Of a stretch of DNA of 33,755 nt, positions 1 through 33,755 are shown in pieces. The DNA comes from a virus (Duplodnaviria > Caudoviricetes). The translations under genes were made by a program, and so were the position numbers. Every line of letters starts with the position of its first letter. Position 1 is the stretch's first letter. Under the pieces are notes generated by a model, which searched no databases, was not told the DNA's origin, and saw only the letters and a program-made list of their open reading frames with translations. The DNA lies in the IMG/VR virus record IMGVR_UViG_3300016265_000851, positions 1 to 33,755 of that record; one strand, 5' to 3'.

Positions 1-224
1 ACGACTTAAAAAAATATATTAAAGATTGTAATTATCCTAAATATTCGATTTTATTAAAAAGCATAAAAACAGATTTGCCGCTGGCTGCCTATGTTTATGA
101 TGGTTATTCTGGAGGTTCAATTCACACCAGACGGTCAATAAAAACCTCAAAAGTTGAACCTGGGCACAATTATGCAAATAATCAAGAGGCCTATAAACTT
201 TTAAAGGTATCGGTTTTTAGATAG
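1..224 (+). CDS. 3' end of a hypothetical protein (truncated by window edge)
   Basis: Frame from base 3 is open for 73 codons (DLKKYIKDC...LLKVSVFR) to TAG at 222-224, and a terminator follows. Confidence 0.6.
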   Translation, partial: DLKKYIKDCNYPKYSILLKSIKTDLPLAAYVYDGYSGGSIHTRRSIKTSKVEPGHNYANNQEAYKLLKVSVFR

Positions 225-244
225 CAAAAAATAAATTACCATTT

Positions 245-270
245 AGCCCACCTTTCGGTGGGTTTTTTAT
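245..270 (+). terminator. Rho-independent terminator
   Basis: AGCCCACC-TTTC-GGTGGGTT hairpin followed by a T run. Confidence 0.85.
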
Positions 271-325
271 TTGCCCATCCTCTGTGCTATCATTAAGCAA
301 CCGATACACAGGGGAGGCCGCAATA

Positions 326-1063
326 TTGAAGACCTACCTAGTCATTCCTGACATTCATGTGCCGTATCACTGCCCAAAATTTATCAAACTGTCGAACAAA
401 ATCATCAAAGAAATAAACCCAGACGGGTTAATACAGCTTGGTGATTTCTTGGACGCCTTTCAAATAAGCACCTACTCTAAAGATCCATCCCGCCGCAACC
501 TCTTAGTCGATGACATAAATGATTTCAAATTTATCCTTAATGAATGGGCAAGGAACTTAAAATCCGGTGCCCATATTCATTTGCTTGAGGGAAACCATGA
601 GCATAGATTAAGCAGGTACATCGCCGCAAATTGTAGAGACCTTCATGGGCTTGTTCCTGACTGGCCTTCTTTGCTTGGCATCGATCTACGCAACAAATCC
701 GGCCGCCATAAGTGGCATTGGCATAGTTACAACAAATGGAATAGCTGTCAAATAGGTGACTGCGTTCTTATGCATGGATTTTACTATAACCAGCACTGCG
801 CTGCGACAAGCCTAGCAAAGTACCGACAGTCGGTTATCTTTGGCCATACCCATAGATTGCAGTGCATATATGACGGCCAGCACTTTGCTGTAAGTTTAGG
901 CCATGGCAGCGACGAAAAAGAGACTGCCCATCAACCAACTCCAACAGGATGGGAACAAGCTATGGGACTCTTGCATATAGACAATCAAGGAAAGACCAGC
1001 ATTGATATTTTAAGAGTCAAAAACGGAAGGACGGTATTGTATGGCAAAGCAATCTCTGTTTAG
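326..1063 (+). CDS. Calcineurin-like metallophosphoesterase
   Basis: Motifs PDIH, LGDFLD, GNHE, MHG and GHTH. TTG start at 326 with GGAGG 8 nt upstream, preferred over 284. Confidence 0.9.
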   Translation: MKTYLVIPDIHVPYHCPKFIKLSNKIIKEINPDGLIQLGDFLDAFQISTYSKDPSRRNLLVDDINDFKFILNEWARNLKSGAHIHLLEGNHEHRLSRYIAANCRDLHGLVPDWPSLLGIDLRNKSGRHKWHWHSYNKWNSCQIGDCVLMHGFYYNQHCAATSLAKYRQSVIFGHTHRLQCIYDGQHFAVSLGHGSDEKETAHQPTPTGWEQAMGLLHIDNQGKTSIDILRVKNGRTVLYGKAISV

Positions 1064-1346
1064 TCGCAAGCGTCCCCCAAGAGTTGTAACGATCTTAGGT
1101 CACAAGATTAAGGTGCGCATCAAACCATATCTTGAAGACGATGGAATAGAACTTTACGGCGCCTTTGATTACAACTCAAAGACCATTTGGCTTATGAAAG
1201 GTTGCGACTGGCGCAGCGTTTTACTTCATGAGATGTGCCATGCAGTTCTTGCATTATCGGGATCTGGAGAAGGTTTAGGTCAAGCTAAAGAGGAAAGCAT
1301 AGTAGTCGCACTTGAGCATGCCCTTGCTCCGCTTTTATTTATTTAA
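1041..1346 (+). CDS. Small HEXXH zinc metalloprotease-like protein (ImmA/IrrE or SprT-like fold)
   Basis: YGAFDY..KTIWL...VLLHEMCHA...EE motif pattern; overlaps the end of the upstream gene. Confidence 0.75.
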   Translation: MAKQSLFSRKRPPRVVTILGHKIKVRIKPYLEDDGIELYGAFDYNSKTIWLMKGCDWRSVLLHEMCHAVLALSGSGEGLGQAKEESIVVALEHALAPLLFI

Positions 1347-1501
1347 ATAATCAATAAAAAATTTATATATTTCTTGAATAAAAACAATGAAGGCGACAAC
1401 ACATAACCATAAAAAAAACCAATAACAAACAAACCTAACCAAAGTATCCAGCCAACACAAAAATTATTTGCTTGTATTAAAAATTCTTTACTAATTATCA
1501 T
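1343..1501 (-). CDS. 52-aa predicted membrane protein (not in ORF track)
   Basis: MIISKEFLIQANNFCVGWILWLGLFVIGFFYGYVLSPSLFLFKKYINFLLII; the ATG overlaps the upstream stop as ATGA (1501-1498). Confidence 0.6.
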   Translation of the reverse strand: MIISKEFLIQANNFCVGWILWLGLFVIGFFYGYVLSPSLFLFKKYINFLLII

Positions 1502-1851
1502 TCATCAACCTCAATATCCATTTCTTCAGTACCTACAACTTTATAATCATAATGATAATTACCTGGACGCTCTGACTGCCAATGATTAACAGTATACAAA
1601 TTTGTATGTGTGTTTTTTAAAATATAACGATATAACTTTACTTTCTTTTTTTCTTCTGTGTATGGTTCCCAATCCAATGAATCATTGTCGCAAAAAGAAG
1701 CCATAAAACCATCTTGATTTACTCCAAACCATTCGCCCTCAAAGTCTTGAAAAATAGGCTCAAACCAAAAAACACTTGCCCATTTATTTTTCCTAAATTT
1801 TCTCCCATCCCCTCTGGTCAAATCACCCATCAATTCTTTCAACGTAGCCAT
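1498..1851 (-). CDS. Hypothetical phage protein
   Basis: 117-aa ORF coupled by stop/start overlap to both neighbours. Confidence 0.75.
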   Translation of the reverse strand: MATLKELMGDLTRGDGRKFRKNKWASVFWFEPIFQDFEGEWFGVNQDGFMASFCDNDSLDWEPYTEEKKKVKLYRYILKNTHTNLYTVNHWQSERPGNYHYDYKVVGTEEMDIEVDE

Positions 1852-2300
1852 TAAAACACCTCATCAATCTTACAAAATCTAACTAAGCTTTTATCTACCT
1901 GAAAATTGGCGCAAGTTCTTCCCCGCTTGTGGTCATAGATATCTTTGATTTTCCATTGAGGATATGTAAACCCATAAACTACGGCCGCATGAGTTCCGGC
2001 CTTGTTCTCAAGGATGTACATAAGCACCTTGTCTTGCTTGTTATTGACCTTGTAAACCTCATCAATAAAGACGCTTTGATACGGGTAATCGTCTCTACTA
2101 GTAAAATCAAAGTATCTGACTTTGTGCTCAACCCTAGCGACTACCGTTAGATCACCCTCATCAGGTTCTTTTGCATCAAAATCAGCTTGAGGCTTAAGCA
2201 TTAAATTAATCTTAGAATTTTGAGCTATCTTTGCAAACCTATTAACTCTTTTATAGCTTTCTTTAAAAGCATTAATGTAGTCTTGATTATTCATTGTCAT
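1851..2300 (-). CDS. Hypothetical protein, possible PD-(D/E)xK nuclease fold
   Basis: DEGDL-x5-VEHK resembles the D...ExK catalytic motif; operonic spacing. Confidence 0.55.
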   Translation of the reverse strand: MTMNNQDYINAFKESYKRVNRFAKIAQNSKINLMLKPQADFDAKEPDEGDLTVVARVEHKVRYFDFTSRDDYPYQSVFIDEVYKVNNKQDKVLMYILENKAGTHAAVVYGFTYPQWKIKDIYDHKRGRTCANFQVDKSLVRFCKIDEVF

Positions 2301-2301
2301 A

Positions 2302-2541
2302 TTAAGGTACCAATAAAGATTGACGCATCTTTTTCATAGCTCTGCCAGCTTTGACGCCGTACCAGTAAACGCCAGATGCATGAAATGGGGGACAGGTAGC
2401 GCAGCGAAGAATCTCAATCTCTTTTGTGGGTTCACCCCATCGCTTTTGACAAGCCGGACATATGTGCCCATATGATTTTGGATCCTGTGGCCTTAAAATC
2501 ATTTTATCAACTTCAGCTTTTTTGCTCATACCTATTGCCAT
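2302..2541 (-). CDS. Small zinc-finger protein
   Basis: CPAC...CATC; GGAGG RBS upstream on the minus strand. Confidence 0.7.
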   Translation of the reverse strand: MAIGMSKKAEVDKMILRPQDPKSYGHICPACQKRWGEPTKEIEILRCATCPPFHASGVYWYGVKAGRAMKKMRQSLLVP

Positions 2542-2573
2542 AAATTTGACCTCCGAAGATAAGGAAAAACTCT

Positions 2574-2602
2574 TTTACTTCTCCAAATCAAATAAGTAAA
2601 CT
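2574..2602 (+). promoter_or_regulatory. Sigma70-like promoter for the candidate ncRNA, within an inverted repeat
   Basis: TTTACT(2574-2579)-N17-TAAACT(2597-2602); TTTACTT/AAGTAAA inverted repeat. Confidence 0.55.
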
Positions 2603-2608
2603 TCAAAA

Positions 2609-3120
2609 TAAGAATCAAAAAGACGCTACACCCAAGGTCTATAAACTGGGTGCAAAGTGATGCGAACGGACTTGCATCAGCGAAAGCTGTAAATTGCGAA
2701 GAGCAAAACAAGAGCTTTTGGTCAGTGATTAAGATAGCCTTCTGCTGGAGAGCATTAGGTGAAGGGGAATCAAAGACCAGAAAAATGCTAAGAGAAAAAA
2801 CTTAGCGACTCAATTATAAGCCTGCCAATGTTCAAGAGCAGGACTCCTGAGAGTAACGGTACTTGTACCGCCAGTAGCAGGAAGGTGAGCTTCACCGTAC
2901 TACGCCCAGAAATGGGACCCCCAGAAGCTCATAGGTGAAAGATTGAGAGCCACCTACGATTTACTTTGTATTGTTTGCTTGCCTGCCGGCGGCATAACGC
3001 TAGCTAAAGCTAGCTAAATACAAATATAGATCATGGTGCTTAGCTACCCTAGCCCAGTAATACAGGGAAACCTGTACTACCTACTCCCAGAGGAGTAGTA
3101 GGGGGAGAAGCTCTTGTATT
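2609..3120 (+). ncRNA. Candidate large structured non-coding RNA (~510 nt), family unassigned
   Basis: No ORF of 60 aa or more. About 15 helices by eye, three GAAA tetraloops on the + strand, closing helix 2708-2719/3106-3117, two pseudoknot pairings and an upstream promoter. Confidence 0.75.
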
Positions 3121-3142
3121 ATTTAAATATCAACCCAGTAGC

Positions 3143-3616
3143 TCAGTGTTGAATCTTGGTTTTATTTCCTTCGATCATACTCCAGAGAACATAAAGGCCA
3201 TGATCTTGAGTAATCTGTTTTGCTTTAGTGATTGTCATATCTCCAACCCACTGCACATGAGCCTTCTCCCAGCTAAGGGTCTCAAATCCGAAATCATGCA
3301 TGACCTGATGCACCTTGTCCCAGGGATCGTCTTTGTGCCAAGCCCACTGGCCGTTATGTTTAAAGCATAGATCTGCTGCAACTCCATATTGGTGCCAACT
3401 ATGCCATGGCCTAGCTTTTGTAATGATTTTGCCTTCTCTGCTTCGGCCTTGCTCAAATAAGTACCCTTGACGTTGCGGGGATCGATAGCCTTCAAAAAAA
3501 TATATCGGTAGCCCTTGATCCTGACATTCTTGTATAGCTTGCTGTAATAATTGAGAAAAAAAAGGTGCTAGATCCTGAAAATCTCTATTTATTTTTGTGT
3601 GATCATGTGTTATCAA
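3143..3616 (-). CDS. Endolysin, M15 family (L-Ala-D-Glu-type) peptidoglycan peptidase
   Basis: EGYRSPQRQ..L..QGR...SWHQYGVAAD...WEKAHVQ zinc-peptidase motifs; TTG start at 3616 with GGAGG at 3623-3627. Confidence 0.88.
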   Translation of the reverse strand: MITHDHTKINRDFQDLAPFFSQLLQQAIQECQDQGLPIYFFEGYRSPQRQGYLFEQGRSREGKIITKARPWHSWHQYGVAADLCFKHNGQWAWHKDDPWDKVHQVMHDFGFETLSWEKAHVQWVGDMTITKAKQITQDHGLYVLWSMIEGNKTKIQH

Positions 3617-3645
3617 TGCGCACCTCCAGCTACGAAAGGACTTAT

Positions 3646-3804
3646 ATGCTGCCAGCAACTGATTATAACCGCATCAACATCATTGTTCCTAAAAGTGAGA
3701 AAAAAAAGATCGTCGAATGGTGCAAAGAAAATCGCTATACCCTCACAATGGTTTTAAGACAGGCTTTAAAGGATTTTTTTAAAAAGCAGGGAATTAAACT
3801 ATGA
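3646..3804 (+). CDS. Ribbon-helix-helix (Arc/CopG-like) DNA-binding regulator
   Basis: RINIIVP strand followed by two amphipathic helices (KKKIVEWCKE, LTMVLRQALKDFF); ATG 3646 with AAGGA RBS. Confidence 0.75.
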   Translation: MLPATDYNRINIIVPKSEKKKIVEWCKENRYTLTMVLRQALKDFFKKQGIKL

Positions 3805-4436
3805 GAATCGACACCACAGAGCTAGATCGCAGCCTAGAGCGTTTAAATCAAATCCTGATTGAGCAAAAGGAAAGGACTAAGACTAGACTGGCAAAGCCAC
3901 AACTCTCACCAGAAGCGATTTTAGAGCTTTTAAATGAGAATACTTCAGATTTAACCCAGGCAGATTGTGAGGAATACTTTGACAACATTGAAAACCATTG
4001 TGACAAGGTTGATTATCTTGTTGCTTTTATGGACCACTGCAAGCTTTTTGCTGCGGATAATGAAAGACGAGCGCAGGAATATCGTCAAGCAAGCGAACTT
4101 TGGGAGCGTAGACTTCAGAAGCTACAGGGATATGGGATTCGGTTATTAAATGAGACCAAAATGAAATCACTTGAGTCTGATGAGTATGTTTTGGGCCTTG
4201 AGCAAGAAATGCCTCAAGTTAAGTGCAGCCTTACCCGCCGGTATTCGACAGATCATATGATCCCTGATGAGTTAATCTTTAGCATACCCGAAAGTTACAG
4301 GCAGCCCAAGATTATATGGGAAATGCGTAGTGATTGTGTAAGGGATACGCTTTTGTCTGGAAAAAAGTTGAACTTTGCAAAGTTAATTGATAAGCAACGA
4401 TTACGCATAATTAATAAATCGGAGGAAACTTTATGA
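3801..4436 (+). CDS. Siphovirus Gp157-like coiled-coil protein
   Basis: Coiled coil, IPESY...K and D.VRD.L.SG.K...AKL.....LRI C-terminal pattern; sits directly upstream of a recombinase. Confidence 0.65.
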   Translation: MRIDTTELDRSLERLNQILIEQKERTKTRLAKPQLSPEAILELLNENTSDLTQADCEEYFDNIENHCDKVDYLVAFMDHCKLFAADNERRAQEYRQASELWERRLQKLQGYGIRLLNETKMKSLESDEYVLGLEQEMPQVKCSLTRRYSTDHMIPDELIFSIPESYRQPKIIWEMRSDCVRDTLLSGKKLNFAKLIDKQRLRIINKSEETL

Positions 4437-5257
4437 GCCTTGAAATGATCCCTTTTGAGCAAATGCTACCAGCCGCCAATAACTGGCAGCTTTTGAAGCA
4501 GCAAGCTAGAGAGTTAATTAATTCTAATTTTCTACCTTCAGGAATTAAAACCCCAGAGCAAGCGGTAGCTATTATTCTAAAGGGTAGGGAGTTAGGTGTG
4601 CCGCCCATGCAAGCCCTGTCACATATTCATGTTATCAGCGGCAAGCCAACAATGTCAGCGGAGCTAATGCTTGCTCAGGTATTAAAGCTGCATCCTAAAA
4701 CTAAACTTAGCTACCCAGAGCGATCCACTGAAAAATGCATCATCAAAGTTCAGAGGGATGGATCTGAGCCAAGTATTTTTAGTTTTACAATTGGGGATGC
4801 TGAAGCTGCCGGACTTTTAAATAATTCCACTTGGAAAAAGTACCCAAGAGCCATGCTTCATGCCCGCTGTGTGTCGGAAATGTGTAGAAGTTTATTCCCC
4901 GATGCAATCGCAGGAGTTAGCTATTGCCCAGAGGAATTAGGTGCAACCGTTAATGAGGATGGGGAGGTTATAGATGTACCGTCAAACGAAACGAAACTGG
5001 ATAATCCGTCTGCTAAGGTCACTGTGGTTGAGACCAAAGATGCGGCTGTATCGAACCATACCGCTCCTGCTGCGTTCGACAAGTCAAACAAAAACCATTT
5101 GAAATTTTTGCTTGCTTTCCTAGAGAAGAAAAATAACCCAGGCATGATGAATGAATTAGTACGCCGGATGGAAGGAAAGCCAGCACTAACTGGAGTAGTT
5201 GAAGCTGAATATGCTTTGATAAATCCAGACGCTCCAGATAAGGAGCCAGAGGCATGA
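4433..5257 (+). CDS. RecT/Bet-like single-strand annealing recombinase
   Basis: GRELGVPPMQAL..IHVI.GKP and WKKYPRAML.AR...CR.LFPD motifs. Confidence 0.82.
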   Translation: MSLEMIPFEQMLPAANNWQLLKQQARELINSNFLPSGIKTPEQAVAIILKGRELGVPPMQALSHIHVISGKPTMSAELMLAQVLKLHPKTKLSYPERSTEKCIIKVQRDGSEPSIFSFTIGDAEAAGLLNNSTWKKYPRAMLHARCVSEMCRSLFPDAIAGVSYCPEELGATVNEDGEVIDVPSNETKLDNPSAKVTVVETKDAAVSNHTAPAAFDKSNKNHLKFLLAFLEKKNNPGMMNELVRRMEGKPALTGVVEAEYALINPDAPDKEPEA

Positions 5258-5421
5258 GATTTATTGAAGTACATACCCAAGAAGGCGACAGAGTAATAGT
5301 TAATGTAGATAAGATTATTACCATTGAGCCAGCTTTTGACGGTAGCAGTCTGACCTTGATTGACTCTCAATTAGAAGTCAGAGAAAAACCAGATGAGATA
5401 ATTTTAAAAATTAGGGGGTAA
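5254..5421 (+). CDS. 55-aa protein resembling the FlbD/SwrD family (not in ORF track)
   Basis: MRFIEVHTQEGDRVIVNVDKIITIEPAFDGSSLTLIDSQLEVREKPDEIILKIRG; ATGA overlap with the recombinase stop. Confidence 0.65.
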   Translation: MRFIEVHTQEGDRVIVNVDKIITIEPAFDGSSLTLIDSQLEVREKPDEIILKIRG

Positions 5422-5423
5422 TT

Positions 5424-5615
5424 TTGAGCAATGGAAAATCTAAAAGAACTTCTAGCAGATTGGACCTTAACATCAGCCGCCTATATTCTGGCCATAATTA
5501 TAATGGCTGGAGTCGCAGCGAAGCAGGTTTTTGGGCTGGTTTTATCGGCTATATGGCGTTAATCGTCGGACTTTTTTGGTTAGTAGTAACTTATTATTTA
5601 GATGCGGAGAAATGA
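5424..5615 (+). CDS. Small membrane protein (reading frame uncertain)
   Basis: C-terminal hydrophobic helix and TTG start after AGGGGG. A competing ATG frame at 5432 also encodes a TM peptide. Confidence 0.5.
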   Translation: MSNGKSKRTSSRLDLNISRLYSGHNYNGWSRSEAGFWAGFIGYMALIVGLFWLVVTYYLDAEK

Positions 5616-5616
5616 A

Positions 5617-6042
5617 ATGCCTTACTTAAACAATTGTTCATTCATGGGCCACGTTGGTCAACCTGCTACATTAAAGCAATCAAAAGACGGCTCAAAAAAT
5701 TGGTATGAATTTACTATGGCCGTTAGCACTGGCACCCAGGCGCAGCCAGAAACCATGTGGGTTAAATGTAGAGGATTCGGTAAAACCGGCGAACGTATGG
5801 CAGAAAAAGTAACCAAAGGAGATGCTGTTTATGTCACTGGAAAGCTCAATTGTAAGGCTTACGCAAGAAAGCAAGATGGACAACCGGCCGCAGATGTCAG
5901 CCTATTGGTCAATGAATTTGTCTGGCTTCGCCCATCTAGCAAATCCGACACAACATCCGTCACCATTCCAGAGTTTGACCTTAAAACAGTTGATGGACTG
6001 TCAGAAATTTCAACCTTTGGGTCTGACGGAATACCGTTCTGA
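5617..6042 (+). CDS. ssb: Single-stranded DNA-binding protein
   Basis: OB-fold pattern (N...MGHVG, KGDAVYVTGKL), acidic DGIPF tail; ATG 5617 with GGAGA RBS. Confidence 0.92.
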   Translation: MPYLNNCSFMGHVGQPATLKQSKDGSKNWYEFTMAVSTGTQAQPETMWVKCRGFGKTGERMAEKVTKGDAVYVTGKLNCKAYARKQDGQPAADVSLLVNEFVWLRPSSKSDTTSVTIPEFDLKTVDGLSEISTFGSDGIPF

Positions 6043-6048
6043 GGAGAA

Positions 6049-6204
6049 ATGAAAATGGAATCAAAAGAATATAAAAGACCGATACCAGATCCAGGCAGGT
6101 GCCCAGCCTGCGCTGGAAGGTTCGCTGTAACAGAAAATGGTTACTATTGCACAAGTTGCGGCTATATGGGTTGGTTTACTCATGACCAATATTTTGAGGA
6201 CTAA
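6049..6204 (+). CDS. 51-aa zinc-ribbon protein (not in ORF track)
   Basis: MKMESKEYKRPIPDPGRCPACAGRFAVTENGYYCTSCGYMGWFTHDQYFED; GAGGAG RBS (start may be 6055). Confidence 0.75.
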   Translation: MKMESKEYKRPIPDPGRCPACAGRFAVTENGYYCTSCGYMGWFTHDQYFED

Positions 6205-6205
6205 A

Positions 6206-6448
6206 ATGCCAAGCTACTACGCAAAACAAGACAATAAGATTTACCGCTTTGATTGTTGGGCTGATCTTGAGGTCCTATCTGGCAAGGATCGCTCATGCTA
6301 TGGACGCAAGTCCCTGTCAAAAGCAATTAGACAACATTTAGGCAATTGCCGTACAATTGGCAAGTGGGCCGCAAAACTAGAGGGATGGATCGATGAAAAA
6401 AATCAACCAACCGGTGAATACATTAAAGGCAATTCGGCCTGGACTTGA
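6206..6448 (+). CDS. Hypothetical protein
   Basis: ATG 6206 with GAGGA RBS, one base after the zinc-ribbon stop; preferred over 6137. Confidence 0.7.
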   Translation: MPSYYAKQDNKIYRFDCWADLEVLSGKDRSCYGRKSLSKAIRQHLGNCRTIGKWAAKLEGWIDEKNQPTGEYIKGNSAWT

Positions 6449-6489
6449 TTGCGTAGTTTTGCCCATCCTTCTCAAACCTGGGGGGATGG

Positions 6490-6696
6490 ATGAAAATTAA
6501 AGACTTAAGCACAGAGCATCCTAAATCGACTTGGTACATAGAAAAACGGTGGGCAGCAATCGTCGAAGTCTTAAAAGCTGCCAAAGATGTTTTAGACTCC
6601 GTACCAGCTTCCCAAGTTACCTCCCTTCCTTTCCCATTTACAAAAGCACATCAAAATTTATCTGACTGTATCAACCAATTGGAGGATATTGTATGA
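6490..6696 (+). CDS. Hypothetical protein
   Basis: 68-aa ORF with purine-rich RBS and ATGA coupling to the next gene. Confidence 0.7.
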   Translation: MKIKDLSTEHPKSTWYIEKRWAAIVEVLKAAKDVLDSVPASQVTSLPFPFTKAHQNLSDCINQLEDIV

Positions 6697-6899
6697 GAGC
6701 TAGTTTTGAGTTTGATTTACCGGATGAGAATGAAGAATACAAAATGCACGTGAAAGCAGGAGACTTTCATTGTGCAATTTGGGCTTTCTCAGAATGGATC
6801 AGAGGCGTATGCAAGCATGGTAATCCTGATGAGTACAATGCTCAAAAAGTCAGAGACAAATTTTATGAGTTTCTCAGTGAGTATGATGTTGACTTATAA
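6693..6899 (+). CDS. Hypothetical phage protein
   Basis: GGAGG RBS; acidic 68-aa ORF. Confidence 0.75.
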   Translation: MRASFEFDLPDENEEYKMHVKAGDFHCAIWAFSEWIRGVCKHGNPDEYNAQKVRDKFYEFLSEYDVDL

Positions 6900-6968
6900 G
6901 TAGTCAGTAAATTATCTATCTCCGATAATCAGTGGTAAAATTAACTCACAAAACAAGTGAGGTGATTT

Positions 6969-7169
6969 ATGCCTTGGCTGGTTTATCTCCCAACGATCCT
7001 TTCAGCTTTAGTTCAGTTAGCAAAACTTCTTGTAGATTTAGCCAAAGAAAAAAAACAAGACGATATAAAAGCTTGTGGCATAGCCATCGAAGAGGCTAGG
7101 CGATCTGGTGATGTGTCTAAACTAACAGAACTCATTGAAAAAATGAGGAAAGGACAATCATGCGAATAA
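6969..7169 (+). CDS. Small protein with N-terminal hydrophobic/amphipathic helix
   Basis: GAGGTG RBS; MPWLVYLPTILSALVQLAKLLV followed by a charged tail. Confidence 0.75.
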   Translation: MPWLVYLPTILSALVQLAKLLVDLAKEKKQDDIKACGIAIEEARRSGDVSKLTELIEKMRKGQSCE

Positions 7170-7945
7170 TTGAAGCTGTAGTTTATGCTTTTTTAATTTT
7201 TTGCATTTATACCACAGCCAAAGCTGAGACAGATGAGCCACAAGATAATGATTTTGATATGGCAGAAAAATATGGATACCTACCAGGAGATGTCTGGGAT
7301 GCCTATGAAGAAGCTAAGAAAAAAACAAACGTGGACAAATTTAATAAAGAAATAAAAATAAAACTACAAGGCACACAATTTGACAGAGCCGCTTTAATAG
7401 AAGAAACCTTAGACAATTTGATGGGCAAAATAACCGTAGTTTTGATGGCAGAAGGTCATGACAAGCTGGCCCAAGATATTGCTTATGAATATGAGCAATT
7501 TTATCAAAAAGCATTAACCAGACACCTACTAGGCTTTGATGAGATTGGCGACCACCCGCCTATGAATGAATGGCTGGATAATGTACATGAGCGCATCCAT
7601 GAAGCTCTTGGAGATTTTATCTGCCAGTATTTTAGATTTCATGATATTTATATTTTGAATCATGGAATACCTGTAGTATTTCGGCCAGCAGCTTATGATC
7701 TAAAAGACTACAAAGACCATTTCGCAGGCCATTTAATTTGGGGTTGGTACTGGGAGCATCATGGTGTGGCTGGCGTAGTAGCTTTTTGGTTAGTAGACGG
7801 TGCCTGTATTGCCGGAAGTTACGGGCTAGGAGTCATAACTTTCGTTTGTACACCGATCGCTACGCTTGCTCAAAATGTAATGGACAAGCACATTGCGCCG
7901 CCAATCGCTGAAAGAATCTGGCAAAGAGCGCAAGAGGATTATTAA
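7160..7945 (+). CDS. Exported protein with signal peptide and C-terminal hydrophobic hairpin
   Basis: Signal-like N-terminus ending AKA; Gly/Ala-rich hydrophobic segment with two Cys near the C-terminus. Confidence 0.75.
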   Translation: MRIIEAVVYAFLIFCIYTTAKAETDEPQDNDFDMAEKYGYLPGDVWDAYEEAKKKTNVDKFNKEIKIKLQGTQFDRAALIEETLDNLMGKITVVLMAEGHDKLAQDIAYEYEQFYQKALTRHLLGFDEIGDHPPMNEWLDNVHERIHEALGDFICQYFRFHDIYILNHGIPVVFRPAAYDLKDYKDHFAGHLIWGWYWEHHGVAGVVAFWLVDGACIAGSYGLGVITFVCTPIATLAQNVMDKHIAPPIAERIWQRAQEDY

Positions 7946-8173
7946 GGCTTCTCTGGCAGCCATGGCAACTGTTAACCCATGGCTTGTTAGCTTTACTCCC
8001 CGCCCAATCCTGATAACAATAGCAAAGCCTAAAAGCCTTCTCATTTTGCCTAACCTCTGGGTTATCGCTGGCTGAGTAAGGTTTAGCTTATCCCCAATTT
8101 CAGTGACCGATATCTCATCAATCAATAGGGATAAAATTATCAAATCATCAATATCTAGGCTTCTCAAAATCAT
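7826..8173 (-). CDS. Stand-alone LysR-type HTH DNA-binding domain protein
   Basis: LDIDDL...SVTEIGDKLNLTQPAITQRL..M...LG..IV.R.GRGVKLT.HG matches the LysR HTH_1 signature; no effector domain. Confidence 0.85.
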   Translation of the reverse strand: MILRSLDIDDLIILSLLIDEISVTEIGDKLNLTQPAITQRLGKMRRLLGFAIVIRIGRGVKLTSHGLTVAMAAREALIILLRSLPDSFSDWRRNVLVHYILSKRSDRCTNESYDS

Positions 8174-8234
8174 AAATAAAAGGATATAATATACCCATCA
8201 TAAAGCAATCTCCGATTCAAAAAAGGTGATTAGG

Positions 8235-8267
8235 AAGGCTAGGCAGATATGCTTGGCCTTTCGTTTT
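8235..8267 (+). terminator. Hairpin with T tract, probable + strand terminator
   Basis: AAGGCTAGGCA-GATA-TGCTTGGCCTT-TCGTTTT; the G-U pairs only work on the + strand. Confidence 0.55.
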
Positions 8268-8268
8268 A

Positions 8269-8277
8269 TGATATAAT
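8269..8277 (+). promoter_or_regulatory. Extended -10 promoter element
   Basis: Exact TGnTATAAT (TGATATAAT). Confidence 0.5.
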
Positions 8278-8302
8278 GAAAGAGCTGCGTTCTTTGTGAT
8301 CT

Positions 8303-8343
8303 TGAAGGGTCCCCTTCAGTCTCTCGGGGGACCTTTCATTTTT
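8303..8343 (+). terminator. Probable + strand terminator overlapping the VRR-NUC 3' end
   Basis: TGAAGGGTCCCCT...GGGGGACCTTTCA 13-bp stem followed by TTTTT. Confidence 0.6.
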
Positions 8344-8660
8344 GAAGCAGACGCAATAAATTCCCTTATTTCATCTTTACTTCGCAATACAATGGCAATA
8401 CCGCCAGTGAGATTTAGCTTTGTAATCCATTCAATTTGCTCCGGCGATAACCTGCCTTTGTCAGTTTTAAGCTCAATGGCAAAGAACTTACCTGATGGAA
8501 GTACTCCGGCGATATCTGGAAAGCCTTTAATAGGGCTGCATTTGCGTATCATTTTGCCGTTGATGCTGTGCATTACAGGACCATTAGGTACCCGCCAGTA
8601 AACAAGGCCAGATTGCTTTAAGCAGGTTAAGGCAAAACTTAAAAGCTCTGATTCTTTCAT
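8316..8660 (-). CDS. VRR-NUC domain nuclease (junction-resolvase-like)
   Basis: KGFPDI...FFAIELKTDKGRLSPEQIEW signature. Confidence 0.9.
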   Translation of the reverse strand: MKESELLSFALTCLKQSGLVYWRVPNGPVMHSINGKMIRKCSPIKGFPDIAGVLPSGKFFAIELKTDKGRLSPEQIEWITKLNLTGGIAIVLRSKDEIREFIASASKMKGPPRD

Positions 8661-8670
8661 CGATACCTCA

Positions 8671-8703
8671 AAGCAAAACGGGGAGCGGTTGTCGCTTCCC
8701 CGT
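8671..8703 (-). terminator. Rho-independent terminator at the end of the late region
   Basis: CGGGGAGCGG/TCGCTTCCCCG stem with a minus-strand TTTTGCTT tract. Confidence 0.65.
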
Positions 8704-8726
8704 AGCAGGCGTTAGAGTTTAATAAA

Positions 8727-9053
8727 TTAAGCTCTTAGTTTTTGCGCCAGCGCATATAGTCTTAGACAAAGATCAATGCCATCTTCAATGGCCTCTTCAA
8801 TTTTGTCCTGGGGTAAGTTTAACTCATCTTTAACCATTTGTGCTAATTCTTCAACGTCTTCCTGGCCTAATTCTGATATTTCAGAAGGTATTTCTGAAAT
8901 TCCATCAATTACAGATGGAATATTATAAAGTAATGGCAACATTCCAAGGGCTTCTCCTCTGCTAATCTTGCCATCATCTGATGCTTCGCCAATGGCATTA
9001 GCAAGAGAGCATATGAAACTTAAAACATCTTTTAATTCTTTAGCCTTTGCCAT
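8727..9053 (-). CDS. Hypothetical acidic helical phage protein
   Basis: 108-aa ORF with GGGGA RBS. Confidence 0.75.
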   Translation of the reverse strand: MAKAKELKDVLSFICSLANAIGEASDDGKISRGEALGMLPLLYNIPSVIDGISEIPSEISELGQEDVEELAQMVKDELNLPQDKIEEAIEDGIDLCLRLYALAQKLRA

Positions 9054-9062
9054 TTTGTCCCC

Positions 9063-9272
9063 CTAGTTTTTCTTCTCAATTTCTCTTATGCGAACTTCAT
9101 GATCCTTCATAACTTCATTAATCTGGCCTAGCTTTGTGGATAACTCTTGGATGTTGCCCGCCATTGACTGAATGTTTTTAGACATTTCTCCAATGAAAGA
9201 TACACCGATAGATACTATCCCGATTATAAGGGCTATCATAAGATGATTAATGTTCTCATGTAGCTGCTTCAT
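9063..9272 (-). CDS. Single-TM coiled-coil protein, holin- or i-spanin-like
   Basis: TM segment LMIALIIGIVSIGVSFIG followed by a heptad coiled coil ending DHEVRIREIE; position after the tail genes. Confidence 0.55.
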   Translation of the reverse strand: MKQLHENINHLMIALIIGIVSIGVSFIGEMSKNIQSMAGNIQELSTKLGQINEVMKDHEVRIREIEKKN

Positions 9273-9288
9273 GATATTTATTTTAGCA

Positions 9289-10143
9289 TTAAATCTGACC
9301 AGCAACAAAAGCCGCAATCAAAAAATCCACCCCATCATGCATCTTATCAGAATTACAGGGCTTCCAATCATCACCGTAATCTCTTTGCCACAGATATTCT
9401 TCGCACCTGTCTTTTGCAGTAGGAAGTCTGTCTCTTGGGAATAGGCTTTCATCTAGCAAAATAGCGATTGTATCTGATTGATCTCCGTCTGAAAATTTAT
9501 GATAGATAGCTTGCATAAGAGCATTGCTTGGATTTTCGTCCTTGTATTTCTTGATTTGCTCATACTGCAAAGAGTCGATTGAGCCGTTGACCATCCACTT
9601 GGATATCAAATAAATTGCATCTAAATGCTTCTCATATCCAGCCTTTGTGGTCTCTTTTATCTGCACCTCAACTTTCCATCTACCAAGCATCTGTTCAATC
9701 AAAAATACAAGCGGAGGAGTTAAGAATGTACGGCTAAGCGGGCCTCTGCCCATTACCCATCCATTTTTCTGACCATACGCATATATCTCTTTGATGTTTT
9801 GCTGATCATTGCTGGCGTACAAGTAAGGCAAAAGCATGATAAACATATCCTTTGAAATGTCTGATTTGCTTTGACCGTCATCGTAGCAACGCTTCCCAGG
9901 ATTGCGATACCAGCGTCCAGGCTCTCCCTCTGCGTCAGTAATTACTGCTTCACCGCATCCACCGGATAGCTTGCAAAGAGAGGTAAATCCTAAGCTATCG
10001 CAGCCGCCTTGATGCGCCCATCCTTTTGATAGACTCTTATATAATTCTGCTTTAGCTACTACATCCGGATTGACCTGAGTAGGCTTTTTAGGCTCATGCT
10101 TTCCGCAAGAGACAAGCAGCAAAATTAAAAAAAGTCTAAACAT
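9289..10143 (-). CDS. 284-aa lipoprotein of unknown function
   Basis: Likely start MFRLFLILLLVSC at 10143 with AAGGA RBS and a lipobox Cys. The longer track ORF overlaps the upstream gene. Confidence 0.8.
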   Translation of the reverse strand: MFRLFLILLLVSCGKHEPKKPTQVNPDVVAKAELYKSLSKGWAHQGGCDSLGFTSLCKLSGGCGEAVITDAEGEPGRWYRNPGKRCYDDGQSKSDISKDMFIMLLPYLYASNDQQNIKEIYAYGQKNGWVMGRGPLSRTFLTPPLVFLIEQMLGRWKVEVQIKETTKAGYEKHLDAIYLISKWMVNGSIDSLQYEQIKKYKDENPSNALMQAIYHKFSDGDQSDTIAILLDESLFPRDRLPTAKDRCEEYLWQRDYGDDWKPCNSDKMHDGVDFLIAAFVAGQI

Positions 10144-10151
10144 GGTGTCCT

Positions 10152-10598
10152 TTAGGCGATTCTTATAGCTTGTATATTTGAGGTTGCTAACCAATCCATT
10201 GTTCCTGATACGGAATAAGTTAAATAACCAAGCAGATGGACTGTTTGATTTGATGAAACACTTAAATATCTTGGCCCAGCATTTACCCAGATATTTCCTC
10301 CAGTATTGCTTTGATTTAAAACGCAAACTGCTGAATTTCCATTCGTATCACTATCATTTGATAAAGTAGACAACCCACAACCAACCCTTGTAAATGTTCC
10401 TCCAGTTACATTTAAAACTGATGTTCCTGACAACAGCCAATTTCCTGGCGTTAATGTTATTGAACAAAGAGATTTCCAATTGCTTGTTGCTGCTAATGTC
10501 ACTGCTGAAGCTGGTGCTGCTTGAATTACTTGACCAACATACCCCGCTGGCACCGCAGTCCCATCGCCCGCACCTTGAAGTAATGCTTTCTGTGTCAT
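10152..10598 (-). CDS. Small tail-fibre-associated beta-sandwich protein
   Basis: AVPAGYVGQ, SITLTPGNWLL and IQAIRIA patterns typical of fibre tip domains; location among fibre genes. Confidence 0.6.
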   Translation of the reverse strand: MTQKALLQGAGDGTAVPAGYVGQVIQAAPASAVTLAATSNWKSLCSITLTPGNWLLSGTSVLNVTGGTFTRVGCGLSTLSNDSDTNGNSAVCVLNQSNTGGNIWVNAGPRYLSVSSNQTVHLLGYLTYSVSGTMDWLATSNIQAIRIA

Positions 10599-10607
10599 GT
10601 TTGCTCC

Positions 10608-11198
10608 TTAAATCTTTATCAGCTTGTTGCAAGCAAGGTTTTTTGGACGGGTTTCGATAGCTGTTCTTGGGTTTGAGTTTCCTGGTGTTGTATCTATCAC
10701 CGGATCTGTAACGACAACATTTGAGTTGGCACCACCGGAAGCAGTTGAAATGTTTGTAGCAAGTCCAAAAACTTGGGAACCTGCCGTCAGGTTAATGTTT
10801 TGAGCTTGTGGTACAGAATGTGTGTGATTTGTTTCTGTTTTTGAGTGTCTGTGACCTTGCATCGCATCTTCTTGAGATTTATCAGATGCCCTAGAGCCTG
10901 GGTCTCTATTTGCAGCACCCATAGCAGTTCCCATATTGTCATTATAGCGGGCAAATCTACCTCTGAAGTCAGGCAATCTAAAGTGCGTAGTACCTGCGCC
11001 GCCGCTTCCATTAGTTTCACCAAATGCGACACCAATCGCAGCAAACAAACTTGCGTAGGTAGGACTTGTCTTTAACAACTCCCGCCCATCACAAAGCAGC
11101 CACCCGCTTGGTTCAACCGTTCCAGCAAAATCAATTAAAGTTCCAGACGGCAACTGAAGCAGTGCAATCGACTGACTTCCTAATGCTGATGATGCCAT
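10608..11198 (-). CDS. Tail collar domain protein
   Basis: PSG..IDFAG...P.GWLLCDG...LFAAIG...FRLPDFRGRF, QGHRH and ETRPKN motifs. Confidence 0.9.
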   Translation of the reverse strand: MASSALGSQSIALLQLPSGTLIDFAGTVEPSGWLLCDGRELLKTSPTYASLFAAIGVAFGETNGSGGAGTTHFRLPDFRGRFARYNDNMGTAMGAANRDPGSRASDKSQEDAMQGHRHSKTETNHTHSVPQAQNINLTAGSQVFGLATNISTASGGANSNVVVTDPVIDTTPGNSNPRTAIETRPKNLACNKLIKI

Positions 11199-11212
11199 TT
11201 AAGTGTCTCCTT

Positions 11213-14053
11213 TTATAGTTCGGCTGAAAATCCTAAATATCCTGTTCCATCTGTTCCAATCAAAGAGGCAAATCCTGACGTACCGCCTAAAGAGCTTGCT
11301 GTGTATAAAACAGTTGCTCCAGTTAAATTCGCTGCGTTATATGCCGGCAGTGACGTACAATTAACGGTTCCAGTTGTAGAATTTGTACATCTATAATTAC
11401 TTGCTGTTGCCGTTGTTTCTAAGCCTGATGGGATTGTTCTCATTGTTGTTGGAAATGTTAAATAACCAACAACTTGTGTTGCGTTTGAAACTTGACCAAC
11501 TCCAAAGAATGAATTTGTTCCTCCAACAAATCTAAAATAATACCTCTGACACATTTGCAACTCAGTTCCAATTGGCCTGTCTTCAAAAGGAGTCGCAACA
11601 GTTCCTTCCTCAAGTTGAACTTGAGCAATATCAAATGTTCCAGATTGCTGACCCATTGAGTCAGTATTTGCATTAAAGCTACTTCCGGCGTCCATCCAAA
11701 TTCTAAATGCAAGAGAACTATTTTCATCTCCTATAGTTTTACCTGCTATTGATGGTATAGAAATTGTTGCTGTTATTTTTTTCCATGAACTTGTAATGTC
11801 AAATTTTTGAGCACCAATTGCGCTAACAGCGGTAGAACCTCCTGTTCCAAACCATTGTCTAAAATCTATTGCTATTTTTTTATTACTATCAGCCTTAGCC
11901 CAGAACGAAACTGTTATTGTTTTACCAGCAAAAGTTCTGACTCCTTCTATATATTGCTGCAAGAATGACGCATTAGAAGCTCCGGCAACTGATGTTACTA
12001 CTCTTCTAACAAAATATCTTGGTTCATTTGGTACATCTGTTTGACCAAGAGTAAAGGATTGTCTGCTTTGCACTGTTGTCGAACCAGCAACAAAACTTTC
12101 CCATCTATCAGCAGATCCGTACCCTGTGACAGATTGAGTTGTTCCCCTCTGCCAAATATCAAAATTACCATTGATAATTTTATTCCTGAAAGCTACTGGC
12201 TCAGACCAAACTATGCTGCTTGACTGAACAGACAGTGGGAAACTTGTCCCAACCGCCGGAGCATTGAGTGCATAGTTAATGCTTGCAGATGCGAAGCCTG
12301 TAACACTTGGAAGCGTTACCTGAAGCAATCCAGCCGCAGTTGCAGTGACAGAGAACCCTGTGGGCACTGTATCACCACTTACTTGGTAACTTACATTGTA
12401 GTTATTTGCTGCGCCGTTTTTACTAAACTGCGCTGCTACATAGAATCTTAAAGGTGTTGTAGCTGTAATTGATACCCAACCCGTCAATTCTCCAGCATCG
12501 TATGCAGAAATATCCTGAACAGTTGTTGTGGCGTTATTTGACAATGCAATCTGTGTTCTAGCATTAGATGAACCTACAACAGCACCACGTTTAGGAGCCA
12601 CATAAAGGCTTGTTGTGCTGGAAGCCACACCAACTGGCAAACTTACTTGTCCTACAACTGTTGGTTCAGTTACAGTCAATGCTCCGGCTGTTGTTGGAGA
12701 TAAGAAGTAAACTTCTCCAGCGACTAAACCAGTTAGTCCTGAGACTTCTCCAGAAAGTGTCAGCTCAAACTGATCTGCTGTGTTTACTTTGCTAACTACA
12801 CCGACAACTTCGGCTGTGTTTGCAGCATCAGCTTTTGCTTTTGTGTAAGTTGATCCATTTAAATAAACAACATCTCCAACAGAAAGCGAATGTCCAACTT
12901 GGTTAATTACATCAAGAGTTCCACCGCCACCGCCGCCACCAATAGCACCCCATTCTGTGCCGTCATATCCTTCAAAAGTTGCATCAGTTGTATTATAACG
13001 AATCATGCCTTGAGTTGCTGGTGAAGGCTGTTCTCCTGTTGTACCTACGGGAACTCTTAAGGCACCAGTTGTAGCATTTGTACTTGATACTGTCGTCTTA
13101 TTCAGCAAAACAGCAGAGCCGTTTTCTGTAACAACTGTGCCAGTTGTTGGCAATGTTAAGCTAGTAACTCCGGTAGTAGTCAAAGTCAGAGCATGATTTC
13201 CTGATCTAGTTAATGTAGCGGCATCGTTATTTGCTACACCTGTACCACCTTTGCTGGCCGGAATAGTTCCAGATAAATTTGATGCTGTAATATCATCGAC
13301 AGCGGCTATATTTTTTTCAGATCCTAAAGCACCTGCTGCAAATTTATTTGGAGCTGAATCTTTATAAATTAAGCTCCCTTTTGTTCCAGTTCTATCAACT
13401 GTAAGGCCAGCTCCTTCTGAGACTACGTCATTGCCGCCATTGTTTACAGTGATATTTTTATCTTTCACATCAAGATTTACAGTATTGACTGAAGTGGTTA
13501 TCCCTTCTACAAAAAGGCTCCCTGGAACCACAACCGCAGAATTTGTACCACCTAGAATTAAAGTATGTGGGCCAATACTTTCTCCTATCTTTAAGGCACC
13601 AGCAGCTTCTACATCAAGGGCACCGTTTCTAATTTTTGTGCCATCAAGAAAGCCGTTTTTTATTGTTTTGCTTTGAAGTTCTTGTGCCCCAAGAGTTAAA
13701 ACAACAGTGGCACTTGTATCTGGGAAAGTATAAGTGCGGCTCAATGTTCCATTAAAATCTAGGGTATGGGTTACGCCAGTTAATGCGCCATCAGTGTCTA
13801 GTACAACCTGCTTTGTTGCATCTGTGACATTGTTTTGCATAATGCCTGTGCGCCAAGCTCCACCAAGATACATTCTTGGTGATTTTAATGTTGTATTGAG
13901 ATAAATTGATCCCTCTTTTACAACATATTCAACGTCATAAGCGGCGTCATCTGCAAATGTCGGCAAAGAATCTACGGCTGTCTCAAGGGTTAAATCCGCT
14001 GGTGGTGTGATGTTTGTACCATTTGCGAATTGTAGCTTTTTTACTGTTGGCAT
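11213..14053 (-). CDS. Tail fibre / receptor-binding protein (946 aa)
   Basis: G/T-rich modules (KGGTG, GMIRYNT...FEGYDGTEW), poly-Gly hinge, FRNKIINGNFDIWQRG...QVQLEEG..ATPFE.RP...EL..CQRYY CBM-like C-terminal region. Confidence 0.88.
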   Translation of the reverse strand: MPTVKKLQFANGTNITPPADLTLETAVDSLPTFADDAAYDVEYVVKEGSIYLNTTLKSPRMYLGGAWRTGIMQNNVTDATKQVVLDTDGALTGVTHTLDFNGTLSRTYTFPDTSATVVLTLGAQELQSKTIKNGFLDGTKIRNGALDVEAAGALKIGESIGPHTLILGGTNSAVVVPGSLFVEGITTSVNTVNLDVKDKNITVNNGGNDVVSEGAGLTVDRTGTKGSLIYKDSAPNKFAAGALGSEKNIAAVDDITASNLSGTIPASKGGTGVANNDAATLTRSGNHALTLTTTGVTSLTLPTTGTVVTENGSAVLLNKTTVSSTNATTGALRVPVGTTGEQPSPATQGMIRYNTTDATFEGYDGTEWGAIGGGGGGGTLDVINQVGHSLSVGDVVYLNGSTYTKAKADAANTAEVVGVVSKVNTADQFELTLSGEVSGLTGLVAGEVYFLSPTTAGALTVTEPTVVGQVSLPVGVASSTTSLYVAPKRGAVVGSSNARTQIALSNNATTTVQDISAYDAGELTGWVSITATTPLRFYVAAQFSKNGAANNYNVSYQVSGDTVPTGFSVTATAAGLLQVTLPSVTGFASASINYALNAPAVGTSFPLSVQSSSIVWSEPVAFRNKIINGNFDIWQRGTTQSVTGYGSADRWESFVAGSTTVQSRQSFTLGQTDVPNEPRYFVRRVVTSVAGASNASFLQQYIEGVRTFAGKTITVSFWAKADSNKKIAIDFRQWFGTGGSTAVSAIGAQKFDITSSWKKITATISIPSIAGKTIGDENSSLAFRIWMDAGSSFNANTDSMGQQSGTFDIAQVQLEEGTVATPFEDRPIGTELQMCQRYYFRFVGGTNSFFGVGQVSNATQVVGYLTFPTTMRTIPSGLETTATASNYRCTNSTTGTVNCTSLPAYNAANLTGATVLYTASSLGGTSGFASLIGTDGTGYLGFSAEL

Positions 14054-16546
14054 TTATTCAACTCCCCTTATCTCATTAACTTTGACGCTAGTGGTTGATC
14101 CTGATTGATCCAGCGTTACAATGACGCCTTTCGTTGTCTGCTTTGTGTCTGCAACGGCCGTATTCTGTATCTCTACAATATCACCGATTGAGCTGGCTAA
14201 GTCTTCGCTGGCAGTTGCTAGGGAATATTCTACAGTTGGGCTGGCAAAATATCCAGCAATTGCATCCCGTCTTGGGGCTATATTTTCAAGCACATGGGTT
14301 ACTTTTTTAGTCCTATCAACCTTGTGTAAATACTTAACAATTGGGAACTCAACTACTGCTTTAGGGCCTACATTTTCAAGAGCGGCAAGGTTATTTAACT
14401 GAGGGTTTTCAAACTCAATCCGGCTGGCCAAATCTTGGTAATTAACTGAGCTGGAAGTCTGACCTTCAAGCATATTAATTGGGCTTTTAATGCTGTCAGT
14501 TACCAAATTAGTAGGGTTTTTTATAAGCTCATACTCAACTTGGCGACTTTGATTTACCCTAAGAAGGCCAAGAGTTGACGATGTAATGGCCTGAGCCGCT
14601 TCTAAGTATGTACCAAATTCTTGCCCATTAAGTGGAAATGTCACAGATACGTTTGCATCAAGATCGGCTGCGGCTTGTGTAAAGCTTGCGTCATTAACTT
14701 CCATGCCAGCAGATTTAACTATGAACTTTAAAGCATCTGCATGGTTCATTGGAGTTGCAGGGCTAAATCTGCACTTAACAGTTGAAGTAGCTAAATTTAC
14801 CTTTGCATTTGGACCAAGAGTAAAACCAACGGTGTAAACTGTTTTTCCTCCTATGGCATATTCAGGTGCGCTAAAAATAGAAGTGATTGGCAGATATTTA
14901 GTTATATAATTAAATCTGTCTTTTAATTGTAAATTACCAGATCCGGTATCTACTATTTGAACTAAATCGTATTCATACTCTGCTGTGTCATCAGCCTCAA
15001 CCCAAACGCTAAGACTAGGAAATGTATTGTCATTTAAAGTTATTGCCGCAACAGTTTGCTCATTTGGTAAACCAACTTTGTCCCATTTCACTCCGTTGTC
15101 ATATATTAAAGTTATTGCAAGGTTATAATCTTGACCTGGGATTATATTTGAACCATATCCACTAATAACACCGCAACTTACTTCCCCGTCTATTCCGTAA
15201 AATACTGATCCAGGTATAACGTCCCCAATTTCTCCGTTAAAATTAGATAGATTTGAAAGTCTTACAAAAATAACCCTATTGACTATGGTTATAGTTGTAG
15301 GTTCTGACTTTCCATCATTTACACCACCGTCATCTATTGTCTTTGTGCCTGTAATTGTTTTTTTAAAATTTAATATTTTTGTATTGCTTCCAGCAAACAT
15401 AGGTCCAAAAGTTAAAAGCTTAACTGGACTCACCGATCTTCCTGCAAGCCAGTAACTCTCAAGAGCTTGGTCAGTTTCTTTCATTCGATAAGCTTGTTGT
15501 CCATCTGAAAGATGATAAAGCTTTGGTATTATTGTTGTTGTGCTAAATGGATCAATGTGCTTATAACCAAGACTTACTGTGTATGGACTAGATTTCCCAA
15601 GAGTAAATGGTATTTTTTTATTTTGATCCTCTGGATTAGGGCTTGCTGTTATTCCAAAGATGTTTTGACCTTTGAAAATCTCAGATTGTTCCCTAGTTCC
15701 AAATGAAGCTGTGTCATTTAGTTTTTGGAATGTATCAATAATTGACATAGAAACTGTGCCGTATTTGTAACTAAATGAAGCGACTTCACCGTCAAAAATC
15801 TTACGGTTATTTTCCGCTGAATCAATACAAGCCCAGACTGATACAGGACAAGAGCTTAGGCTTTCGTATTGGCCTCCAACACCAACTAGGATGCTAGGGT
15901 CAGGAGTACCAACTAAACTCTGCGCCCATCTGTCGGTAGATATAAGCTCAAGATCTGAGCCGCTTAGACTGAAGACGCCTTCTGCTATGTTTTGCATTGA
16001 CTGGGAGAATCCAGAATAATTGGCTATTAAAGGCTCCCATTTAGCATCTGGAAGGCCGGAAATTCCTACAGTCTCTCTGTGCTTGGTTCCAGTAAAATAA
16101 AGTTCATGCTCCAAAATAACTACGTTAGAACCAAAGCCACCAAATTCTAGATCAAAAACTGCTGTACCTGTTCCAGTTCCGATGGCCGTAGCTTGAAAGC
16201 TAAGTCCAACGGTATTGCTTGCGGCTCCATATAGCGTCCAATTTGTAGTCCCAATGGTTTTAATTTTATAAAACATTCCTTTAATAATTTGATTAGCTGT
16301 AAATGTTGGGCTTGTAATTATTAAATTGCTTGAAGTGTTTGTATTGTAAACATAGTTTGATGTTGAAAGAAGATAATCATTAATAGTTATTTTATTTATA
16401 TTTAAATCTGTTGGAATTGTATAAGTAAAAATCTCAGGCACCAAAACAAGATTGCCAGAGCCTCTGCTTAGAAATCGCCTGGGAGTCATGCGAACTAAAA
16501 AGAACCGCTCAGAAGCGGATAGCTGTGCCTTATCTAAAAATGTCAC
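14054..16546 (-). CDS. Tail tip / hub protein (830 aa)
   Basis: Size, beta-rich composition and position between the tape measure and fibre genes. Confidence 0.65.
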   Translation of the reverse strand: MTFLDKAQLSASERFFLVRMTPRRFLSRGSGNLVLVPEIFTYTIPTDLNINKITINDYLLSTSNYVYNTNTSSNLIITSPTFTANQIIKGMFYKIKTIGTTNWTLYGAASNTVGLSFQATAIGTGTGTAVFDLEFGGFGSNVVILEHELYFTGTKHRETVGISGLPDAKWEPLIANYSGFSQSMQNIAEGVFSLSGSDLELISTDRWAQSLVGTPDPSILVGVGGQYESLSSCPVSVWACIDSAENNRKIFDGEVASFSYKYGTVSMSIIDTFQKLNDTASFGTREQSEIFKGQNIFGITASPNPEDQNKKIPFTLGKSSPYTVSLGYKHIDPFSTTTIIPKLYHLSDGQQAYRMKETDQALESYWLAGRSVSPVKLLTFGPMFAGSNTKILNFKKTITGTKTIDDGGVNDGKSEPTTITIVNRVIFVRLSNLSNFNGEIGDVIPGSVFYGIDGEVSCGVISGYGSNIIPGQDYNLAITLIYDNGVKWDKVGLPNEQTVAAITLNDNTFPSLSVWVEADDTAEYEYDLVQIVDTGSGNLQLKDRFNYITKYLPITSIFSAPEYAIGGKTVYTVGFTLGPNAKVNLATSTVKCRFSPATPMNHADALKFIVKSAGMEVNDASFTQAAADLDANVSVTFPLNGQEFGTYLEAAQAITSSTLGLLRVNQSRQVEYELIKNPTNLVTDSIKSPINMLEGQTSSSVNYQDLASRIEFENPQLNNLAALENVGPKAVVEFPIVKYLHKVDRTKKVTHVLENIAPRRDAIAGYFASPTVEYSLATASEDLASSIGDIVEIQNTAVADTKQTTKGVIVTLDQSGSTTSVKVNEIRGVE

Positions 16547-16989
16547 CGCTTCACTCCTAAAGCTATTCTTGCTCCGGCTGAATTGCTAACGCCAACTGGA
16601 TACCACCAATCAAGCCAGACTCCAAGATAGCTATTATCTGTGTCTCTTGCGTAGCCAGTAACTTCTATGGCAATTGCATACGCAAAATCTGACTGCAATT
16701 TATAGCCTTCAAATGTAAACGTAAGGTCTCCCATCCAATGACCAGTTGTCTGACCAATTGCAGCGTTATTAAATTGCTCCCAATTGCTATAAGCTATTGG
16801 TTCTTTGCCTTCTGCTTGGGACAAAATAAGACGCATCTGATAATCAAATGCTCCTGTTTTTTTATGATAAACCCTAAGATTTGCCAAAGACAATTCACCG
16901 TCTGAAGCTAGTTGATAACTACCTAGCTTAGTTATTGGCTCATTTAAGATATTAAAATAAGCTTCGTAGGGATATTTAAAGATGCTCAT
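16543..16989 (-). CDS. Tail-associated hypothetical protein
   Basis: Overlap-coupled ORF within the tail operon. Confidence 0.6.
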   Translation of the reverse strand: MSIFKYPYEAYFNILNEPITKLGSYQLASDGELSLANLRVYHKKTGAFDYQMRLILSQAEGKEPIAYSNWEQFNNAAIGQTTGHWMGDLTFTFEGYKLQSDFAYAIAIEVTGYARDTDNSYLGVWLDWWYPVGVSNSAGARIALGVKR

Positions 16990-18089
16990 AGCACCTCCCT
17001 AAGTTCAATTGATAAATTGTAATAATCCCTAAGAACGTGCTGCAACTGGAGCGCATTAGTCGCCGCAACATAATGCGTCATCTGAGCAAGATTGCTGCTG
17101 ACTTGCTTTTTAGGATCGATGCACAGAAAGAATGGTTTTTCTATGCCTAGATCATAAAATAATTGTTCCATTTCTAGTAATTCTTCAGCCCGCAAAAGCT
17201 GTACTGATATAGAATTAAGAGTTAAAACTTTCGGCCTTCTATCTACATAGAATGTTCCGTTTTCAGATACCAGTTTAACGCTTGTGTCTTCTCTGCTGCG
17301 GGTAAATCCGGTTGCTATATTTGTATTACTACAAATAACGGCCGATCCCATCCATGCCACTGCTATTTCTATTGCATCATTGGTAGGATCATTTATAAAA
17401 ATGCGCCAATATCTGCATGGCTGAGAAGGATCGCCAGCGAAAAATGCCCCTTGATCTGATACTTCAAAATCAAGATTAACTGGAATATCATCAAGCCAAT
17501 AGTCAATGTTATTACCTTGCATCTTTATGCTGGCAGCACTGCATGAAAAAGCATCATTTGCAGGAGGCAACAAAGCCGCAAAATCCATATTTTGAGGCAT
17601 TCCAAGATCTACTTTGATCCATACGCCGTTATTGTGGCGCATTTCATCCGCTTCAATCGAAGTCCCAACCTTGTCAGCAGTAGTCAAAAAGCCAAGAGTA
17701 GACCAAACAGAATCAGTCTGATTACTTAATTTAAATGTTTTGCTTCCACTTGTAGAAGTTATTTTAAAACCATTTGCTACCTTTGATAATGTAGCTGGAA
17801 TTGGAACAGGTGGCAGAGCTTCTGGAGCATAGACAGCCGCATTGAATGCCGTTATTAACTGGGCTTCCGAGTACGTTCCCTCTGCGATCTTATACGTTGT
17901 CGCATCAATATGAACCTTGCAGTTTTTTGAGTGAATCTCAAAGCTGTTCTCTGGTTTATACAATTTACTTCTAATCCCTGAAATTGCATTACTGAGAGGG
18001 TATCCCGTCTTAGCAACAGTCGCCGATAAAGTGGGCGCATCAAGATAATTATTGTAGGCAAATCTTGCATTTTTTATCGCTGTATTCAT
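16986..18089 (-). CDS. Distal tail (Dit-position) protein with discoidin-like motifs
   Basis: Directly after the tape measure; WIKVDLG and CRYWRI motifs resemble F5/8 type C domains. Confidence 0.6.
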   Translation of the reverse strand: MNTAIKNARFAYNNYLDAPTLSATVAKTGYPLSNAISGIRSKLYKPENSFEIHSKNCKVHIDATTYKIAEGTYSEAQLITAFNAAVYAPEALPPVPIPATLSKVANGFKITSTSGSKTFKLSNQTDSVWSTLGFLTTADKVGTSIEADEMRHNNGVWIKVDLGMPQNMDFAALLPPANDAFSCSAASIKMQGNNIDYWLDDIPVNLDFEVSDQGAFFAGDPSQPCRYWRIFINDPTNDAIEIAVAWMGSAVICSNTNIATGFTRSREDTSVKLVSENGTFYVDRRPKVLTLNSISVQLLRAEELLEMEQLFYDLGIEKPFFLCIDPKKQVSSNLAQMTHYVAATNALQLQHVLRDYYNLSIELREVL

Positions 18090-20461
18090 GCTCTCAGCCT
18101 TGCATTTTGTCTATTCAATTGGAGAATTATATCAGCAAAAGCTTGCTCTTTCACTTTTGCCTCTGTCTTTACTACTATTGGACCAGATACCGCTGCATAA
18201 ATAGCAGACAACATGGCAGCATCGCTGCCAGGAGCTTCTGATCTTTGGCTGTTTAAAAATGCTCCAAGTTCTCCAACCATATCCCTTGGCACAACCAACT
18301 CACCTGGCGTCAACATGGCTGGCACTGTATCAGTACCTCTTGGCTGAAAAAATCCATCCGCAGCGTATACAAGGCCACCTCTGCTAAACCATCTGTCAAA
18401 AGTTTCGGCGATTAAACCTCTGCCTCCACCTTTGCCACCAAAAGCACTTGCTATGGCATTGATTAAATCAGCTATCGGTTGAAATAGTTGTCCAATTAAT
18501 TCTGATAAAAATCCTAGAGCATCTTCTAATGGTTTGAATAAATCTTGAATTGGCTCAAAAATAGCATCTAAAGCATCGGCAAAAAATTTGCCTATTGCAT
18601 TACCAATTGCATTAGCACCGTTTACAACCGCATCTCTGAAAGCTACTGCTAAGGCTATTGCTATCCTTGGCGAAGCTCTTAACAGTGCTCCAACAATCCG
18701 CTCAAGTCCCCCCTTAAATAAAAGGACATCAATCAATGTGTCAATAACAACAGGAATAGCATCAGCGATTGCTTCAATAAATTGTGGTACATATTTTATA
18801 AATTCTTCTATAACTTTTTTAACTTGCTCTGGACCTTGTGAAAGTAATCCGGCAATCTGTGTTACGGCTCCTCCTATTCCTGGTAAAACCAAATCGGCAG
18901 CAGATCCAAATAATTGCGAAGTAAATTGCTTTGCTCCTTGCTCACCTTGTAATACTTGAGCTAATCCACCGCTCACTGCCCCAGCTACTGACTCAGTTGA
19001 TATTGCATCGCTTGAGAATAAAGAACCTAAAGCTGTTCTTACAGGGTTGGCAAAGCTAGTCTCAAAATCTTGTCTACGTTTTTCAAGTATTGACTTCCAT
19101 TCAGCAGCGGCCTCTTCTGCTGCTTTTTGAGCCTCATCACTTCCTTTTTTTGCTGTATCTTGTTCAATTTTTAATAATTGAGCAGCTGTATCTTGATTAA
19201 TCCTTATTCTTAAAGCAGATATTTCTTTTGCAGAAGCGGCTCCAGATTGTTTTGCAAAAGCATCAAGTTGTTTTAAGTCATCTTTTTGCTTTTGTAGTAC
19301 CTTTTCTTGCTCAGTTCCCCTGCCAGATATTATGCTTCCTTGAAATTTCTCAAATTGATCTCTAGTTTCTTTGGCCTTTTTTTGTAAGTCTTCTAATGCT
19401 TTGCCTGTGAGTTCTAATGATTTTGGAGCTTGTGTCACAGATATCTGGTTAAAACGCTCAAGAAGGCTGGCTGTAGCACTTGTTGCACCTTGAGTTTGCT
19501 GTACTATTCCTTTAAAACCTTCTGCTATAGCCTTTGATTGTCCACCTATATTGATGTCAGCAAATGCTTTTGTCTCTTCATTTAGTAATCTTTGTTGCTC
19601 TGCTGCTGCTTGAATTAACCCACCTGCTCCAGGATAAAATGCGCTGGCAGATATAATATTTTTATCTTCTTGAAGTTGTCTTCTTTTTAAAGCTTCCGTT
19701 ACGCCGTCAATGCCTTCGGCAGTTGCTTTTAGAGCTTCTTGAACGGCAGGACTTTCTGTGACCGTTCTTCCTATTTCTTTAAGGAAGTCTCCAAATGAGT
19801 TACTAAGCTGTCCAAGGCGTCCGCTAAATGTATCAAGATCCTTAGCAGCAGCTCCACCAAATTTCTTTGAAACCAAGTCGATGGCATCGCCAGCTTCTAG
19901 TTGAGCTTTAGTTAAATTTCTAAACTCTTCTCCGTAATTTCCAAGTTTTCCAACTGTTCCATCAAACGTACCACCCAAAAGCCTTACAGCAGATTCGACA
20001 TCGGTGCCTGTAGCAGCCGCTAAATCAATGGCCGCAACCGTCAACTCTTTAGCTTTATCTGTAGAAATTCCAAAATTTTGGGCTGTAATAAATGTAGATT
20101 TAACCAGGTCATCAGATACGCCGGTTGCATCTTTAATAGCATCCGCAAAGTCTAGGATGCCTTGAACAGTATCAGAGCTTGCATCACCTACGGCCAATAA
20201 ACTGGCTTCAATCTGGCGGGTAAGTTTTGCATCCTCTACGGCATCATTTATTCCTTTTTGAATAGAAAGAAACCCACCGACAACTGCGCCAATGGGTCCG
20301 GCTAGTCTTAAGGCACCTGCTTTAAATGTATTAAAAAAATTATTAGATTGTTTCTCTGTATTGCTTAAAGCCTTTGTGCTTTCCCTGCCAAAGTCATCAA
20401 TGGCCTTCTGCGCATCCTTGGCATCGACATTAATTTGAATGGTAACGTCATTTTCTGCCAT
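18086..20461 (-). CDS. Tail tape measure protein (791 aa)
   Basis: Ala-rich helical sequence, FGGAA...DTFSGRL.QL.N, C-terminal GG.V...GTDTVPAMLTPGELVV motif; follows the chaperones. Confidence 0.92.
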   Translation of the reverse strand: MAENDVTIQINVDAKDAQKAIDDFGRESTKALSNTEKQSNNFFNTFKAGALRLAGPIGAVVGGFLSIQKGINDAVEDAKLTRQIEASLLAVGDASSDTVQGILDFADAIKDATGVSDDLVKSTFITAQNFGISTDKAKELTVAAIDLAAATGTDVESAVRLLGGTFDGTVGKLGNYGEEFRNLTKAQLEAGDAIDLVSKKFGGAAAKDLDTFSGRLGQLSNSFGDFLKEIGRTVTESPAVQEALKATAEGIDGVTEALKRRQLQEDKNIISASAFYPGAGGLIQAAAEQQRLLNEETKAFADINIGGQSKAIAEGFKGIVQQTQGATSATASLLERFNQISVTQAPKSLELTGKALEDLQKKAKETRDQFEKFQGSIISGRGTEQEKVLQKQKDDLKQLDAFAKQSGAASAKEISALRIRINQDTAAQLLKIEQDTAKKGSDEAQKAAEEAAAEWKSILEKRRQDFETSFANPVRTALGSLFSSDAISTESVAGAVSGGLAQVLQGEQGAKQFTSQLFGSAADLVLPGIGGAVTQIAGLLSQGPEQVKKVIEEFIKYVPQFIEAIADAIPVVIDTLIDVLLFKGGLERIVGALLRASPRIAIALAVAFRDAVVNGANAIGNAIGKFFADALDAIFEPIQDLFKPLEDALGFLSELIGQLFQPIADLINAIASAFGGKGGGRGLIAETFDRWFSRGGLVYAADGFFQPRGTDTVPAMLTPGELVVPRDMVGELGAFLNSQRSEAPGSDAAMLSAIYAAVSGPIVVKTEAKVKEQAFADIILQLNRQNARLRA

Positions 20462-20690
20462 GTTTTGACCTCATGTCTTCAGCTTGGCATTTATCCAGTT
20501 CAACGTCGATTATACCAAAAATCTCAGCTTTAAGCGCACTGACGCTAGAAATATCTGAAGTCACTCCTAACTTCGCCAATCTCTTGCGCTGTATGTATTC
20601 AGCTACGAACGGTGCCGCCTCATTTTGTAAACTTGAGCCTTTATAAGAAGCCCTTGTTTGCATCCTGATGGCGGCCTTCAGCCGTTTCCC
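20448..20690 (-). CDS. Tail assembly chaperone extension (gpT-like), reached by -1 frameshift
   Basis: The -1 frame is open from the slippery site (KRLKAAIRMQTRASY...) to the stop at 20448. Confidence 0.8.
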   Translation of the reverse strand, partial: GKRLKAAIRMQTRASYKGSSLQNEAAPFVAEYIQRKRLAKLGVTSDISSVSALKAEIFGIIDVELDKCQAEDMRSKHGRK

Positions 20691-21031
20691 ACTTTAAATC
20701 CGTTCAACATCATGGCAGCAACTTCAACCATGGTGCTATGTAGATCCTCAACATACTGCATATCGTCAAACGATTTTACTTCTTCGCTAGTCTTTTTGTT
20801 TTTTAAACTTACTTCTACATAATGTGCTTGGGACATTTTGACCATTTCTCTGACGCTCTTAAGTTTTTGGTGAGCGTCACCTTCTACAGTACCGTCATCC
20901 TTGACAGTAACTTGAAGTCTTTCTAAATAGTCAAATTTTTCATCAAATGTAGGCAAGCGGAGAACAATGAAGCCCTCCCAAGCCGCATTGTCTCCCTTGC
21001 ACACCGTTGGCACAATCTTGATTGTTTTCAC
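20678..21031 (-). CDS. Tail assembly chaperone (gpG-like)
   Basis: Lies between tail tube and tape measure; GTG start with GAGG RBS; ends in a slippery heptamer. Confidence 0.85.
   Translation of the reverse strand: MKTIKIVPTVCKGDNAAWEGFIVLRLPTFDEKFDYLERLQVTVKDDGTVEGDAHQKLKSVREMVKMSQAHYVEVSLKNKKTSEEVKSFDDMQYVEDLHSTMVEVAAMMLNGFKVGNG
20684..20690 (-). other. Programmed -1 ribosomal frameshift site G GGA AAC
   Basis: In-frame X XXY YYZ heptamer one codon before the TGA. Confidence 0.85.
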
Positions 21032-21040
21032 AGTTACCTC

Positions 21041-22531
21041 TTAGACAAAGGCAACGTATACCTCACCATCACCGTCTGAGTTTACAAACGCTTGCAACTC
21101 AAGGTCTAACTGAGCCAATCCATCGGCATCAGAAATTGAGAATGAGGAAATAGTTGCGGTTGGAACATACAAGCATCCTGCCTTACCTGGTGCCCAATTA
21201 CCACCGCTTTTTTGACCAAAGCTGTATTGAAATTTAACATCTGTATTTGTACGGAATCGCTCAAACTGCTTGGCGTCATATTTCTCAAGCAAAGCAGATA
21301 CGGCAATCGTCACAGTCCTAGCGTTGATGATCGATCCACCTACACCAGATGCAGCGCATACGGATGGAATATCAGACTTTGGTGTGTCGATTGTCATCGA
21401 TACTGAGCCAGCTTTGAAGCAAGCAAACTCAGAAGCAAGGCCAATCATAACCTCATTGTCTTTTGCGGCCAGAGGATCGGCAGCATCAAACGTAGGAGCT
21501 TGTGGGCTGGATAGGTCAAGAGCAAGGTCTGACTCATAGCTAAGTGCGCCAGTGTCATCAGCAGTAAAGCCTAGAACGGCTCCGGCTGTATCTGTTCCAG
21601 TTGCCCAATCAATTGCAAGTGTGCCAGCAGCTTTGCTAACAGTGAACTTTCCAGTAACAGAGCTATAAGCACAGGCGATCGCTGTACCAGCGGCCGCAGT
21701 CATGGCAACAGCAACGGCGTCAGCCAATTCAATTGGAGTCTTATAAAGTTTTTGCTCAAGCGTAGCTGTTACAGTTCCAGCTCCTACATCAAGATCAATC
21801 TTATCCGCTCCGGCTTCTATTTCCATAGGATCGAAGTAATAACCTACACCTTCAAGGCTGTAGCTTGCATTGATAAGCTCACCAGCGGTGATATCGATGC
21901 TTGCAGACGTAACCCTAGATCCTGCCATAGCTTGCAGAGCGCCACCTTGTCCAAGGTAATGCCAAAGAGTCAATGTAGGATGAGCTTCGTTTGCTGGTTT
22001 ATAGAGTACGCATTTACCTAGATTTGTAGCGGCTGGAGTAGCCACAGGAGTTTGAAAGCTAAGAGCTAGATCATCGCCTGCAACGTCATCAACGCAACGG
22101 ATGCGGTAACCATTGGCTGCGTCTTTAATTAGAACAGCTTGACCTCTTTCAAATTGTGCGCCTTCTCCTGCGCCAACTTTAAGAGCCGATACTGTAGATC
22201 CGGCAGCGGTATCGTATTCAACGGCCGCAACTGATTTTGCACCCATACAGGCTTCAAGCAAAAGGCCATAATTTGGCTCTTGGCCTTCTACACCAGATGC
22301 TCTGAGATAATGTGACAACGAAGCAGTTGGAGCTTCTGCGCCAATAATTGCTTTTGCTTGACCAATGGATGCTTTTAGCTCTGCGTTCTCAAGCAGGTTA
22401 AAGCCACCTTGCATAGTAAAGTCATCTTGTAGCGCAACATAATCGGTTGCTGCGGATGGCTTCGCAGGAGAACCTTCCGTAACTTCTTTTTTAATAGCTA
22501 GAACGCTATTTCTTGTTTGAATCGATGCCAT
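21041..22531 (-). CDS. Major tail tube protein with inserted domains
   Basis: Position before the chaperones; N-terminal LAIKKE.TEG and C-terminal beta-rich tube pattern; strong RBS. Confidence 0.82.
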   Translation of the reverse strand: MASIQTRNSVLAIKKEVTEGSPAKPSAATDYVALQDDFTMQGGFNLLENAELKASIGQAKAIIGAEAPTASLSHYLRASGVEGQEPNYGLLLEACMGAKSVAAVEYDTAAGSTVSALKVGAGEGAQFERGQAVLIKDAANGYRIRCVDDVAGDDLALSFQTPVATPAATNLGKCVLYKPANEAHPTLTLWHYLGQGGALQAMAGSRVTSASIDITAGELINASYSLEGVGYYFDPMEIEAGADKIDLDVGAGTVTATLEQKLYKTPIELADAVAVAMTAAAGTAIACAYSSVTGKFTVSKAAGTLAIDWATGTDTAGAVLGFTADDTGALSYESDLALDLSSPQAPTFDAADPLAAKDNEVMIGLASEFACFKAGSVSMTIDTPKSDIPSVCAASGVGGSIINARTVTIAVSALLEKYDAKQFERFRTNTDVKFQYSFGQKSGGNWAPGKAGCLYVPTATISSFSISDADGLAQLDLELQAFVNSDGDGEVYVAFV

Positions 22532-22558
22532 CCTTGGCTCCTTTAAATTGATTAGCTG

Positions 22559-23014
22559 TTAGTTGACAGGCTCCTGATATTCTACCCGTAAAGTTATCTC
22601 TAGCGCAAGATACTTGGACTCTGCGCCTTGGATATAATTAATGCCAGAATCATCGGTTATTACTGCTTTAATGCACTTAGTTGACAGTGTTGAATCTGTC
22701 TCAAAGGCTAACAAAATAGCCCTCTGAGCGTCAACAATATCCTTCTCGACCGATGCTCTGCCTTCGGTATCATTCTCAGTATTTACGACCTGAGTTACAA
22801 GGCCAATAGTGTAATCTCTTTCCCAGGTAGCTATGCAGCCTACATATCTTTCTGTGTTTGTTCCTGCGCCGATAGCTAAACCAAAAGCCTTGCGAAGTAA
22901 GATTGCTGTATTTTCATCAAGGCTGTAAGGATTTGGCACCCGTTTAAACTCTGGCAAAACAAGCTCAAGTTTATCGATTATTGCTTCATAGATATCAGCT
23001 ACAGGTGTCGTCAT
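22559..23014 (-). CDS. Tail terminator-like protein
   Basis: 151 aa, immediately before the tail tube gene, ends EITLRVEY. Confidence 0.65.
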   Translation of the reverse strand: MTTPVADIYEAIIDKLELVLPEFKRVPNPYSLDENTAILLRKAFGLAIGAGTNTERYVGCIATWERDYTIGLVTQVVNTENDTEGRASVEKDIVDAQRAILLAFETDSTLSTKCIKAVITDDSGINYIQGAESKYLALEITLRVEYQEPVN

Positions 23015-23826
23015 CTTGTCATAAATCCTGATTTTCTAGTAATTTCATCAACTTCCACATGGCCATTTTGGTTTACGTCAATCGCAAAAACTCTGCTGGC
23101 CATTTCTTCTTGAAAGCGTTTTTTAGCTTCATTTACATGATCCCGATATGGAGCACCAAAAGCTTGGTAAATCATTTCAGCAACCTTATGAGCCGATGCA
23201 TCTTCAAAAACTGACCAATCAATGATCTGGCCTCTGTCTATTGCTATATTTCTTTTTCTAAGATCCTTAACAATAGCTTCAGCAGCCATGAAATGTTGCT
23301 CATCCCAGGTAGTTTTCCCAGTCTTAAAACCGTTTAAAATTGTTGATTGCATGAGGTCAGGGTACATTGAAGCCATCAATGTGTCATCAGAAAATTTTTG
23401 CCCAATATAAGCAACTCCGGCCGTAAAATCATTAGGCCAAGATATGCGCATCCAGTAACGGTTATAGATTTGAAAGCTGCTAAGACCAACATCTTCGCTT
23501 TTTTGCTCAGAGTTCCAGCCGCCGTCAATATGTAAAGACCAGCTAATCCGGCCTGATTTAGCCATTCCTTCTGTCTGATCGATAATGTCCACAACATCGT
23601 ACCAGCTTCCATTGAACCAGACTTCAATCATTGGTGCGCCTGATCCACCAGCAGCAGGAGTAGTAAGTTGCATCCATAAATTGTTGAAAGGACAATTTGC
23701 AGCTATATAAATGTGCTTTCCTGTCTCATAATTAAGCGCATAAGTACCAACCCTGAAATCACCAACTGCAACGGAAATATCAGTGGTATTGTATATGACT
23801 CTTTGAGTAATTAAGCTGACAGTCAT
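23011..23826 (-). CDS. Head-tail connector/adaptor-like protein with extra N-terminal domain
   Basis: Helical C-terminal half; position between head and tail modules. Confidence 0.55.
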   Translation of the reverse strand: MTVSLITQRVIYNTTDISVAVGDFRVGTYALNYETGKHIYIAANCPFNNLWMQLTTPAAGGSGAPMIEVWFNGSWYDVVDIIDQTEGMAKSGRISWSLHIDGGWNSEQKSEDVGLSSFQIYNRYWMRISWPNDFTAGVAYIGQKFSDDTLMASMYPDLMQSTILNGFKTGKTTWDEQHFMAAEAIVKDLRKRNIAIDRGQIIDWSVFEDASAHKVAEMIYQAFGAPYRDHVNEAKKRFQEEMASRVFAIDVNQNGHVEVDEITRKSGFMTR

Positions 23827-23846
23827 TTTTGCACCCTAGAGACAAT

Positions 23847-23872
23847 GGGCAGGGGGATTTCTCCCCCCGCCT
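23847..23872 (-). terminator. GC-rich hairpin, possible weak terminator
   Basis: Minus strand AGGCGGGGGGA-GAAA-TCCCCCTGCCC with a poor U tract. Confidence 0.45.
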
Positions 23873-23880
23873 TTGGTTAA

Positions 23881-23955
23881 TTAAGCTTCAACTTGTGGCA
23901 GTTCTCTTTCTGGTAATTCTTTTTCTTCTTTAGGTAATGGTAATGGTGCAGGCAT
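23881..23955 (-). CDS. 24-aa Pro/Glu-rich microprotein (not in ORF track)
   Basis: MPAPLPLPKEEKELPERELPQVEA with AAGGAG 7 nt upstream; fills the intergenic gap. Confidence 0.6.
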   Translation of the reverse strand: MPAPLPLPKEEKELPERELPQVEA

Positions 23956-23966
23956 TTTAAATCTCC

Positions 23967-26243
23967 TTATTTAAGATATTGAACGTGAACTTTGTCGCCA
24001 GCTTCAAGTTTGCTTGGGCTTGGATCTACCAAGTCACCAATAAACGTAATGCGGGTAACTCCACCTACAGTCGATAGCGTATAGCTTTCGCCTTCAATGT
24101 GAACGACACCGCCAGACATAACAAGCATTGTGTCAACAGCAGCCAAATGAGCGCAGTCTACATATGCGTTAGCGATATCGCCAGCGGATAAAGTGAATGT
24201 CTCTTTTTTGCCACTTAATGCACCACCGCCTACGGCAGCGTCAAGCTGTGCTTTTGTAACAGCATCTTGAGGTGCTGTACCGTCTGCTAGGTTGGTTATC
24301 TTGGCAGAAGTCATATCAAGCTCACGGGCCTTGACCTGTACTTTACCTCTAACACCTGTACCACTTACGGCCGCTGTCTCAAGTTCGATGTTACCACCAG
24401 ATACGTTTGCTTGAAGACCATAAGCATCTGGTTGAATAAAGATGCTGCGCCCTGCACTGTCACCCGCTGGATCATAATTTTCCATAGCAGACAGCAAGTA
24501 CATATCTGTACCGGCACTTGCATGAACATACGCAAAATGGAACATCCATTGTTTGCCCCAATCGCCCAAATTATGGGTATTGTTGGCAAGCGGCTTCAGC
24601 ATTTGAGTTTCAAGGTCATGGTTGATTCTTGGTGTAAGAGCTACCAAGTTTCCATTATTTAGCTTCTGAGTGCTGGACTTACCCTGAGAATCCAAATCAC
24701 AGTCAACATAAGACGATACGCCGTCGATGATTAGATTTTCAACGTAGCAGCTTTTTAGAAATGCGCTACATCTACGGTTAAAATCATTAACAGTTGTGTT
24801 TAGTCTTAGCGTACCACTGATAGATCCACCAGTAGCAGCAAAGATTGTAGCCATGCCACCATTAGGATGCTGATTAAGCGTAACGTTTCCGTAGAAAATG
24901 TTGTTAGTAGCAACACCTAAGTTAATACCGCTAACAGTCATTGCTCCAAAAACAATACAAGCGTTCATCTGTGCTTGAGCGATTGCATTATTATGGCCAT
25001 ACATCGCCAAAGTAGACGCAAAGACTACTTCATTGAAGTACAGTTTTCCAGCCGGAGATGTAACTGTTGCCCAGTTAAAATCAGCAGCAGAAACAAATGT
25101 AAGCATCGAAGCACCGGAGCGACAATCTTGGCTTGAAGCTTGATTGAAGTCAGCGTTCATGCTAACCGCACCAGTAATCCTAACAGATTCTTTGCTTTCA
25201 CCGACTAGGAATACGTTGGCTTTAATCGATACGCTTGCCTCTGTATATGCACCGGCAGCAATCTTAATGACGTAACGCTTGCTAGGTGTAGCATCTGTAA
25301 TGCTTGCCATAGCAGCAGCGATTGTCAAATAAGGCTTCTCTTGGCTTCCATCAGAAGTTGCATCAACTCCGCTTTTGGCAACGTGCTTAATCTGAGCCAT
25401 TGGAGCCGATGTGCTAATCGTCTGCCAAGTCAAATCGCCTCTGAGATACTGGCTAGTTGTTCCAGTTCCAAGGCTGTTTTGTTTTGCAGCAAGCTCATCA
25501 GCCAAAGCAGCTTCGGCAGCCGATGCAAAGTCTGTAATGTCAGCAGCCACATGGGTATGAGAAGCATCTGCTTTTGAGGCTAATCCATCGTCTACATATT
25601 GCTTATGTGCTGCATCACCTGGATTAATAGGATCGGCAAGATTGATAATTGAAATAGAATCCATATCCAAAACGCCGGACATAGTTCCACCAGACTTGTC
25701 AAGCTTTCCATCAAGCGAAGCAGACAAGGCGGCTTGTGCTCTTTCATCAGTAAAATAAAGGTTTGTTACACCTTCTGGAACAGCGTCAGTAGATCCTGGG
25801 CTTGCTGAAATTTCTATATATACAGTGCCAGACCAGCGATAAACTTTGTTAGTGTCTTGAGCAACGTATAGCTTACCTGCGCTGCCTTCCTCTGGGAATG
25901 ATGCAAGGTCAGCATACTCTTCGATATCATCAACAAATCCTGGAAGCTGTGCAGATGGTACTTTGCCACTTTCATCAAGTTCAGCAAATCCATTTGGCTG
26001 TCCTTTTTGACCAAATACAGCATTAGCCAAAGCACCAACTAAACTTGCTACATCTGGATTTCCTTCAAGATTACCAATTTTAAGATCAGTATAACCATTG
26101 GCAGCAGCTTCAGCTGCGTCTGCTTCATCGCTTGCCTTTTGATCGACGTAAACTTTTCTTGCTAAGTCTTTTGGATCGACTGGATCGTTGTTAGACTGGA
26201 TAGCAATATCCTTGTCTACAAACTTACCTTTGACTAATGCCAT
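23967..26243 (-). CDS. Head-region fibre protein with pectin-lyase-like beta-helix and adhesin stalk motifs (758 aa)
   Basis: ELDESGKVPSAQLP, TDAVPEG.TNLYFT, HVAKSG.D...GS.EKPYLTI.AA...IKIAAGAY.E, KITNLADGT.PQDAVTKAQL. Confidence 0.75.
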   Translation of the reverse strand: MALVKGKFVDKDIAIQSNNDPVDPKDLARKVYVDQKASDEADAAEAAANGYTDLKIGNLEGNPDVASLVGALANAVFGQKGQPNGFAELDESGKVPSAQLPGFVDDIEEYADLASFPEEGSAGKLYVAQDTNKVYRWSGTVYIEISASPGSTDAVPEGVTNLYFTDERAQAALSASLDGKLDKSGGTMSGVLDMDSISIINLADPINPGDAAHKQYVDDGLASKADASHTHVAADITDFASAAEAALADELAAKQNSLGTGTTSQYLRGDLTWQTISTSAPMAQIKHVAKSGVDATSDGSQEKPYLTIAAAMASITDATPSKRYVIKIAAGAYTEASVSIKANVFLVGESKESVRITGAVSMNADFNQASSQDCRSGASMLTFVSAADFNWATVTSPAGKLYFNEVVFASTLAMYGHNNAIAQAQMNACIVFGAMTVSGINLGVATNNIFYGNVTLNQHPNGGMATIFAATGGSISGTLRLNTTVNDFNRRCSAFLKSCYVENLIIDGVSSYVDCDLDSQGKSSTQKLNNGNLVALTPRINHDLETQMLKPLANNTHNLGDWGKQWMFHFAYVHASAGTDMYLLSAMENYDPAGDSAGRSIFIQPDAYGLQANVSGGNIELETAAVSGTGVRGKVQVKARELDMTSAKITNLADGTAPQDAVTKAQLDAAVGGGALSGKKETFTLSAGDIANAYVDCAHLAAVDTMLVMSGGVVHIEGESYTLSTVGGVTRITFIGDLVDPSPSKLEAGDKVHVQYLK

Positions 26244-26264
26244 GGTTTTGATTCTCCTTTAATT

Positions 26265-27161
26265 TTATCTGGTATAAGTGACTCTGAGTTTATCACCGAC
26301 ATCAAGCATACCATAAAGCGGAGTACCAACCCAACTCAGCACATTAATAGCAACGTTGTAGTCTTCACCATAAACTTGAGCACTTCCTGAAATAACATCA
26401 AGAGTTACGGAAGTTACGTCTATAGGTGTATGAGATAATGTGATGGATGAGTTACTGATTTGCAGCGCATCAAGTGTAAAATATTCGACTGTGTATATAT
26501 TGCTTGGCGGTATAGTTACTGTCTGATTTTTCCATAAGCTTGTAGCAGAATCATAGACAAGTGCTTGTCCATTAGTTGCGCCGTTGATGCTTACGTTATG
26601 CAGTTCTCCAAGCTCAAAACCATTTTGTATTTTTACTTCAATGATACCTTCAGTAGGATGTGCTCTGACAACGTATCCACAGAATACTTGATGATTAGGT
26701 GCACTAGGTTTTGTTGTAGTCATTTCTCCGGCAGTAGTAGGAGATAGCCAAAGAAGCTGGCCTTCTAAATACATCGAAGTATCTACGTTAGTTAATTGAC
26801 CTTCTGTTACTGCGTAGCCAGTACCATTATGCAAAATATCTTGCTGTAATATTGCAAAAGTCTTTGAACTAGTTGGCTCTGAACTTGCTAATGATTTTGC
26901 AACTAACGGACGATTACCAGAAGCTCCTGAAATATAAACAACTGTCTTTTTTGGTAATGTTGCGCCAGTTTGATTGCGCACAACACAAAGCAATTTCTCT
27001 GTGTTTGCTACAATTGTTCCACCAACTAGAGGCTCTGCAATTCCATTGTCTCTTTTGATTTTAAAAATCTGATCGTCTTCATCGTACCAAAGCCAGACTC
27101 TATTTGCGGCCGGTGTTACTGGTTCAGGTATCGCATTAAATCTGATTTTAGAATCTGACAT
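26265..27161 (-). CDS. Head fibre/decoration protein (298 aa)
   Basis: VRNQTG.TL.K.TVVYISG...LWLSPTTAG domain, LGELHNVSI....NGQALVYD...LWKN repeat unit. Confidence 0.7.
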   Translation of the reverse strand: MSDSKIRFNAIPEPVTPAANRVWLWYDEDDQIFKIKRDNGIAEPLVGGTIVANTEKLLCVVRNQTGATLPKKTVVYISGASGNRPLVAKSLASSEPTSSKTFAILQQDILHNGTGYAVTEGQLTNVDTSMYLEGQLLWLSPTTAGEMTTTKPSAPNHQVFCGYVVRAHPTEGIIEVKIQNGFELGELHNVSINGATNGQALVYDSATSLWKNQTVTIPPSNIYTVEYFTLDALQISNSSITLSHTPIDVTSVTLDVISGSAQVYGEDYNVAINVLSWVGTPLYGMLDVGDKLRVTYTR

Positions 27162-27171
27162 TATCTGCCTC

Positions 27172-27342
27172 TTATGGCTCTAGTATCAAGGTGCCTTCAA
27201 GCAAAAGAGTACCTTCGATTTCTAATGTTCCAAATGTTACTGACTGCCTATATTCTACAATTCTAACAAGAGTATTTAATGGTATCGTACTCCAGCCACA
27301 ATGCCAATCTGATCCGGCTGCTACTGGGATTACAAAAGCCAT
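27172..27342 (-). CDS. 56-aa virion-type small protein (not in ORF track)
   Basis: MAFVIPV...GTLEIEGTLLLEGTLILEP; TAATG overlap with the upstream stop and GAGG RBS. Confidence 0.7.
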   Translation of the reverse strand: MAFVIPVAAGSDWHCGWSTIPLNTLVRIVEYRQSVTFGTLEIEGTLLLEGTLILEP

Positions 27343-27737
27343 TAGCTAACTTCCTCAATAATGATTACTGGGTTGCCAATCTCAGCTTTTGCATAGACTA
27401 ATATAGTATCTTTAATATCATAATTTCGTTCTGACTGGTCATTGACAATGACGCCTGTATAAGTAGGAATCGATGGATCAAAATTAAGTTTAATTTGAGT
27501 ACCAGAATAATTCTGGATATTTATAGCGTTACGATTAGTCAACGGCACAGGTGGCAATGCTGTCCAGGCTGTATCAGATAAAACAACTTCCGTAACTTTA
27601 CCAGATATGCGAAGCCCAGACGGTGTAAATTCGCCAGATACTTCACCGCTTAAAGTTGTTCTAACAACTACTTCTCCGGCCTCATTGAGGTCGAACTTTT
27701 CGTACTCTCTGTCCTGTAACGCCTTCGGTAGAACCAT
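27342..27737 (-). CDS. Hypothetical virion protein
   Basis: 131-aa beta-rich ORF (NRNAINIQN) in the head module. Confidence 0.7.
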   Translation of the reverse strand: MVLPKALQDREYEKFDLNEAGEVVVRTTLSGEVSGEFTPSGLRISGKVTEVVLSDTAWTALPPVPLTNRNAINIQNYSGTQIKLNFDPSIPTYTGVIVNDQSERNYDIKDTILVYAKAEIGNPVIIIEEVS

Positions 27738-27921
27738 TTTTATCTACCTTCTTTCTTATATCGCCAGTGAAATATGCAACATGATTAGAACCTTGTTGCA
27801 CAATGAAATGTATTTTAATTGGAGTTCTAATAGCTTTTAATTGCGCTACTAAATCACTTGGGTCTCTGCCAACAATATAGCCAAGTGTGTCATAAGGATT
27901 AAGTGAATCAAATTCTAGCAT
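27682..27921 (-). CDS. Hypothetical protein
   Basis: ATG 27921 with AAGGA RBS just after the capsid terminator. Confidence 0.65.
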   Translation of the reverse strand: MLEFDSLNPYDTLGYIVGRDPSDLVAQLKAIRTPIKIHFIVQQGSNHVAYFTGDIRKKVDKNGSTEGVTGQRVRKVRPQ

Positions 27922-27931
27922 GAGAATCCTT

Positions 27932-27964
27932 AAAAATAGGGGATGAGGCCGAAACCCCACCCCC
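27932..27964 (-). terminator. Rho-independent terminator after the major capsid gene
   Basis: Minus strand GGGGTGGGGT-TTCG-GCCTCATCCCC-TATTTTT. Confidence 0.85.
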
Positions 27965-27973
27965 AAGCTACAA

Positions 27974-28834
27974 TTAAGCAGCAGTTACTTTAATACACTT
28001 CTTAGCACCGTCGATGCCAAGAGCAACGCCGTAGATCAAATCAACGGACATCAAGATGCCATGCTTTCCAGCAGGATGAAGGTCAGAAATTTTAACAGCC
28101 ATTTCTTTAGCCATGACCATGAGAAGAGCATCTGGGCATAGGAAATAAGCTGTATCTTCTGCCAAGCTATTGTCTTCAGCAAGCTGCCAGCCATAACGAC
28201 GAAGGCCAACTTTACCGCCGATAACTGGTGTATCAGCAGCGCCGAAGTCAGAGCTAACAAGCGTTTGAGAAGCTAGGACGTCACTATAATAGGATGGATC
28301 AAGAAGACCGAACCAACCTTTTGACATATCCCACTTAGCTTGTGCAGCAAGTTTACGGACAGCAAGAAGCTGTGTGCTGTTCAAATCTGTTACGCCACTG
28401 ATTTGGTGGTCAGGAGCCGCAGCAGATGGAACAAGTGCAGCATAGAGAGCTGCATTGACAGCTTTTTCAACTGCGAAAACCAGCGAAGCCATAACTTCAG
28501 GATTTTCTCTGTCGATCAAAGACATCAGCTCAACTTCATCAGCAAATTCAAATGCTGCTGTGACGTGCTTGTCAGCTTTAACGTCAACATAAGCAGTAGA
28601 AATTGCAGAAGGAGCAAATGTGTTGCTGTCTACTGTGCCAACTGTTTTAGTTGTAGCAGTAGGAGCATTGACACTGTAAACCCGTACAGTATCGCCGCCT
28701 TTGCGGATTTCACCGGAGTAATCTTTGTTTACGATCGAACCTAGCAAAAGGCTTTCACGTAGTTGCTTGGTTGCTACTGGAGACCAGTATTTTTGCACTT
28801 GATATTGAATATCGGTTAAATTCGTACTTGCCAT
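27974..28834 (-). CDS. Major capsid protein (HK97 fold, P22-coat-like)
   Basis: VNKDYSGEI...GDTVRV and D.IYGV motifs; follows the scaffold; strong RBS and terminator. Confidence 0.9.
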   Translation of the reverse strand: MASTNLTDIQYQVQKYWSPVATKQLRESLLLGSIVNKDYSGEIRKGGDTVRVYSVNAPTATTKTVGTVDSNTFAPSAISTAYVDVKADKHVTAAFEFADEVELMSLIDRENPEVMASLVFAVEKAVNAALYAALVPSAAAPDHQISGVTDLNSTQLLAVRKLAAQAKWDMSKGWFGLLDPSYYSDVLASQTLVSSDFGAADTPVIGGKVGLRRYGWQLAEDNSLAEDTAYFLCPDALLMVMAKEMAVKISDLHPAGKHGILMSVDLIYGVALGIDGAKKCIKVTAA

Positions 28835-28865
28835 GTTATCACTCCTTGATATTTGGCTTTGTTAA

Positions 28866-29462
28866 TTATTGTCCCCAGACAATTTGATCCCTACGGTATT
28901 TGTTCATTTCCGTAGAACTCTTGAGAGATCGCCACTCTGACTCAGTGATTTTGCCAGGCCCACCGTTTAGCCCTTGCGGAGCAGTAGCTGGTAGCTTGGC
29001 AGTTCTCTGGATCATTTCAGGCCATTGCTTTTTGAGTGACTCAGCCACTCTAGCAACGGTCATTTTGTCAATCTCACCGGTATCTGGGTTTACTGCCACC
29101 TCATCGGTGTCAATAAGTTTATACCACTTTTGGTCAACCTGGCCGCCCAGAGCTTCGATTACCATATTCAACTTCATGCCATGAGTTATGCGCTGATCCA
29201 ACTCCTGTCGGGCAGCTCTTTCTTTGGCAAGTTCCTCTTCACGTGCCTTAAGCAGAGCTTCATAGTCCCCCCGCTTCCTTGCTTCGGACTCTTCCCGCTC
29301 TCTTTCCTTTGACGCTAGAGCTTCAAGTTGTGCTTGCAGCTTCTTTTTTTCGTCAAGTAGCTTTCGGTGCGTTTCATAGGCGATAGTTGACTTGGCTTCT
29401 TGATTCTCTGGCTGCGCCACAGGCTCACCAGATTGCTCCACAGGAGCTTTCTGATCGGTCAT
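28866..29462 (-). CDS. Capsid scaffolding protein
   Basis: Charged coiled coil with Pro/Gly-rich C-terminus directly before the capsid gene. Confidence 0.8.
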   Translation of the reverse strand: MTDQKAPVEQSGEPVAQPENQEAKSTIAYETHRKLLDEKKKLQAQLEALASKEREREESEARKRGDYEALLKAREEELAKERAARQELDQRITHGMKLNMVIEALGGQVDQKWYKLIDTDEVAVNPDTGEIDKMTVARVAESLKKQWPEMIQRTAKLPATAPQGLNGGPGKITESEWRSLKSSTEMNKYRRDQIVWGQ

Positions 29463-29495
29463 TTTTACACCTTCCATGGTTAAAAACTGTTAGAA

Positions 29496-30002
29496 TTATA
29501 TCACTTTACTCTTTCTTAGCAAATCCCCAAACGTTTTTCGATAAAATCTTACAATTTGTTTGAACTCAAGTTGAGATATGCGCATAAAGATACGCTTTGG
29601 CCTACCCTTGCCGCCGTCTTCATTGTATTGCGCTATATCGGCGTTACGCTTTCCATCATCCCGCCTACCAGTTGGCTTTATTTCTATGATCCCAGTCTTA
29701 GCCGTTGATATAATAGAATCAAGCATCTGGCCTGTGAGGGTAAGATTTGACCGGCTTGGCCTTGTGTTTTCAGATAATCCTTCAAACATTTTCCGGCGTT
29801 TAACATAGTTATCACTTAGCTTTGCCAGACGCTTCTTTGATCCTAAATCTTTTTTAACGCCGTAGCCTAGCCTTGTGCGCTTTACAATTAAGTCTCTAGC
29901 AAAGACACCAACATCAACTAGCGCAGCCTTTTTGATTGATTCTGCTACAGTTTTTTCTAGTTTTTTGACGATGTTTTGAAACTGTCTTGTGCCAGAAGCC
30001 AT
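29496..30002 (-). CDS. Virion morphogenesis / tail completion family protein (Mu gpG-like), paralog 2
   Basis: LS.NYVKRRK, NLTLTGQMLDSI and PKRIFM.IS motifs. Confidence 0.7.
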   Translation of the reverse strand: MASGTRQFQNIVKKLEKTVAESIKKAALVDVGVFARDLIVKRTRLGYGVKKDLGSKKRLAKLSDNYVKRRKMFEGLSENTRPSRSNLTLTGQMLDSIISTAKTGIIEIKPTGRRDDGKRNADIAQYNEDGGKGRPKRIFMRISQLEFKQIVRFYRKTFGDLLRKSKVI

Positions 30003-30003
30003 T

Positions 30004-30438
30004 TTAATCCTTAACAAATTTGATTATTTTTGTTAGTTCTGCGTCACTTATCCCCAAAAAATCCCTAGCCTTCTTTGGATCTGGTGTTGGTTTACCGTAG
30101 GTGCCTCTGATATTCCCGTCTGCTTTGGCGTTTTCTTCAGATCCTCTTTCAAAACCAATGACCACAGAGCGGCTAGTCTTATCTAATACTGACAAAGCAG
30201 CAAGCATATCTCCGGATAATTGCAAGTCTACTTTGTTAGTTTTTCCAGCAACTTTAAAATCTAGGCTTTCCTTGTATGACTTAGAATAACCAGGAAAGCG
30301 GCGGCCATCTTTGTCTTTGCCTTGATCTGTGCGGTTGACAATACGCTCAATGATAAGGTCTGCTACCTCATCCTTTTGATCCGGACTCAGGCCGTAACCA
30401 GATAAATCAATCTTGATTTTCTGCCATTTGGTAGCCAT
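30004..30438 (-). CDS. Virion morphogenesis family protein, paralog 1
   Basis: G.DKDGRRFPGYSKSY, DLQLSGDMLAAL and RDFLGISD motifs. Confidence 0.7.
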   Translation of the reverse strand: MATKWQKIKIDLSGYGLSPDQKDEVADLIIERIVNRTDQGKDKDGRRFPGYSKSYKESLDFKVAGKTNKVDLQLSGDMLAALSVLDKTSRSVVIGFERGSEENAKADGNIRGTYGKPTPDPKKARDFLGISDAELTKIIKFVKD

Positions 30439-31831
30439 TGTCTTCCTCTTGCTGTTCTACGGGACCAGTCTCACCTTCTCTGGCTTCTAAATTAGTTCCC
30501 CGCTCCTCATCAATTTCCCGCTCCAGTTCTTCGATCTGAGCATAAGTCATTTGAGGGTTAAGCATAGCAATAGCTCTGCTTCTTGTGGTGAATCCGGCAG
30601 CATACTCATCCCGTTGCTCTTGGATAAGCTGGCTGCGCTGTGTACCTACTGGGATTACTGAAAATCTAGTAGTAACTTCAGCCATGCTGGAGAATATGGT
30701 GCGATTTTCCACCATTCCTTGAGAAACCCAAATAGGATGCATCTTGTGAAGAATCATCTCCCACATGGCTTGCTCTGCTTTGCCGTAGGTTACTGTTTGA
30801 GCTTGGCGTACATCGAATGTATCTGCTTCATCGATAATCTTAGCAATACCGCTTGCCGCTTGATTCTCTGTTAGATTACCAACTGCGCCTGTCTTAATAC
30901 CCTTTGATCCAAGCCACATGGAAAGCTCTGACTCAATTAGATTTAAGACTTCCCTGTAATCTACTTCAGGTTTGAGAGTTCCTATTTCTACTTCTTTTTC
31001 AGGATCGTCTGACTTTAAGAACCAGAGAGCATTAGGCGCATAAGTTGGGTCCGCAACCTCACCATTTTTGACGTAAGTGATGCTAAAACTAGAGAACAAA
31101 GCAGCAAGGTTTAAGTCAGTCAATGCGGCCGGAATGTACTCAGCTAGGCGAATAGAATCCAAATCAGGATTAGGAATAAGACGCAGATTGCTTTGATTAA
31201 CATAAACAAACGGCAGCACACCATAAGGATTGATCCCGTCTGCAAGTCCCATTTCCTCCATGGCTTGGAAGTCTATGGACTCATCAGATTTAACAACTGC
31301 GAACTCTGTATCTGTATAAACCCAGTAGATTTCCCGTTTTTGAGAATCCCTGCCAGCAATTAAAACAACCATTGTAGGCTTTGTCGGATCTATTGGATCA
31401 TCGCTATGAACAGCAAAGCGGTCATTTGGAATTACTCTGACCTTTGGGCCGTCTTCTGTGATGTACGGATGAATCAAAGTTGATCTGCAAGCATTATAAA
31501 GCCTATTAGATTGGTGCATTATTGAATTAATATGAGTTTGTTTTTCGTACCATGAAAGCAAATCGGCGTCAGCTTCAGAGCCTTCAGCTACTTCCCTTAT
31601 AACTCCGGTCTGATAAATGTTTGCAAGTTTATCAACGTATCTAGGAATGATATTAATCGGAACAATACGCTCAAGAGCATAGCGAAGCACCCTTGGAGAT
31701 AACAAACGTTCAAGGTTTTTAACAATATAAGGCTCAAGATTACCTTCAAGCAGATCGATCATTTTATAATTTGTTGCCAGTGTATCAGCCTGTGACTGAA
31801 CTACTTTCTTAACTAACTTAGGATCGATCAT
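30407..31831 (-). CDS. Portal protein (SPP1 gp6-like)
   Basis: 474 aa after the terminase; NPYGVLPFV and ASGIAK motifs; acidic tail. Confidence 0.9.
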   Translation of the reverse strand: MIDPKLVKKVVQSQADTLATNYKMIDLLEGNLEPYIVKNLERLLSPRVLRYALERIVPINIIPRYVDKLANIYQTGVIREVAEGSEADADLLSWYEKQTHINSIMHQSNRLYNACRSTLIHPYITEDGPKVRVIPNDRFAVHSDDPIDPTKPTMVVLIAGRDSQKREIYWVYTDTEFAVVKSDESIDFQAMEEMGLADGINPYGVLPFVYVNQSNLRLIPNPDLDSIRLAEYIPAALTDLNLAALFSSFSITYVKNGEVADPTYAPNALWFLKSDDPEKEVEIGTLKPEVDYREVLNLIESELSMWLGSKGIKTGAVGNLTENQAASGIAKIIDEADTFDVRQAQTVTYGKAEQAMWEMILHKMHPIWVSQGMVENRTIFSSMAEVTTRFSVIPVGTQRSQLIQEQRDEYAAGFTTRSRAIAMLNPQMTYAQIEELEREIDEERGTNLEAREGETGPVEQQEEDNGYQMAENQD

Positions 31832-31843
31832 TTTTAAAGCTCC

Positions 31844-33199
31844 TCAAAGGATAATTGAACGGGTAACTCCCCGCTCCAGGTCTGCAAGTTTACGCACCAT
31901 ACAATAGCCTAGAGCCGTTGTGACGTGCTGATATCTTTTGGAATCATCCTCAATTACATTAGCACCTTTTTTAAACGCAGTCAGCCTCAACCCCTCATTA
32001 ACTGTGGGACAATTATGTATAAATAAACGGATTTCTCCTTTTTCGTTGCGGCAATAGGCGTTAATTAGATTGTGCCTTGTCCTGATGGCCGGATTTGCCA
32101 ATGGGACGCAATACTTATACTTGATATTGTTGCGGTCTAGAGCTTCTTTGATTATTTCGTAGTCAGATCGCTTGCTTGAGGTATGTCTGCTTTTGCCGGA
32201 CGCATCCCCATAAATTTCGTACTGCTTGCCTGGGACAATTATACCTCTATCAAAAAACTCTTGAATAGCCTCATCAGTTCTGGCTCCGTCAATAATAACC
32301 TCATCAAAGACATGAAAGCATCCATCCTCATAGGCCATAGCTACTGCCGACAAAGGCTTGCCATCCCCGATGTTAAAGTCAAATGATATCAGGATGGGAG
32401 TTTCGGATCTTGGACGCCAGAGGGTTTTATCACTCTGAGCTTCGGAGTCATACTGGTAGTAGATGACTTCGTCTGCAATTTCAATCCACTCCCCGTAAAG
32501 CATTCGCCTGGCTCTTTTGGGATCAAGGTCTGATTTGAGTTGAGCAATATACTGCGGTGGGAGAAATGGATTATCTTCAGTTCGACTATAGTAGACATGC
32601 CTTGTAGGATGTTTAGCACCTGAGCTGTTAGGCGATATAAAGTATTTATAAGCCCAGTGGCCAGGAGAATCAGGGTTAGTGGCAGCAATAATAAGAGGCT
32701 TAGTAACATGAGATAGCCTGCCAACGCGCATTTTAATTTCATGATAAGCTTGCTCGTCATCGCCATGATTCTCCGTTAGTTCTTCAATCGCTGCGCCTGA
32801 GAGTTCAAGCGATCTTAGTTTACTGTAGCGTTTATCTGCCCAGGACTTGCTAATAATCTCAGAGCCATTTACAAACCAAATCTTTCCTATATTATCCCAT
32901 ACCCTGTAATAGCGGCTATCTATTCCCTCAAGATGCTCACAGATTTTTAGGTATAAAGTATCTTTTAAATCTGGAAGTGCCCGCCTACCAATGAGAAACC
33001 TTGCTCTGTTATTTTCTAAGCAGTGCCGGATAATGATGTGAGCCATGAGGATAGATTTCGCAGAGCCTACACTTCCAGACAAAAGCACTTCATGCGTACC
33101 TTTGCTGTAATCAAATGTTTCTATGTCATCAATAACCTGTTTTTGAAAAGGTATGACGGTAGGATCAAATTCGGGAAGGGTTGGGGTTGAGCCGATCAA
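31844..33199 (-). CDS. terL: Terminase large subunit
   Basis: Walker A SGSVGSAKS, Walker B AAIEELTE, ATNP coupling motif, nuclease FDFN and YGDASG motifs. Confidence 0.95.
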   Translation of the reverse strand: MIGSTPTLPEFDPTVIPFQKQVIDDIETFDYSKGTHEVLLSGSVGSAKSILMAHIIIRHCLENNRARFLIGRRALPDLKDTLYLKICEHLEGIDSRYYRVWDNIGKIWFVNGSEIISKSWADKRYSKLRSLELSGAAIEELTENHGDDEQAYHEIKMRVGRLSHVTKPLIIAATNPDSPGHWAYKYFISPNSSGAKHPTRHVYYSRTEDNPFLPPQYIAQLKSDLDPKRARRMLYGEWIEIADEVIYYQYDSEAQSDKTLWRPRSETPILISFDFNIGDGKPLSAVAMAYEDGCFHVFDEVIIDGARTDEAIQEFFDRGIIVPGKQYEIYGDASGKSRHTSSKRSDYEIIKEALDRNNIKYKYCVPLANPAIRTRHNLINAYCRNEKGEIRLFIHNCPTVNEGLRLTAFKKGANVIEDDSKRYQHVTTALGYCMVRKLADLERGVTRSIIL

Positions 33200-33200
33200 T

Positions 33201-33755
33201 TTAGTATTCTTTCTTATTTAAAAAATCATTAATTCTATTTTTAGCTATTTCAAAATACTTATCATCCTTCTCAATCCCAATGAACTTTCGATCTGTGTTT
33301 ATGCAAGCAACACCTGTAGAGCCACTTCCCATGCAGTTATCAAGAACGGTTTGGCCTATGTTGGTGTATGTCCTAATAAGGTATTCCAAAAGGGCGACGG
33401 GCTTTTGCGTAGGGTGGAAGCGTTTTTTTGAGTTATTTGGTAACTCCGAAAACTGGATTATATCTTGTGGAAACCGTTCTGTTCTGTTAAGTGTCTTCGC
33501 CTCTACAGTTTGCATCTTTCCATAAATGGAATCTTTTCCATTTCCACCACTCTTATAATAACTGTTCATTGGCTTTGATTGAAACATCTGAGGATTGTAA
33601 ACAGGTGTATTTTTACAGAACACTGAAATTTTTTCGTAAATTCTCATTGGGTACTTTTTGGAGTTTAGGTGACCCTTTGGGGTGGATTTTTTCCAAATCC
33701 AATCGTTTTTGTAACAGGAAAGATTGCTAAGTCGTAAGTGACTACTGAACGGTTC
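33201..33755 (-). CDS. N6-adenine/N4-cytosine DNA methyltransferase, beta class (5' truncated by window edge)
   Basis: HPTQKPVALLEYLI and VLDNCMGSGSTG...FIGIE; the frame stays open to the window end (EPFSSHLRLSN...DWIWKK). Confidence 0.93.
   Translation of the reverse strand, partial: EPFSSHLRLSNLSCYKNDWIWKKSTPKGHLNSKKYPMRIYEKISVFCKNTPVYNPQMFQSKPMNSYYKSGGNGKDSIYGKMQTVEAKTLNRTERFPQDIIQFSELPNNSKKRFHPTQKPVALLEYLIRTYTNIGQTVLDNCMGSGSTGVACINTDRKFIGIEKDDKYFEIAKNRINDFLNKKEY

Follow-up and report, generated by a model that had tools for sequence, protein, structure and literature searches.

ColE1 is not known to need a plasmid-coded initiator. In this plasmid, a transcript initiated 555 bp upstream of the origin stays in a persistent hybrid; cleaved by RNase H, it serves as the primer for DNA polymerase I, as outlined in PMC4555960. 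According to the account in PMC4412123, a G stretch in the RNA and a C stretch in the template are essential for the persistent hybrid, and the displaced strand remains able to load helicase or primase when RNase H is missing; the same account describes oriF and oriG of phage T4, where replication starts at a promoter through an RNA-DNA hybrid that persists. Structured motifs in plasmid replication regions are reported under the names ARRPOF, GEBRO and PAGEV, the ARRPOF region being sufficient for Rep-independent replication (PMC5737381), and ROOL and GOLLD are described as pseudoknotted RNAs of large size with several junctions, which occur in phages and prophages (PMC12286853, PMC5737381). 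In the literature covered, with most subscription journals outside its scope, no description was found of the RNA reported here, nor any of a tailed phage with a ColE1-like preprimer; the candidates of 29-151 nt from IMG/VR presented in PMC10690425 could include pieces of this RNA.

Here, a predicted structured RNA of a tailed phage was analysed by computational comparison, the window being the whole stretch of DNA that was analysed (33,755 nt). The element resembles ColE1 RNA II in that a long transcript would start roughly 0.5 kb ahead of the putative origin, with a promoter match that is weak and bidirectional here, and in that none of the four lineages carrying it has a full-length initiator (0/4, in records that are 60-98% complete). 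It differs from RNA II in its location in a tailed phage, in its 5′ H-type pseudoknot, in one lineage that keeps its own DnaB, and in that no RNA I equivalent was found over the 5′ end; blastn against 72,556 plasmids returned nothing but short chance hits for the window and none for the distant homolog L002. Whereas oriF and oriG of T4 are described as a promoter plus a DNA unwinding element that use the T4 replisome, a large conserved fold is present here, and three of the four RNA-bearing lineages lack a phage helicase. The ARRPOF, GEBRO and PAGEV motifs are plasmid-borne and average 223-349 nt, and the element has no Rfam match. Unlike ROOL and GOLLD, which often lie near tRNA genes, the element occupies a replication-initiator slot in a window in which a scan found no tRNA gene. 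The same slot in sister phages holds an initiator with internal iterons, which we take to be of the lambda O type; such a protein-and-repeat origin is absent from the RNA-bearing records. HEARO and omega RNAs have a constant, co-oriented nuclease ORF beside the RNA; these classes were rejected for the element, with an HNH gene in one of the four lineages (151 aa, on the opposite strand) and no Rfam match.

The phage and the locus

The source is a linear virus record (88% complete), and the genes annotated in the window comprise terminase, major head, tail, RecT-like, SSB and endolysin genes. No cultured phage matched the window (blastn), the closest terminase matches were only about 26% identical with no near cultured relative, and the SSB search indicated no host. 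The finding is placed in a gene-free gap between two minus-strand genes, which are listed with all other features in Table 1. The GC skew tracks gene direction and points to no origin. One possible lead to the host, unless it is a binning artefact, is a 33.5-kb GTDB contig (L320): it encodes a phosphoesterase of 84% identity and has been assigned to an unclassified bacterial genome bin of 1.8 Mb. A 261-aa protein with a hydrophobic N-terminus is encoded at 7160-7945 (+); it recurs in relatives (48-74%) and matches no Pfam or PHROG family.

Table 1. Features of the RNA element and its flanks (window coordinates)
Feature	Position	Strand	Remarks
Promoter-like site	2574..2602	+	TTTACT, 17 nt, TAAACT; 8/12 to the sigma-70 consensus
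Small cysteine-rich ORF	2302..2541	-	bounds the slot on the left in relatives with the RNA and in those with an initiator; tblastn matches; Pfam sub-threshold only
Predicted structured noncoding RNA, ~510 nt	2609..3120	+	ends inferred from promoter and homology limit
5′ H-type pseudoknot	2619..2651	+	S1 2619-24/2637-42; S2 2630-34/2647-51
Three short hairpins	2659..2706	+	2659-78; 2679-88 (GAAA loop); 2694-2706 (five-base loop)
Long arm with internal loop	2717..2781	+	invariant GAAGGG 2761-66, predicted unpaired, loop-E-like by eye
Hairpin with 8-nt A-rich loop	2787..2806	+	stems differ yet fully paired, 8-nt loop, 5/5
Second long-range pairing	2809..2947	+	2809-15 with 2941-47; encloses hairpins 2821-42 and 2845-82, crosses hairpin 2932-56
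Two-partner strand	2887..3113	+	2887-93 with 2924-30 or 3107-13; C5 2918-22 complementary to G5 3101-05
Variable arm	2958..3032	+	base 2958-62/3028-32 contains the 3′ partner of the first proposed pairing; 2974-3060 replaced in two runs
3′ region	3061..3117	+	3′ hairpins, purine-rich G-run, closing stem with 2708-16
M15-type peptidase (endolysin)	3143..3658	-	bounds the slot on the right; convergent with the RNA; PHROGs endolysin, Pfam VanY

Folding strength, strand and homologs

Folding of positions 2600-3140 gave z-scores of -7.15 on the plus and -5.22 on the minus strand, and the plus strand folded as DNA was also strong (-5.29). The conserved helices are rich in G-U pairs when read as the plus strand; GNRA loops number three on the plus versus none on the minus strand in the window and in homolog L005, and none on either strand in L002 and L222. 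The many G-U pairs in the helices and the occurrence of GNRA loops on the plus strand only (window, L005) make this strand the likely RNA. The same two features, together with the loop-E-like motif assigned by eye and the promoter-like site upstream, fit an RNA better than a replication element acting as folded single-stranded DNA, in which helicase or primase would be loaded on the displaced plus strand and transcription would only open the duplex. Such a DNA element would account equally for the mutual exclusion with initiators reported below, it has the z-score of the DNA fold in its favour, and plasmid replication motifs are described as possibly acting in single-stranded form (PMC5737381); on balance we regard it as decidedly unlikely.

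In Rfam 15 no family reached the gathering score and only chance-level matches were obtained at E up to 10 for the window, with nothing meaningful in three homologs, and a stop-free stretch of more than 70 codons was found in none of the four homologs. Homolog L005 is 72% identical and the same RNA occurs in a second record, while L207 covers the 5′ half only at 90% identity. Two distant homologs, L002 and L222, are recovered by leave-one-out profiles at E-values of 5.9e-7 and 4.3e-8, the profile alignment spanning the 5′ two-thirds (L002) and the 5′ half (L222) of the model. The element adjoins the same small ORF in each of these four. Altogether, four diverged phage lineages carry the element with a length of about 380-510 nt, and eight public runs compared with it yielded further sequence variants. 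Two subtypes diverge widely in their 3′ halves; the lowest identity between the window and L005 (0.30) falls in the bin 3001-3050.

The homologs were sought by several pattern scans. One gave 2 true loci out of 24, both with the L005 sequence, and another gave 2 out of 2 in the same records; in a further scan, covering 31 of 64 parts, 3 of 120 were true homologs. An additional pattern scan contributed L207 only, and a metagenome pattern scan produced no convincing match among 30. With a mismatch pattern, which is blind to members with a different 5′ module, 49 of 103 other records were searched; G013 alone gave a true match, the matches in G024 being at chance level. Locus L174 was rejected as a homolog, as it matched the pseudoknot alone, at a contig end, and looks coding, and the strong folding of L248 and L294 was assigned to unrelated sequence. 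In L248 (8940-9140) long inverted repeats with GGTGA/TCACC units directly follow the primase gene; they are unrelated to this RNA and are probably the origin of that phage.

Predicted pairings and conserved structure

An earlier note on this DNA had proposed two long-range loop pairings between otherwise unpaired partners. For the first of them, between the loop at 2636-43 and the linker at 3025-32, the complementarity is present (8 pairs, one G-U), but the assumption of unpaired partners was wrong, the unpaired probability at 3027-3032 being at most 0.10. The downstream partner is not free because 3028-32 sits in a local helix with 2958-62, which is kept with changed sequence in L005. In shuffles of the 511-nt region, a mean of 5.9 long-range helices of at least 8 bp with at most one G-U was obtained versus 10 observed, and 5.3% of the shuffles offered a partner of this kind to the 8-mer itself; in each of the four homologs the loop 8-mer can form 7 or 8 consecutive pairs, counting G-U, at sites that are unrelated. 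Only 5 of the 8 pairs are kept in L005. In the public runs, 3026 is changed from A to C in 4 of 8, positions 2974-3060 are replaced by 86 other letters in 2 and the site is uncovered in 2, as counted among the variants listed, so that further compensating changes are possible. With the broken pairs in L005, the run variants, the local helix and the considerable role of chance, this pairing was rejected: its loss in the homologs, a refuting condition named in the earlier note, speaks against it, and a predicted local 5′ pseudoknot takes its place.

In this pseudoknot, stem S1 is fully paired (6 of 6) in the homologs L005, L207, L002 and L222 and lacks one of its six pairs in the window. Pair 2623-2638 varies between A-U, G-C and U-A, and stem S2 has all five pairs in all five sequences, in a pair table for which the best register was chosen among five loop lengths. 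The S1 mismatch of the window is repaired in run X9 and in L207, and also in X3, which breaks the end pair instead. A MAFFT-based count gave weaker figures (85.5% paired, a level reached by 20 of 500 shuffles, and a single double change, reached by 186 of 500) because the rows of L002 and L222 stand one base out of register.

The second proposed pairing fared better. Its seven pairs are present, including a G-U (U2815-G2941) that the earlier note did not mention, and all seven are kept in L005 with one double change from A-U to G-C. Across the five helices of this region, 98.3% of cells pair and five double-side changes are seen, a value reached by 11 of 500 shuffles; these statistics rest on two sequences (window and L005). 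The pairing linker lies two bases past the A-rich hairpin, and its equivalent pairs downstream in L002 (7/8) and L222 (8/8); between these two, the linker helix differs by four changed pairs or, in the MAFFT register, by a paired insertion and a wobble. An alternative partner in the long arm, with 8 pairs, is available to the linker in L005 and L002. The second pairing would be a pseudoknot only if hairpin 2932-56 forms simultaneously; L005 retains five of the six pairs of this hairpin, without any double change, and in L002 and L222 the linker helix can be nested.

Compensating changes extend to other parts of the fold. The 2659-2678 pair is G-C in the window and A-U in L005 and in run contigs, the pentaloop hairpin is present in all five sequences, three of the seven basal pairs of the long arm differ in L005 with pairing maintained, and the hairpin with the A-rich loop carries two double changes between the window and L005. 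The GAAGGG motif occurs in 5/5 sequences, with an unpaired probability of at least 0.92 at 2761-67 in the window. For the two-partner strand, both partners follow a one-base insertion in L005, where C5/G5 become C6/G6; the two states fold at -172.9 and -168.2 kcal/mol versus -174.8 kcal/mol without constraint, which suggests two folding states or a switch. The 3′ G-run has a length of 5 in the window and 6 in L005 and is GGG in L002 and L222.

Several small motifs were seen besides. An ATGG-hairpin-CCTAGC arrangement, which resembles a GAAA tetraloop receptor, is present at 3033-3053 of the window and at L002:4811-4829 and is not found in L005 or L222; GAAA loops close the window hairpins 2679-88 and 3061-76. 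The sequence GTAAGT occurs twice in L002 (4682 and 4850) and twice in L222 (3187 and 3296), with the two preceding bases co-varying between the lineages, and the 3′ copy might displace the first, in the manner of the two-partner strand of the window. The self-complementary AGCT recurs many times within 2683-3146 and stands in tandem at 2995-3018 in the variable arm.

The earlier note had read these pairings as a compact, long-range-paired RNA, in which it was right, and had further proposed a ribozyme or a multimer built by kissing contacts, for which no specific support was obtained: no Rfam family matches, and the ROOL and GOLLD models score nothing. A self-cleaving or splicing ribozyme is very improbable. 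In PMC5737381 demanding RNA functions are associated with a pattern that is also seen here, of several junctions between multiple stems, unpaired bases that do not vary and one or more well-supported pseudoknots; against this, neither a known ribozyme nor a self-splicing intron family was matched, whether at the gathering score or with E values up to 10, the element is intergenic and interrupts no gene, and the 3′ halves of the subtypes differ widely.

A free, abundant RNA of the ROOL/GOLLD kind, which would multimerise by kissing loops and A-minor contacts and whose position in the slot would be incidental, is unlikely in our judgement. The size and the location in a phage are similar, cages of ROOL and GOLLD are reported to be held by such contacts (PMC12286853), and the 8-nt A-rich loop (5/5) and the strand with two covarying partners could make intermolecular contacts. 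Nevertheless, GOLLD (RF02032) matched none of the four records at E up to 10, and neither did ROOL (RF03087), the latter result being weak because the ROOL positive control also matched nowhere; moreover, tRNA genes are missing from the window, no terminator sets a free 3′ end, and the exclusion with initiators is left unexplained. The genomic context points instead to replication initiation, which the earlier note had not considered.

Transcription signals

The arrangement TTTA(C/T)T-17-TAAAC(T/A) stands immediately upstream of the element in 5/5 sequences, and in L222 its -10 element lies only 2 nt before the pseudoknot. A strict promoter scan misses this site at 2574-2602, and a minus-strand promoter match overlaps it in 3 of 4; the site is thus a putative promoter by its sequence pattern, and it could also serve as a leftward promoter of the cysteine-rich ORF. 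The site also forms a 7-bp inverted repeat, which might be an operator; ORF 3565-3804 appears ribbon-helix-helix-like by eye without a Pfam hit, and 7826-8173 has an HTH_1 domain. No intrinsic terminator was found on the plus strand after the 3′ end in 4/4 sequences, and no antisense, RNA I-like minus-strand promoter was found at a shared internal position in the four homologs by a consensus scan, which may miss one. Two runs guessed to be RNA each contain one short contig within the element (2772-2921 and 2759-2917) at a depth of about 4, one of the two with a loose end, and speak neither for nor against expression.

RNA and initiator genes in the replication slot

Relatives of the phage were gathered via alignments of the phosphoesterase and RecT. 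Among RNA-less relatives that span the slot, DnaB was found in L213 and L217 and initiator-type proteins in L214, L217 and G015. A profile of the initiator matched 6 of 31 records (G004, G007, G009, G034, G015 and, weakly, G020) and none of the six RNA-bearing records. The RNA-bearing lineages G000, G053, G001 and G013, which are 88, 75, 60 and 98% complete, have no full-length initiator (0/4), and a phage DnaB is present in G013 only; 63 further small or unannotated ORFs, from 131 listed, included no initiator, primase or polymerase. All five RNA-less relatives spanning the slot (G004, G007, G009/G034, G015 and G011) carry a full-length initiator-like gene. The first four were called by the profile, which three of them had served to build, and by PHROGs names, and G011 by likeness in the Atlas; its initiator-like protein is a different one and is placed before DnaB. 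Arrays of iteron-like repeats (11-12 bp, 4-6 copies) lie inside the initiator gene in 4 of the 5, TRF finding no array in G011, and three RNA-bearing records are without an array of this type.

With G009 and G034 counted once and G006 left out, whose contig ends inside the slot, the exclusion between RNA and initiator amounts to 5/5 versus 0/4 (Fisher p 0.008, kinship ignored). The closest comparison is that of G053 with G004, which covers 71% of the window in blastn: the flanks of these two are 88% and 85% identical, and the RNA with an HNH gene is swapped for an initiator with repeats. The endolysin tree interleaves RNA and initiator states and rejects a single RNA clade (p-AU 5e-54); in the phosphoesterase tree a single RNA clade is not rejected (p-AU 0.17). 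A more distant record, G026 (98% complete), has no RNA, no profile hit and no DnaB; absence of this initiator thus does not require the RNA.

In G013 a 133-aa ORF (L222:5851-6252, minus strand) lies directly before DnaB. It shares a PHROG segment match with the C-terminal part of the G011 protein and resembles C-terminal domains of replication proteins (TM about 0.6); direct similarity to the G011 protein or to the initiator profile was not detected, and no longer relatives of it were found. It looks like an initiator without its N-terminal half.

The slot could instead be a general cargo site, a point against the origin reading given below. In a further explanation the RNA would travel as cargo, sometimes with an HNH gene, and act in regulation or anti-defence, as an antisense RNA of the leftward endolysin operon, a protein decoy or an antitoxin mimic. 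The element is antisense to leftward genes on both sides, the HNH gene adjoins it in G053 and its distribution is patchy, with a true match in 1 of 49 other records. Yet the downstream gene is different in every lineage, and cargo should occur in initiator-bearing genomes too, where it was seen in 0/5. Type III antitoxin RNAs consist of tandem pseudoknot repeats preceding a toxin gene; here a single pseudoknot without a tandem array was found, and no Rfam antitoxin family matched. We consider a cargo regulator of this kind quite unlikely.

A candidate RNA-based replication origin

At the level of sequence, the comparisons demonstrate conservation of structure, mutual exclusion with initiator genes and one clean module swap. 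Because it is conserved in four lineages with compensating changes and occupies the slot of the initiator gene, the element likely encodes a knotted RNA that serves the phage as replication origin and would open and prime the DNA instead of that protein. This reading, by which the RNA works in the manner of ColE1 RNA II through an R-loop and a primer, without being a member of the ColE1 family, has in our estimation about even chances. Parallels to RNA II are the length of the element, the promoter-like site some 510 nt before the 3′ end, the lack of a terminator and the conserved G-run, which is predicted to be free. Host RNA polymerase would start near 2609, and the RNA would fold while being made, forming the 5′ pseudoknot, the arms and the 2809/2941 pairing. 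Via the unpaired GAAGGG loop or the 3′ G-run, the folded RNA would stay hybridised to the C-rich template near 3100, where RNase H and DNA polymerase I would convert the hybrid RNA to a primer; alternatively, the displaced strand may load a helicase, either that of the host or the phage DnaB in G013. Weaknesses of the origin reading are that it draws on four lineages only, three of them with incomplete records, and on a weak promoter match; RecT/SSB-driven recombination could also make an origin unnecessary for the start of replication.

If the origin reading is true, lambda-like tailed phages can change from a protein initiator to an RNA initiator of the ColE1 kind, and a candidate function would be at hand for other large phage RNAs of unknown role. 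The G053/G004 pair is a natural matched comparison that makes this reading directly testable. Should it fail, a conserved pseudoknotted RNA family of about 400-510 nt outside Rfam 15 is still described.

Possible but doubtful is the related proposal that the RNA replaces the initiator in its task, the pseudoknotted transcript marking and opening the origin and delivering the helicase. The headless initiator and DnaB of G013 would then represent an intermediate, and the RNA would spread among tailed phages by swapping out the initiator gene, possibly aided by an HNH nuclease. The 151-aa HNH endonuclease gene (L005:3825-4280, minus strand) lies in the swapped block, convergent with the RNA, and is absent there in the other three lineages; its product could have mobilised the RNA module. 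In G013 a 10-bp array of 6.8 copies (L340:1667-1733) was observed near the contig start, far from the slot, and could be a packaging signal or a second origin signal.
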